The notes beneath the pieces are model-generated. The model saw nothing but the letters and a program-made list of their open reading frames with translations, was not told the origin of the DNA and made no database searches. From NCBI GenBank assembly GCA_002104945.1, contig MCFH01000003.1, positions 1,364,001 through 1,428,000 of the forward strand: DNA of 64,000 nucleotides. Direction: 5' to 3'. Shown one piece after another: positions 1 to 64,000 of this stretch. Positions within the stretch are counted from its first letter, which is position 1, and the number at the start of each line of letters is the position of its first letter. Source of the stretch: Piromyces finnis finn (Eukaryota; Fungi; Neocallimastigomycota). A program made the position numbers and the translations under genes.

Positions 1-65
1 TAATATTAAAATTATAATTTTAACTATATAATATAATATAAATATTATATTTAAATGATTTGTAG

Positions 66-3000
66 GAAAAAAATGCCAAAAAGAAGAATAAACTTATGCC
101 AATTCTTCTCGGTGTTACAAAAGAATCAATAATAAAAGTTAATCCAGAAACAAAGGAGGTTATTGAAGAATGGAAGTTTAAGACTTTCAAACGTTGGAAT
201 TATAATAGTACATCGTAAGTTGCTTAACTCTATATAATATAATAAAATGAAATTTATTGAAATGATAATATTTTTAAATAATTATAACTAATTTTTAATA
301 CATTATATTAAAAATAGATTTACCATAGATTTTGGTGAAAATAAGGATTCAAACTATGTTGTTGAAACTGATCAAGGAGTGGAAATTGCAAAATTAATTA
401 ATGATTATATTAAACTTTTATTCAAAATGAAAAATAAAACAGAAAAGAAGGAAGAAGTTGAAGAAAAAGAAGAAATAGCACAAGTTACAGAAGAGATTCC
501 AGTCAGTGTAGTAAAAAATAAGATTGAAGTTGAAGTTAAAAAAGAAGTAGTAGTCAATGATTATTTAGATATATTAAATAGCGCTCTTATGTATCTTAAC
601 AAAGCGGAAGAATGTATTATACAATCTGTAGCAAATAATAATAATATTTTTTTGAATAAAACTTATTATCAAAACTTTAAAATCATAAGTTCTAATATTG
701 ATACCACAAATGATAACATTAAAAAGTTAGGACCATTATCTAAGGAGGACGATATTGAAAAAATATGTAATAAAATATTAACAATTGCTAGTTCAATTGA
801 AGAGATAACAACTTTAGTTGTTTTTAATTCATGCTATTTAATAAATAATAATTTAGCTAGAAATCAAAAAGTTAAGGAGAAGGAATCAAGTTTATTAATA
901 AAAAATTATTACTTTAAAGGTGGAAAAGATATTAAAAGCAATTCGCTTTATTTTATTCCAGACGATGAATCAGTATGTAGTTCTGTAAAAAGTAGGGATT
1001 CATTGACTCGTGATGAATTAAGTATTGGATCTTTTGATTCAAAAATAAATGATAATAGTGAAAATATCAAATTTATTGCTGATAAAATATTCTTACCCGA
1101 AGAATATAAAGTAATTACACACACTAAATATATTATAGAATCATTAAAGGAAACTATTATCAATAATAATGATTTACAGCGTTACACAATATTAAGTATT
1201 GATACACGTATTATTGTTGAAGTTTTGAATAAACTTAAAATTAATATATATGAAAATATTCCAGGAAAATCTGATTGTAATAGTTTTATAAAGAAAATTT
1301 CTGAAGTAAAAAACAATTTTACTTTACTACAAGAAAATATTACAAATGAGACTATAGATATTGAAGATAATGATGATGAAGAAACCACCGATAACCAATT
1401 TGAAGAACGTTATATTGATATGATTAATAACATTGAAAAAAGTTCAAATATTGTGTTTGATTTATCAAAAGATAACTATATTTCAATGATATCTTCCATA
1501 AGACAACTTCAGGAACATTTTAATGAGGTAAAATAATTTAAAGATAAAAGTAAATCCTTATTAAAAGGTTAATAAACTTATTAACATTTTCATAATATAT
1601 AAATAATTTATAATATTTTTTGAATTAGATGTATCCATATTCATATAAAGTTTGTGTTAAGGAATATAAAAATATGAAAGCTTCAACATATTTAAAAAAA
1701 TGTACGCTTTTCTTAAATTTGTTTTCATTATATATAAATGATATTAAAAAAATGTACGGTGATTATAAAAATTTAGAAGTCGAAGATCGTGAAGCTTATG
1801 ATAATGCTTATGGTGAACTTCAATCATTAATAGATATGTTGAGAACCATACCAAAACCCGAAATCAAAGAAGAAAAGAAAGAAGTAGAAGAAACATTAAA
1901 CTTCTATAATGATGTATTGGCAGATTCAGATTTAACTAGGTTGAATAAATTGATAGAAATTTTAAATAATTGTCCAGGCTTAAATGATATTCCAAAAAAA
2001 AATATTACTAGTGATATTAAAAATGATATTATGAAGGTAGAAACTTTAGGAAACTTTATGATTATAATGTGTAGCTGTATTAATGATATTTATAAGTTTT
2101 ATTGTGATTTAAAATTACCAATAACTACTAATGAAAATGAAGATGATAATGAAAGTGATAATATGAATGAATGTGGAATTGAATATGATAAAAAAGATAA
2201 AGCTATTCTTTTAGATATTCTAGAAAATATTACTTTTAAATACTCAGATATTACAATAGGACTTTGTGATATTGTATCTAATGTTGAAAATTGCCATAAT
2301 TCTGGTAAGTTATTTGATAATGAAGTTAACCTATATCTTGAAGAAATAAAAAAAGATCTTTTACATATAATGGAAAATGAAAAGAAAATAATTAATAATG
2401 AAGCTAAACATAAAAATATATGGAATAATAATATTGCTTGTGTTGAACAAATTCAATCAATTATATATAATATATTATCCCACTTCTCTAGTATTAAAAA
2501 TGAAAAAAATAGTGTTGCTTATATTATTTATAAAATGAGGTCAATAATTCAAGATATAGAAGATTATATTATATTATCAGATTCATTAAATATTAATTCT
2601 TTCAAAAAAACTAAAGAATTTATTACGGATCATCAAAATAGAATAAAAAAAGAATATGATAACTTATGTAATGGTTTCAAAGAATTAGTAGAATCAAAAC
2701 TATCCGAAAATGGTACATTACCATTAATAATTAAAACAATTCATATATTTGAGTTATATATTATAATGCTTAAAATATCAGTAAGTTTAATGACTTGTTT
2801 AAGTAAAGATCATCAAAAAGAAGTTTTAATAACAGCAAAAACAGCTGCCTTAACTTTAAATGATATTATTATTAATAAATTGGGATTGAATGAAGATGAT
2901 TTATTAGAAATTGCTGTTTATATGGAAGATGATATAGATATTAATAAAATTAATGATAAAATTAACATTTCAGAAAATATTGATGAGGAATTAGTAACTA

Positions 3001-4100
3001 AATTTAATGAACATTTAGTTGACTTGAAGGAAAAAATGAATAGTACATTTGATATTAAATCGATTATAGCATATAATCTTAATTCTTTATATCAGAATAT
3101 TAATGATATTATTGAAGAAACTAAAGTAAAAGAAACCCCAAAATATACTTCAGATGTCGGTGAATGCGAAAACTATTGTAATTTATTTATTCAAAAGGTT
3201 ACTGAAATAAGCACAAATATTTCAGAATGGGATGATTTTAGTAAAGTTCATAAGATATTCCAATTCTTCTACGCATTTAGAGGTTATTCTAATAAAGTTA
3301 ATTCAATTAACACTGAGAATGATATGAACTTATTGGAATCCAAAAAAGAATTACTTAATATTTATAATAAAATTGCTCCAGTTAATATTAAAATGAAGGT
3401 TGACATTATTTCTCTTATTGATGAGGGAAGAAAAATTGAAAGTGTAAAGTGGGAATCTGTTTTAAAAGATATATTAAATATTGCTGCTCAAATGCAAGAA
3501 TTATTAAAAAAATCTAAAGAAAATCAAGTTAGTTTATATACCTCAACAAAGGTTCAGAAATTAAATAGTGTAGAAAAATATTTTGATTGCATTTTTAGAA
3601 ATAACATAAAGGAATTAGATATATTAAATAATAGGGAATTTTATACTGAATGTAATGAAAACATTCTATATTATATAGTATATAATTCATTATATTCAGT
3701 TCATGTGTTTTTCGTTTCATTAATGAGAAAATGCTACGAACTTTTTAAGATGTCATGTAACAGTCCAATGGAAAGTCAAATGTATATGTTTGACGATAAT
3801 TGGTGTGATTTAATTATTAATTCATTTTTAGAAATCAATGATTCAATTAAAAATGTTTCAAATGTTATTCATAAAAACTCTTCTTATGTCAAAAATATTA
3901 ATATTTATAATGCTTTGAAAAAACTTTATGAAACACTTTATGAATTAAACTATTTATCAACTAAGAGATATATAAAAGATAACAATGAAGAATTATATGC
4001 AACTACTGCTGGTGAAAATGCTATAAGAAGTACTGAAGTTGCTATGACTTTTATGGAAGTAGAGAATTCTATACGTAAAAAATTACTTAATATGAATTAC
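66..4100 (+). CDS. Divergent, shortened talin paralog (FERM F3 subdomain, rod, degenerate I/LWEQ); 5' end lies outside the window
   Basis: Exons 66-214, 318-1527 and 1629-~4100 with GT-AG introns, all in frame. They encode EKNAKKKNKLMPILLGVTKESIIKVNPETKEVIEEWKFKTFKRWNYNSTSFTIDFGENKDSNYVVETDQGVEIAKLINDYIKLL, which aligns with the F3 subdomain of the neighbouring talin. The 3' end is uncertain: either a donor at 4101 or read-through to the stop at 4157. Confidence 0.8.
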
Positions 4101-4807
4101 GTATATGTTTTCTATGCTAGTATTATTTTTTATATATTTTATTCTTTATTTATTTAATTAATTAAATAGTTAAATTATATAATTAAAATATTTCTATTTA
4201 TTAATTATGGATTGAATAACGCTATATTTGTACCATTATTTTTATAAAAAAATTAAAAAATAAATTTTTTTTTTTTTTATTTTTTTTATAAAGTGAAAGC
4301 TTTTTTGGTGTAACATTTCAAAAATAGTTTTTTTTATATATATATTTATAATATTTTATAGCATTAAGTTCAGTAACATTATTTATACTATATTTTATTA
4401 TATATAATTCTGTTATTATTAAGTTGCAAGTATATCAAATGATAAAGGCTGATATATTCATATATATAAACCTTCATCATTATATAAAGTTTTAGATTTT
4501 CCAGATTATATTTTTAGAAAATTTTAAAAATTGAAAAAATTTTATTGATTATAAATATAAATAATTAATATATTTTATTTTATAAGTTTATGTTAATTGT
4601 TTTTTAAGATATATATGTATTAATATAGTATTATTTAAAACTATGGAATATTAATATAAAGCATACAATATATAATAATTGTCAATACTACTGAAATAAA
4701 ATATTTAATATTGTGTAAATAAAAGATATTAAATAGATAAAGTTTAAAATCAGATATATATAATATATTATAGTTGCATTATTTTTTGTTATATAATATA
4801 AAAAAAA

Positions 4808-7800
4808 ATGTCACAAATATCAGTAAAAGTGGTGATAATTGATATGAATATCACTAAAACTATATCTGTAAGTTTTCAAAATCAAATCACTTAAGTAGAA
4901 GAATATTTTTCTTTTTTATTATTAATATTTAAAACTATATATTTATAAATATTAGCTTGTTGGAAGCATGACAGTTCAGGAAGTATGCAGAGATATTAGA
5001 GAAAAAAATGGTGAAGTTGCTGGTGGTATTGATCACTCACTATTCTGGCCTGATAATAAGAAATGGCTTGCATTAGGAAGAACATTAGATTTTTATGATA
5101 TAAAAACTGGTGATACATTAGAATTTAAAAAAAAGCATAGAATATTAAAAGTAAGAATGATGGATGATTCTATTAAGACATTTTTAATTGATGAAAGTTT
5201 GCCTGTTAAAAGTATAGTTGAATATGTCGGTCAAAAATTAGGTATTTATTGATTCTTATTTCAAAAATCTAATTCAAAAAAAGCAATGATTAAAACGAGA
5301 AATTAATTTCAACATATATATATATTTTAGGAATTTCAAATATTGAAGAATATTCATTTGCACCAGGAGTTGAACCATCATCACCATTACCAAAAGATAA
5401 AAAAAAAGAAAAAAAAAAGGAAGATGGTTAGTTAATATAAAGAGTATTTAAAACTATTCTAATAAATATATTTATTTATATTTTATAAAATAAATTATAT
5501 AATTTAATGATTCAATAGTTCAATGGTTAAATCCAGCAAAATCACTTATTGAACAAGGAATGGGAGAAAATGATGTTGTTATTTTTAAGAAAAAGTTCTT
5601 CTTTTCAGATCAAAATATTGATAGAAATGATCCAATTCAATTAAATTTACTTTATAACCAAGTTCGTGAATTAATTATTTTGGGAAAATATCCTTGTACA
5701 ATGGAAGAAGCTGCTCAATTAGCAGCTATTCAATGTCAAATCCAATATGGTAACTATGATAGCGAAAAACATAAAGATAAATTTTTCAGGTAATTAAGTT
5801 AATTTATGAAATAAGAAAATTATTTATAAATAGATAATAGATAATTTTGTAATAATTTGTTATTATAATTTACCTTTTTTTCATTATGGAAATTTTCTTT
5901 TATATTTTATAAATAGAATGAATTCAAAAATACATTAATAATAAACAATATTAATAATATTTTAAAATATTAAAACATTTTTCTAAATTAATATAAAAAG
6001 AAATCCAGAAATTGTTCCAAAAGAATATTTTAAAAATAGAAGTGTTGAAAAAATGATTCAACAAGAATATTCAAAACTTAAAGGCTTAAACGAATTAAAT
6101 GCAAAATTCAGATATGTTCAATTAAGTAGATCACTTAAAACTTATGGTGTATCATTTTTCTATGTTATGGTATATAAAAAAATAAATTTATAACATGTTA
6201 TATATAAATATTAATTATTTATATATTAAAAAATTGTATATAATGTTTATATTTACTAAATTTATTAAATTTAAAAATCTAAAAATAAATTAGGAAAAAG
6301 GTGAGAAAAAAAGTAAATATAATATTCCTGTATATTTAGGTGTTACAAAGGAAAGTGTTATTAAATTGGATGTAGAAACCAAAGAAATTAAAAAGAAGTG
6401 GTCTTTAAAGCAGTTAAGAAGATGGGCTGCTACTCCAACTAGGTTATTATTAATATATAAAAAATTTTATAGAACATTATGAATTATATTATTGATTAAA
6501 AAAATAAAATAAAATAAAAATAAAAATGGTGACATTGATTATTGATAATAATATGCTTTTTTATTATAGTTTTACACTTGATTTTGGTGATTATTCAAAT
6601 GCATATTATAATGTTCAGACAAAGGAAGGAGAACAAATATCACAATTAATTTCAGGTTATATTGATATTATTCTTAAGAAGAAAAAAGACGCCGAAAGAA
6701 TGTCAAAAGAAGAAGATGAAGAATATGCTGTCACAGAAGAATATAATGTTGGTGGAAAAGCTAAAGCTCTTACTAATGGTGGTGGAGCTGTTAAAAATTA
6801 TGCTCAAGCTAATCGTGTTAATGGTAATGCCATGAAAATGAAAATGTATGGAAAAGGTATGCTTTCAGTTAATCAACCAAGATTTAATTCAACAAATACA
6901 TCTGTTAGTCCAGAAGTTTATGGTGCTCAACAAGGTATTATTCAAAATATTAATAATGGTTTTGCTACTATTCAGTCTATTCTTGATGATATGGTGAATA
7001 TCAATGAAATACCAGAATTAAGTAATGATGCTTCTGCATTACAATGGAAAAAACAAACTTTGGATGTTAATACTGAAAATATTAGATCTCAAGTTGCTTC
7101 CGACATTTCTGCTTCATGTTCAATTTTAAATCATACAAATTGTGATATGGAAGAAATGGAGTATGATGTAATTGGTGGAGATATTACAACATTATCAGCA
7201 AATATTATTCAATTAGTTCCATCAGCAAAAATGGTTTCTACTTTAGTCGATGACGAGGATAAAAAAAATAAAATATTGGATTGTGCTAAAGAATTAGCAG
7301 ATGCAACAGCAAGATTCTTAGGTAGTGTTCAACCTGTAATTTTGGGACAAGGAAATAAGGAAGAAATGTATCAATGTGCTGATGAAATTGGTAAAACAGC
7401 TTATTCCTTACTTAAAGAATTAGGCATTATTGAAATTGACGATGATAAAATTAGAGATTTACTTGAGGCTGCTAGAGAAATCTCAAATGCTACAACTGAT
7501 TTAACATTAGCTGCTAATAGTGTATCAAATGCATTCCCAAGTTCAGATAAGAAACATGAATTATTAAAAAATGCCAAAATGTGTACTGCTTGTGCTGTTT
7601 CCTTAATCTCAGCTACCACAGTGTCAGCTCCTGGTATCACATCTACTGTTGTATTTGATGAATTTATGGATTCATGTGCATTAATGAAGGATACTGTCAC
7701 TGAAATCCAAAATTCTTCACTTGGTTGTACTGATGAAAATGCATTAAATGGATTGAACCATGCTGCACAAAATGTCAGCGAATGTATTGCTAAGTTAATT

Positions 7801-10800
7801 AATTTAGCTAAATTAATTTCAGATGATTATGATGGTGCTACAGAATTTGATAAAGGTTATGATGCTGTTATTGCTTCATTAGATCAATATATGGATTCAT
7901 TAGGCGATATTGAAGCTATGGTTGAATGTACAAGAGATTGTACATATTGTACTAGACAGTATATTAATATTTTAAAAAATATGGCGGATAATGAAGAAAA
8001 CGATGATAATAAATCAAGATTATATGATGCTATTAAAGGTTTAACTGATGCTACCACAAAGATGATTTTATCAGCAAAGGATTTAACAAAAGATCCAGAT
8101 GATTACGAAAAGCAAATGAATTTAAGAAGAATTTTGGATGAAATTAATGATATTATGATGAGTTCTTCAGATAGTGATAGTTTAAGAACCAGAGCTTTCC
8201 AAAAATTAGCTAAAGCCGCAAGAGAAGTTATTTCATCATGTAATCAATTAACATCAGCTGGTAATATGGCTGCCCCATCTAATAGAAATCAAGCTTCTCA
8301 AATTAGTTTGAATCAGGCAGGAAGACGTGTTGGTGAAATTGCACCAAACTCTATTACTGCAATTAGAGATTACTTAAATGACAGAGAAAATACTCAAAAA
8401 CAATTAGCTTTATTGAATTCTTCTAAACAATTAGTTACTCCATGTAAAAATATGTGTGCTTGTGCTAAGACAGCAGCAGCTACTACTGGTGATGCATCAG
8501 CACAAACACAATTATTACTTGGCGCAAAACACACTGCTGAAGATTTAAGACAGTTACAATTAGCTTTAGAATGTGTAGAAGAAGTTAGTGCTGGTTTAGA
8601 ATTAGAAATGGCTATTGCAATGGTAAAACAACTAGAAGAAGATATTTGCCACGTAAAAGAAAATAGGGGTGAGCTTGTTCCACGTGTTGGTCAAACTATT
8701 GATATGGCACAAATTGAATTATCCTCCTCTGTTAAACCATTATCTAATGCTATCACTCAATTATGTAATTCTGCTTCACAAGGTGCTGAAAAATATACAA
8801 GTAATGCTGCTAGAGATCTAGCTAACTATTTACAAGCTGTTGAAGTATGTTGTAAAAATTTAAGTGCTATTAATGAAAGTGAATTAGCTCAAGACGAAAT
8901 ATTAAATGCTTGTGAGAATGTTCTTGGTGAAGCCACAGTTTATTTAAATGCTTCTTCAGAAGCATTAAATTCAGTTGAGGCAAGAGAAAAAATGTCAGAA
9001 TATGCTCGAAGAATGAATGAAGCCGTTGCCGAATTATTAATGGTTCTTCCGGGTTTGAAAGAACTTGAAAATGCTATTAAAAATATTAGTAACGCATTGT
9101 CCAATTTGGCAAATTCCTACACTCCAAATGGAGACATTTCATATAGAGATGCTCAAATGAACCTCAGTACAGATGCCTCATCTTTGGTAGTAGCTTCTAA
9201 TAATTTAGTTAGTGCAGCAAAATCTAATCCAACTGAATTATATAATGCTGCCTGTAAATTTAACGATACTTTTGAAAAAATTAGTTTGGGCGCTCAAGAC
9301 TTTATTAGTACTTGTGAGGATAAAGCTATTAAAGGAAAAATTGTTGATTTATTAAATGAATTAGGTGAATCTAGTCAAGAACTTTTAAATGCAACAAAAA
9401 TGTATTCCTTAAACACTGCAGATCAAGATTTAAAAGATAAATTATTTGCTGCCACTAAATCTATCAGTGATTCAATTTCAAAGATTTTAGATACTTGTTC
9501 AGCAGATGCCCCAGGACATTCTGAATGTAACCAAGCTTCGCAAATATTGAATGAAGCTTCTGCAAAGATTGAAACTGTTAATGATAATAATGATTGTAAT
9601 TTATCTTACCCAGAAAGTATGTCCTTAGTTACAAATAAATCCAAAACTGTTACTTCTTCTATTACTAATTTAACTGCAGCTTCCCGTGGTGGTAATATTA
9701 AGAAAATTGGTCAGGTTGTTGTTGAATTAGCAGAGGCTATCAAAGAAATTACTGATGGTAATATTCAAGCTGCCTACTTAATTGGTATTGCTGATCCATC
9801 TTCCGTTGCTGCAACTTCTAGAGTTATTAACCAAAACCAATTTATTGAAGGTGTTAATGAAATTAAATCCTCATGTAAGATTTTAACACAAGAGGACTGC
9901 TCTAATGAAGCTATTATGGAGGCTGCTAGTATTATTGCTAAATATACAGCTGCGTTATGTAATACCTCAAAGGAAGCTGGTAAAAAATCTAATATTAGTT
10001 ACAATTCTAAAACAAAATTTTTAAACTCAGCAAGAGAAATTGCTACTTATACAGCTGCTCTTGTCAAGTCTATTAAAGAACTTAGTGCCAATAATAATGA
10101 TGAAACTAGAAAGAATTGTGAAGAAAAATCCAATCATTTAATTGAAACTATTGAAGATTTAGTTGCATTCTCTATGTCACCAGAATTTGCAGGTTCACCT
10201 GCTTACATCAGTCCAATTGGTGAAGCTAATCAAAAACCACTTATAACCTATAACCATAGCTTAATTAATAGTGCTTTAGGTTTGGTATCAGCTTTAAAGG
10301 TTGTTTGTAACAATCCAAAAGATAATTCTGCCATTCAAGTTGTTCAATCTCAAGGTCGTCAAATCAATGAAGCATTAAGAAATTTAATTGCTACATTAAG
10401 TACTAGTGCTCCAGGTATTAAAGAATGTGACCAAGCTATTGAAAGAATTACTGATTTACTTAGTGAACTTGATTCTGCTTTAGTTGAAACAGCTGCAGGT
10501 AAATTAAAACCAAAAGATGTTAATGTTGATGCTCACAATGTACAAAATAGTTTGTTAGATGTTATGAGAGCTCTTTCATCTTTATTTGAAGTTATTGGAA
10601 GAAGTGCAAAAGATAATTCCAGTGAATTAGCATCATCTGTTGCTCAATTATCAGGAAATATGACTCAGGTAAGAAATTTTTATTTTTGCTTTATTATTAA
10701 ATGATTAAATAAATCATACTTAATCATTTTTTTTAAATTTTCTTTTTCTTTTTTAATTACGCATACACACCTTAGGGTGTTAACTCTGCTATTGATATTG

Positions 10801-13217
10801 CAGCTAAAACAAGTGACAGAAGCAATTCGGGTAAGATGCTCGAAGATATTAAAGATATTAATGAAATGCTCTTATCATTCTTGTATTCTTGTAAAGATTC
10901 TGGAGGTGATCCATCCAATACAGAAGCTCACGAAAGAATTGACGCAGATTATGACGCTCTTAATAAATTAATGAAAGATTTTATTACCTCACTTGAAGGT
11001 TCATCTGCTGATGATGAAGATTACTCAAAGAATGTTAAGAAGATTGAAGATCAATTAGCAAACTTATCCAATCATGATACCGGTGAAATTAACGAACAAT
11101 ACCAAGTTTATGCCTCTAATGTTGATGAAAAAGGTAAAGAAATACTTCAAAAGATTGCAGAAATTTTACAAGGAAATGATACTAATAGTGATGAAACGAA
11201 AGCCTACGCTGCTGCTCTTGCTGATATATATGAAACCATTGTTGAAAATGGTAAGAATGCCATTTCTACAACAACCGAAGAAAATATTAAACAATCTATT
11301 GAAGATGATTTACGAGAACTTGGTGGTTCCATTATTAAAACTATTGAAGCAATGAAAATTAATAGAGCTAATAGTAATCAAAATACAAAGGTAAGATTAA
11401 ATATTGCTTCAAAGGATGTCATTAACAACACTTCAAACTTAATCAAGGATGCTAAGGAAGGTTCAAGAGGTTTAACTGTTTGTCAAACTGCTATTGAAAC
11501 CATTGGTGAAGTATGTACTGATTTAGAAGCTGCTATTATTTTTGCTAGTGCTGGTCAGTTAGATCCAATAGATACTAAGGATAACTTCTCATTACATCGT
11601 GAAGATTTATTAAAGGAAGCCAAGAACTTAACTGATATTACCAAAGCCTTTGTTATGGCTGCTGCTACATCCAATACCAATCAAGAAGCATTTGCTCAAA
11701 ATGCATTGAATGCTTCAAAGACTTCTATTTCATTGAAGAATGAAGTTAAGAAAGGTGCTATTTCCATCACCTCTGGTGATAAGCATATGCAAGAACAATT
11801 ATTAGAGGCTGATAAAAACGTTTCTGAAGCTCTTAGTAACTTAATTGCAGAAGCCATGAAGACCTTTGGAAAGAATTTAACTGGTGGTGATGCTTTAGCT
11901 TTAAAGAATGCAGCTGCTGAAGAAGTTAAGGCTTTAATTGAATTGATTCGTATTACTAAGATGGTCGGTAATGAAACTACCCGTGGTGTTAGAGCCCTTG
12001 ATGGTGCTTGTGCTGATATTGATGGTGGTATTATTGTATTAGAATCCGATACTCCAGCCATTGGTACGGCTTTACCTGATGAAGTTGTTATGTTAGCAAA
12101 ATGTGTAGCATCTGCTGCCGGTGCCTTATTTACAACATTTTCTTCTGGTAAGCAAGATGAATTAGTTGCTGCTGCCAATAAGATTAAAACATCTGTATGT
12201 GATATGTTAAGAGCTGGTAAAGCTGCTATTTCTAATGCACCAGAAGATAAGAAGGATCCAATGATTAAGGCTCTTAAAGAAAGTGCTAATGCTAGTAAAG
12301 ATCTCTTAAGCTGTACAAAGGACAATTTAGAAAAAGAAAATGGTGACAATAAGGCTGCTATTATTGAATGTTCCAAATCTATTGCCGCTGCTGTTAATAA
12401 TGTTGTAACTGCTGCTGGTGATTTAATTCCAGGTGGTTACGTTGATCCTAATGATCCAAACGTTATCGCTGAACGTGAATTACTTTCAGCTGCTAATGCT
12501 ATTGAAGCTGCTGCTAAGAAATTGGCTACTCTTAAACCCGTTGAAAGACCTCAAGAAGCTAATGAAAATCTTAACTTTGAAGAACAAATCCTTGAAGCTG
12601 TTAAGGCTATTGCAGCTGCTACTTCTGCATTAGTTAGAGCTGCTACAAATACCCAAAGAGAAATTATTGCTATGGGAAAATTATTACCACAAGAAGATCA
12701 AGTTTATTTCTCAGATGGTACATGGAGTGAAGGTTTAGTTTCAGCTGCTAAACAAGTTTGTGCTTGGACCCATGAACTTTGTGAATCTGCTAATATGGCA
12801 ATTAAGGGTAATGTTCAACCAGAAAGAGTTATTGCTGCATCAAGAAATGTTGCCGCTTCTACAACCCATCTTTTATCTGCTGCTACTGCAAAGGTTGATC
12901 AAAACTCTCAAACTCAAATTCGTCTTAGAGCAGCTGCAAGAGCTGTTACACAAGCCACTGAACAATTAGTAAAGTCTGCCCAAGAAAACATGGCTTTAGA
13001 AGATACCGATGCTTTCACCGAATCATTAAAGGACGGTGTAGCCAACTCTCGTGCTCAAGAATTAGAAGCTCAAATGAACATCTTAAAGATGGAAAAGGAT
13101 TTGGAAAAAGCAAGAAACAAGTTATTATACATCAGAAAAGGTCGTTACCAAAAACAAAATGGTGGTGGTGGCGGTACTATTTCAAAGAGAGGTACTGGAA
13201 TGCTATCTGGAAAATGA
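4808..13217 (+). CDS. TLN: Talin, full length (FERM head F0-F3, Ala-rich helical rod, C-terminal I/LWEQ actin-binding domain and dimerization helix)
   Basis: Exons 4808-4867, 4956-5241, 5331-5426, 5519-5789, 6001-6169, 6294-6442, 6570-10668 and 10776-13217 sum to 7572 nt (2523 aa plus stop) with every junction in frame. Talin motifs: KKFFFSDQNIDRNDPIQLNLLYNQVR, SFTLDFGDY..YYNVQTKEGEQISQLISGYIDIILKKK, ILEAVKAIAAATSALV, WSEGLVSAAK, ELEAQMNILKMEKDLEKARNKL. Confidence 0.97.
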
Positions 13218-14249
13218 GTTTTTTTTTTTTTTTTTTTTTTTTCTCATAATAAAATAACAAAAAACTCATATTTACAAAAATATTATAATAAAAAAAATGA
13301 TATTTTAAATAAATGTAAATAAATTATATATATAAAGTTTTGATATAAATTAAATTAATAATATAAAGGACAATCTATAGTTTTCATATAAAAAGATTAT
13401 CTTTAAATTCCCTCTTTTTATTATTTTTTTTTTATTATATTATATTAAATAGATATAACTGTATTTACAAAAGTATAAAATTTAAAAAAAATTAAAAATA
13501 ATAATAAAAAAAAATTAGTAATATAATATTTATGTCTTATAAGTTCCATTTCCCTATTTATAATTAAGTCATATGGATAAGGATATGTTTATAATTTATA
13601 AGTTATTCTATTTTCCAGTTCAATCCCAGTAGAATAAACAGTAAAATAATACTATGTCAGATTTGAGGTATCAATATGATAATTCTTGTCCTATAGTTAT
13701 TTTCATTTGTTAGATTATTATAAGTAAATAAAAGCAATTTTTCGCTGTACTCTTTATATACATTTTATTTTTCTGCTTATTTTATAGGATAGGTGTAATT
13801 CCATTTTATTCAATTTATAGATTTTTTTTTTTTTTATATTTGCTACTTCTTTTTTTATTTTTTGTTTCTCTATTTTAATTCCTATTTTTACTATTTAAAT
13901 TTTTGATAATTTTTCCCTTAAATTGTACCTATTTTAAATTTAAAAATTGGATTCTTTACCAATCATTTTTTTATATAGAAAAAAGAATATATCTTTTATT
14001 AAAAAAAATAATAATTAATAATTTTTAATTTAAATTTTTTTTATAATTATTTTTTTTTTTTTTAAAAAAAAAAAAAATATTTATGTTATAAATAATTAAA
14101 CTATCTAATCGTATTTATTTTAATCCCATCTATTTGTATTTATATAACATAACTAAGTTTAATAGACTTTATATATATATTTAATTTTATTAGAATTTCA
14201 TATATTATTATTTTGTATCAATTTATTTTGTAATAAAAAAAAAAAAAAA

Positions 14250-16373
14250 ATGGAAGACCAAATTAGACAAGCATTTTCACAAGAAAAATTAACAGATGAT
14301 ATAGTAAGACAATTATCAAAATTATGTGAAATATATGAATTATCACCAGAAGAATTAAATGATAACTGGGAAACATATATTATTAAACAAGAAGCTACCG
14401 ATATTAGTATAGAACAAATTGAAGATTTCAAAATTACTGTATTACAAAGATGGGTAGAAGAAGAAAGTAAAAATAAAAAAATAAATACACCTTTCAAGAA
14501 ACAATCTAATACTATGGATATAGACTCTGAAAAAGTTTTCAATGAAAATAGTATTGATAATTTAGATTCTATTATTACAGGAATAACCAAATCAAATAAA
14601 GGAAAATTTCCTTTATTATCACCAAAACGTAATTCAATTAAATCCTCAATTTCAAATACACCTTTCAGCCCAACAAAATATGGAAATATAGAAAAAAAGA
14701 ATGAAATTTCATCACTTACCAAAAAATTCCAAGAAAGAAAAAAAAGAGGAGAATTGGAAGCTGCATTAAATAAAGACATACCAGAACCAACAATTGATTT
14801 TGATATATCAAAAGAAGTTTCTTTAGAATTAATTAATAAGGATCAACAAATTGAATGTTATAGATATATGTTTTCAAAATTGAATGATATTGGAGAAATT
14901 ATGAATAAAAGAATTGATGATATTAGTGAATTAATTTTGAAACATAACAACATTGAATATTTTACACCTCCACAAATAATAAGTTCAGATGAATTTGTTA
15001 CTGCAGGAAGACTTTGTACAGATGATATAGATATTATGGATTCAATAAATACTAAAACAAACGATAGGTCTTATGTTTTAGAAACCAGTCAAAGTACTGG
15101 TTCCGGATATAGAATAAAACTAAACTTTTCACAATTAATAAATGAAGGAAAAGAATATACCATATTCCCAGGTCAAATTGTTGGAGTTAAAGGAACTAAT
15201 TCCACTGGTAATTGTTTAGACGTTACCGAAATTATTGAACCTCCACCACTTCCTATACCAGCCACAAATATTAAAGAACTTTCTCAATACTACGGAAATG
15301 GTAAAGAACAACCTATTTCTGTTTTTGTAGCTTCTGGACCATATACCTGTGAAGATAGTTTAGAATATGAACCTCTGGATGAATTATTTAATAATTATAT
15401 TTTGCCAGAGAAACCAAATGTTTTGATATTGATGGGACCATTTGTTGATGATCGTCATCCATTTATTATGAATGGTGAAACAAAACTTTTACCTGAAGAG
15501 ATTTTCCAAAAGTATATATCCCCACAAATTCAACAATTCTATAAAAGCTCACCTCATTCCACCATTATTCTTATTCCAAGTTTAAATGATCTTCTTTCTG
15601 AGTCCATTTGTTTCCCACAACCACCATTAGATTCTGAAATTACACCTCGAAATGAACAATTTTCTGTTGACGATGAAGCAAGTTATCAACAAAAAATCAT
15701 GGACAATATTCTTAAAAAGCGTAATGCTTTAGGTCTACCAAGTGATTTAGAAAGATTCCACTGTCTCCCAAATCCAGTACAATTTCAAATTAATGATGTC
15801 ATTTTTGCTATCAGCAATAATGATATTATATCCCATATGTATAATGAAGAATTCTATCGTCCAGCTCGTTCCTCTGGATTAGGTTCACCATTTAAAGGTA
15901 GTGTGAAATCCAATCATCGTCCAATGGATAGAATTTCACGATTAACCAGGCATTTACTTCAACAACACAGTCTCTATCCACTCTTTCCATCAGCAATAGA
16001 TGAAGCCAATATTAATTATGAACATGCTAAAGGTTTTTATCTTAATATAAAACCAGATATTTTAATTTTAAATAGTGCTGTTCGACTTTTTGCAAAGAAT
16101 GTTGATGATGTTATTTGTGTTAATCCAGGTCAAGTTGTTCATAAAGTCACTGGTACTTTTTCAAAATTTTATATATACCCAAAGGATCTTACCAGTTATA
16201 TGAAAGAAGTAAAAAAAGAAGAAGAATTAACTAACTTCAAAATGGAAGAAGATGAAGGATTAACCAAGGTAAAAATGGAAGAAGATGATGATCAACATAA
16301 TATGGAAGTTGATCAAATAAATATTTTTAATGATGTTTCAAAGAGATGTCGTGTTGAAATTCGAAGAGTCTAA
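14250..16373 (+). CDS. POL12: DNA polymerase alpha/primase subunit B
   Basis: Single 707-aa ORF. N-terminal LSKLCEIYELSPEELNDNW, OB-fold motif YTIFPGQIVGVKGTN, and calcineurin-like phosphoesterase motifs VASGPYT, LILMGPFVD, IILIPSLND, PNPVQFQINDV, KPDILIL, VNPG. Confidence 0.95.
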   Translation: MEDQIRQAFSQEKLTDDIVRQLSKLCEIYELSPEELNDNWETYIIKQEATDISIEQIEDFKITVLQRWVEEESKNKKINTPFKKQSNTMDIDSEKVFNENSIDNLDSIITGITKSNKGKFPLLSPKRNSIKSSISNTPFSPTKYGNIEKKNEISSLTKKFQERKKRGELEAALNKDIPEPTIDFDISKEVSLELINKDQQIECYRYMFSKLNDIGEIMNKRIDDISELILKHNNIEYFTPPQIISSDEFVTAGRLCTDDIDIMDSINTKTNDRSYVLETSQSTGSGYRIKLNFSQLINEGKEYTIFPGQIVGVKGTNSTGNCLDVTEIIEPPPLPIPATNIKELSQYYGNGKEQPISVFVASGPYTCEDSLEYEPLDELFNNYILPEKPNVLILMGPFVDDRHPFIMNGETKLLPEEIFQKYISPQIQQFYKSSPHSTIILIPSLNDLLSESICFPQPPLDSEITPRNEQFSVDDEASYQQKIMDNILKKRNALGLPSDLERFHCLPNPVQFQINDVIFAISNNDIISHMYNEEFYRPARSSGLGSPFKGSVKSNHRPMDRISRLTRHLLQQHSLYPLFPSAIDEANINYEHAKGFYLNIKPDILILNSAVRLFAKNVDDVICVNPGQVVHKVTGTFSKFYIYPKDLTSYMKEVKKEEELTNFKMEEDEGLTKVKMEEDDDQHNMEVDQINIFNDVSKRCRVEIRRV

Positions 16374-18919
16374 ATTTTTATTTATTTTACTTTTCACCCA
16401 TTAATAATTTATTTTTATAGTGTACTTTTTTTTTTTTTTTTACCTCTTTTTTTAATCACCCTCATATTTAATTATAATTAATTCTTTTTTCTTAAACTTT
16501 TTCAAATCAGATTAATATATATATATATATAATAAAAAAATAAAGATGTAAGTCAGTATATTAATTTATATCATTTATAATGACTTTTTATTGTAAAGCA
16601 TAAATCCTACAATAATACTATTTACTAAATTTTATCTACATCGATCGTCAAATTAATAAAATAATATTTATTTTTAATAAATATATATACTATATTTCTT
16701 ACTACTCTTTTAATTTTTTTAAAAAAAAAAAAAATCTGTTTGAATCTATTATATTTAATAATTTTTATTATTTTTCTTTTCTATCTAAAATTAAACTTTT
16801 TAATATAGTGTAATGAAGAATAGCATAAATGATGGAAAAAAATTCTTTTTTTTTTTTAGTAAAATTCATATTTTAAATTGTTTGTACTTGAGATATAGTT
16901 TTAAGTTCATTGATTTAAACTTAACCACCTTTAAATTTTTTATACCTCATTCTTCCTAACCTTTTTTTTTTAAAAAAAAAAAAGGTATTTCGTTTCAAAA
17001 ATGACCTTTTTAAAGTATAATATTTTTGGTTATTTGTCATTTAGTAATATGTATGAATAAACTTTTTATCTATCTATTTATATCTATATATTGAATTGTT
17101 ATGTCATAGTAATATATATAATTTTTACTAATACTATCGGAAAATGTTATAAAAAGTGTATAATTTATTCATGGTAAACTTTTTTAAAATATATATATAT
17201 ATGTTTTATTATTAATATTTGTTGTTATTTTTTTTTTTTTTTAAAAAGGATTAAATATTGATTCAGTAAAACAAGCATTTTAAAATTTTATACATTCAAC
17301 TATTAGAGTTCTTTTTTTTTTTTTTTTTAACTTTTCTATTAATTGATAAATTCAATTTTTTGCTTTTTATAGCAATGAATTGTATCATCAATTGATAGCA
17401 CTACTTATTTTTCTTATTAAAATTATTAAAAACCATATGCCATTCATAGAATAAAAAGTTTTTTTTTAACTCTTTTTTTTTTTTTATAATTACTTATTTT
17501 ATTCTATCTTTTTTTTATAAAGAAAAAATTTAAAGAATCTAATCTTTTTTTAAAACTCCACCTTTAAAAGATTTAAATGACATTTTAATTATAATACATT
17601 ATATTAATGTAATGTAATAAATAACAATGTAATTGTTAATACATTACAATTAAATTTTTGTATTATTACGAATTATAAGGATTATAAAAAAAAGATGATG
17701 ATGATGAGGAGTGTAATACCATTTTTTGAATATAAATATTTATATGAATCTATTATACTAAAATAGAATTGATATTATATAGTATTAAGATGCTAATATT
17801 AATAATAATGATAGTATTTAAAATAATTAATGATTATTACTATTTCAACAAAATTATTATAACTAAGACTTTTTTAAAGTGTAACATTTTTAAGATTGTT
17901 ATTTACATATATATTCGTTTATATTGTAATATATTTTAATTATTAATCATTTAATATAGTGTATGGATAATAAATCTATAATTTATTCAATTATAATCAA
18001 TAATATATAAATATCCAATCATATTATAGTTGGATTAATTTTCAATATCAATTTTTGTATTCAAATCTTATTTAATATATTACTTCAATTTTTTTATTTA
18101 TACAAAATAATAAATTAAAATATATTATAATTAATTAAAATAATATATTAATAATAATTATAAAAAATATCTAAATCAATCCAAGAAAAAAAAAAAAAAA
18201 AAGGGTGATACAACAACAAAAAAAAATTGTCGTTGAAATAACCGAAGATCAAGAATAAAAAGAAGAAAAAAAAAAAAGATTTTCAATAATAAAAAGGAAA
18301 AGAGTAAAAGTAAAAAGAAATTGAAAGTAGAAGAATAAGAGAGATTCTTTGTTAAAATGGTTTTTTGTTAAATAAAAAAATTATTTATTATAAATGAACA
18401 CTTTTTTATCTGATTTTATTTTTGATGATTTAATTAAATAATAAAAAAAAAATTTTTTTTTTAAATCTATAAATTTTTTATATTAAATTGAATTTTCATA
18501 TAAAAAGAAAAGAATTTCTTTCTTTTAATTGAAAAATTAACTTTTAAATTCTTTTAAACACTTTAGCTATTTTTTTAAAGAAAAAAAAAAAAAGTATTAT
18601 TATAAGCAATTATAATAATATACCTAAAAACTAAACAAAAAAACAAAACAAACAAAAAACAAAAAACAAAAAAACTAAAAAGAAACTTTTTTTTTATTCA
18701 TTCAAAGAAGAAGAAAAAAAAAGTAAAAAAAAAAGAAAAAATAAAATAAAATAAAAAATATACAATAAAACATACAAAATTATAAAACAAAAATACAATT
18801 TAAACAAAACAAACAAAAAAAAGAAACCCATATAATTAGTAATACGATTATAGAGTTTTATATTAATAATAAATTATAAAAAAATAAAATTATAAAAATC
18901 TCAATAAAAAACATTCGCA

Positions 18920-20597
18920 ATGACTACTCAAGTTATGAACTGTAAATTTTAATAATATATTTAATAGAGATAATGCTATTTAAAATCAATACTAAAACAC
19001 TTTTTTTTTTTTTATAATATATTTTGATATATATATGTATTTATAGCACAATACGATTTATTAAAGGTAGATAACTTTTTTTATTTTTTAAAAAAGAGTT
19101 TAACATTTTAGAAATTATAAAATAATAAAATTACTAAAATTATAATATTATCTATTTTATTAGGAAGAAGATATTTCCTACAATGCCTGGAATCAATTCA
19201 CTCAATTAAAAGATTCTCAAACTAAAGTAAAACCAACTTACAGAGTTGTTCACAATGAAGTTGAAGAGGAATATGTATGCAATAACAATATACGTTTAAT
19301 GTTTTAATCAAATGAATAATAAATGAATTATTTTTATATTAATAAATTACTTTTTTGTAATATTGATTTACTTTTGTTTTAAAGGATGAAGAAACTTTAG
19401 TTGGTAGTGCCTGGTGTAAATTCTGTGAAATTAAGGAACATGTTCAAAAGAAACCAGAATACAAGATAGTTTCTAAAGAAGAAGTAATTATTAATTAGAA
19501 TGATATATTTAATAAACAACTTTGTTTTTATATTATAAATGAATTAAAATAATAATCGAATTAATATATATACCTTCATATCATTAAAAAGGAAATTCAA
19601 GAAGAAATTGATGGTGCTTGGAAAGCATTTATTGAAGATAAAGAAAAAAATGCTACTAAAAAAACCGAATATATTAAAGTTTCCGAAGAAAAGGATGATA
19701 CAGAAGAAGAAACCGTTATTGATGGTGCTTGGAAAGAATTTATTGATATTAAAAGTGTTCCAACTAAAAAGACTGAATATATTAAAATCACCGAAGATGA
19801 CTTTGATAATGAAGAAGAAACTAATCAAGAAGAATTTGAAGGTTCCGCTTGGAATAATTTCAAAACCATTGAATCTGAAGAAAAATCCATCAAAAAACAA
19901 CAAAATGTAAATAAGATATATAATTTAAACTGACATAATTTTGAAACTTATTAAAATAATTACTTTTTTTTTTATTGCTAATATCAATATATGCATTTTA
20001 TTATTATCATAAAATACAATTAAATTTAAAAAGGCTTATGAAAGTCCAAAGAAGGCTCAAAGAGTAAAGATTCATTTAGCTGATTGTGCTTGGAACGAAT
20101 TTGTTACTTCAGATAGAGGTTTATTTGAAAAATATGAAAAGTATTTAGAAAGAGTAGAAGATGATATTATTGTCTTAGATGAAACCTTTGCTGAAGAAGA
20201 ATCCGCTGATTCTGGTGCTTCTATTATTAATGAAGGTGAAACTATTGTTATTTCTGATTCCTTTATGAAAGAAATTGAAAACAAAAATGAAGTTGAAGAA
20301 GTTAAACCATCTAAAGAAGTTAAGGTTGATGAAGAAGTTAAGGAAGAAGTTAAACCAACAGAAGAAGTTAAGGCTGTTGAAGAAGCCAAGGAAGAAGTTA
20401 AACCAACAGAAGAAGTTAAGGTTGCTGAAGAAGCCAAGGAAGAAGTTAAGGTTGCTAAAGAAACCAAGGAAGAAGTTAAATCAGATGAAAAGCCATTAAA
20501 GAAGAAGGGAAAATTATCAAAATTCATGAAGAAGACTAAAAAGATATTAAAGAAAATCTTTTCTCATAAAAAAAAGGAAAACAAGAGCAAAAATTAA
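18920..20597 (+). CDS. Uncharacterised acidic repeat protein (376 aa): six A-W-x-x-F repeats, EEVK repeats and a polybasic C-terminus
   Basis: Exons 18920-18941, 19047-19066, 19164-19274, 19385-19483, 19592-19906 and 20034-20597, all with GT-AG introns, give one uninterrupted frame of 1131 nt. The ORF track shows only the last 110 aa in this frame. Confidence 0.85.
20296..20482 (+). repeat. Coding tandem repeat (EEVK / EEAKEEVK units; ~48-bp duplicated unit)
   Basis: Repeated aaggaagaagttaaaccaacagaagaagttaagg translates as KEEVKPTEEVKAVEEAKEEVKPTEEVKVAEEAKEEVK. Confidence 0.9.
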
Positions 20598-21750
20598 ATA
20601 AATGTACATATAAAGTAGGGCAATTCAACGAAAGTTTATCAACAATAACTATATCAAAAAGATGAAGCATTTAGATATTCCAATTTATTATTAAAAATTA
20701 TAAATTGTTATCAAATCGTTAATTTATATTTTATTCTTATACTTTTTTAACTTCAAATATTTTTTTTATATTTTTATTTACAAAAATTTTATATTTATTT
20801 AAATTAAATTATTAACTTTCGAATATATAATATATAATATTTTATTTATTTGAGAGCTTTTTTTTCTATTTTTTACCATTTTTTTAAATTATGAAAAAAG
20901 GTCACAAAAACATAATACTTTAAAAATATTATATAAAAATAATTTTATATAATAATAGTAAGGTATTTAGAAATGGATATTTATATATGAGATTATCTTT
21001 TATCAAACTATAATAATATATCAAATACCAAAAAAAAAAAAGCAAAGCAAAAAAATCACCATTATAGAAAAAAGATAAATATCATATATTAGATATTCAT
21101 AAAACCATCCCATAGAAAAATTTATATAAAAAAAAAGAAAGAGTGAGTAAATGAAGTAAAAATATAACTATATAAATCAAGTTTAAATATAAACGAAGCT
21201 AAAGTCTGAAACTCTAGTGAATGAAAGTGAAGTTATTATTATTATTTTTTTAATGAAAAAATAATAATTATGGATTAAAAAATAACAAAAAGCAAAAAGA
21301 ATAGTAACACAATGTTCAAACTTTTTAAAATAGAAGCTCAAGAATTTTGATAATTTTGTTATTTATAAGAAAGTAAGGAAAACAGCTCCACTATCGCTTT
21401 TATCTCAACTCTCTCTTTTTTTTATATAAAATATATCCAGTATTTTAAACTTTTATATATATATTTATTTTTGTTATAATGATAAATTTTGAACAACAAC
21501 ATAACAACAACGAAATTAAGTAACAATTTATAGTAATATATATTTTCAGGTAAAAAAAAATAGGAAAAAAACAAAAAAAAAAAAAAAAAAAAAAAGCTTT
21601 AAAAAAAAGTAAAAGCTAAAGTGTTAAAAAGATATTTTATTTATCCAAGAAAGCTTTAAAATAAATTGAAATCTAGCTATAGAAAGTTTTTATTTTATTT
21701 TAGGCTTAAATGGAATTTACCAATTTTTAGTATTTAATAAATATTAAAAA

Positions 21751-21785
<35 letters not shown>

Positions 21786-23039
21786 TTCTTTTGTTATCTA
21801 TTTTAGTGTTTTTTTTTTTTTTTTATATTTTTTATCGAATATATTATTTTGAATTTTAATTTATAAAAAACGAGATTTTGAATTTAATATATATATATAT
21901 ATATTTTATATATACAGTTTAAAAAAAGTATATTCATAATATTATCTGTAATAGTTTCAAACTTTTTCATATAAATAAAGAGATGTATTTAATGATAATA
22001 ATAGTAATAATAATAATAGTAAAAAAGTTAATTATTTCTATTTTATATTTTGGTAGGTATGAAATCAAATGAAAAAGAAAAAAGATACAGTTATCAAAAT
22101 GCCAATTGGAGAAATGATTTTGATAACTCTATATCACCATAATTAAAATTATTGAAAATTATAAAGAAGAATAAAAAAAAAAAAAAAGAAATAATAAATA
22201 ACAATTTAATATAGTACAAATACATTTTATTATTATTTTTATTTTTATTTTTAATTAATATTAATTTTATTTCATTAAACAAACAAAAAGAGTAAATACT
22301 TTTTAGAAAGTTTATCAATGTATTTAATTATTAAAGTTGGATTATCCACCATTGTATTAGTAATATAAAATTTGTATTAAATTTTTTTTAATTCCAATGT
22401 AGTGATAGTTGCGGTACAATCACAATTATATAATGTACATACAAAATAAAAATGTATGAAGATTTATATGAAATATCTTTTATAGAGAATAACTAATATG
22501 AAAAAAATAATAAACATCATCATAAAACCAGGTTCTAATCTACCAGATAATGGATTTATTCAATAATAAAAATTAAATATAAAATTAACTAAACAATCAA
22601 TAATTAAAAATTGGGTATATCTATTATTATTTAGTGTATATAAAATCAATATTAATATCAAAAGTTCGTGTCATCCTAACATTTTTCATTCAAATGTTTT
22701 TATTCCCCCTAATTTTTTTGTATATGTTAAATAGAATAGGTGTCAGAGATAGAATTTCTAATGTAATAATGTTAGTATTATTAATGATGATAGTGTAATA
22801 TCTTGATTTTTTTTTTTTTAACAACATCAAATATTTTTAAACTTTTATTATTAATTTAATTAAAATTATAATACATGTTATAAAAAATCAAAATTAAAAA
22901 TCAAAATAAAAATAAAAGAAATAATATGTCTAAATAAACATAAATGAATAAAAATTGGGTATAATGTGTTTTAGTAATTTTAATGAAAGTAAGAAAGCCA
23001 CTATTATACTAAAGTATAATACTTGTATTTGACTTCCAA

Positions 23040-23750
23040 ATGGGATACCGAGCTAAAGATCAAAATTTTGTCATGGGACAAAATTATGATCTCCATTGGT
23101 TGCGCTGGCCCTCCTGGCCTGTCTTACTGTTTCTTCAGCATTGACGCTCTTGGATGTTGCTTCAAACTTTTTGAACATTGACCATTGCTGGCCAATAGTA
23201 AAAGGCATGATTTTGGTTAGAAGTTCCGCTGTTACCGTCAAGAATGGTGTTCCTTCGTAAGTGCCCCTGATTGAATCTGACACTTGCAAAGTTTTTTCCA
23301 TTCCCTTGAATTGTAATTGATATTATTAAAACTTCTTCCCCCAAGGAGGAATTTAAATATTTTATTGCACACACTAGAATAATCATACACATTAATATTC
23401 ACCGGATTATTAGAACTATTACAATTATTAACTAAATTACTATCTAAATAAGAATTATTATCATCACTATTAATATCATTACTAATATTATTATTACTAT
23501 TGTTATTATTACTATTAATATTATTACTATTTCTATTGATATTAACATTTTCATTATTATTGATAGGACTGTTGAAATTACGTTGACTGAAAAAATTTAA
23601 TAGCTGGACTATTTCCTAGACCTAGCTTTGTTGGATCCAAGTAATGGTGCAAAGTATGAAACTCTGCTGATCACTTAAGTGTAATATCTTGAAGTATCAT
23701 TATCAACAAAAAATCCATTACAGTAACACGTACTAAACTAACTCTAAGAT
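23040..23750 (-). pseudogene. GC-elevated decayed coding relic, possibly a degenerate Ty3/gypsy pol fragment
   Basis: Visibly more GC-rich than its flanks and broken by stops and frameshifts. Minus-strand fragments LLNFFSQRNF, KIFKFLLGG..REWKKL and GHL...FYYWPAMVNVQKV loosely recall RNase H and integrase H2C2 motifs. No LTRs are visible. Confidence 0.25.
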
Positions 23751-24096
23751 CTTTAACACTCTTTTTTTTTTTTTTTTTTAAATATATATGTTTAGAATTG
23801 AAAAATATATAATTATTCACTTTATCAAATATTATTCTATTTTCCTGGCTGTCACAAATAATTATTAATTTTAAGGGAATAAGAGTTTTAAATAATCTTT
23901 ATTTTTTTTTATTTATTCATTTTTTATTGTTCTTTATAATTTTAAAAGAAATAGTTATAATAAATACAAGATTATTTTTTTAAATTTTCATAATAAAAGT
24001 AATGGTAGTAATAATACTATGTATAAAATATTATTTATAAATATATAAGTTATATATAGTGTTATTTATAAAAATTACATTTTTATTTTACAATTA

Positions 24097-24128
<32 letters not shown>

Positions 24129-24318
24129 TTAAAATGAATATTAAAACAGATACAACTTTTATTGATATGTAAAATATATATATATTGAAAGTTCAAAATT
24201 TAATAAACAATATTTTATAATATTTATAATATATATAATAATTTATAGTAATGATATATTTATAGTAATAAAATTTCTATTCCAAATGGAATTATCTTAC
24301 TTTTTTTTCCTTTATATT

Positions 24319-24540
24319 TTAATTACTTTGCAAATCTAAATATACAGTTCCTCTTTTGCCTTGATTATCTATATTATTGAGTGGTGATTCTGGTATAGCT
24401 GTATTTGGTAAACTTAAATATATATTTTCATCAGATTCATCTTCTACATTATTATTATTATTAACGTCAACTACTAAATTTTCAGATTTTCCTTCTTTTA
24501 ATTCCAGTGGTTTGGATGTTATGTCATTTGTTAGTGGTTT

Positions 24541-24571
<31 letters not shown>

Positions 24572-27500
24572 ATATTAATTACCCTGTTTTCATTATCTTT
24601 GTCTTTATCATTTTCTTGATTTTTATCGTTAATATCAATGACAGCAGATTCATTATTATTGTCTACTGCAATATTTTCTTCAGATCTTTCAATAAGAGAT
24701 TCATCTAAACCATCTGGTATCCATGGGGTGTATAGTTTAGATGTCATATCTGGATGATCATATTCTGCTTCTAAATAGTATTCTGGAATTTGAGGTAATT
24801 CACTTTCAGCAAGACAACTATATTGTGGTGCTTTTCTATTTTTCTGAGCAGTAATATATATATATTCACTGGCACCATAATTATTTTCTGGGTTTCTTAG
24901 AATACTACTATTACTAAATTGAGTATCCTTTTTATGATTCAAGTAATCAAGTTCAGGCATTTTAACAGATTTTTGTGGTACTTGAAGGTAATTATTACTC
25001 TCGTTATCATTCTTGAATTTTTCTGAATTTACTAAACTATCTAATTGGCCTTTAAGATATTGAATCATATCCCTATCTCTAAGATTACTATCAATGGCTT
25101 CTTGCATACAATTCTTTAAATCTTCTTTCGAAAGACTAACTTGAGAAGAAGTACGACGAACGATACAATTATTTTTATCTTTTTCAAGATTTTCATAGGT
25201 TGAGGTTAATAAAGCAGATTTACAATTTGAAAAGTTTTGTCCATCTGTAAATTGATCGATAGGTGTATTTTTATGAATATCGGCAAAAGTATTCTGACAA
25301 TATTTATAGAAAATAATGGTTATAATAACTAATGGTATAAGTGAAGTAGAAATATTTCCATTTTCTTTTATCCAGAACATACCAACTAAAGTTAATTGAG
25401 AAACTAATAAAGCAAATATAATTCTATTAAAGATAAGATTGTAATAAACTCCATTGTTTTCCCATTGCTTTTTTTTTTTTAAAAAAAAATAAATAAATAA
25501 TATAAAATAAATTTATTACGATATAAAATTAGTAAAAATTTATATGTAAAAATTATAATTATTTTTTAAAAAAAAAAAGAATATATTATTTATAAAAATA
25601 AATATAAAAAAATTTTTTTTTTCATTTTTACCTTAACGTTAATATATAAGATATGATTCTTTTGATTGAGATAATTAAAGAAGAAGTAAAGTACACCCGG
25701 TATTAAAATGAAAGAAGAGATACATGAATATACAAGAATAATGGTAAAGATCAATAAAGGCATAGGATAAACTAAACCATAGTTAAGTGGAATAGTTGTA
25801 TGTTCATAATCCCAAATTTGACGTTTTGTTTTAAATATGAATTTTCTTTTTAACCAACCAATAACAATTCCAGCAAGTGCAGCTAAATCATTAGCAGGGG
25901 ATTGAATACGATAAATAATAAATAAAATGAAAAAGTTTGCACCTTTTGGTAATTGTTCACCTAAAAGGGTAATGATAGATTTTGGATCATTGATAGCATT
26001 TTCCAAAACACCCCAAAAAGTTTTCGATAAAGTACAAATGAATAAGACATTGAATAAAATGAAAAGATAATATTTTTTAAGGAAACTTTTTTCTCTCATT
26101 GAAATAGCTTCAAAGTATTCAAATTTTGTCAACAAATAAATAATGGTAGGTACTAAACTAAGTAAAACGTTAATCAATATAGTTGGAAGAAGACTTCTAA
26201 AGAAAACGTCAACAAGTTCATATTGAGTAATTTTTTGTATGAAGTCTCTGAGGAATTCGATTTCTTGTAATTTTTCCAATTCAGTAAAGGCTAAAATAAA
26301 GTGAACTGGTACCATATAAAAAATACACATGAAGAATAAAGCAACGGATATAGCAGTACTCATAGATTGTTTCTTTTCTATTCTATCATGAAGATTTTCC
26401 CATTGTAAATTAGTTGGATTTGGAGCAGCGATCTTGTATACATTTTTTATTTTTTATTGTATTAAATATAGATTATAATAAATATCAAAATGAAATTTAT
26501 TTGAAAAAAAAAATAATGTTATCCCCATCCATGTAGTATCATAAATAAATTTTATGGTTATAAAAAAAATATTATTAATATCTTTATAATGGAAACAATA
26601 TTGAAAAATACAAAATCAAAAAAAAAAAAAAAACTTTATAAAAAGAGTATTATTAATATTTTTAATACTTACACAATACATTGTATTTTTATTATCAGAA
26701 GTATATAAACTAAGTTGAGAGACGATATGTGCAGCTCTAGTATCTTTAAAAGTAACAAAAGCGGTGTAAGCCCTTTTTTTATCATCTTTATTATCTTCTT
26801 TTTCTTTTTCTTCATTTCTTAATTGTTTAATTTGTTTAGTATATTTTTCAATGTTTGCTTCATATGTTGAAATTGAATCTACAAATTTACCATTCAATGG
26901 GAAAAGTGTACCAGTAAAATGACTTGGACGTAATTTTCTTAATTCTTTTTTTCTTTGATATTCAGGATCACTTTCTTCTTCTTTTTGATTACCTCCTGGG
27001 TTAAAAAGATTATTAAGAGCATTAGGGAATTTTTTCAATACTTTTTTTTCAATAAATTTTCGAATAAAATTCTTTTCTTGAGCATTTTTATCAATATTTT
27101 TTTTATAGGCTAAGTAAGCCTTTTCCAAGTTATAAAGATTATTTCTTCTTTTATTGATAGCATTGGTAAGTTTAGCATTTGCTTCATAAATTATATGAAT
27201 ATCGTCAACTTTACCAACCTTTAAATTATTAAACCAATCAATTAAACTATATTTATCTTGAAGATTAGAAGGAATATTTCTAATCATAACTGTCTTTGAT
27301 TGTAATACTTCAGTTTTAATTGCTCTCATTCTAATAAGACCTCCTTTACGAATAGTTTCCTTATAATATTGGGCATAAATTTTATAATTTCTCCAGAGGA
27401 AAAACATAACAACAAAACTAAAGAAATAACAGCATGCTGAGTGGGCAATAAAAACTAAAGAACCGTCTGGAACATTAGCAATAGAAAAAACTTGAATACT

Positions 27501-28736
27501 CATATTTAAACCAAGTGTGTATTCTTCAGTATAATTTCCTATAGCATCTAAACCATCTGTTGGTTCTTCATCTACATCTTCATTAGGAAATGCATCTTCT
27601 GTATCATTATTTCTTTTAAAATGATAAAATACATCATATTCTTCTTGTCTAACCATATTTATTTGATTCAGATTAATTTGATTATCATAATGAAAACTTC
27701 TATTAGATAAACTATTTGAATCATCCTGTGTTCCATTAACTACTCTCGTTAATGTATCTTTTGTATGTGAAAAATAGTCTAATGAAGCTAATATAGGACA
27801 TATTGTTAATGAACCAATTAAGCATACATATATACCCATACGATAAAAATTCATTAACCTATATTATTTTAACACAGGTATTATATAGATATTAAAATCA
27901 GTTATAAATAAATTTTATTCATTTTACTATATAATAAATTTATTATTTTTATATTTATTTTCCCCCTTCCATTATAATTATTAATTATGTTAAAATAGTA
28001 CTTACATTACTATATATGTTTTCATTTCATTATTATTTTATTTTTAAATATATAATTTTCATTACATTTTCATTATAATTGAAATAAATTATATAAATAT
28101 ATGTGGTTAATAAAACATGTTAGTAGTGATTACACATTATATTTTATATATATTATATAGAGTATATTCATTTTATGATGTTTGTATTCATATTATTCAT
28201 ATTCTACCTGCATCCAGACTAATATTATCCAAAATAAAAGAGTCATCATATTTAAATAACGATTTTAGCCAATCAATCGCTTTTTTTGAAAACGGCGGAG
28301 ATTCTTCTCTTTATAAATATTAATGCATGTTTTTTTGATATTTTTTTTTTTTTTTATTTTTTAATGATATTTAAAAATATTTCATAAAGTATAAAACAGA
28401 ATATAGATAATATAATAATAATATATATAATATATATATTCATAAATATTAGTAATAGGTAAAAACAATTTACTTAAAAAGAATGTATTATTATTATTTT
28501 ATATATTATGTATGTCTTTTTTTTTTATAATATTAATAATAATTATATTTTCTTGATATTTACTGAATATTAATAATTCTTGGAGAATAAACTGGTTTTC
28601 CTAATGATGTATTTCTTAAAATAATAAATACAGTCACAAATGCACTAGTCATAACTGCTGAAAGAACCAGTTGCATTGCAACACCCTTAATGGAGGAATC
28701 TTTAACCTCCCAGTCTTCGACCGCTACGTCAGACAT
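24319..28736 (-). CDS. OSCA/TMEM63 (CSC1/RSN1-like) osmo-/mechanosensitive cation channel, copy 1
   Basis: Exons 28564-28736, 28208-28308, 28006-28009, 26673-27858, 25632-26432 and 24319-25467 sum to 3414 nt in frame. Family motifs: VYSPR, LDAVMLMNFYRM, TVMIRNIP, AFVTFKD..AAHIVSQ, AAPNPTNLQWENL, FEYFEAISMREKSFLKKYY, YGLVYPMPLLIF, WENNGVYY..IFNRI. Confidence 0.93.
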
Positions 28737-30798
28737 TCCGCTTTTTTATTAGTGATATATATATATAATATATATACTTTTTTTCTTATTTTTTTTTTAT
28801 ATATATATAATTAAAATATTTACAAGTAAAGAAAAATAAATAACAATAATAATTGTTATTAGTTATGCTTTTTTTTTTTAAAAAAAAAAAAAAAAAGTAT
28901 TTCCAATTAAAATAAAATAAATATTTGTATGTATGTGAATATGTATATTACTTTAGATATTTTTAGTATACTGAACGTACTTTTTGACTTGAAATATTTT
29001 TAAGATAAAATGTATTAATAAAATCTTAATTTTATAAAAAGTATATTGTATAATAAATGTTAAAAACTATATATATTAATTAAACTTTGGAATAAGTATT
29101 ATTTTATAAATGAAAATATTATATATATATATAATGGAATAATTAATTATAATAACTATATAATAAAAGAAAAATAATAAAACTTTAAATATAATTTTAT
29201 AAGAAAATGAGAATATAAATAATATAAATTAGTAACTTTTATTTTTATATTTTTATTTTTAATTTTTTTTTATTAAAAATAATTTAATACTATAAAATAT
29301 TAGAAATTTTAAAAAAATAATTATAATAAAGTTCATCAAATAAAACTATATGAAAAATGGAATGATTTAATGATTTTAATTATAGTTTTTCTAGTATAAA
29401 AAACCTTTTTTTTTTATTCTATTTTTTAATTATTATCATTATTAATTAATTAAATCTAAACTTAAAAAACCTTTAATTTATATGCAAAAAATAATTATTT
29501 ATATCAGTATCTATAGAATATAATTAATTCTTTTATAATGAAAATTAATATATTAAATATACTTTACTGCTTTTTTTTTTTTTTTTTCATAAAAAAATTG
29601 GCATTTTCTTATTATAAATTAAAGGCAAAGACTTTTAACATCTTAGTAATATTATAATCCTTTTCAATATTTATATATTGAAATGGTAATATATTTTTTT
29701 TTAAATTTTTTATGCATTTTTTTCTTTTTAATATTAAAATCAATAATTTCATTATTGTAATTTACCTATTTCATAATAGCTGTACTTTTATATAAAAATA
29801 ATTATCTTTTTGCCTTTAAAAAGTTTTATTATAATCTTTATTTTATTGTTATACTGAAAAAAGTAATTTTTAATTAAAAAACACTACCTATGATTTGATA
29901 TGTTTTTTTAATGAACTATTTTTAATTAAAATTTTATATTAATTTTTTTTACTGAGTATAAATATTCATTACTTTTTGTAATATATCAACTTGTTGAATA
30001 CTGATATTATTAGTATTTAGTTAATGGGAAAAAATAGATAATGAATAACTTTTTTTTTTTAATTGAAAAGTTACTTAATTGGAATTGTGGAGTGATTTTC
30101 TTTTTTACATTGATATGATCCAAAAATAAAAGTTATATCTATATAAAACATTTTATTTAAAATAGATATAAAGCTAATTTTGTTCAAATTTTTATTTGAG
30201 TTTGAAAAAATTAATTTCATTATTTAATAATAGTTACAAAGGTAAATTAAGGTTAATTACGTTAAAATCACTTATGAAAAGTTCATTTTTTTATGCAATA
30301 GATAATGAATATACTTATTGATTAAAGATAGTTTTTACCAAAAAATAAAATTTTTTCCTTTTTTTAATTTTTAAATATATTTATAAAGTCTCCGAAAAGG
30401 ATTTTTATAAATAAAATATATATTAAAAAGAAAACTAAAAAGTTTTCCTTTTAATTTTCGTTATATATTTTAAAATTTTTATCTTTAATGGTCAAATAGT
30501 ATATGTATTAAACATTTTTTTATTTCTTTTATGATAAAATATGAAAGAAAGAATTAAAAACTTTTATATTAATAGATTTTAATAATTGAAAAGTAAATTT
30601 ATGTTAGAATAATAAACTTTATCAAGCATAAATTACAATTATTTTTATTTATATTATATATACAAAACTAGTAAAAATGTTTATTTTGTTATAATTAAAT
30701 ATAAATATAATATAATATTCTGATGAATCAAGCTTTCACAATAATGGATACTACAGTGTTTAACTATATTGCTTAATAATATTTAATTAAAGTTTTAT

Positions 30799-30897
30799 CA
30801 AATGTCATATATTACTGTTATTATTTTTTATTTTATTTAATATCTATTATTATTAATAGATAATAAATAAAATAATAACAGTAATATATGACATTTG
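30799..30897. repeat. Long inverted repeat (foldback, 99 nt)
   Basis: caaatgtcatatattactgttattatttt at 30799-30827 is the exact reverse complement of 30869-30897 (29 bp). A further 14/15-bp inner stem closes a 4-nt loop after a 7-nt bulge. Confidence 0.9.
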
Positions 30898-33800
30898 TTT
30901 GCATGTACAAGTATTTCAGAGTAAAAAAAATTCTTTTTTATATTTTATATGGTAAAAGGTGAAAATAATATAGAGCATGTGATAAAATTGTAAATCACAT
31001 AAATTTATATGTAAAAATATTTTAGATTTATGTAAATTACATTTTATTTGTTTTTTAAATTTTCAATAATTTTTATTAATGTATTTTATAGTAATAGATT
31101 TAATTCATTATTATTCTTTTTTTTTATTATTCTTCAATTCATAACAAAAAGTTATTTTTACCGCTTTAAATTTTCTTATTATTATTAAGCCAAAGTAGTT
31201 GTAACTACTTAGTTTTATTTTACTTTATGAAACAATAAAAAATTATTATTATAGTTATATCGTATTGTATAAATATATATATTCTAATAAATATAAAAAA
31301 TGATTCATACTAAATTGCTTTTTTTATTATGAAATTGTGGATAAAATTGTGGTGGCAATGAGCATTCAAAAAAATACTTTTATTAATGATTTATTAACAT
31401 ATATGAAGTATATCTAAGGGTTAAGGGAAGAAATTTGTTTTAGATTGGTATAATCACATGACATGCACTAAAACTTTATTATATAATGTGAAAATTAAAA
31501 ATAATAAAATAAAAAGAAAGTGTTAAATGTATATTTTAACACCAACTTCAATGATTGCGATAAACTTCACAATTTACTATATTTTTATTCATCATGTTAA
31601 TTATTATTTACTATGTTACTATATAATTTAAATATCCTATATTTAAGTACATTTATATAATATAGTTACATTATTTACTACATAAATTTTATAGTATCAT
31701 AAGCCACATATAGTTATATAATGATTTTAATATGAACTTTATTTCTAACAGAAAAAGTACCAAAGTAAAATTATTAATAATCTGTCAATAAATTAAATTT
31801 TATTGGTTGATACTATTATTATAATCTATTTATAGATTAAAATATAATTTTATAGAAATTAAAGTTTAAATGAAGTATCCATTTTAATATTGAACAAACT
31901 TTCTATTATGGTAATATTTAATTTAATTAGTTCTTTTTTAATTCAATAGCTAAAGTATATAGAGAATAAGAATATTTATTATAATTAAAGTTTTTGATAT
32001 TTAATTTAATTTAATTACACAGATAAAAAACAAAAAAGTACAAACTTTTAATTAAAAAAAAAAGAAATTTAATTATTGGACAATTATTTAATATATTATA
32101 GTAAACTCCAATATATATTATTTATTGTTTCATTTGGTAAAACAAATATATCAAAATAGCAAAATTATAATAAATAAAGTTTTCCTTTTCTTATAATTTT
32201 CACTTTTTATATAGTTTATATATTATAATCATTTGAATTAATATGTTTTTCTCATATATTCCAAATATTATAAAATAAAAAGTAATTTAATCATTGCCAC
32301 TCTGAGAAAAAGTTTTCTTATTTTCAATGTTAAACTTTAAATAAAAAAAAGGAATTATTGTGAATATATAATTAAGTGATAGAGTAATAGAATATTTAAT
32401 AAACAATAACATCAAGTAATATTAATAAAAAATTAAATGAATATTCATAATAATCTATGACGATGAGAAATAATTATTTAATTCCATTTTTATTATAGAT
32501 ACCTTTTTTTTAACATTTTTCAATGTTAAAATTTATGACAAATATTAAATAATACATGTCTTATAATCATTATATAATATATTAGAATTAATACTAATAT
32601 ATAGTCATTATAACATGATAGTATTGATAATATTGTATAACTAGTTTAAATCCAATAAATAATATTGAAACTAAATTATATATTAATTTAATATTTTATT
32701 TCAATTGGTTTTTTTTTTAATATATTATGTATATATATTAGATTAATGTTATTATGTATAAATTAATAATAAACTTTAAGTTTTAATTAATATATTATCC
32801 TTATATTGTAATATATTATTTTGTTTCTTTTTTAAATCTATTTTAAAAGTTTAAATAATATAAAATTAATTATTTGTTATAAATTTTAAACATTTTAATA
32901 TTATTCTCCTTATAAATTAATTTTACCAATATAATGAGTAAAAAAAATTTTTTATTCTAATTATTTATTTATATAATTAATTATTTATTCATTTATTATT
33001 CTTTATTTATATAATAAAAGTCATTATTAAATAGTTATTTATTTAAACATTCATTTATTTAATCAATTCATTTTTATTTAAAAATTATTTTTTAAATTCC
33101 TTATTATTTTATTATTGTAACAAATACTTGAATTTTATTGGTTAAAATATAATTATGTTAATTAAATATATAAAATAAAAAATTTTGACATTTTTTAAAA
33201 AGAATCTTTTATTTTATTATAAAAAAAAAGATAGTGTAGATTAAGGAATTAAAAAAGACTAGAAAAAAAAAAAGATTAATTAAATTAATTATTAAAAATA
33301 ATAATTAATTTTATTGTTACTATCATATTATTTTGTAAATAAAAAGAAAATAATTAAATAATAACATAATAAAAGGTTGATCTTTTTTTTTTTTTTGCAT
33401 TGTTCATAATAAACATAATAATTTATATATATTAAATACGCATATACATACAAAATATATATATATATATAAATTATAAACAAACGTTAAAAAGGAAAAA
33501 AAAAAAAATAAAAGACAATATTGAAATAATAACAATATTCAAAAAAAAATAATAATATTCTGTAAATATATAATTATAGTATTTAATTTAGTAATTTTAT
33601 AGTGTATTATTATTCATTTTTTTCATAAACTATATATTTATTAGCGTTTTCCACATTAGAAGTATTAATATAAGTTCTTTTTTTTGTTAACAAGAAATAA
33701 AAAAAATAAAAGAAAAAAAAATAAAGACAATATAATAATAAATTTAAAAAATAAAATAAAAATTAATCAAATATTAATTATTTTTAAATATATGAATATT

Positions 33801-33912
33801 AATTAATAAAATAAATTGAATTCATACTGTTTAAAATAATCTAATATTATTAAATAATTTCATATAATATACAATAAATATTTAATAAAATAATATAAAT
33901 AATATAATAAAA

Positions 33913-36900
33913 ATGGCTGAGGATACAGAACAAGATGGAACTCTTAATTCCGTTTTATATCAACTTTTATTAGCATTTGCTATTGTTGGTGCATTTATGA
34001 TTGGATATGAATTATTAAGACAATCAAAAATTGGTAAATATATTTATGCACCAAGGTTATTATTATTACCGGAAAATACACCAGAAGTTGCAAATGGGTG
34101 GTTTGCTTGGTTTAGCAAAAATAAAAAAGTTGATGAAGATTATATTTTAAATAATAATGGATTAGATGCTGTAATGGTTTTAAAGTTATATAGAATGGGT
34201 TATCAAATGTTTTTGATAATAGGATTAGTTGTATTAATTTTCACTCTACCTGTTAATATTTTTTTCAGAGACAGAGACAGAAAAATTGCAGATCAAAAAG
34301 AAGATTTATTATTTGATTATACTTCACCAGCTAATAACACAGAAAATAGAGAAGTACTTGTTACAAACACAACTGTTATCGATAGAGTTAATCCAAGTGT
34401 CAATATTTCAAAGATTGAAGAAACTAAAGCATTATTAGATACCTTTAAAAGAGATTTACAAGAAGATGTTTTCCAACTTGATATATCAATAGAAGAAGAA
34501 AGAAATAAATTCTTTGATGAAGAAATTAAAATATTAAATGAAATCAAAAATGGAAAGCATCAAACAGATAATAATAGTAATAATAATGAAAATAGTAATG
34601 AAAATGTAAATGCTAGTGATAATACTCCAAATGAAAATTCTAATAATAATAATGGTGAAAATAAAGATGAAAATGGAAATGCAAGTATTAATGATCAAAA
34701 TAAGGAAGAAACAAAGGATAGAGAAATAAATGTTTTTGATGATTTAACAAAAAAAACAAATGATACATTAAATACAATTAAAGATGAACTTAATTTTGAT
34801 ATAAGAGAGTATATTTTCTTTGATACATTAAAAGAAGGAAAGGAATTATTTAGTCTTTTACATTTAGTTTGTGTATATTTTGTTGTTTGCTTTATTTGCT
34901 ATAAACTTTTTAAGGTTTACCAGGAATATATTGGCTGCGTTGAAAAATATGTTAAAGATGGCGGTATTGTTCAAGAAAGACAATTATTTGGTGAAATTCT
35001 TCAACATAGTACTATTATGGTTAGAAATATTCCACCAGAACTTCAAGATGATGAAAGATTGATGAATTGGTTCTCAAAACTAGGTGTTGGTAAAATAGAA
35101 AGTGTTGTTATTGCTCGTAGTAGAAACAAAATAAGAAGACTTGTAGAAGCAAGAACAAAAGTATTAAATGCTTTAGAAGACGATTATGTTAACTGGCTTA
35201 ATAATATTAAAGATAAAAAAACTGGTGAAGGTTTTTTAGGAAATGCCTTAAAAAATGTTGTTCGAAATGATGCAGATGATATTGGTGAAAAAGTTTTTGA
35301 AGATAATGATGCTTATAGACCAAAAGAAATTGTTTTTAAATATGGAATAATCCCAGTAAGATATGTTGATTCTATTCAATATCATGAAAGAATGTTAAGT
35401 GAATTGACTGAACAAATTAAGGAATTAAGATTAGAAGCTGGTCAATCAAAGAAATGGTCACAAACAGCCTTTATTACTTTTAATAATCATCAATCTGCAA
35501 AGATAGCAGCACAATTAATCCTTTATTCTGCAAAAAATCCAAATGTAATGCTTGCTAGTTCTGCTCCACATCCAAATGATCTTCTTTACAAAAATTTAAA
35601 TATTAGAACAGAAAGAAAAACTTATCGTTTTATTTTATCATTAATTGCTTTATACTTTGTTTGTTTCTTATTAACAATTGTAGTTATGGCAACTAAATAT
35701 GAAATGTTAAAAGATATTTTAACTAGTGAAAAATTAAAATATCTTCAAATGGAAAAAATATTTAATGCTATTGACAATGATCCAAAATTAATGGCTTTAT
35801 TCAGTTCATTCTTCCAAGTTATCTTACTTAACGCTTATTTATCATGTGTTCCATATTTGATCAAGTTTATTACTAATTTCCAGGGATTTGAAACTAAATC
35901 TGATTATTACAACAGTGTTTTAAAGAAATACTATATATTCTTAGTTATCTTAATTATTTTCTCTTTATCTCTTTCAGCTTTAGTTTCAAAAATAGTTGAT
36001 TCGACAAACTCTGAAAAAATGAATATGAATGAAGTAGGTGAAATGTCAACAAATATTATGGGTAGATTCATGGATGAGCTTACCTTTACTCATTTTGTAG
36101 ATTCATTAACCAGTGAATTATCCAAGAATTCCATTATTTATTTCAATTATGGTATTCTTCGTCTTCAATCTTTTGGATTCGAAATCTTTAGAATTGGTGC
36201 TGTTGTTTCATTTTTCATTAGTAAAATATTAAAGAAAAGTAGTCCAAGAGCCCAACACCTTGCAAACCAAATGGCTACTCCACCAGATTATAGTATTATG
36301 CTTGCAGTTCCATTAATTTGTTTCACTCTTTTCGTTACTTTTTCAATCGTTAATCCTTTCATTCCATTTATTGGTGTCATTTTCTTCTTTATTGGTTATC
36401 ATGTAATGAAGAATCAATTCATCTATGTATATATTAAGGAATTTGAAGCTCAAGGTTACTTCTTTGTTACTTGTTTCAATAGAATTATCTTTTCCCTTTA
36501 TCTTTTTGAAATCTTCATGTTTGGTTACTTCTTGGCCGTATTTAATGGACCAGAAACAAAAGGAAAATATATACCATACTTAGTATTACCAACTATATTT
36601 ATTACTATATATTTCCAGAGGTATTGTAGTAGATGCTTTAAACCAAGAATAAAGAATGTTCCAGTTGATTTATTAATTTCAAAAGAAAGAAAAGAAAAGT
36701 ATTCTAATGAATATCAAAGAAGAACCATTTTTGGTAGAAGAGAAAGTTTCATTTCTGATTACTTTTCTGAAGATTCGTTTACTTCCTGTGCTACACATAT
36801 TACAAGTTTGGATAGTAAACCAAATAAAGAAATATTAAAAATGGCAGAAACTCAAGCTCCATCTTTACCACCATATTACGAAGCTAATTCATACAATAAT

Positions 36901-37038
36901 CCTGCTTTAACAGAACCATTATATGCACCATGGATTCCTGAAGAAGCCCAATCTATCTTTACTAAAGCATCTGTAAATCATATATCTAATATATGTAGAG
37001 ATTGTTATAAATGTGATAAGGAATCAAAATTTGAATAG
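33913..37038 (+). CDS. OSCA/TMEM63 (CSC1/RSN1-like) osmo-/mechanosensitive cation channel, copy 2, intronless
   Basis: Single 1041-aa ORF with IYAPR, GLDAVMVLKLYRM, TIMVRNIP, AFITFNNHQSAKIAAQ, APHPNDLLYKNL, FQGFETKS, DYSIMLAVPL, NQFIYVY and FEAQGYFF..FNRI. Confidence 0.95.
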   Translation: MAEDTEQDGTLNSVLYQLLLAFAIVGAFMIGYELLRQSKIGKYIYAPRLLLLPENTPEVANGWFAWFSKNKKVDEDYILNNNGLDAVMVLKLYRMGYQMFLIIGLVVLIFTLPVNIFFRDRDRKIADQKEDLLFDYTSPANNTENREVLVTNTTVIDRVNPSVNISKIEETKALLDTFKRDLQEDVFQLDISIEEERNKFFDEEIKILNEIKNGKHQTDNNSNNNENSNENVNASDNTPNENSNNNNGENKDENGNASINDQNKEETKDREINVFDDLTKKTNDTLNTIKDELNFDIREYIFFDTLKEGKELFSLLHLVCVYFVVCFICYKLFKVYQEYIGCVEKYVKDGGIVQERQLFGEILQHSTIMVRNIPPELQDDERLMNWFSKLGVGKIESVVIARSRNKIRRLVEARTKVLNALEDDYVNWLNNIKDKKTGEGFLGNALKNVVRNDADDIGEKVFEDNDAYRPKEIVFKYGIIPVRYVDSIQYHERMLSELTEQIKELRLEAGQSKKWSQTAFITFNNHQSAKIAAQLILYSAKNPNVMLASSAPHPNDLLYKNLNIRTERKTYRFILSLIALYFVCFLLTIVVMATKYEMLKDILTSEKLKYLQMEKIFNAIDNDPKLMALFSSFFQVILLNAYLSCVPYLIKFITNFQGFETKSDYYNSVLKKYYIFLVILIIFSLSLSALVSKIVDSTNSEKMNMNEVGEMSTNIMGRFMDELTFTHFVDSLTSELSKNSIIYFNYGILRLQSFGFEIFRIGAVVSFFISKILKKSSPRAQHLANQMATPPDYSIMLAVPLICFTLFVTFSIVNPFIPFIGVIFFFIGYHVMKNQFIYVYIKEFEAQGYFFVTCFNRIIFSLYLFEIFMFGYFLAVFNGPETKGKYIPYLVLPTIFITIYFQRYCSRCFKPRIKNVPVDLLISKERKEKYSNEYQRRTIFGRRESFISDYFSEDSFTSCATHITSLDSKPNKEILKMAETQAPSLPPYYEANSYNNPALTEPLYAPWIPEEAQSIFTKASVNHISNICRDCYKCDKESKFE

Positions 37039-39389
37039 ATCTTAAGAAATTGAGTATTAAAAAAAAAAAAAAGTAACTCAAAATATTAAAATTAAATACT
37101 GAATTAAACGTTTTTTTTTGTTTCCATAGAAAATTCGTTTATATACCAAGGTAAAAAAAAAAATCTTTTTCTTTTTCCTCAATTCTTTAATAAATTTAAT
37201 TTTAAAATTTCAGTTTAATAGAACGAATTAAAAAAAAAAAAATCACAAATTATATTTTCTATTTAAAAAAAAAAAAGAAAAGAAACCTACAAAGAATTAT
37301 ATAGACGAGGTAAAGATATAAACAAAAAAAAAAATATAAAGACACCAATTAATTTATTTCATCTTTTATATCAACTGTTGATATAATCATTTTTTTTTTG
37401 TTTCAATATTTTTATTTTTAATAAAAAAAATAGTAATAATAAATAACGGCTTTAAATTATTTCTTTCATTTATTTTTCTAAAAAGAAGGCATGATAGATA
37501 TAATTGAATAGGATTACATATATATATGTATTCTATAATACGAAAATATACAAAAAAAAAGACAAGAAAATGAAGGAAATAAAGAAATATTTTATTTCTA
37601 AAATAACTAATATATCTTACACATTACAAAAAAAGAAAAAGATAATAATAACATTACATATTTCATTATATACACATCTATTATTAATATAATATTTTAT
37701 ATAAAATATACCATTATTATTAAGTAATTTTTATACATATCAATTGAATAAAATAAAATAAGATGATAAAAAAGTTTAATAATAATGAAAAATAGATGCT
37801 TTTTAATATTAATATCTTTTTTTTTTTTTTTTTTTTTTTAGTTCATTTCGTTTATATAATTCAAATATACAATAAATAATAATTTTTTATATAAAATACC
37901 TTTTTTTTTTTATTATTGTTACAAAAATTAAATTATATTTTTATATTATTTATACAATCAATCTATTTATATATTATACTATATTATAATTATAGTTTAT
38001 ATTTTTAATATACTTTTTAATAATAATAATAATAATAATAATAAAAACTAAAATAAGATAAAACAAAACAAAACAGAAGCAAAACAAAGCAAAAAACAAA
38101 CATGGAAAAAAAAAAAAATTAATCAAATAAAATAAACAAAATAAAAAGCAATTATAAAATAAAATATAATAATTATAGTAATAAGAATTCCAGATATTTA
38201 CACTATAATTAATAATAATATAATGAAAAGTAAAAAAAAAAGTGAAAAATCAAAAAAAAATTATAATATTATCACATTTTAAAAAAAAGAAAAGTTATAA
38301 TAATAGAACGTTATAAAAATTCAAATTATTAAATATCTCAATATTAAAAATAAATAAATATTAAAAAATTAATAAAAATAAAATAAATAAAAATGATTTT
38401 CTTTTTATTATTGTATCTGTATTGAAATAAAATTTCATTTTATAGATATTAGTAGAGTTAAAGTGCAATTTCTTTATTTTTTGTTGATATTTACAAAAAG
38501 TGCTGCTTTTATATTATTTAATTTTAATTGTATTTAAATTAGAATGAAAGAATAATTTTATCAGAAATAAAATTAGAATCATTATTAATCAATCAAGATG
38601 GTCCCTTTATTGATTTATTTCTTACTATTCCTATTTGTTGCTTCAGTCCTATTTAATAACAAAAAACATTATATGGTTTTATCATGACAATTGAATAGAT
38701 ATATATTTCATTACTCAAATATAAAAATATAATAATACAATAATCATTAATAAATAAACTATCTTGAAAAAAAAATAAATTATTTAAACATAAAAACACA
38801 TTAATTGATTAAATTCTTTAAAATTAAATACATGGGAATAAAAACACATAAAGTTTTATTTTATATTTTTATTATTATTATAATTATAATTTATTATAAT
38901 TTTATTTATTAATTATATTAATTATAATTTGTTCTACATAAGAACAAGAACATTGTAAAAATAAACTCTTTATACATTATAAATAATACTTTATAATTAC
39001 TATTTGTAAATGATATAAATTATATAAATATAAATGATATAAATATTTTAAATATCAAATGCTTTTTTAATGTTAATGCTTTTAATATGCGTGTAAGAAG
39101 TTAAAACGATATAAATTCTTGAGAGAATTATAATTACTTGCTTTCTTTTTCTCTTTAATATTAATATTACTATATAATATGACATATATATTTTTATAAA
39201 ACTACATATATATTTTTTCTTAATCTTTTTTCCTTTCATATTAAAATTTTTGAATTATTAAAATATTTGAATTATTAAAATGTGTTAATATTAAAACATG
39301 TTAAATATTGTTTATACATTGTTTAAATATTGTTAATCTACTTATAAGTGTTCAATTAACAACTATTCATTCAATTAATATTCATTCAA

Positions 39390-39792
39390 TTAATACCAAC
39401 GCCATGGGTTGTTGTTGTTGTTGTTACCCCATTGATTCCATTGGTTGTTATTGTCCCATTGGTTCCATTGGTTCCATTGGTTATTGTTGTTGTTGTTGTT
39501 ACCCCATTGATTCCATTGATTGTTGTTGTTGTTTTGGTTCCATTGATTGTTGTTATCCCATTGATTCCATTGATTGTTGTTGTTGTTTTGGTTCCATTGG
39601 TTGTTATTGTTTTGGTTCCATTGGTTGTTATTGTTTTGGTTCCATTGGTTGTTATTGTTTTGGTTCCATTGGTTATTGTTGTCCCATTGGTTCCATTGAT
39701 TGTTGTTGTTGTTGTTTTGGTTCCATTGGTTGTTATTGTCCCATTGGTTCCATTGATTGTTGTTGTTGTTGTTTTGGTTCCATTGGTTACCT
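39390..39792 (-). repeat. Coding tandem repeat (QWN/QWD/QWG plus poly-Asn)
   Basis: 20 QW dipeptides separated by N runs. Includes three perfect 24-bp copies (gttgttattgttttggttccattg) at 39600-39671. Confidence 0.95.
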
Positions 39793-40601
39793 TGGTCAAA
39801 GTTAGCACCTTGGTTATCATTAGATTGTGGTGGAGCTTGAGCAGCACCGCCATTACCTCCACCATTACCTTGACCAATGTAAACCTTAGCATATGGGAAA
39901 TCGGCTGTACCACTAGTACCAGATCCATTACTACCGGCTTCTCCTAAAATCTTAGCTTCATGCATCTTACCCATGGTCATACCAAGCTTTTCCCATTGAG
40001 CAAAGTGGGCTGAAATATCAATGGTACCACATTCACGTGGTGTTTGACGGATACTGAAGTATTGCTTGAATTGTGTATCTCCATCAATAGATGGTCCAAA
40101 ACGGTCGTTTTCAAAAACAGTGTATTGGGCTCCATCAATAGTGAAGTCTCCGTGCTTCTTGTTACCAACCCAATCACCTGGACGATATTGACTGAGCCAG
40201 TTATCAACAATGTAGAATTCTACAAGTGGATTTCTGGTCCAACCATAAATACCAACATATGAATAATCAACATTGGCTATGTTTTGCTTGACAAGCTTGA
40301 AGTCTGCAAACATATGTCCGATTTGAGAGTGGGATTGGGTACTGTCAAAGGAAAGACCTGTACGACATAAGTAATCCTTAGCATTGGAGAAGGAACATGA
40401 GAATGAACCATCGGAATAGAATGTAGCACTGTTGTTACCACTATCAGCCCACATTTCATATCCAACTCCGCCAATGGATCCAACCTTGTTTCCGGTTTCT
40501 TTTACACTTTGTCCAGAGTGTGAAGCTCCACTACAGAAACTTTGAGCTAAGGTTGAGGTAGCTAAAGATAAAACTGCTGGAATGAATTGTAAAAATTTCA
40601 T
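39390..40601 (-). CDS. Secreted GH11 endo-1,4-beta-xylanase with an N/Q/W low-complexity C-terminal tail
   Basis: Signal peptide MKFLQFIPAVLSLATSTLA. GH11 motifs GYEMWAD, SYVGIYGWTRNPLVEFYIVDNW (nucleophile Glu), GPSIDGDTQFKQYFSIRQ, CGTIDISAHFAQWEKLGM and AKILGEAG (acid/base Glu). Intronless. Confidence 0.97.
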   Translation of the reverse strand: MKFLQFIPAVLSLATSTLAQSFCSGASHSGQSVKETGNKVGSIGGVGYEMWADSGNNSATFYSDGSFSCSFSNAKDYLCRTGLSFDSTQSHSQIGHMFADFKLVKQNIANVDYSYVGIYGWTRNPLVEFYIVDNWLSQYRPGDWVGNKKHGDFTIDGAQYTVFENDRFGPSIDGDTQFKQYFSIRQTPRECGTIDISAHFAQWEKLGMTMGKMHEAKILGEAGSNGSGTSGTADFPYAKVYIGQGNGGGNGGAAQAPPQSNDNQGANFDQGNQWNQNNNNNNQWNQWDNNNQWNQNNNNNNQWNQWDNNNQWNQNNNNQWNQNNNNQWNQNNNNQWNQNNNNNQWNQWDNNNQWNQNNNNNQWNQWGNNNNNNNQWNQWNQWDNNNQWNQWGNNNNNNPWRWY

Positions 40602-42630
40602 TTTGATTATTACTAATTTTACAAATGATTTTACAAATTATATATAAACTAGAAAAAAAGATTAAGTGTTTAAAAAATATATATATAACTTTATCAAAAA
40701 GCAATTAATTAAATTGTAACTTGATATTATAAAAAATATTATCAAAATATTTTTTTAATAACAATTAAAAAATGAATAATAATTAAAAAAAAAAAAAGAA
40801 GAAAATAAAAAACTATTTATAATAAAATTAGAATATTAATGTTTTAATATGAATGTTTTAATATTATATGAATAGTTTAAGTTGAATATTTTTTTTTTCA
40901 TTATATTAAAAACATGTTTTATTTTTAATATATTTCAAGACATTTTTGATGAAAATTTTATATTAAAATTAGAAAATTTAATATAATTTAATATTTCATA
41001 TAGAACTTTAATTTATAATTTTCATAAGATTCTTTTTGGTTTTTAATTTAATTTATAAATTAAAAGTTTATTTAATTATTTTATAATATTAAATAGCCTA
41101 TATTTTGGAGACACAAATTTTAATATAGAAAAATTAAAATGTTTTGTATTGATCTAAACTAATCGAATCATCACATACAAAAGACAAAATAAAAGATAAA
41201 AAGAAAAAGAAATAGAAAAAGAAAAAGAAAATGATTAATATTTAAAGTATGTATTAATAAAATAAATAAGAAATATTCTTCAAAACATAAATAAAATTAA
41301 ATAAAATTACTATTTTCTATTTTGTTGACAGCATGTATTAAAAAATATTAAATATTAGAAAAGCTAAAACATTTCATCAATGAAATCTAAGCTAATACTA
41401 ATTATTAAGATTGATTGTAACGTTACACTTTTACGGTAGATAAAATTATTAAAGATATCTTATATCTAAAAAAAAATTCATAAGTTTATTATTTTTTAAA
41501 TCCACTCAATTCGAAACAAATACTTTTTTTTTATTCTTTATTAGTTATTCTTTATTAGTTATGATTATTTGTTACTATTTTTAAATCTATCCAATTTAAA
41601 CTAAATATATAACCTAAATATTTGTTGTTATTTATAATATTAATATTTAAAATTAATAAAGAAAATAAATCAAAATGTGGGTTTTTTTTATATTTTTTGT
41701 TTTTAATATTATATAATATAATAATAAATAATAATAAATAATATAATTAATTAATTTTTATTTTATTTTTATTTATGAACTAAATAAATAAAAAATAAAA
41801 TGAAACTTTTCTAATATAATAAATTAAATATTTTCTTTTTATATTCGTGCTTTTTTTTCAAATTTTAATTAAAAGTATTTCTATTTTTGGAATAATAAAA
41901 TTTCATATTTTAAGTTTTTAATAATAATAATAAGAAATAATATATTAATAAAATAAATTAAAATTTCCAAATTTACTATTAAAAATATTAAAAATATATT
42001 GGGAAAAGTTAGTTAAAATTTAATATCCACACGTACAAACATATACTTTTAAATTAACAATTAAAAAGAAAAAAGGAAAGAAACATACTATTATTTCTAT
42101 ATTTATGATATAAATATGATATATTCAAATATATATATATATAAAAGAAACTAAAAGTAGTATTTATATAAATTATTAAATAAATTATTCATTATAATTA
42201 CTATATATCACAGCAATGCTTAACAATATTTAAAATATATACTTTTGATTTTAAATGTGATTTTAAAAATATATATTTAATTATTTAAGTAATAATTAAA
42301 TAATAATAAAGAAATGTTTTTATTGCCTACATCTATTGTATTAATGAAATTCAAATCAATTAATATTCTTCTTTATTTAATATTATGTAGCAAAAAGGTT
42401 ATATATTTATAAAAAACAAAAACTAATATTATATATTAAAGTTTTTAACATATTTTCTTTTTAAATTAGAAAATAAATTTAAAATAGAAATTTCAAATAC
42501 ATATTTATTTTTATCATCTATTTACATTTATTATTCATTTATTATTTTATGTGGTATATTTTGTGGTTGTTAATCTTCTGAATATAATGAATATTGTGAT
42601 TTTCTTCTATAATATAAAGTATTAAAAAAT

Positions 42631-42670
42631 AATAACGGAAATAGAATTTTAATAACGGAAATAGAATTTT
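42631..42670. repeat. Perfect 20-bp tandem duplication
   Basis: aataacggaaatagaatttt occurs twice in direct succession. Confidence 0.9.
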
Positions 42671-43791
42671 TGAAACTAGTTATATTTTATTTTTTTCTTT
42701 TCTTTTTTCTCTAATTCTAATTTTCTTTTTTGTTTTTATATATATATTAATACTACTGTTATAAAAAAAATTATAAAACATGCTTTCCCGAAATTATAAT
42801 AATTATTAAAAAACTTATATATTTATACATCAAATAACCCTTTATAAGAAACTGAAAATAAGTTTTTTGTTTCTAATAAAGTAAATAGTTATTTGATGTA
42901 TCAACATATAATTAATTAAATCGTATTAAAATTAATATTTATTTATATTATGTTTATATAGACTAGAAAAAAAGATTAATTACATATGCTTTATATTTAA
43001 ATTCTTTATTTCCTTTGGAATTGAACGAATTAAGCTATTTTAAGATTAAGTTTCTTTTTTAGAAACAAAACAATTAAATAAAAAAAAATTAATTATTATT
43101 AAAGTGAGAAATAGATACAAATAATTTAAGTTAAATATGATTCTATACCACCTGAACTTGAAAAGTTATCAAAATTAAAACCTTTGTATTTCATTCATTT
43201 ATAAAATATATATTATTCATAATTATGAAAATATTAATATCCAACTTAAAATAATTGTAATCATTAATTACAAAGAAATTAGCATAAGATATAATGCTAT
43301 AATCATTGTCTATGTTTATTTAATTTTTAATAATATATAAAAGAAGATGTGTTATAAAATATTATATATTAGTAGAAATTTTCATTTTTATTAGTATTGT
43401 ATAAAATCTATGTATTTGAAAATTTTCAAGTAATAATAATAAAAAAACAAAAACAATAAAAAATAGTAAATGGATATAAAGTATAAGATTTGTTTTTAAT
43501 AAAAAACTCTTTATATATGGATATTTGACAACAGTTTTTACGACCTGTTCTTTAATATATTTATTTAAATATATTTCTTTACTATTGTTTTGTGCATAAA
43601 ATATTTTTATTAAAATAATAATACTAATTAATAAACTAAATATATTCAAATCTTAATATATAAAAAAAAAATAAATAGAATAGTACATAATACTATTTTA
43701 ATTTTTGCCAATATCATAAATTAATTATTTATAATAATTAAATACTTTTATTAATTTGCTTATGTTTATTTTAAAGATTTATAAAGGTATT

Positions 43792-43840
<49 letters not shown>

Positions 43841-44030
43841 TATTTAAAAATAATAAAAAAATTAAAGTTTTATTATAATAAATATTTTACATATTATTTT
43901 CTACATTAGTTTAGTATAATTATTTAATTACTTGGTAATAACTTTTGATAAATTTAATTCCTTTTTATTTTATCATTATAACTATTTATTTATTATTTTT
44001 GTGTTATTTATTATATTATAAAAATCATGT

Positions 44031-47000
44031 TTATTTGTCACTATTTTCCATTTCAATGACAAGTTGCTGGAAGACATCAACATACTTGAAATCATTTGAT
44101 TTAAGGTTATTGTAGAAGAGACTAAACTTATTACAGTTTGCTATTTAATTTAATTTTTTTATGGTTAGAAATAAATAATTTAAATAAATAAATATATAAT
44201 AACTAAAAAAAAAGTTACCTGAATCTGTTAAATTATTAAGCTTAATAATGGTTTTAAGAGTACTACGAATTAATTCCATATGCTTATCCTTTTCTTGTTT
44301 AACATCGGATTTCTTTGTTTTCTTATCAAGAGTTTCTTTTAATGGGTCTACCATATCTTCTAAGTTTTGTGAAACAATGTTTGGTACAATAATACATAAT
44401 TTTTGAATAATTAATTGTACAAGAACTCTAATTTCATTATTTGGATCTCTAAGACCAGCTAATACACGCTTAACGAAAATAAAGAAATCAAGGTAGTTAG
44501 GTCTGTTGTTTAATAAAGTATACATACAATCAAAAGCACTCTATTAAAAGTTTGATAATAATAAATGAAATAATATTTTATTAATATATATATATAAATT
44601 ATAATATTATATTTTCCAAATATAAATTATTATTAATCGTTTTTATTTAGTTTACCTTTCTAATTTCTAAACCATCATCAACTTGATGTTTGAAAGGTCC
44701 CATTTCAACAGTACGGATTAATGAAGTATCAATATTAGTTTGGTCGTATAATAATGGAAGTAAGTCTGAAATACAGTCACAGATTAAATCTGGTTTATTA
44801 TAGGCAGCGGAATTTAAAGCAGATAATGAAATTCTACGAAGTTCCTGTTGATTTAAAATAATTTATATATTTATATATTTATTATATAGGTAAATAATAA
44901 TACATTTATAGAGCGAAAAAAAAGAGTAGGAATTAAATAATAATACTTACGAGATCTGTATCACCAATTAATTTTAAAAAGTCAAAGATCATAGTTTTCA
45001 ATATTTCATCAAACTTTTGGTTCTTTTGTTCAGTAAAGGTGTATCTAATAGCAGTAATGACAGTTGAACGAATAGTATTGTTGGTAGAATTGATACGATT
45101 CTAATGACGAATAAAAATTTATAAAAGTATAAAAAAAAAAAAATCAATTTTTGGCAAACAATTATATAAAAATAAAATGAGTAATTAAATTTAGATACAA
45201 AAATATATATAATAATAAATATAGAATTATTTTTTTACTTGTAAATCAGGTAAAAGTAAAGATGGTGAGCTTAAACTGAATTTACCAATACATTCAGCAA
45301 TAATGCTTTTGACACTGTTTTCTTTAGCACCTTCACATAAGTTAAATAATAAGTTCCATATTTCTTGAATATATGGGAATTCTTGTCCATTCTTTAAATC
45401 ATCACTCTTAATATATTTATTAATGGTTTCTTTTAATGCTAATAAAACAAAGCGTTTGCTTTCATTTCCATTGTTGATACATTCAACTAAATATGGAACA
45501 TAAACTTTAATATTACCTAAAGTAATATTACCTAATGCAAAAGCAGCAGCATGCTTTCTTTCATCATTACCAGATGAGAAAATATTGTAAATATTAATGT
45601 GAACATTATTGTAATAGGTATATAAATCAATTTTGCTACCAATTTCACCAAGACATAATAATGACAAGTAAATAACATTATCATTACTACTGTCATTGAT
45701 ATTCTTAACAAAGTTTTCTGTTAAATCTGGACAATCATTAATCATATTAATACAAATAACAGCAATGCATGTAGCTAAAACAGAATAGGATTGTTTAGTT
45801 AATTTATCATCATTAATTTTTTCAGTAGAAACACCCTTAATTAATTGTGAATAGAATTTTCTATTTTCCTCAGCACTATCAGCAGAAGATATGACTCTAA
45901 CACAATTCAAAAGAGATTCTTGGCCATTACCACTATCGACAACATTACTATTTAATTTAATTATATTACATATAATTTCTTTTACACTTTCATTGTTTTC
46001 AATATATACTCTATTACAATTTTCAATTACAGAAGTTAAACAATTTAAGGAATCTGGAAGAATATGTAAATCAGTTTCAATATTGGCAAAAATATGAATA
46101 ATTTCACTCATAATTAAGTGGTAAAGATCGTATGATAATTTTTCTTTGTATTTATTCATTACAGATTCTAAGTATCTTAAACTTACAACGCGATATTGAC
46201 GTTGAGATTGGTGTAATAAGCTAGTTGATTCTGTAATAGTATCAGAAATAATAGAAGTTAAATTAATACCTTTAGCTTGTTCGTTGTCAATAATCAATAA
46301 TGGTGAATTTATAATTTTATTTAATGTTTTTAAAGTAACAATTCTTGTTAATTCATTCTTTAAACGTTCAAGTATGATTGGTAATGCTGTAGTATTTAAT
46401 TCGTCAGCAGGGATCTTATCACCAACATGATTTAATAAAACACCTAAACAAGAAATACAATTTTCTTTAACTTCTTTATCAGAATCTGATATACTTAAGT
46501 GATCCATAATAATTTTATAAATTGAGTTGAAATAATGTGAATAGGATTCATCAACATTTGAAATTACATAATTCTTTGTATCTTCATTATAAGTAATTGG
46601 TCTTAAGAAAGTGATTAATTTACTTAAAATAACAAAGGATTCACATGTAATTTTATAGAAACTATCATTAGCTGCCTTTTCCAAAATTCCAATAATAGTT
46701 TCATAGTACTTTGATAAATCATCGGTTGAATGACTGTTAAAAAGTTCTTTTATGAAAAGTAATGCTTCAAGCTTTAAGTTTGAAGAAATCAAATTTCTAC
46801 TGTTTCCAATAAGTTGAGGTGTAACAAAAATTTGTTCAATTGAATTAATAAATGAATCAAGGTAATCACTTAAATTACATTTTGCTTTTAACATTTCATT
46901 TAATAATTCATATATAATTTGACGTGAAGTAATAGGCTTTGTAATAATTTGTCTTGATATAGTTTTACATATAGTATCAATTAAATTGTATAATTGTTCT

Positions 47001-49147
47001 TTTGGATTACTATAATAATAATATAAAATATAAAATATAGAATTTGTTAAATATTTTATGTTATTTCAACTTATACACTATAAACATTATATACTTATAA
47101 ATTTGAAAATTATTGTAAAATATTAATAATGTTAAATTTACATACTTTTGACATTCCATTCCATTCTTAGATGCTTCAAAAGTATTATAAGTATTAGTTT
47201 TCTTTACTAAAATAATGATAGTGTTTAAAACTTCAACATAAACAGAATCTTCTCTTTCATTAAGACGACTAATAAGAATTGGTGCAATTTCATTATAATA
47301 CATTGGCAAAGATTCTGGTTTTGTTTGAATTAATGTTGCAATTAATTTTGCGGAGGCACAACGAACTTTCCAACTTACATCATCATCATCAGAATATTCG
47401 AGTTCGCTCATACTAAAACAGAATAATTAAGTAATTTACAATTAATAATATAACTAAAAATATTTATTTACTACATTTTTTTTATTGTCATCACTATTTA
47501 CTAAATTAACTTCTTACTCATCAAATTCGTCACCACTATCCATATCATCATAAAATTCATTATCTTCTTCTTCATTAGATTCTTCCATGTAATTACTACT
47601 ATCAACATCATTTTCTTCGACATAATTCGGATCATATTTAATTAATTCGTTTGAAAGTCCGACAATTTCATTAAGTTTAGTTGTAATTGGGACTGAACAA
47701 CGTAATGCAAGAGTTTCCATTGACTTTATTTTAAGAATAAAATAAAAATATAATAAATAATATTAAGTATGTTTTTATTTTGAAATTTTTAATATAGAAA
47801 TTAATTTTAAAATAATACTTTAATACAGGTTTCACTTAATTCAGCATCATTATTCTTTGCATATTTTAATAAATATGGGAATATTGTGTCAATATGGAAT
47901 TCAAAGAAGGAAGAGTTTGAACGACTATAGTATACATAAATTGAATAATGTCAATAATGTATATATAAATATATGGTCAACTATTTAAAATATTATAAAC
48001 ATAGTAAAAAGAAATTTATAATAATAATAATAATAATTATTACCATAATGTTCCAATACAAGAAATTAAAGTTTTTAAATAATCAATATCACTTGTATTA
48101 TTTAATTCATTAATAATAAATGAAATTATTTCATTGTACATATTATTTGACATTACGGAAGCAAGACTTCCAAGAGCATTATTAGCTCTCTTACGAATTG
48201 CTAATCTTGAATTATTTAATAAATTTTTTAATGTATTTTGAATCTTTTCTAAATTTTCCGGTTTATTTAATAATACATAACTAAATTTATTTAATAATTC
48301 AGAAAGAATATCTAAAGTATCGAGTTGAATCATATGTCCATCCTTTTATAAATTTAATTTTATTTTTAAATTATTTTTTAAAATAATAATAGTAAAAAAA
48401 AAAGAAAAAGAAATTAAAAATTAATATAAATTAAAATTTAAAATATTATTTATTTTGAATAAAAATCAAAACAAAAAAAGATTATATATAATTTAAATAT
48501 ATATATATAAATACCTCATTATTAAGTTGTTGAAGTAACTTTGGAACAATTTGATCTATAATACTTGTTGATATTGGTGAATTAATTGGAAGTTCAGCAA
48601 TAATCATTTTTAAACTAATTCCTGCAATATCTCTATGTTCTTCAGTGTCACTAATTAATAAAGAACATAAATGATTTGCAACGTTAACTTGTTGTTCAAC
48701 AGATATATTTTTCATAACTTTTCCTAAGCTTTAATAAAATAAATGAGATTTATAGATGATATTAAAATAAAAATACTATATAATTTTATCAAATTATTAA
48801 TTATCTACCATTTAGCTGTGATATTTTGAACTTCGCTATTTTTATCAGTTAAAGATTTTAATAAAGCTTTAACCATTTCTTTTTCAGTTGACCGTAAAAG
48901 ATTAACTTTTGGATACTTATCTAACTCATTTAAAAGATCATTAATAGCCATAAATCTAATATCATTATCTTCATTGGTCATCTAAAGATATTACATGGAC
49001 ATATTATAAAATTCAACATTTTTTTTATAAAACATTAAATTTTATTATTATTGTTATTACAAAAAGAAGATATAAACATTAAATTTAATATTATACCTTG
49101 GTTAATAAACCAGAGACAGTGTTTGAGAATACATCTGACATAGACAT
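44031..49147 (-). CDS. CAND1: Cullin-associated NEDD8-dissociated protein 1 (HEAT-repeat TIP120)
   Basis: Multi-exon gene. N-terminus MTNEDNDIRFMAINDLLNEL...DKNSEVQNITAKCLGK; YSDDDDVSWKVRCASAK; AAAFALGNI; IAECIGK; VEMGPFKHQVDDGLEIRK; stop at 44031-44033. Confidence 0.95.
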
Positions 49148-51024
49148 TTTTAATCTTTATATATAGAATTAACATTCATTAATTTTAGTATAATAATGTA
49201 TAATACATAGGATTTTCAATAAATGTAAAATTCATCAAAACAAATTACAAAGTAATAAGATATATATATATATAAATATATATATAAAGAAAGAAAGGAA
49301 AGAAAAACAAAATAGAAAATTTAATTTAAATTGATATAATTTTAAATAAAAATTTCATTATCATTGAAAATAATAATTAACTAAATTGTTATTAAATTTT
49401 TAACTTAAAAAAAAAAAAAGTTTATTTATTTATGTATTATACCTTTAATATTTATTATTTCAATTTATTTTCAATATTATATAAACTTATTTGTTGGTTT
49501 TCTTCTTCTTCCTCTTTTTTTTTTTTTATTATTATTTACAAAGTCCTCCTAAAAAAAAAAAAATACAAGTAGATAATTTACATATATATACTTCTTATAT
49601 ATATTTATATATTTATATTCTTTTTTGTGACTAAGCAGAAAAATAAAATATTTATAATAAAAATTTTTTAAAAACTAAATTTAAATAATTAAATATATTA
49701 TTTATATTGTAATTAAATTAAGTTGGTAATTATTTTTTTACTTTACTTTTTGTAAAAAAAAAAAAAAAAAACATTTTCATAATTTTTTTAAAACTAATCA
49801 TAAATTGGTATTTAGAAAAGATAATCGTTATTTATTATTAATATACATTTCATTCTATTATTATAATAGGTATTTAATACTTTATAAAAAACACTATAAT
49901 TTGGTATTTAAAAAATATAAACGTCTATATGTTAATATATAACATTCGATAAAAATAATATATAGATGTATCATAAAAAAAAAACAATTTTATTTACATA
50001 TGACTTTCTTTTTAATATTCATATATTTAGAATATTGTTTTAATGCATATTATTTTTCAATCATTCCATTTCATATTTCATATAGTTAAAAGAACTTTAT
50101 AATAATTACCTCATCGAGAAAGTATCATTATTATTATATATCAAAATGTAATATAATGTATTTATAAATGTAATTTATTTTATAATTAATTGTAATTAAA
50201 AAAAATAGCTTTTAAAGTTTAAATTTATTATATATATTGAGTTTATTGTAATATATGGTAGTTAATTAAAATATATATAATAACATTGAAAAAAAAGTAT
50301 TTTCTAATGAAATGAAATAAAAATGAAATAAAATATTATTTAAATATTTAATTAAATATATTAGATATTAATGGAAAAAATTGTAATATCAAACAAAATA
50401 TAAATAAATAAAACTTTTCTATTTTTCTATAAATATTTTTTTTGGGTTAAATCAAGCCTTTTATTTTTTTTCATTATAAAAAAGAAAAATAAATAAAGAA
50501 CATTAACAATTAAATTATTTAAAATTTAAATAAGGTATAATTAATATATTTTATAATTGACGTATGAAATAGTAATAAAGAAAAAAAAAAAAAGTCAAAG
50601 GGATGGAAATAACACTTAAATAATATATAATGGATAAATTCTGTACAGTTATAATTAAAAAAATTATTCAAATTATAAAGCAATAATTCAATTTCATTAA
50701 AAATTATTCAGTTTCATTCATTCTTTTATTCTATTATGAAGTATAAATAAATAAATAAACATTTTAAACATCTTTAATTTAAACATCTTTTGAAATTAAT
50801 TATAAATAAAAAGTATAAAGTAGTAAAGTTACATTTTATTTCAAAATATGAAATTTAAAATCATAAATATTATTTATAATTGATGATAAATTATTATTAG
50901 AAGATAAAGAATATTATTAACATTTATTAAAAGAAGATTATCATAAATTATTGTTTTAATAATAATAATAATAATAACAAAACAAAAATTCAATTATATA
51001 TATAATAAAAAATATACTCAGAAG

Positions 51025-52751
51025 ATGGATAAGATTAACACTACTTTTGGCGACCTTGGTTCAAAATGGAATCCTTTTGCCCAAAAATTAAACAGAGGTT
51101 TCAACCAAGTTAAGCAATACGCCCAAGAAAAAATGGGTAATGTAGAAGACATCACAAAATTACCACAAGAATATCTTGACCTTGAAGAAGTATTTATCAT
51201 TAATAAAAATTTAATCAATAAATAAAAAATTATATATATAAAATATATATATATTTATTTAATTTAATATTTATATCTCATAAATAATCATAAATAATAA
51301 AGAGTGTTGATAAAATTAGAGAACTTCACGAATTTTTCCTCAAGGTTACAAAATGTTACACTCGTGCCACACACGATTACGGTATGTAAATTAATAATAA
51401 TAAAAACCAAACAATTTTTTTGTAATTATTATATTTTATTTCATATCATTTTTAATTAACCAAAGAAATGAATAAAAATTTATATATTGTTCTTGAATTT
51501 TAATTATTAAAAGATCAATCCCTCGGTGAATCTTTTTACGATACCGCTAATAAAGTCACTGAAAGAATGGTTAAAACTGAAGGTACACCAAAATCCCCAA
51601 CTACTCCAATATCTCAAGGTCACGCTATTTCAAAGGTTTGTTTAGACACAGCAAATTCAATTTTAGCCTCCAAGGATGAAACTGATCCATTTGGTAAATT
51701 ACATTTTATAAATAAAAAAAAAGTTTTAAAACTATTATATATACAAAAATATAATATATAATATATTATAAATAAAAATAATTAATTGGAAATTAATATT
51801 TAATATATTGTAATTTAAAAAATAAAGGTATTGCTTTAAAGAAAATTTCCAACTCTTATGATAGAATTGGTGAAGTTAAAATTGCTGAAGTAAATATTTC
51901 TTAAGATATAATAATTAGAGATATAAATTGAAAATGAAATTAATTATTTTAATATTTATAATAAAAAAGGATAATGCTATTGTTGAAAACTTCTGGAAAC
52001 CATTTAACACAACTTTAAATAGCTCTATTGGTTTCGCTATGGTAAAAAGAATTATATGTTAATATTCATTTAAAATAAATAACATTTATAATTATTAATG
52101 CATTGCAAATTATCAAATTTAGAAAGCAAGAAAGAATGTTTCTTCTGCTAGATTAAATTATGATGCTTGTAAGCAAAAGTTAAAGAATGCTAAGATCGAA
52201 AATGTAGATGCTGTAAGTAATATATATAAATTATATTTTCTTCTAATTGTGATCTAAATTTTATTATTTTATTAATTATATAATTATTAAAATTAATAGG
52301 CTCGTAATGAAATGGAAGTTGCTGAAGTAATTTTTTTTTTTTTAATTTTGTTATTAATATTTTTAAATTTATAATAAATTATATATTAATAAAATAAATA
52401 TTATAAAATATATCTAATTAATATAGGGTGAATTTGTTAAAGCTGTTGAAGATGCTATGGCCAAAATGAAAGTTGTTATTGAAAGTGTAAGTTCAATATG
52501 TAATACTTTCAATATATTATTAATAAAAATGAAATGATCATGATCATATTAATAATTATTAAATATTAAATATATTTTTGAATATATATATATAGTCTGA
52601 ACCACTTAAAAACCTTAATTCATTCATCGAAGCACAACTTGAATATCATAAGAAATGTTATGAAATTTTATCCGAATTAAGTCCAGAAATTAATGAATTA
52701 GAATTAAATAATGAAGCTATGTTAAGAGAAAGAGCTTTAAGTAACCAATAA
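51025..52751 (+). CDS. N-BAR domain protein, Gvp36/endophilin-B-like, no SH3
   Basis: Nine short exons giving FNQVKQYAQEKMGNVEDITKLPQEYLDLEERVDKIRELH, SQGHAISK, KARKNVSSARLNYDACK, ARNEMEVAEGEFVKAVEDA and LNSFIEAQLEYHKKCYEIL. Stop at 52749-52751. Confidence 0.87.
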
Positions 52752-53188
52752 ATAGGAAACCCTATTTAAAATGTCAAATAATACATTATTTTTTTTTCTG
52801 TGAATTATCTTCATATAATTTATAAATAAATAAATATATTTTATAATTTTTAAATATTATCAATCCTTTTAAATATCATATATATAAACAATATAAATAA
52901 AAATAAATAAGCAAATAAAAATAAAAATAACAAATAAAATAAAATACAACACTTTAAATAAATAATGAGTAGAAATAAAAAGTAGTTATTTATATTTATA
53001 TATTATATATATAATAATTTATTAAATAATTAAATTAAAAGAACTGAATTATTTCTCATGATTTTTAAGAGAAAAAAAATATATATATTAAATAAACTAA
53101 AAAATTAAATAGTAAATTTATATCATAGAAATATATATATATATATTTTTCTTTGCTGGTATATAAGTTATATGATGAATTAAATAAA

Positions 53189-54768
53189 TTAAGCATTTCC
53201 TAAATGTTGGTTTGATAAAAAATCAAATTTAGGATGATTTCGAATTGCTTTATAAATATGATATGGTACTAAATATTTTGTCTGATTTTTCTTCTTTTTA
53301 TTTGATGGTGTGTATTGAAGTTTCGATTCATATTCATATGACTTAACACCTTGTTTTAAAAGTCTTCTCATAAAAACTTGTAATGCCTATGTTTATGATA
53401 TTTAAATTAATAGATTAGTTAAATTAAAATTTAATTAATTATAAAATTATATTATATTATTATTATTATTTTGTTTAATGATATTTACTAAAGCAAATAT
53501 GAATTGAACTTCTTTATTATCCTTAGAATTTGAGGGTAATTGAACATGAATATCTTTTGCAGTATTCTTTATAAAAGAATAAACCTCAAGAATATTATAT
53601 GGAATAAAGTATCTAAAGTTATCCTTTGACTGAATTGCATGATCAGAAACACTACTGGAAGAGGAGGATGTTGAAGAAAAGGAGGAAAGGGAGGAAGAAG
53701 ATGAAAAATAGGTATCTATAGTTGTATTATTTAGATTTAAGATGGAAGATAGTGTAGAATAGTCTTCCATTTCTGAATAATGAAATGTAGAAATAATATT
53801 TTTAAGTTCATTGTATCGGCGACTTCTAGGATTTCTTTGATCATAAAAATCTCTAATGCTTTCTTTATTTAATTTGGATAGTAATAATTGAATTGGAGTA
53901 ATTGTACTATGAATAATAATATTATTATTGATACATTTAGGATATTTATGAATTTCTCCACAATATTTGCAATAAAGATTTTCTTTTTCTTCTTTTTTAA
54001 CATTATCATCTTCTCCTACTACATCAATATTTTCACTTTCCACATACAACTTTTCTGATGGTTGCTTTGAGGCTCTATTGGATCGGTTTGCGAGTTTAGA
54101 TTTTGATGTAAGTAAATCTGAAGGTTTAACATTAATACTACCGACATGCCTTAGAGATGTACTAGTAGTAGAAGACATATGACTGCGGTTCTTTGATAAA
54201 TCAATACCTGACTTGGATAAGTTATTATTACTGTTGTTGCTGTTGTTGTTATTACTATTATTATTATTGCCGACGTTGTTAGTAGTAGTAGTAGTATTTA
54301 TTTTTGGTATTTTTGTATTAGCAAATATTGAAGAATTTGATCTTATGCTTTTTGCATTTGTTAGTGGGGATGGAGTATTAACCTTTGGTTTATAATTATA
54401 AATTGTTGGAGTATAACCTTCTTGTCTACACCATTTTAGAATATTTTTTGTGGTTACATTACTTGGAAGACCCTGTTTTGAATATTTACGTAACTGCTGC
54501 AGTAAAATTTTTGCTCTCTGCCACTATATATTAAATTCAAATTATTTATAAATTTATATACAAATAATCAATATTTATAATGATATAGGATACATCATTT
54601 ATAAATTTATTTATTTACCTCAACAGATCTTCTTTTCCCTATAGACCATTTCCAGAACATGCTTTCATCTTTTGCTATTGAATATGTAATATAATTGTGT
54701 CTCATATAAACATCTTTATAAAAAATAAATATATATAATGTTAATAAAAATTTAATAGCAATAATTAT

Positions 54769-54832
<64 letters not shown>

Positions 54833-57712
54833 GGCTAATATTTAAAAATAATATAAGAAAAACTCACTTTCTATAATTGGATACTTATTAATAATATTCT
54901 TTAATGTCTTTTTCCATTTATCATCGAATAAATATTCCATTGGTTTATCTATTTTCGACTCTGGTATCATGGAATCATCATTTTCTATGTCAATAAATGT
55001 ATCTTTCATTAATGTTGAATTACCACTTCTTTTTCTTGGCCTAGTGCCTAAGACTGGTGAATCTTGTCGAATATTTCTAGAGTTGATTTTTTCCTTAGCA
55101 GACTTAACTTTCTCAATAGGAGCAGACAGTACTTCATTAGGAGAATTATGATGAAGATTCATTTTACTCATATCTCGGGTTAAGGTTACACTATTATGTC
55201 TCTTAAAGTTTGGTAATTTTTCTTTCTTTGGTTCAACAAACTTTGTATTTCTATCGATTTCTATATCATAAGTTTTTTCATTTCCAAGAATTTGATTTCC
55301 TGTTTTATTTGTATCCAACTTATTTATTATAAATAATTAAAAATAAAATAAAATAAAATATTTATAAATATACATATTTTAATATTTAAACTTAAAAATC
55401 ATTATATAGAATTAAACCCATTATATCTAATACTTACTTTTAATATATGAATGATATCTATAGGTTTATTTATAATGTCTTCAAAAAAAAGTTGAACTCT
55501 AATAGGAAATTCACCCCATCCATATCTAGTTAAATGAAATGGCGGATAAGTGACATCAATAATATTTGGTTTATAACTTGGATGAAGAAAGTATCTAACT
55601 TTTTTAATAAATGTAGAAATATTTGGTTCCTAATCAAATTTTATATTTTTTTATATATTAATAAATTTTAAATATGATTAATTTAACTTAGAAAATAATA
55701 TTAATATATTTACTGGTGCAACACCACGGGTATATATCATCCATTTATACATATATTTTTCCATTGATTTATCACGTTTTTCTATAATATAAAAAAAGAA
55801 TTAAATCATAAAAATCAGAGAAAATTATTAATAGACAGAAAATAGCATTTTCAATATAAACATCTATATTAAAAGTATTTATTTATAAAATTTGTTATAA
55901 TAACCTGGTGGTATATATTTTGAAACATTCCCTATAACAATACGTTTTGTCATATAGAATCTCGATCCTTCGTTTAATGGTTGATGAGGGGTTGACAATA
56001 TTTTTGGATTTGGATTAAGCGGTGAAACATCTTCCATTTCATTATTTTTAAGATATTTATTTTTCAATAATTTCAAATATGTATCATTATTATTTTTATT
56101 ATTATTATCATTCTTTTTGTTTGAGGTTGAACTATTATTAGAATCATTATCTGATTCATTAACAATTGATTTAGAAAGTTGGGATGAATTATATCTAAGA
56201 GTTGATTTTTGTATTTTACTTCTTTGAGTAGGCATAGTACTACTAATTGTCGAGGATGCAACAGATGATGAATCACTATCCATATCAACATCTTCATCAA
56301 ATTCTTTAATTTTTGGCTGTTAAATATTAAATTTCGGGAAAATATTAATAAAAACTTTAATTAAAAATGATTTCTTAATTTATTTATAAATATTAATTAA
56401 TACTTACTCTTTCCTTATATTTTGATAATTGTGAATTCATATTTAAAAGTTTTGTTTTCCTAAAATACATTTCATTTAAAAACATTAATAAAATTTGTTG
56501 TATAAATAATAAAAATTAAATTTTAATTAATATTCACCTTGAAGTTTCTATGAATACATCTCTTAAAGATATAACAGAACGAGCATTCTTTTTTCTACAT
56601 GGATGATTACTAGGAACTTCACTCTCATCCTAAAATAATTAAAGACAATATAAAATAATAGTTATTAATTAAATATCATAACAAATTTAATATTTTATTG
56701 TAATAATTTAATGCCTATATATAACTTTTTATATATTTTATAATAATATAATACGCACAACAAGAATTCCACAACGTCTAGTTGCTTCTTCATGACTTGG
56801 AAATTCCATTTTATGTGAAATTCTGCAGTGATTAAGAAATCCTTGTAAATTTGAAAAATTTGACCTGAAGCATTTTGGACATTGAATTCTTTTTTTTTTT
56901 TTTTTTAAAAAAAAAAATAATTTATTTGATAATATTAAAAATGTTAAATTTCAGTATATAGTATATTCGTTTATTCAAAAATTTCCTTTTTAAATAAAAG
57001 AAATTCTTTAGAATATTCATATGATATTTTGCTAACCTTACAAATTTTCCATCATCTCTTCTTCCATATAAAATATCAATTTCTGTCATTAAAGAAGAAT
57101 CATTTGTTATAGGAGATCTAACAGTTTTAACTGGAGATTTCTTTGAAGTACCCTTTGAAGAAGTTTTTTCGTTTTCTATATCATCTTCATTTTTAACTTT
57201 AAAAGAGAAATAATTTAATATTTTTATATTAATACTATAAAAAAAATTTTCTTTCGAATTTTTTTTAAAAATAAATTGTATATAACAATTTAAAAATGTA
57301 TTATATATACTTATAAAATTATTACCTCTCTTTTGGGTGAATTTTCCATTAAGGATTGCTTCTTTTAAATTTTGTAGTAAAACTTCACCTTTTTCAAGTT
57401 CATTTTCAATTGCCCAAATTTCATGTCTTTTCATATAAATCTCGACATCAAATTGGGTCTTTAATATATCTGAAACTTTATTAATAGTTTCTTCATCTAT
57501 TGTAAATATTTCAATAAATTAAGTATATTAAAAATATTATATTAATACATATAATTCAAGGGATAAATGATATTTTATTTAAATTTAAAATATTTAAAAA
57601 ATATATATATTAATATATATATACTTTTTTAAATATTACCTTTTTTAATTCTTGTTGGAGTATCCATTTTGTCTTTATCATTTTCTTTCATATTATTATG
57701 AAATGAACTCAT
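53189..57712 (-). CDS. YEATS2-like protein: N-terminal coiled coil, Ahc1-type C2H2 zinc finger, YEATS acyl-lysine reader, C-terminal histone-fold-like region
   Basis: Spliced frame gives [24 protein letters not shown]; [35 protein letters not shown]; [14 protein letters not shown]...KWMIYTRG...[13 protein letters not shown]...[18 protein letters not shown]...[10 protein letters not shown]; and [10 protein letters not shown]...[21 protein letters not shown]. The start codon is approximate. Confidence 0.88.
54771..54832. repeat. (AAT)n microsatellite in an intron
   Basis: About 20 uninterrupted AAT units. Confidence 0.95.
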
Positions 57713-58531
57713 TTTTTTGTTTCATCTTTCTTAAATTATATTTTTATTTCCTGTATTTTTTTATTAAATTAAAGTATTACTTCAAAATATTACAAAATTT
57801 GAATGGAATAATTTTTAATTTCCACTTCAAAATTATTACTAACTTATTGATTCCACTGAAATGTCTTTTGAATTTATAAAATTTGTATGTTTTTACTTTT
57901 TTTTTCTAGTTATATTTCTTTGAAATATTCAAGATTTGCTTTATTATTATTATTTAAATTCTAATACTTGTCTATTTATATATATATATCATTCATTAAA
58001 TTAATTACAGAACAAAGATATTTTTTTTTTGATTTTGTTTAAATTATTTAAATTAAATATTAATATATTTTATATTTATACATTATATTATTTATTATTT
58101 ATAAATCTTATAATAATTTCTTTATTTCTTAACACTGTTATAAAAGTATAAAGTTCTTTTTATTATTATTATTATTATTATTTATTATTATTATTATTAT
58201 TAAAATAATAAATTAATTCGTAAACGAAGTCCTTTAAAAAAAAAAAGTAACTAAAAAAAAAAAAAAAAAAAAATATTATAATATTTAATTTATTAATAAA
58301 ATAATATAAAATTTTGTATCAAAATATATATTACATTTTATATTAATAAAACATTAAAAAATTTTTTATCAAAAATTTAGAATAATTAATAGATTTGTAA
58401 GTTTTAAAAAAAGTTATTATTGTTGTTGTCATTTTAAAATATCATAGTATTTTAATATATAAATTTAAAATACAATTATTCTTATAATTAAATAACAACA
58501 AAAAAAAATAAAAAAAAAAATAAATTATGTA

Positions 58532-64000
<5,469 letters not shown>

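Follow-up and report, generated by a model that had tools for sequence, protein, structure and literature searches.

The gene for talin, known from textbooks as the force-sensing link between integrins and actin, has a close neighbour in the anaerobic fungus Piromyces finnis. In a stretch of 64,000 nucleotides of scaffold MCFH01000003.1 (positions 1,364,001 to 1,428,000; hereafter the window), the canonical talin gene is directly preceded by a second gene, mini-talin, the first exon of which within the window resembles a talin exon. Reportedly, the fungi that carry this gene pair possess talin, vinculin and paxillin and are without integrins. We were wondering what this neighbour is, namely a genuine but shortened talin, a decaying copy or a talin head joined to something else, and what such a protein could do in these organisms.

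In our corrected model, mini-talin comprises seven exons and encodes 1596 aa (Table 1). Exons 1–4, encoding the F0, F1 and F2 lobes, lie 40–1251 nt upstream of the window start, and exon 5 is bordered by AG at 64–65 and GT at 215–216. Splicing of the intron that follows joins TC to A, giving Ser and then FTIDFG, in agreement with the exact spliced mapping of P0007, the P. finnis protein containing exon 5. Both the intronless contig L005/P0004 and the models P0005 and P0006 back the junction of 1527 with 1629. GenBank splits the P. finnis gene into two models, of 531 aa and 124 aa, and lists the orthologs of the gene as hypothetical proteins. P0007 leaves the window ORF and all orthologs after ..IEEITTLV, where a false 37-nt intron shifts the frame, with the result that the GenBank model is truncated to 531 aa. 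The P. finnis annotation is wrong in this respect and can be corrected to the seven-exon gene. The 3' end required a correction as well. The first-pass annotation of this DNA had ended the gene at 4100 with a supposed GTATAT splice donor, which we reject: the ORF runs on to a stop at 4155–4157, six orthologs conserve its last 18 codons, and reading continues into a hydrophobic tail in all orthologs and in two GenBank models. Because these last codons had been cut off as intron, the putative tail anchor described below had been missed.

Table 1. Features of mini-talin and the adjoining talin gene; positions are those of the window.
Feature	Position	Strand	Evidence and remarks
Mini-talin exon 5 of 7, first part of F3/PTB lobe	66..214	+	Pfam IRS 1.3e-09; within GenBank model BCR36DRAFT_276122
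Mini-talin intron, phase 2	215..317	+	GT..AG; position equals that of talin intron 6443–6569
Mini-talin exon 6: end of F3 (aa 1–45), acidic/Lys-rich short linker, helical region	318..1527	+	Region aligns with talin R7/R8 and the start of R9
Spurious 37-nt 'intron' of GenBank P. finnis model	820..856	+	Orthologs read through in frame
Mini-talin intron, phase 0	1528..1628	+	GAG/GTAAAA ... TTAG/ATG; position aligns with talin intron 10678–10775
Mini-talin exon 7 (last), 842 codons + stop, all-helical	1629..4157	+	Aligns in order with talin last exon 10776–13217 (813 codons)
R11-R12-like five-helix bundle pair (exon-7 aa 291–630)	2499..3518	+	Fold and hhalign matches; pLDDT 60–90
R13/THATCH (I/LWEQ)-like five-helix bundle (exon-7 aa 637–812)	3537..4064	+	Fold match and BLASTP anchor
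Uncharged hydrophobic C-terminal helix of mini-talin, probable tail anchor	4095..4154	+	Hydropathy; conserved length and character
Canonical talin, parent-type paralog, 8 exons, GenBank model of 2523 aa	4808..13217	+	Pfam hits, exon borders read, annotated gene

The proposal that mini-talin is a tandem talin paralog had been built on exon 66–214 and its counterpart 6294–6442 in talin, and these observations held on re-examination. Each exon is 149 nt long, starts in phase 0 and ends in phase 2, and each matches the Pfam IRS-type PTB; aligned over 49 aa, the encoded peptides share 47% identity (E 7e-15). In either gene the F3 lobe carries on into the following exon (FTIDFG.. versus FTLDFG.., E 8e-09), and the preceding exon is 169 nt long and runs from phase 2 to phase 0 in mini-talin and talin alike. 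Chance does not account for this match, because the preceding exon is also equal in length and the seven-exon structure recurs in three genera. Altogether, six intron positions are common to the two genes: introns 1 and 2, the three introns that flank the 169- and 149-nt exons, and the phase-0 intron in the rod, where the BLAST alignment stops at both flanking exon ends in mini-talin and in talin. With the upstream sequence retrieved, the head proved to be a complete talin-type F0–F3 head, which together with the shared intron positions bears out the paralogy. Mini-talin is an old tandem duplicate of talin that arose at the DNA level.

The head is talin-like throughout. Its N-terminus is an F0 ubiquitin-like lobe, and the Pfam domains FERM_f0, RA_2, FERM_M and IRS are all present on the heads of P0005, P0006 and P0007. 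When residues 150–400 (end of F1 to F3) were compared with PDB sequences, talin-1 was matched at E ~1e-60 and kindlin at ~1e-21. Kindlins (FERMT1–3) likewise have an F0 lobe in a talin-like FERM head but differ by a PH insert in F2 and the lack of a rod, and the mini-talin head is far nearer to that of talin. Alignment to the PDB talin-1 head chains showed that P. finnis mini-talin keeps the equivalents of K256, K272, K274, R277, K316, K322, K324, L325, K357, R358 and W359; in talin-1, R358 and W359 are the peptide-binding residues and the basic residues of F2/F3 the membrane-binding ones. The N. californiae protein has Asn at the R358-equivalent position. In a tree of F2F3 sequences, the mini-talins form a clade with 100/100 support and a stem of 0.71, placed among fungal talins.

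The restored C-terminus ends ..NMN-YVYVFYASIIFYIFYSLFI, a segment that comprises 19–20 residues without any charged or amidated side chain in all orthologs. Its Kyte-Doolittle 19-residue means are 1.72–1.97 in six orthologs, at most one residue follows it, and AF2 models a helix here, at exon-7 aa 822–841. The arrangement is that of tail-anchored proteins, with a single hydrophobic segment of ~20 residues no more than ~30 residues from the C-terminus and almost no luminal extension; a second hydrophobic helix that also passes the threshold (exon-7 aa 363–391) forms part of the R11-like bundle and includes Lys and Glu. The amphipathic C-terminal dimerisation helix of talin is absent from mini-talin, and in all orthologs the uncharged tail occupies its place directly after the R13-like bundle. 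Judged by hydropathy, the tail is probably a tail-anchor transmembrane segment, in which case a membrane anchor would have replaced the dimerisation helix. The position of the tail could also speak for a soluble talin-like adaptor, that is, a short talin joining a membrane partner to actin via a dimerised R13, its tail being an oligomerisation helix derived from the dimerisation helix or a binder of lipid droplets or membrane surfaces, and a composition rich in Tyr and Phe instead of Leu, Val or Ala would suit such a protein. We regard this as unlikely, given that a stretch of this length and character at the end of every ortholog is typical of a tail anchor, whereas the dimerisation helix encoded by the canonical gene is amphipathic and charged, unlike the mini-talin tail.

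Between head and tail lies a shortened rod, as the first-pass annotation had recognised. From the 149-nt exon onward talin runs for 2232 codons and mini-talin for 1295; the difference of 937 is close to the earlier estimate, and about 930–970 aa of rod are absent relative to talin, with ~966 codons lost within one large exon. Of the thirteen bundles R1–R13 that make up the rod in the talin family, only the C-terminal part is left: R1–R6 are absent, because the remaining rod starts at talin R7/R8 and ends with R11–R13. Four sequence anchors place this remainder. BLASTP against the talin of the same genome matched exon 6 aa 87–288 to residues 987–1180 of the talin piece (E 2e-08) and aa 263–403 to residues 1229–1366 (E 6e-04), which correspond by offset to human talin-1 1364–1557 and 1606–1743; hhalign finds the same anchors, and the exon 6 match scored 43.5 bits compared with 19.3 +/- 1.8 (maximum 25.8) for shuffled sequences. 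In exon 7, hhalign placed aa 299–416 on residues 219–339 of the talin last exon (E 1-2e-04), and BLASTP placed aa 661–736 on residues 561–641 at the start of I/LWEQ (E 2e-04), with a conserved Trp and 31.2 bits against a shuffle maximum of 26.9. The hhalign anchors of exon 6 come from rod-only columns; a poor six-sequence talin alignment (19% rows) had returned the F3 match only. Individually the anchors are modest (E 1e-04 to 2e-08). Nevertheless, the two BLAST anchor regions beat their shuffles, and all four anchors lie at the expected positions in talin order (R7/R8, the start of R9, R11 and the R12/R13 junction) with their spacing preserved and cross-comparisons negative.

The AF2 model of exon 7, which contains ~28 helices, agrees with this order for R11–R13, where its fold resembles that of talin bundles. 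Foldseek returned talin-1 (1.7e-05) and R11R12 as best matches. With VIA-align, model residues 293–630 superimposed on talin 1975–2291 (9qn7_B, Z 18.2; 3dyj_A, Z 17.3, the first-ranked of 48,161 chains for the R11-R12-like pair), where chance Z for helical bundles reaches ~13–14, and residues 295–810 aligned with talin 1974–2475 in the order R11-R12-R13. The R13-like bundle, where model pLDDT is 40–78, matched the HIP1R THATCH domain 1r0d (Z 15.8, rmsd 3.4 over 171 residues) and talin R13 2jsw (Z 14.0, rmsd 3.5 over 167 residues), values to be read against the same high chance level. Overall AF2 confidence is low, with a mean pLDDT of 45 in exon 6 and of 56 in exon 7, which leaves R7–R10 without fold support. 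The exon 6 model was too poor for a fold search, and the R7/R8 assignment consequently relies on the sequence anchors; R8 may be degenerate, and R9–R10 are assigned by position only.

The canonical talin gene matches the Pfam models FERM_f0, FERM_M, IRS, Talin_middle, VBS2, R4, VBS, IBS2B, TLN1-like_RS and I_LWEQ. On the mini-talin rod, no talin-rod or I_LWEQ model matched at E = 1 or up to E 10. A search of PDB sequences with ortholog profiles matched talin by the F3 end only and found nothing for exon 7, an exon-7 profile run against 1.84 billion representatives recovered its own clade and one spurious repeat protein, and an ESM Atlas feature search gave no usable match for mini-talin. These results, and the presence of vinculin and catenin among the fold matches, would fit a protein in which only the head is derived from talin and the helical region of ~1200 aa is lineage-specific or stems from the vinculin/alpha-catenin-like bundle family. 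We hold this to be very improbable, as the four anchors keep talin order and spacing with negative off-register controls, the rod intron is shared at its aligned position and phase, the last exons are near-equal in length, and talin bundles outrank those of vinculin and catenin and align in the correct order.

The gene pair is old. Mini-talin is followed by talin in Anaeromyces robustus, Neocallimastix californiae, P. finnis and a metagenomic species, the seven-exon structure is identical in Anaeromyces, Neocallimastix and Piromyces, and intact mini-talin ORFs occur in at least seven species or contigs; in the three genera and several metagenomic species they are equal in length and share the seven exons. 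The duplication is older than the split between these three genera. Mean column identity across five orthologs is 77% for exon 6, which includes a conserved Ser-rich loop at aa 177–247 that is unstructured according to AF2, and exon 7 is 51–71% identical among orthologs. As had been suggested, mini-talin evolves fast, its dN being 3.5–4 times the talin value when one and the same pair of species is compared: between the window and L001, dN is 0.138–0.175 for mini-talin and 0.041–0.048 for talin, with dN/dS of 0.19–0.23 and 0.07–0.085, respectively. A dN/dS of about 0.2, not near 1, indicates purifying selection on mini-talin. Across comparisons the ratio is 0.19–0.40 by NG86 and lower by maximum likelihood (ML); ML dS is saturated for mini-talin (2.6–17), and for this reason we quote the NG86 ratios and the comparison of dN.

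The shift in composition from Ala-rich to Ile/Asn/Tyr/Lys-rich sequence was confirmed. Ala makes up 2.4% of mini-talin and 12.5% of talin, each of Ile, Asn, Tyr and Lys is more frequent than in talin, and FYMINK residues account for 45.8% compared with 27.7% in talin. No Pfam vinculin-binding site (VBS) match was obtained on the mini-talin rod, and at this Ala content the classical Ala-rich vinculin-binding consensus is unlikely to be present. Coding GC is 0.22, near background. Since GC3 is the same in mini-talin and talin, the shift reflects amino-acid choice and not lost coding; the composition has drifted towards AT-coded residues under purifying selection. In addition, the cDNA-like, intronless contig L005 from a related fungus contains a 5'UTR followed by the head, exon 6 and a portion of exon 7 without interruption, which points to spliced mini-talin mRNA. 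The low GC of mini-talin, its FYMINK shift, its rate, the missing Pfam rod models and the fragmented P. finnis annotation could be taken as signs of a duplicate in decay, be it a pseudogene or a gene under relaxed constraint, made AT-rich by mutational erosion, but we reject a pseudogene and consider decay of any kind the most improbable reading of all in view of the selection estimates, the intact orthologs, the spliced transcript, the retained key head residues and the talin-like GC3. Our data support the view that mini-talin is still functional, and we are highly confident that it is a conserved, functional talin paralog lacking R1–R6.

Among known proteins, talins (TLN1/TLN2, fungal and amoebozoan talins, and the P. 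finnis gene itself) share most with mini-talin, namely the F0–F3 head with its IRS-type PTB and its basic and R/W residues, the exon-intron layout, the rod order from R7/R8 to R11–R13 and the R13/THATCH-like last bundle. Mini-talin differs from them in the loss of R1–R6 and of any Pfam-detectable rod or I/LWEQ, in its Ala-poor composition, in the hydrophobic tail where talin has a dimerisation helix, and in its rate. TLNRD1 (PDB 6xz4), a natural derivative of talin R7R8, matches both the R7–R9 piece of talin and the mini-talin model, but stands alone as an R7R8-like protein without FERM head, R9–R13 or membrane tail. Sla2/HIP1R share a C-terminal THATCH (I/LWEQ) five-helix bundle like that at exon-7 aa 640–812 of mini-talin; in them it follows an ANTH head and a coiled coil, and they have neither FERM head nor talin rod nor membrane tail. 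A further parallel is artificial: the 'mini-talins' engineered in mechanobiology join the talin head to a shortened rod and retain C-terminal bundles, the dimerisation helix and the actin-binding site. The P. finnis protein, by comparison, is encoded by a natural, conserved gene and ends in a hydrophobic tail.

In animal talin, actin binding by R13 depends on the dimerisation helix. If the tail of mini-talin is a membrane anchor, the C-terminus would be inserted post-translationally into a membrane and the R13-like bundle would come to lie at the surface of that membrane, the anchor taking over the role of the dimerisation helix. The rod of seven bundles could then serve as a spacer to which proteins bind and which may respond to force, its mechanics possibly altered relative to talin, while the FERM head would dock on acidic phospholipids and/or an NPxY-like tail. 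Taken as a whole, the explanation of mini-talin as a talin paralog that became a membrane-anchored adaptor or tether appears likely to us. We give roughly even weight to the specific reading of a talin-type tail-anchored adaptor or a tether between two membranes or between membrane and cortex. A more detailed version, a self-anchored mechanical linker with its tail in the ER, hydrogenosome or plasma membrane and its head gripping another membrane or a receptor across about seven bundles, is tentative and falls somewhat short of even.

We found no papers describing mini-talin or such a form of talin, and its proteins appear as hypothetical entries in GenBank. Beyond what the first-pass annotation had recognised, the analysis supports a loss of R1–R6 within one exon, an alignment of the remaining rod to talin, a probable tail anchor and an age that spans three genera. 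In laboratory work, single talin rod bundles have been removed in turn to learn which of them are needed. Mini-talin represents a natural deletion of R1–R6 that has been kept through the history of at least three genera, with what is probably a membrane anchor instead of the dimerisation helix, and is thus a natural experiment on which talin modules are able to work alone, as well as a handle on the partners of the talin head in fungi reported to be without integrins. If the self-anchored linker were borne out, these fungi would have made a natural tether from talin's unfoldable bundles, in which a membrane anchor does the job of dimerisation and actin binding.

The window is extremely AT-rich and identical across 10,898 bases to the Piromyces finnis scaffold MCFH01000003.1 (L010). 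The shortened talin paralog, here called mini-talin, has 1295 codons within it, and its reading frame runs on beyond position 4100, where the first-pass annotation had placed the gene end, to a stop codon at 4155-4157. A word search recovered orthologs of the last exon with 51-70% identity as well as P0004, a 959-aa protein encoded by the intronless contig L005, which combines a complete talin-type head with exon 6 and part of exon 7. Full-length GenBank models exist for Anaeromyces robustus (BCR32DRAFT_268891, 1600 aa) and Neocallimastix californiae (LY90DRAFT_642358, 1597 aa); the P. finnis model, BCR36DRAFT_276122, is truncated at 531 aa, and each of the three carries the name hypothetical or FERM domain-containing protein. 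When mapped as exact spliced matches, the A. robustus and N. californiae models have the same seven exons (63-66, 289, 379-385, 169, 146-149, 1216-1222 and 2520-2529 nt), with which P. finnis exons 1-5 (63, 289, 382, 169 and 149 nt) agree. Adding exons 6 and 7 from the window (1210 + 2526 nt) gives a true length of 1596 aa for the P. finnis protein. The GenBank annotation of mini-talin in P. finnis is wrong and splits one gene: BCR36DRAFT_276122 ends early owing to a spurious 37-nt pseudo-intron at 820-856 (L010 12072-12108), a separate 124-aa model spans the end of exon 7 at 3781-4154 (L010 about 15032-15403), and ~940 codons between the two are unannotated.

Exons and introns of mini-talin within the window
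Feature	Position	Strand	Basis	Detail
Exon	66-214	+	DNA reading	149 nt, phase 0 to phase 2
Intron	215-317	+	DNA reading	
Exon 6	318-1527	+	DNA reading	1210 nt
Intron	1528-1628	+	DNA reading	phase 0
Exon 7 (last)	1629-4157	+	DNA reading	stop included

The neighbouring canonical talin gene (4808-13217) matches all expected Pfam domains, namely FERM_f0, FERM_M, IRS, Talin_middle, VBS2, R4, VBS, IBS2B, TLN1-like_RS and I_LWEQ. The proposal that the two genes are duplicates is borne out by a talin-type head and common intron positions. As had been stated, the first mini-talin exon in the window and talin exon 6294-6442 share their length (149 nt) and phases (0 to 2), and their products, proposed to be homologous F3/PTB segments, are 47% identical (E 7e-15) and both match an IRS-type PTB model; the following exon carries on F3 in both genes. 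Completion of the head upstream of the window, which had also been suggested, recovered Pfam matches for F0, RA_2 (F1), FERM_M (F2) and IRS (F3). From the end of F1 to F3 (residues 150-400) the head matches talin-1 heads in the PDB with an E-value of about 1e-60, compared with 1e-21 for kindlin-2 and 1e-12 for myosin VII, and alignment showed that the equivalents of talin-1 K256, K272, K274, R277, K316, K322, K324, L325, K357, R358 and W359 are kept. Intron 1 follows 21 codons in mini-talin and 20 in talin, intron 2 is preceded by an exon of 289 and 286 nt, respectively, and the 169-nt and 149-nt exons are of the same length and phase in both. The deep-rod phase-0 intron between exons 6 and 7 is likewise common to talin (10678-10775), the BLAST alignment stopping exactly at both exon ends. 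Talin has an extra F1-loop intron (5427-5518) that mini-talin is without, its exons 5331-5426 and 5519-5789 being the counterpart of the single 382-nt mini-talin exon.

The size difference lies in the large exon, which at 1210 nt has 966 codons fewer than that of talin (4108 nt), whereas the last exons have almost the same size (842 versus 813 codons). From the 149-nt exon onward we counted 2232 talin codons (149 + 4108 + 2439 nt), so the earlier figures of 2230 codons and roughly 950 missing residues were right. Four anchors, all in talin order, place the remaining rod: exon-6 aa 87-288 on residues 987-1180 of the talin large-exon product (anchor 1, E 2e-08), exon-6 aa 263-403 on residues 1229-1366 of the same product (anchor 2, E 6e-04), exon-7 aa 299-416 on talin last-exon residues 219-339 (anchor 3, hhalign E 1-2e-04), and exon-7 aa 661-736 on last-exon residues 561-641 at the I/LWEQ start, with the Trp conserved (anchor 4, E 2e-04). 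The BLAST anchors scored 43.5 bits against 19.3 +/- 1.8 (maximum 25.8) for shuffled sequences in exon 6, and 31.2 bits against 20.6 +/- 1.8 (maximum 26.9) in exon 7, while off-register comparisons (exon 7 with the talin large exon, exon-6 rod with the talin last exon) gave nothing better than E 0.18. Transferred to human talin-1 (offset +377), anchor 1 covers 1364-1557 (R7 and R8) and anchor 2 covers 1606-1743 (second half of R7, R9 start), using established talin-1 bundle boundaries. These positions indicate that F3 is joined via a ~35-aa linker directly to R7/R8 and that, judged by sequence, R1-R6 have been deleted from the mini-talin rod.

Structure prediction supports the distal part of this assignment. 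The AF2 model of exon 7 (mean pLDDT 56; 60-90 over aa 295-635) is all-helical with about 28 helices, and its best Foldseek matches in the PDB were full-length talin-1 (6r9t, 1.7e-05; 8vdq), followed by talin R11R12 (3dyj, 8e-04) and Sla2 REND-THATCH. VIA-align superimposed model residues 293-630 on talin 1975-2291 (R11R12, Z 18.2 and 17.3), 295-810 on 1974-2475 of full-length talin (451 residues aligned) and 640-812 on HIP1R THATCH (Z 15.8, rmsd 3.4 over 171 residues), and matched talin R13 with Z 14.0 (rmsd 3.5 over 167 residues); for helical bundles Z 13-14 can arise by chance, and the best exon-7 values are above that. A Foldseek-independent search of 48,161 chains again ranked 3dyj first, the top eleven all being talin rod or THATCH domains. 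The matches follow the correct order R11-R12-R13 at positions that agree with the independent sequence anchors. The AF2 models gave no fold support for R7/R8 or for R9-R10 (exon-7 aa 1-290), the exon-6 model (pLDDT 45) being too poor for use. Within the R7/R8-like region lies a conserved Ser-rich stretch (846-1059, exon-6 aa 177-247), whose motifs SLLIKNYYFKG, SLY.IPD, RDD.S.RSF and KIFLPE.YK vary little or not at all between genera. Since this stretch is predicted to be unstructured, R8 is possibly degenerate, and may have been converted to a linear-motif or phosphorylation loop.

In every ortholog the 19-20 C-terminal residues, ending within one codon, are without a charged or amidated side chain (..KKLLNMN-YVYVFYASIIFYIFYSLFI in P. 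finnis). They are helical in the AF2 prediction and have 19-residue Kyte-Doolittle means of 1.72-1.97. Over the remaining rod, Lys and Asn by themselves account for 21.5% of residues, so the tail is not read-through of AT-rich non-coding DNA. The segment comes immediately after the R13-like bundle, at the site of talin's amphipathic dimerisation helix. From these sequence properties we consider it probable that the tail is a tail-anchor transmembrane segment; alternatively, it may be a helix of very high hydrophobicity that serves in oligomerisation or surface binding.

The first-pass annotation had described mini-talin as Ala-poor, Ile/Asn/Tyr/Lys-rich and fast-evolving, and all of this held. 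Ala makes up 2.4% of mini-talin versus 12.5% of talin, and FYMINK residues 45.8% versus 27.7%. As the two genes differ in GC at the first two codon positions (0.265 versus 0.422) but hardly in GC3 (0.14 versus 0.16), the shift reflects amino-acid choice and not coding loss. The sequence (1-4157 compared with 6570-13217) has drifted toward residues with AT-rich codons and retained its helical pattern. Between the window and the compared sequence L001, mini-talin shows dN 0.138-0.175 and dN/dS 0.19-0.23 by NG86, its ML dS being saturated, versus 0.041-0.048 and 0.07-0.085 for talin, and thus evolves 3.5-4 times faster in the same species pair, yet under clear constraint. At least seven species or contigs carry intact ORFs of equal length. 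The 3.3-kb contig L005 has a 143-nt leader and a frame that stays open across all six intron positions present at every genomic locus; its only possible source is therefore a spliced transcript from a related fungus. Together, the dN/dS, the intact ORFs and this contig rule out a pseudogene. After ..DKKDKVILFD, L005 continues into unrelated, more GC-rich sequence (2996-3309); this 3' end looks like a chimeric assembly join, which makes the last 8 residues and stop of P0004 artefacts.

P. finnis, A. robustus, N. californiae (in two assemblies) and one metagenomic relative all have mini-talin followed by talin, both on one strand. Upstream, a RING-finger zf-C3HC4_3 gene is present in P. finnis, N. 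californiae and the metagenomic contigs, a UBA_HYPK gene is missing only from N. californiae, and farther away there is a Nudix/CCCH/W2 fusion gene, or just the W2 portion of it, except in A. robustus; these regions (L001 1-5500, L010 778-8944 and the upstream parts of contigs L011 and L012) are largely kept across genera. This common arrangement indicates that the duplication took place before these genera diverged. The F2F3 tree unites the mini-talins in a clade (100/100 support) on a long stem (0.71), which falls among the talins of fungi, at no firmly fixed branch point, rather than in the animal-type group. An exon-7 profile search found no relatives outside anaerobic gut fungi, and by sequence mini-talin is known only from those sampled here.

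Orpinomyces C1A has been described as possessing one talin alongside vinculin, paxillin and alpha-actinin, and as lacking integrin (PMC5042518); that study, the only one we found on talin in anaerobic fungi, makes no mention of a talin paralog or FERM domain. Literature searches on talin paralogs in chytrids or tail-anchored talin returned nothing relevant. Mini-talin is already in GenBank, solely as hypothetical proteins, and is a natural talin variant, differing from canonical talin in its missing R1-R6 and its probable tail anchor. These two features are among the details added here to the first-pass annotation, whose observation is confirmed and whose interpretation is supported. Mini-talin combines a talin head with membrane- and peptide-binding residues, a talin-like helical-bundle rod and a hydrophobic C-terminal tail, under purifying selection. 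Its C-terminus would be inserted into a membrane, while the head would dock either on acidic lipids or on an NPxY-like tail; the rod would serve as spacer and binding platform. Mini-talin may thus act as a self-anchored adaptor or tether, with a membrane anchor in place of the talin dimerisation helix.

Follow-up and report, generated by a model that had tools for sequence, protein, structure and literature searches.

A spliced gene of anaerobic gut fungi encodes an uncharacterised protein with six AWxxF repeats and a polybasic amphipathic tail

A 6-exon gene at 18920-20597 (+ strand) of the window, the whole 64,000-nucleotide stretch of Piromyces finnis DNA analysed here, encodes a 376-aa protein that is a member of a well-documented, uncharacterised family. 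The gene is real, spliced, expressed and selectively constrained. The product combines six acidic AWxxF repeats with a conserved helix, a tandem-repeat region and a polybasic tail, and we consider it an even call that it is a disordered multivalent docking scaffold.

Exon translations were compared with the database protein, and the product was identical to P0011 (GenBank "hypothetical protein BCR36DRAFT_366487", Piromyces finnis), the GenBank gene span of 1678 nt corresponding to 18920-20597. All intron borders were GT..AG. Introns were called phase 0, with the 22-nt exon 1 ending one base into the next codon; exons 1 and 2 joined (42 nt) yielded the first 14 residues of P0011. Exons were searched singly, and full-length work was performed on P0011. 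The exons and their motifs were as follows.

18920..18941, + strand: exon 1, 22 nt, with the start codon, encoding MTTQVMN plus 1 base and followed by GTAAAT
19047..19066, + strand: exon 2, a 20-nt micro-exon (..SQYDLLK) with AG/GT borders
19164..19274, + strand: exon 3, repeat 1 (37 aa; P0011 residues 15-51), with AWNQF at 19185-19199 and KPTYRVV
19385..19483, + strand: exon 4, repeat 2 (33 aa; P0011 residues 52-84), with AWCKF at 19409-19423 and KKPEYKIV
19592..19906, + strand: exon 5, repeats 3 and 4 and the first half of repeat 5 (P0011 residues 85-189), with AWKAF at 19616-19630, AWKEF at 19727-19741 and AWNNF at 19847-19861
20034..20597, + strand: exon 6, the rest of repeat 5, repeat 6 and the C-terminal parts (P0011 residues 190-376), with AWNEF at 20088-20102 and the stop codon at 20595-20597

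The earlier note, made from the sequence alone, had spliced the gene by hand and placed it at 18920-20160. Its start and its splicing stood; its end did not, as the gene reaches 437 bases further (20597), and the C-terminal half, comprising the conserved helix, the EEVKP spacer and the polybasic amphipathic tail, had been overlooked. The repeat strings it had quoted were all recovered in frame (ISYNAWNQF in exon 3, LVGSAWCKF in exon 4, IDGAWKAF, IDGAWKEF and EGSAWNNF in exon 5, and LADCAWNEF in exon 6), as were its four K-[K/P]-[P/T]-[T/E]-Y submotifs, the last two being KKTEYIKV and KKTEYIKI. The predicted splicing was borne out both by the match of the exon translations to the GenBank protein and by intron-free transcript-like contigs in a sister Piromyces species and in Neocallimastix.

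In the sister Piromyces, the transcript-like contig L004 was aligned with the genomic contig L001; the alignment fell into six near-100% blocks, broken at the orthologous junctions. The intron between exons 1 and 2 was present in L001 and gone from L004, the 20-nt micro-exon 2 was retained in the spliced contig, and exon 3 was of the same length in L001. Comparison of the Neocallimastix transcript-like contig L007 with the genome (L006) placed introns at matching repeat borders; this orthologue has four introns, is without exon 2 and shares the intron position of exon 4. Exon 5 was 78% identical to a metagenome ORF (P0001). For the P. finnis locus itself, 0.57-0.62 of sampled 31-letter words were present in four runs (three studies), values about equal to the ~0.58 of the locus, by count, contributed by words lying wholly within exons. 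The four runs were stored as contigs, and junction support was taken from the cross-species transcript-like contigs and the GenBank model; the P. finnis run contigs on the locus comprised short pieces over the 3' exon (20340-20668, depth ~290-1100) and low-complexity fragments of 20-25 nt, with no real splice joints. The gene appears to be well expressed.

Exactly six Trp residues occur in the protein, each with Ala before it and Phe at +3, at W-to-W spacings of 38, 33, 37, 40 and 38 residues. This W..F pattern is not due to chance: six instances were observed, and at least five were reached in 0 of 20,000 composition-preserving shuffles. Each A-W-x-x-F lies at the centre of one of six conserved acidic segments (~12-25 residues) that carry a further hydrophobic residue at +6 or +7, are almost proline-free and are each predicted to form a short amphipathic helix. 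The protein as a whole is 20% E and 17% K, and residues 1-250 have a net charge of -30. At the DNA level, repeats 3 and 4 form a 108-nt tandem duplication (19607-19821, 77% match).

W and F were kept in 41 of the 42 motifs of seven orthologues, the sole exception being an F-to-V change, so the conservation that the earlier note had named as a check on its repeats held. Mean column identity was 0.87 in motif windows against 0.66 elsewhere, a value that 1 of 5000 random window sets reached, and dN/dS against the sister Piromyces species was 0.27. The linkers between motifs differ in length and sequence among orthologues, and the second half of repeat 3 is missing in two of them.

The repeat profile that had been proposed as a further check was searched exhaustively against 1.84 billion representative proteins and returned family members and two marginal matches (E ~3e-4 each). 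The latter were P0007, a repeat protein of bacterial origin that contains DGAWRQF and lacks a Pfam match, and P0008, a helicase with HA domains and SAWNEF-like strings; both matched ~10 profile columns and were judged unrelated. Together with three word searches, Pfam and PDB sequences, this search found relatives only in anaerobic gut fungi, so that, as far as sequence comparison reaches, the family is so far limited to Neocallimastigomycota (Piromyces, Neocallimastix and uncultured relatives). Two database entries were treated as chimeric assemblies and not as real domain fusions: P0002, joined to a P4-ATPase C-terminus, and P0018, whose flanks match the Pfam RimP and Obg C-terminal domains. 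No flippase was present beside the gene in the window, nor within ~10 kb of the gene in P. finnis.

The family matched no described one in Pfam, PDB sequences or the profile search, in keeping with the earlier failure to recognise it. Pfam-A was searched with each exon and with four full-length orthologues at E up to 10, and nothing reached the gathering threshold; the best matches (CCSAP, Period_C and DUF7217) were driven by composition and all fell below cut-offs. Residues 160-262, the N-terminal 252 residues and the repeat profile, each compared with PDB sequences, gave chance matches (E > 0.6) or nothing. Among ESM Atlas look-alikes none was usable by its features, and all structural rows had TM <= 0.25. 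A literature search found no paper naming the locus tags of the family.

Structures were predicted with AlphaFold2 from input alignments of only 9-11 rows, because of which a real fold could have been missed. The full-length model had a pLDDT of 46.7 and a pTM of 0.15, with no globular fold predicted and helices at residues 5-32, 53-69, 83-106, 125-136, 162-188, 204-232 and 351-375, one lying over each motif. The subregion 160-262 gave a pLDDT of 60-73 on three helices and a pTM of 0.27, and the ESM Atlas model had a pLDDT of 0.40. In these models the protein looks mostly disordered. Helices that stand alone over each motif and pack into no tertiary fold fit the array of short helical repeats or linear motifs that had been put forward from the sequence.

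Three further features follow repeat 6.

20115..20189, + strand: amphipathic helix RGLFEKYEKYLER (residues 217-232) and acidic-hydrophobic patch EDDIIVLDETF (231-241)
20295..20480, + strand: E/V/K/P-rich tandem repeat with a 48-nt (16-aa) unit, EEVKPTEEVKVxEEAK
20496..20594, + strand: polybasic amphipathic C-terminal tail LKKKGKLSKFMKKTKKILKKIFSHKKKENKSKN

The first of these is the best-conserved block past repeat 6, with nearly all columns invariant in 7-9 orthologues; its helix (217-232) has a helical hydrophobic moment of 0.60 and was predicted at a pLDDT of about 70. The EEVKP repeat, present in 3.2 copies in P. finnis versus 5.7 in the sister species (Tandem Repeats Finder) and modelled at a pLDDT of about 30, is likely a flexible spacer. 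Short run contigs cover this region at high depth. The last 36 residues carry a net charge of +15, and nowhere in the protein is the helical hydrophobic moment higher than in the tail (0.66), where a helix was predicted at residues 351-375 (AlphaFold2) and hydrophobic positions are kept in all full-length orthologues. The tail probably binds membrane; alternatively, it may act as a calmodulin site or a nuclear localisation signal.

In a docking scaffold of this kind, the basic amphipathic tail would anchor the protein to an acidic membrane surface, or alternatively to calmodulin, and the EEVKP spacer would give the acidic N-terminal half its reach. Each of the six W/F helices would fit a basic-rimmed hydrophobic groove of a partner protein, and several copies of one partner, or several partners, would be collected with high avidity. 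Coat-adaptor appendage or mu-homology domains would be the leading partner candidates, and they lead only because they are known readers of acidic W-x-x-F. The conserved blocks exceed the typical length of a linear motif, and a second conserved element, K-K-x-E-Y-x-K-V, is unaccounted for by the docking model. A stronger form, in which the AWxxF helix is a previously undescribed aromatic docking motif and the protein a membrane-tethered "fishing line" gathering six copies of a partner, is possible and rather doubtful. If it were true, the partner might be lineage-specific or tied to the zoospore or hydrogenosome biology of gut fungi, and AWxxF would have to be counted as a spacing class of its own, the third after PEX5 WxxxF/Y and the WxxF ligands of coats.

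Ligands of the AP-2 alpha-ear follow the consensus W-x-x-[FW]-x-[DE] and lie in unstructured regions. Against this consensus, the W-x-x-F core was present in 6/6 repeats and the acidic +5 residue in repeats 2-4 only (3/6; WCKFCE, WKAFIE and WKEFID), in a context predicted to be helical. A specific version of the trafficking scaffold of the earlier note, in which the six acidic W-x-x-F motifs bind coat machinery itself (NECAP, the sandwich site of the AP-2 alpha-ear or the mu-homology domain of delta-COP), is in our estimate unlikely; there the polybasic tail would hold the protein at the membrane as an accessory scaffold or tether in endocytosis or COPI transport. WxxF binding is documented for the sandwich subdomain of the alpha-ear (PMC3794858) and for the mu-homology domain of delta-COP (PMC6737914), each of the six motifs stands in an acidic context (charge -3 to -6 in the preceding 12 residues for 5/6), and a lipid-binding tail with multivalent adaptor motifs makes a coherent architecture. 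The motifs, however, are predicted to be helical and sit in long, almost proline-free blocks, unlike known appendage ligands, and coat motifs give no role to an invariant Ala at -1 or to a KKxEY element.

The repeats could also be a self-contained helical structure, either E/K-stabilised single helices with aromatic caps or a bundle, serving as a structural spacer or oligomerisation module in place of docking; this too we hold to be improbable. Long helices (24-30 residues) were predicted by AlphaFold2 through repeats 1, 3 and 5, with two at repeat 6, the conserved blocks are longer than linear motifs, and the composition is E/K-rich, but pTM was low throughout (0.15-0.27) with no confident inter-helix contacts. 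The variable linkers and the partial loss of repeat 3 in two orthologues suit beads on a string and not a packed repeat.

Acidic, aromatic, helix-prone segments are typical of activation-domain and histone-chaperone motifs, and the contrast in charge between the acidic body and the basic last 36 residues would suit a nuclear acidic protein, in which the tail acts as a nuclear localisation signal and the W/F helices resemble such motifs. This is quite improbable: the hydrophobic residues of the tail are in helical register in all orthologues, which, with the top hydrophobic moment, argues for a lipid or calmodulin surface rather than importin binding, and no DNA-binding or chromatin domain was found (Pfam).

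A more remote reading takes the repeats as tandem WH2/beta-thymosin-like modules binding actin monomers, which would make the protein a membrane-located factor for actin sequestration or nucleation. The period (33-40 aa; about 38 aa), a three-turn amphipathic helix with W, F and I/L at i, i+3 and i+6, and the T/Q-K-K-T/P-E-Y that follows recall the thymosin beta-4 helix and LKKTET, which we took as a lead only; in repeats 2-4, KKTEY or KKPEY lies 5-6 residues past the third hydrophobic position. Against it, Pfam WH2 (PF02205) and Thymosin (PF01290) gave no match at E up to 10 with single-repeat exons or the full protein, the genuine WH2 in a WASP-like ORF from a gut fungus (L005:263-382:-), aligned with the repeat profile by hhalign, scored a probability of 0.04, and nothing among PDB sequences matched up to E = 10. 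In place of the key hydrophobic Leu of LKKT/LKKV the repeats have T/Q/V/S/N, and they are acidic. With both the Pfam models and hhalign failing, membership was rejected, and we regard this reading as very unlikely.

The Atg8-binding idea of the earlier note, now as a LIR array in a selective-autophagy receptor or adaptor, is scarcely credible: acidic residues precede the aromatic in all repeats, and the core [WFY]-x-x-[LIV] is matched by a secondary E-Y-I-K-V/I element of repeats 3 and 4, but the conserved W motif breaks that core rule, with F and not L/I/V at +3 (41/42 motifs among the orthologues). In repeats 3 and 4 its +1 residue is K. LIRs bind as extended strands, whereas a helix is predicted for these motifs, and the protein is without a cargo-binding domain.

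Anaerobic gut fungi are important degraders of plant biomass, and function is unassigned for most of their lineage-specific proteins. Among these the present orphan stands out as short, apparently well expressed, under purifying selection and of a clean, testable design (six Trp/Phe helices, a spacer and a basic tail). If the partner of the docking scaffold is coat or membrane machinery, the protein would add a lineage-specific component to fungal trafficking; should the partner be new, the AWxxF motif would join the small set of known aromatic docking codes.

Several known systems share parts of this architecture. Polybasic amphipathic membrane-binding tails are found in the MARCKS effector domain, the adducin tail and the C-terminus of yeast Ist2; those of MARCKS type are rich in Lys, have aromatic or hydrophobic residues in between and bind calmodulin or acidic lipid. 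The gut-fungus tail differs from them in having no sequence homology (no Pfam MARCKS match) and resembles them in composition and amphipathicity: its Lys cluster is interspersed with Phe/Leu/Ile and Ser/Thr and closes an acidic protein predicted to be disordered. Beta-thymosin/WH2 repeat proteins, among them multi-WH2 actin regulators, share the ~35-40-aa period and an amphipathic helix followed by a K-K-T-E-like stretch, whereas the gut-fungus repeats are acidic and the Leu of LKKT is not conserved.

With AP-2 and delta-COP ligands the protein shares the W-x-x-F core in an acidic setting. WxxF of NECAP 1 binds the AP-2 alpha-ear sandwich site (PMC3794858), and that of Gcs1/ArfGAP1 binds the delta-COP mu-homology domain (PMC6737914). 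Such ligands recruit accessory proteins to coats and occur in one to few copies, often C-terminal and unstructured, whereas in the gut-fungus protein six copies sit within extended, conserved, helix-prone blocks, where Ala is invariant at -1 and KKxEY is an additional element.

In PEX5, WxxxF/Y motifs form a disordered array of aromatic helices that dock PEX14; the human protein has eight short amphipathic helices with one or two aromatics each, docked by the same small domain, which gives multivalency (PMC8086558; bioRxiv 10.1101/2020.07.23.218024). No sequence relationship to PEX5 was detected (profile search, Pfam), and a PEX5-type WxxxF/Y receptor was rejected on the W-x-x-F spacing in 6/6 motifs and the lack of a TPR or other domain. 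The likeness is to the PEX5 N-terminal domain, as a region that looks disordered and carries several short amphipathic aromatic helices. The aromatics are spaced i,i+4 in PEX5 and i,i+3 in the gut-fungus protein, and where PEX5 ends in a C-terminal TPR cargo domain, the gut-fungus protein has its spacer and polybasic tail.

The AWxxF gene, read as six exons on the forward strand (18920-20597 of the window), was compared with P0011, the 376-aa GenBank protein BCR36DRAFT_366487. This record ("hypothetical protein BCR36DRAFT_366487 [Piromyces finnis]") was retrieved by word search with an orthologue as query. The locus is eukaryotic and very AT-rich (GC 0.18-0.20), and every intron is in phase 0 with canonical GT..AG borders.

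Features of the AWxxF gene, its product and its neighbours (window coordinates)
18920-18941, + strand: exon 1 (22 nt), from frame reading between GT..AG borders
19047-19066, + strand: exon 2, a 20-nt micro-exon with GT..AG borders
19164-19274, + strand: exon 3, P0011 residues 15-51
19385-19483, + strand: exon 4, P0011 residues 52-84
19592-19906, + strand: exon 5, P0011 residues 85-189
20034-20597, + strand: exon 6 with the stop codon, P0011 residues 190-376
after repeat 6, + strand: amphipathic helix (hydrophobic moment 0.60)
after repeat 6, + strand: acidic-hydrophobic patch EDDIIVLDETF and a second like patch, GETIVISDSF
after repeat 6, + strand: 16-aa EEVKP-type tandem repeat (3.2 copies in P. 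finnis, 5.7 in the sister species)
C-terminus, + strand: tail KKKGKLSKFMKKTKKILKKIFSHKKK (net charge of the last 36 residues +15)
about 8920-16400, + strand: upstream neighbours, the end of talin followed by DNA polymerase alpha subunit B (L009 gene calls)
about 24300-28700, - strand: downstream neighbour, an RSN1/OSCA-type channel (L009 gene calls)

All exon translations were present in P0011, gapless and in the same order, with exons 1 and 2 (42 nt joined) supplying its first 14 residues, and the GenBank gene span (1678 nt) was 18920-20597. The manual splicing in the earlier note was therefore right and equals the existing annotation; its six repeats are real, but its end at 20160 fell short of the gene. 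The order talin, DNA polymerase alpha subunit B, AWxxF gene was common to P. finnis and Neocallimastix.

Splicing was also read from relatives. A metagenomic contig from a sister Piromyces-like fungus (L001) carried the whole gene, with exons 1-5 of the same lengths as in P. finnis and 78% identity in exon 5. L004 (1459 nt, from another sample, with one assembly frameshift) matched L001 over six blocks, 99-100% identical except for the 20-nt micro-exon block. Because the alignment is broken precisely where junctions were predicted, L004 is a copy of the spliced transcript. For Neocallimastix, the contig L007 (1.4 kb, assembled from a public run) held an uninterrupted 359-aa orthologue; its alignment to the genomic sequence (L006) fell into five blocks, with introns at the same repeat borders as in Piromyces and the micro-exon absent. 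The micro-exon (QYDLLK) was present in P. finnis and the sister species, and the Neocallimastix N-terminus reads MATQVIN|DISNDAW; this is a gene-structure difference between the lineages.

Four P. finnis runs from three studies contained 0.57-0.62 of the sampled 31-letter words of the locus. They are probably RNA assemblies, since by our count ~0.58 of locus words lie wholly within exons. Contigs from these runs placed on the locus were short, high-depth 3'-exon contigs and low-complexity scraps only, with no junctions among them. One run (X4, from a different study) had T instead of C at 20493, which would replace Pro by Ser in the linker immediately ahead of the basic tail (counted from the exon 6 frame); this is probably strain variation.

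P0011 contains six Trp (residues 23, 61, 94, 131, 171 and 209; spacing 38, 33, 37, 40 and 38 residues), each within A-W-x-x-F. Shuffling the protein 20,000 times never produced five or more W..F, and the array described in the earlier note stands. Across twelve aligned units (six each from P. finnis and the sister species) A, W and F were invariant, and a K-K-x-E-Y element lay ~12 residues downstream. Repeats 1 and 2 occupy one exon each; a 108-nt tandem duplication (77% match) is still detectable in the DNA of repeats 3 and 4.

All six W were kept in seven full-length orthologues, as was F in 41/42 motifs (the exception, F-to-V, is in repeat 3 of the orthologue P0013), so that the W/F conservation on which the earlier note had staked its reading holds. 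Mean column identity was 0.87 in windows from W-4 to W+7 vs 0.66 elsewhere, and only 1/5000 random window sets reached 0.87. Since the flanks specific to each repeat persist from one genus to the other (e.g., EEYExSAWNxFKSIESEEKLKK in repeat 5), the six copies are old and individually maintained. Linkers tolerate deletion, as the KKTEY half of repeat 3 is missing from two orthologues. Conservation was highest in repeat 6 and the following helix (VKIxLADCAWNEFVxSDxxLFEKYEKxLERxEDDII), and dN/dS against the sister species was 0.27.

Pfam gave no family above threshold for any exon or for four full-length orthologues (E up to 10), and PDB sequences gave no match. When all of 1.84 billion representative proteins were scored with a profile built from the alignment of twelve repeats, eight had E <= 0.001, six being members or fragments of the AWxxF family. 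The other two, matched over ~10 columns around AW..F, were judged unrelated: P0007, a bacterial repeat protein with DGAWRQF, and P0008, a 1009-aa helicase (ResIII/Helicase_C; E about 3e-4) with terminal HA domain repeats, each preceded by a short, helix-like and superficially similar string, IYSAW[NE][ED]F. Word searches with exon 5, the Neocallimastix protein and a seven-orthologue profile recovered only family sequences from P. finnis, Neocallimastix californiae, N. lanati and unnamed JGI/ENA environmental entries. Within the reach of these searches, the family is thus confined to anaerobic gut fungi; the earlier note likewise recognised no known family. Its locus tags were named in no paper found; the protein is already deposited as hypothetical, and the family and motif are undescribed.

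Two environmental entries look composite. L005, a 3.5-kb JGI contig, carried three things (155-1588, - strand, and 1629-3215): on one strand a proline-rich WASP/Las17-like ORF whose WH2 reads 'GNLLDEIRGGKQLRSV' and whose tail is acidic (DEW), and an AWxxF orthologue fused in frame to the C-terminal half of a P4-ATPase. The fusion looks like a chimeric transcript assembly rather than a real one. In P0018 (232 aa, ENA), sequences with precomputed Pfam matches to RimP (PF02576) and the Obg C-terminal domain (PF09269) flank a 37-residue piece of the repeat-6 block, KVKIQLADCAWNQFVVSDKNLFDKYQKSLERIEDD; this entry is almost certainly an assembly chimera.

AlphaFold2 with an 11-row alignment (mean pLDDT 46.7, pTM 0.15) placed a helix on every AWxxF motif (block pLDDT about 50-76) and another at the C-terminus (351-375), with the spacer as coil; the ESM Atlas model had pLDDT 0.40. 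Resting on shallow alignments, these models suggest transient amphipathic helices along a disordered acidic chain. Residues 160-262 folded alone gave three helices (pLDDT 60-73, pTM 0.27) with no confident packing. A folded helical repeat is a possible rival reading. Residues 1-250 carry a net charge of -30, and a nuclear acidic protein is likewise possible.

The earlier note left out the four elements beyond repeat 6. The hydrophobic positions of the tail are conserved across all orthologues, and its helical hydrophobic moment (0.66) is the highest in P0011. The basic amphipathic tail may serve as an anchor, the EEVKP-type repeat as an elastic spacer and the six acidic aromatic helices as docking elements. 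Together these make up the design of a multivalent docking scaffold, the reading we infer and give an even chance.

The partners named in the earlier note were unsupported. WxxF is taken by the AP-2 alpha-ear sandwich site (PMC3794858) and the delta-COP mu-homology domain (PMC6737914), but a coat adaptor would suit repeats 2-4 only, should binding demand an acidic residue at +5, and sits poorly with long, helical, proline-poor conserved blocks. Atg8 fails because F at +3 breaks the core rule. The repeats resemble WH2/beta-thymosin in period, helix and KKTEY, but this likeness failed every test run and was rejected. On the scaffold reading the AWxxF protein would belong with the aromatic-motif multivalent disordered scaffolds; in PEX5, a documented precedent, WxxxF/Y helices dock on PEX14 (PMC8086558; bioRxiv 10.1101/2020.07.23.218024).

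Follow-up and report, generated by a model that had tools for sequence, protein, structure and literature searches.

Gene and protein architecture

What, if anything, does a xylanase gain from ending in a long tail of asparagine, glutamine and tryptophan instead of a dockerin or a carbohydrate-binding module (CBM)? The question is raised by a gene in a 64,000-nucleotide stretch of Piromyces finnis DNA (contig MCFH01000003.1, positions 1,364,001 to 1,428,000; this whole stretch is termed the window, and positions are counted from its first letter). The window gene is a single intron-free open reading frame (39390-40601, minus strand, 403 aa), whose product runs from a signal peptide through an intact GH11 domain and a G/A/P linker into the N/Q/W tail. 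Its translation bears out the preliminary description of this DNA, which had reported a xylanase with a terminal, Cys-free N/Q/W tail of 20 QW units ending in PWRWY; the span given there for the tail (39390-39830) covers the tail and the stop codon, but also takes in part of the linker. The features, all on the minus strand, are:

40545..40601, minus: putative signal peptide, residues 1-19 (read from the sequence; pLDDT <50 for residues 1-19)
39879..40541, minus: GH11 catalytic domain, residues 21-241 (Pfam PF00457, AF2 and alignment)
40218-40220, minus: catalytic Glu E128 (invariant in a 32-sequence alignment)
39939-39941, minus: catalytic Glu E221 (invariant in the same alignment)
39804..39878, minus: Gly/Ala/Pro/Gln/Asn linker, residues 242-266 (composition; pLDDT about 30-55)
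39408..39803, minus: Asn/Gln/Trp repeat tail, residues 267-398 (composition; pLDDT about 30, no secondary structure)
39583..39674, minus: perfect 24-bp tandem repeat within the tail, 92 bp, 3.8 copies, unit encoding NQNNNNQW (repeat scan)
39393..39407, minus: C-terminal cap P-W-R-W-Y (end motif shared by tail-only genes)
39390..39392, minus: stop codon TAA (open reading frame call)

The putative signal peptide opens with a short basic stretch, followed by a hydrophobic core and a site of small residues, with probable cleavage after Ala19. In the AF2 model the GH11 domain is all-beta with one helix (pLDDT ~90), and a Pfam search with the whole protein returned Glyco_hydro_11 (PF00457) as its sole match (residues 46-230, E 1.1e-40, 139.6 bits at a cut-off of 27 bits). 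From standard GH11 motifs we take E128 and E221 to be the nucleophile and acid/base pair. Judged by its sequence, the protein is a secreted, catalytically intact GH11 endo-xylanase. The full-length protein is present in public databases without a description; an exact look-up found none on record on other contigs, in a search that possibly did not cover P. finnis records. Four probable RNA runs from the same organism contain 31-48% of sampled words from the locus, a share that would fit a transcript minus its AT-rich flanks. A 15-bp tandem duplication at 39364-39395 extends across the gene end into the start of the 3' flank.

Composition and predicted disorder of the tail

Including the cap, the tail comprises 137 aa (residues 267-403; 39393-39803) with 75 N, 28 Q, 22 W, 5 D, 3 G and one F, P, R and Y each, i.e., 55% N, 20% Q and 16% W. 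It is built of units such as NQW, DNNNQW and NQNNNNQW, and is devoid of Ser, Thr, N-x-S/T sequons, Lys and Cys, the last Cys of the protein being residue 191. The perfect copies of the 24-bp unit are in line with the recent expansion suggested earlier, and this region also yields three identical overlapping matches in the pattern search. Asn codons across linker and tail (residues 244-403) are AAC rather than AAT at a ratio of 61:18. AF2 places residues 246-403 at a pLDDT of about 30 and thereby predicts the tail to be intrinsically disordered.

The richest 80-aa stretch of the protein contains 66 N+Q. The threshold commonly used for Q/N-rich prion-like domains, that of Michelitsch & Weissman 2000, is reportedly at least 30 Q/N per 80 residues, and by this composition criterion the tail would be counted as prion-like. 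The label thus holds for composition, but says little by itself, as Asn-rich low complexity is the norm in AT-rich gut-fungal proteomes (PMC6883316).

Spacing of the Trp residues in multiples of three (a PPII-like register) applies to 14 of the 21 gaps in the window gene and recurs in several others, yet fails as a general rule, since P0030 and C165g use a period of 7 and P0049 uses 8 and 11. Without a constant spacing across lineages there is no fixed register for matching a polysaccharide lattice. A word search with the tail alone matched only the query and was uninformative on the rarity of such tails, as 8000 low-complexity candidates swamped it.

Absence of a dockerin or CBM1

That the protein carries neither a fungal dockerin nor a CBM1, as had been claimed, agrees with the Pfam search, in which the window protein gave no match to the dockerin family (CBM10-like, PF02013) at E up to 1 and none to CBM1 (PF00734; Cys-knot with QCGG core), while the same tool scores the CBM1 of paralog L003 at E 5e-9. 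Nor was either module found when all frames of some 1.7 kb of downstream DNA, which is intergenic with 13-14% GC, were examined (39052 upwards and 39008 downwards). These findings bear on the notion that the tail-only protein is an annotation artefact, with splicing or a frameshift joining the mRNA to a dockerin or CBM exon further downstream. Repeats are indeed liable to assembly error, but apart from the lack of dockerin- or CBM1-like coding potential downstream, the same cap terminates eight paralogs as well as independent metagenomic contigs drawn from several samples, and some of these contigs are mRNA-sized, begin at a common 5' position in different samples and show an A-run near one 3' end. 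We consider an artefact scarcely credible.

By composition (N and Q dominant, about 10-16% W) the tail qualifies as a linker; a linker by position joins two folded modules, and here the reading frame stops after the cap with no module downstream. The tail thus works or descends like a linker, yet by position is none.

The repeat as a general gut-fungal linker

The same repeat connects GH11 to CBM1 in paralog L003 (= P0022), P0018, P0021, P0025, P0049, P0110 and P0114, and GH11 to CE4 in P0077 and P0081. It was also found in a GH10 enzyme (Pfam-supported) and, as identified by reading adjacent sequence only, beside GH6, GH45, probable GH16-like and probable CE8-like sequence. An initial impression that the repeat is xylanase-specific came from a first pattern that matched only GH11 and GH10; a looser pattern added the other families and disposed of this idea. 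A G/A/P/Q/N segment stands before the repeat in all paralogs. Read in this light, the window tail is what gut-fungal carbohydrate-active enzymes (CAZymes) ordinarily use as a W-studded N/Q linker, minus its downstream module. The previous statement that the tail is terminal and links to nothing is true of the window gene, but the tail is no one-off: it belongs to a family of at least eight copies and consists of the usual gut-fungal linker repeat.

Many secreted enzymes carry the repeat as a soluble linker and would be harmed by aggregation, which speaks against self-assembly of the tail, i.e., Trp stickers in Asn/Gln spacers gathering free xylanases into a condensate, hydrogel or amyloid, comparable to cohesive N/Q-rich FG-nucleoporin or yeast prion domains. 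The idea draws on the N+Q content of the richest 80 aa, the 16% aromatic residues, a charge of almost nil and the predicted disorder, and PMC3553378 and PMC4283134 report N/Q-rich FG domains as cohesive hydrogels or condensed phases. AF2 shows no beta structure in the tail, although it is a poor judge of amyloid. We give self-assembly a small chance.

Probable origin by CBM1 loss

Most likely, the ancestral order was GH11-linker-CBM1 and CBM1 was lost later, as directly visible in one other lineage only: the catalytic DNA of P0112 is identical to that of the CBM1-bearing P0114, and an exact 12-base CBM1 core is kept just after its stop. In P0112 the recent decay of a CBM1 gene can still be seen. 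No CBM1 remnant was detectable in the 3' flanks of the window gene or the C165 copies, and for this reason CBM1 loss in the window lineage is deduced from its relatives. As the +2 frame of the QCGG core reads M-W-W-Y-W, we considered whether the W-R-W-Y cap could be the start of a CBM1 read out of frame. For the window lineage this was rejected, the local DNA alignment of cap plus flank with the P0018 junction plus CBM1 scoring no higher than the range of shuffles; in a loose sense the idea holds for P0112, with its stop followed by a decayed CBM1.

A capped and conserved tail-only family

At least eight tail-only GH11 genes are present in the P. finnis genome, metagenomic relatives with the same cap are P0030/P0032, P0057 and P0107, and tail-only genes occupy at least three places on the catalytic-domain tree. 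The W-[R/H]-(x)-W-[Y/W] end is common to 8/8 P. finnis tail-only genes and the metagenomic relatives just named. At the DNA level, 12 bases of the cap are identical among the window gene, C165a, b, c, e, f and the metagenomic P0030, and the 3' flanks of the window gene and the C165 copies are unalignable. As a true protein end, the cap motif is confined within the P. finnis genome to these GH11 genes; other matches to the pattern that we fetched from the genome lie in open frames of 4-46 aa, one 15-mer being a dispersed repeat.

Such a conserved terminal aromatic-basic-aromatic motif, restricted as a real protein end to these genes, resembles a short linear recognition motif. This brings up the alternative that the tail or its W-R-W-Y cap anchors the enzyme by binding fungal-wall chitin/glucan, scaffoldin or another cellulosome protein, as an attachment other than by dockerin. 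We know of no partner for either tail or cap, which together with the lack of Cys and of a dockerin-like fold makes this a slim prospect.

Between the window copy and the C165 copies, dS is 0.60-0.65 and dN 0.027-0.032 (dN/dS about 0.04), so that the window gene, by these values, is an old paralog. At 74 sites in the tail a single-base change would create a stop; at dS 0.6 about 15 stops would be expected, and the probability of none is about 4e-7 under equal rates, a rough value only, as the neutral expectation is made less certain by turnover of the repeat and by gene conversion between paralogs. Capped tails have a Trp density of 13.3-18.2%, versus 7.7-11.3% in CBM1-bound linkers (Mann-Whitney p 0.0004; 0.002 after collapsing near-copies), a comparison made among related, non-independent sequences.

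An inert spacer, that is, a leftover linker that binds nothing and is tolerated or kept for generic reasons (solubility, secretory passage, an entropic bristle or resistance to rumen proteases), with the cap as exopeptidase protection, would account for several of our observations: many enzyme families of the P. finnis genome employ the repeat as a generic linker, Asn-rich low complexity is common in the AT-rich proteomes of gut fungi (PMC6883316), paralogs differ freely in the length of their tails (about 100 to 180 aa), and the P0112 lineage visibly descends from a CBM1 gene by recent decay. It sits less easily with the enrichment of Trp in capped tails relative to true linkers, given that Trp is costly and has only one, G-rich codon while the genome has a GC content of about 20%, with a tail that stayed open and capped across a dS of about 0.6 despite the stop-prone sites, and with cap DNA conserved across species. 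We regard an inert spacer as unlikely, though worth serious consideration: retention, conserved cap and Trp enrichment indirectly support the view that the tail is more than an inert remnant.

A proposed multivalent hold on the plant cell wall

The explanation we lean towards, albeit with a little less than even confidence, is that a gut-fungal linker-type repeat which had lost its module was kept, enriched in Trp and capped, and works as a multivalent sticky tail. Here, CBM1 would have been lost from a GH11-linker-CBM1 ancestor, after which the retained tail would have become about 1.5 times richer in Trp and acquired the fixed W-R-W-Y cap. Spaced by flexible, polar Asn/Gln, the Trp side chains may stack on the sugar rings of xylan or cellulose or, alternatively, on lignin aromatics. 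The tail might thereby keep a xylanase that is free of the cellulosome attached to plant cell walls by a multivalent, low-affinity hold, standing in for the lost CBM without a structure of its own. As Ser, Thr and Lys are absent from the tail and Arg occurs once, glycosylation and cleavage by trypsin-like proteases are ruled out, which would suit it to the protease-rich rumen. Counting against a sticky tail, its retention may serve solubility, secretion or protease resistance rather than binding, and the W spacing differs in period between lineages.

In plant-cell-wall enzymes, linkers are usually regarded as passive, glycosylated tethers. By contrast, we are dealing with an unglycosylatable tether that lost its cargo, was long kept, is enriched in Trp and has a fixed end, in eight gene copies as well as in other gut fungi. 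If it binds substrate, it would represent a binding tag of great simplicity, with no fold and open to transfer to industrial xylanases, and would explain how dockerin-less gut-fungal enzymes stay on fibre. Existing data sets are blind to the tail, because with no Lys and one Arg it is invisible to tryptic proteomics, trypsin leaving one peptide of about 160 aa (V240-R401), and because, of the six near-identical C165 copies, at least three are cut short at residue 242 in public gene models.

Comparison with known systems

Closest to the window protein are the GH11-linker-CBM1 xylanases L003 (= P0022) and P0018, with catalytic domain identities of 92% and 94%, respectively, the same signal peptide, G/A/P linker and QW-type repeat, and membership with it of one starred clade (97) on the tree. 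Their repeat has only 4-7 Trp (8-11%) and is followed by a short Ala-rich junction and CBM1, whereas the window protein has 22 Trp (16%), neither junction nor CBM1, and the W-R-W-Y end.

CBM1 folds into a disulfide-bonded knot of some 36 aa that presents three aromatic residues on one face, and its exposed aromatic side chains are established to stack on sugar rings. The working principle proposed for the tail would be the same by analogy, in a sequence with 22 Trp, no Cys and no predicted fold. Q/N-rich prion-like and N/Q-rich FG-repeat domains share with the tail aromatic stickers, uncharged N/Q spacers and predicted disorder. Such domains are intracellular and use Tyr or Phe, while the window protein is predicted to be secreted and uses Trp.

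For CAZyme linkers of ruminal fungi, Asn- or Thr-runs and glycosylation have been stressed (PMC3490864; PMC6883316). Like the tail, these linkers are low-complexity, disordered, Asn-rich and typical of Neocallimastigomycota; the tail differs in its lack of Ser, Thr and sequons and in its regularly placed Trp, a feature that in the searchable literature was noted only for Ruminococcus.

The Asn/Gln/Trp linker of R. flavefaciens 17 XynA, to which the preliminary description rightly pointed, has 45% N, 26% Q and 16% W according to PMC2721979, through which we cite Zhang & Flint 1992 on the linkers of XynA and FD-1 ORF03896. Such linkers also occur in the R. flavefaciens ATCC 19208 and YAD2003 genomes and in rumen Ruminococcus metagenome-assembled genomes (MAGs); N/Q-rich GH11 linkers of rumen Ruminococcus contain 14-16% W and 38-52% N. 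Some connect GH11 with GH16, and others run into GH10, CE4 or an esterase domain, the upstream partner in the latter cases lying outside the open frame or the fetched stretch. The XynA-type linkers and the window tail have nearly the same composition, stand behind a GH11 domain, and in both W is usually followed by N and spaced mostly by 3-10 residues. However, the Ruminococcus linker always lies between two modules, whereas the window tail is terminal and capped, and W is preceded mostly by D or N in Ruminococcus and by Q in the window tail.

Joint transfer of GH11 and linker from Ruminococcus was discarded on account of the mere 33% identity between the GH11 domains. Among the matches listed, the bacterial sequences closest to the fungal GH11 are of the Fibrobacter type (55% identity), and none of the listed bacterial-type GH11 matches contains an NQW repeat. 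For these reasons the likeness of these low-complexity repeats is probably convergent. Possible, though doubtful as yet, is the broader idea that Trp-dense, capped N/Q tails evolved as a fold-free 'disordered CBM' for carbohydrate or lignin, replacing CBM1 on free gut-fungal xylanases, with the Ruminococcus GH11 counterpart, of near-identical composition in an unrelated rumen bacterium, as a convergent answer. If so, the W-studded N/Q linkers of rumen CAZymes in general would be adhesive elements rather than passive tethers.

Anatomy of the xylanase gene and its surroundings

The features of the window gene and its neighborhood are listed here, with residues numbered on the encoded protein.

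39390-40601, minus strand: GH11 gene, 403 aa, a single uninterrupted ORF (ORF translation)
Residues 46-230: Glyco_hydro_11, the sole Pfam domain (E 1.1e-40)
Residues 242-266: G/A/P/Q/N linker between the GH11 domain and the tail
Residues 267-403: N/Q/W tail (N75 Q28 W22 D5 G3 F1 P1 R1 Y1)
39583-39674: DNA repeat within the tail, 24-bp unit, 3.8 perfect copies
33913-37038, plus strand: neighboring ORF, 1041-aa multi-pass membrane protein
45227-46894, minus strand: neighboring ORF, 555-aa helical-repeat protein

By sequence, the product is a secreted-type enzyme with an intact GH11 domain, both catalytic glutamates (E128 and E221) being present and invariant among the relatives compared; the proteins that match it best come from Piromyces finnis, at 94-97% identity. 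The tail contains 20 QW units, ends in P-W-R-W-Y (the aromatic cap) and lacks Cys, Ser, Thr, Lys and any glycosylation sequon, a composition with which glycosylation would be impossible and trypsin sites almost absent. AlphaFold2, run on a 32-sequence alignment, gave a pLDDT of ~90 for the GH11 domain and of ~30, without any secondary structure, for residues 246-403, which are confidently predicted to be disordered. At the DNA level, a 15-bp tandem duplication (39364-39395; 2.1 copies, 100% match) runs across the stop codon into the start of the 3' flank.

The ~1.7 kb 3' of the stop codon have a GC content of 13-14% (surrounding genome ~13-30%) and, in any frame (39009-39051 excluded), hold no notable ORF and nothing resembling CBM1 or a dockerin. 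The preliminary description is thus borne out in its account of a Cys-free N/Q/W tail following GH11 and a G/A/P linker, with 20 QW units, a PWRWY end and perfect 24-bp DNA repeats; its claims that dockerin and CBM1 are missing and that the repeat is terminal, linked to nothing, likewise agree with the single Pfam domain and with the downstream sequence. The gene stands alone on its contig (C156), flanked by unrelated ORFs and long AT-rich spacers; both neighboring ORFs are non-CAZyme, and the gene lies outside any CAZyme cluster.

The repeat as a linker in other enzymes

Among 120 listed relatives, the same repeat leads to a CBM1 in P0018, P0021, P0025, P0049, P0110 and P0114, whereas in P0077 and P0081 a CE4 deacetylase follows it; in the paralog P0022 (L003), four QW units lie between GH11 and CBM1. 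A looser pattern, Trp-studded Asn-rich linkers, occurs in further enzymes of the P. finnis genome (read from L161, L162, L163, L159, L165 and L037): in a GH10-CBM1 gene, whose domains were confirmed by Pfam, and next to CBM1-GH6, dockerin-GH45, GH16-like and CE8-like plus CBM1 modules, identified from adjacent sequence alone. Since the repeat serves as a linker in several other enzymes, it is neither unique to the window protein nor xylanase-specific, the latter being ruled out by the GH6, GH45, GH16-like and CE8-like occurrences. What is unusual in the window protein is that the repeat leads to nothing, and the tail descends from, or is kin to, the gut-fungal linker.

Two details may be added. 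In the dockerin-GH45 gene, a Trp recurs every 11 residues within an Asn run. On contig C57 (~576 kb; L164:2402-4372), a 657-aa open frame with a dockerin-like start and an acidic PVE-repeat region continues into an N/Q-repeat stretch of over 300 aa, in which Trp and I-D-W-N-N motifs recur regularly; no catalytic domain was seen in this frame.

A family of tail-only GH11 genes

Searches of the P. finnis genome (56.46 Mb, 232 contigs) used first the tail itself and later a DNA pattern encoding W-N-Q...Q-W-N-Q, and matches were translated. Further genes in which GH11 is followed by the repeat without another module (tail-only form) were found on contig C165.

C165, 228-248 kb, mixed orientation: six near-identical tail-only GH11 genes, proteins of 364-402 aa, ends Q/P-W-R-W-Y/W
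C165, 402 kb: further tail-only GH11 gene, 446 aa, end A-W-H-W-Y

Tail length differs between the six copies, and their array adjoins the CBM1-bearing P0018 gene at 251 kb. The window protein including its tail is already deposited (NCBI, UniRef, EukProt). Of the six near-identical C165 copies, at least three are represented solely by a 242-aa 'xylanase, partial' (ORX45766.1, ORX45768.1, ORX45769.1) that ends just before the tail, and the exact 364-aa product of copy C165a has no entry in the protein collection searched. In the metagenomic contigs of relatives P0030, P0057, P0107 and P0112, coding stops at the caps and AT-rich non-coding sequence follows; several of these contigs are mRNA-sized, with a 5' end identical between different samples. 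That the tail merely reflects mis-annotation appears very improbable next to these contigs and the lack of CBM1 or dockerin similarity 3' of the window gene.

A whole-genome pattern search placed W-[R/H]-W-[Y/W]-stop at genuine protein ends in these GH11 genes only, the other matches read lying in open frames of 4-46 aa. An identical 15-mer that would code for W-H-W-W-stop is present at seven loci (C1:461210, C24:251243, C46:230692, C79:146543, C79:638824, C192:186901, C207:18826), with the same 9-aa open frame at five and frames of 7 and 29 aa at the remaining pair; it probably belongs to a dispersed repeat rather than marking a gene end.

Probable origin by loss of CBM1

Comparison of two metagenomic gut-fungal contigs, those of P0112 (L184:1440-1520) and P0114 (L188), captures what looks like a fresh loss of CBM1 through frame change and decay. 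P0112, which ends in P-W-R-Q-W, matches the CBM1-bearing P0114 at 100% identity in its catalytic DNA. Some 20 bases past the P0112 stop, in a 3' flank of 15% GC, 12 bases of the CBM1 core (coding for QCGG) are retained exactly. No CBM1 remnant was found 3' of the window gene or the C165 copies, which fits an older loss event. In the catalytic-domain tree, the window gene falls into a clade (support 97) of 16 sequences, all with W-type repeats, within which tail-only forms lie intermingled with CBM1 forms. Tail-only forms with a cap turn up at no fewer than three distinct positions in the tree; what it tells about the order of events is limited by the FastTree support values, by gene conversion and by short branches.

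Maintenance and possible function of the tail

In the catalytic part, the window copy differs from the C165 copies by dS 0.60-0.65 and dN 0.027-0.032, and alignment of the flanking DNA is lost; the window copy is an old paralog. In its 411-base tail, 74 single-base changes would make a stop, 72 of them G:C-to-A:T transitions, the class that AT-rich genomes favor. Under equal rates and with dS 0.6, ~15 stop hits are expected and P(none) is ~4e-7, a rough figure, since neither repeat turnover nor conversion enters into it. Asn codons of linker and tail (residues 244-403) are 77% AAC; the genome at large favors AAT, and the tRNAs found match AAC only (PMC6883316), so that this bias speaks for translational selection and against AT-driven slippage junk.

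Twelve bases of the cap are shared without change by the window gene, C165a, b, c, e and f and the metagenomic P0030. The CBM1-bearing paralogs are devoid of the cap, and conversion from them therefore does not explain its identity. Such conservation might point to attachment, by way of the cap, to the wall of the fungus or to a cellulosome protein, which we rate as rather improbable.

Trp makes up 13.3-18.2% of capped tails, whereas it accounts for 7.7-11.3% where the same repeat leads to CBM1; the three tail-only forms that are uncapped or have only just decayed (P0112, P0024 and P0020) are linker-like (9.3-10.8%). The difference in Trp density gave p 0.0004 (Mann-Whitney) and 0.002 with near-copies collapsed, values that are not clean probabilities because the sequences are related. 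Taken together, the tail appears to be maintained, beyond mere tolerance. An inert spacer retained for generic reasons would be in keeping with the role of the repeat as an ordinary linker and less so with the Trp enrichment; we consider it unlikely, though worth keeping in mind. Self-assembly in the manner of prion-like or FG domains would suit a disordered N/Q/W chain, but the repeat is shared with ordinary linkers, and we give this reading little chance. Our tentative preference is that the tail would act as a multivalent, low-affinity adhesive, holding the xylanase to cell-wall polymers by many weak contacts and standing in for the lost CBM1. As Trp spacing has no universal period, a lattice-matched register is not claimed.

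Comparison with known systems

In the searchable literature, outside which many subscription papers lie, Trp-bearing N/Q linkers are described for Ruminococcus alone and no description of capped, module-less tails was found; Asn-rich linkers of ruminal fungi receive no more than a passing mention there. New here are an estimate of how old the window copy is, the argument from stop sites, a cap that is conserved at the DNA level and restricted to GH11 genes, the higher Trp content of capped tails, P0112 as an intermediate and, among the matches listed, the limitation of the repeat in bacterial and archaeal CAZymes to rumen Ruminococcus.

The Asn/Gln-rich, Trp-containing linker of R. flavefaciens XynA, named in the preliminary description, is documented for strain 17 (N 45%, Q 26%, W 16%), as are five linkers of FD-1 ORF03896 (N 33%, Q 35%, W 10%), their Trp being termed 'particularly unusual' (PMC2721979). 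Pattern matching across 185,579 genomes of bacteria and archaea yielded at least 119 stretches, most by chance; among the matches listed, in-frame N/Q/W-rich CAZyme linkers occurred in rumen Ruminococcus only.

R. flavefaciens ATCC 19208 (L054:4549-6984): GH11-linker-GH16, linker ~360 aa, 52% N, 16% W
R. flavefaciens ATCC 19208 (L093): similar linker leading to CE4, its upstream side outside the stretch read
R. flavefaciens YAD2003: linker leading to an esterase domain, its upstream side outside the stretch read
Ruminococcus MAG from buffalo: linker leading to GH10, its upstream side outside the stretch read
Two more Ruminococcus MAGs of rumen type, one of them from yak rumen: GH11 followed by the linker, stretch or contig ending there

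The GH11-GH16 linker is among the longest Trp-bearing linkers seen. These linkers contain 14-16% W, mostly followed by N and spaced 3-10 residues apart; N amounts to 38-52% in four N/Q-rich linkers, and two MAG linkers are Gly-rich with ~25% N. Joint transfer of domain and linker from Ruminococcus is unlikely, because the GH11 domains are only 33% identical and the closest bacterial relatives of the fungal domain, among the matches listed, are Fibrobacter-type (55% identity) and there devoid of the NQW repeat. For low-complexity linkers alike in composition, convergence in two rumen fiber degraders is the simpler reading.
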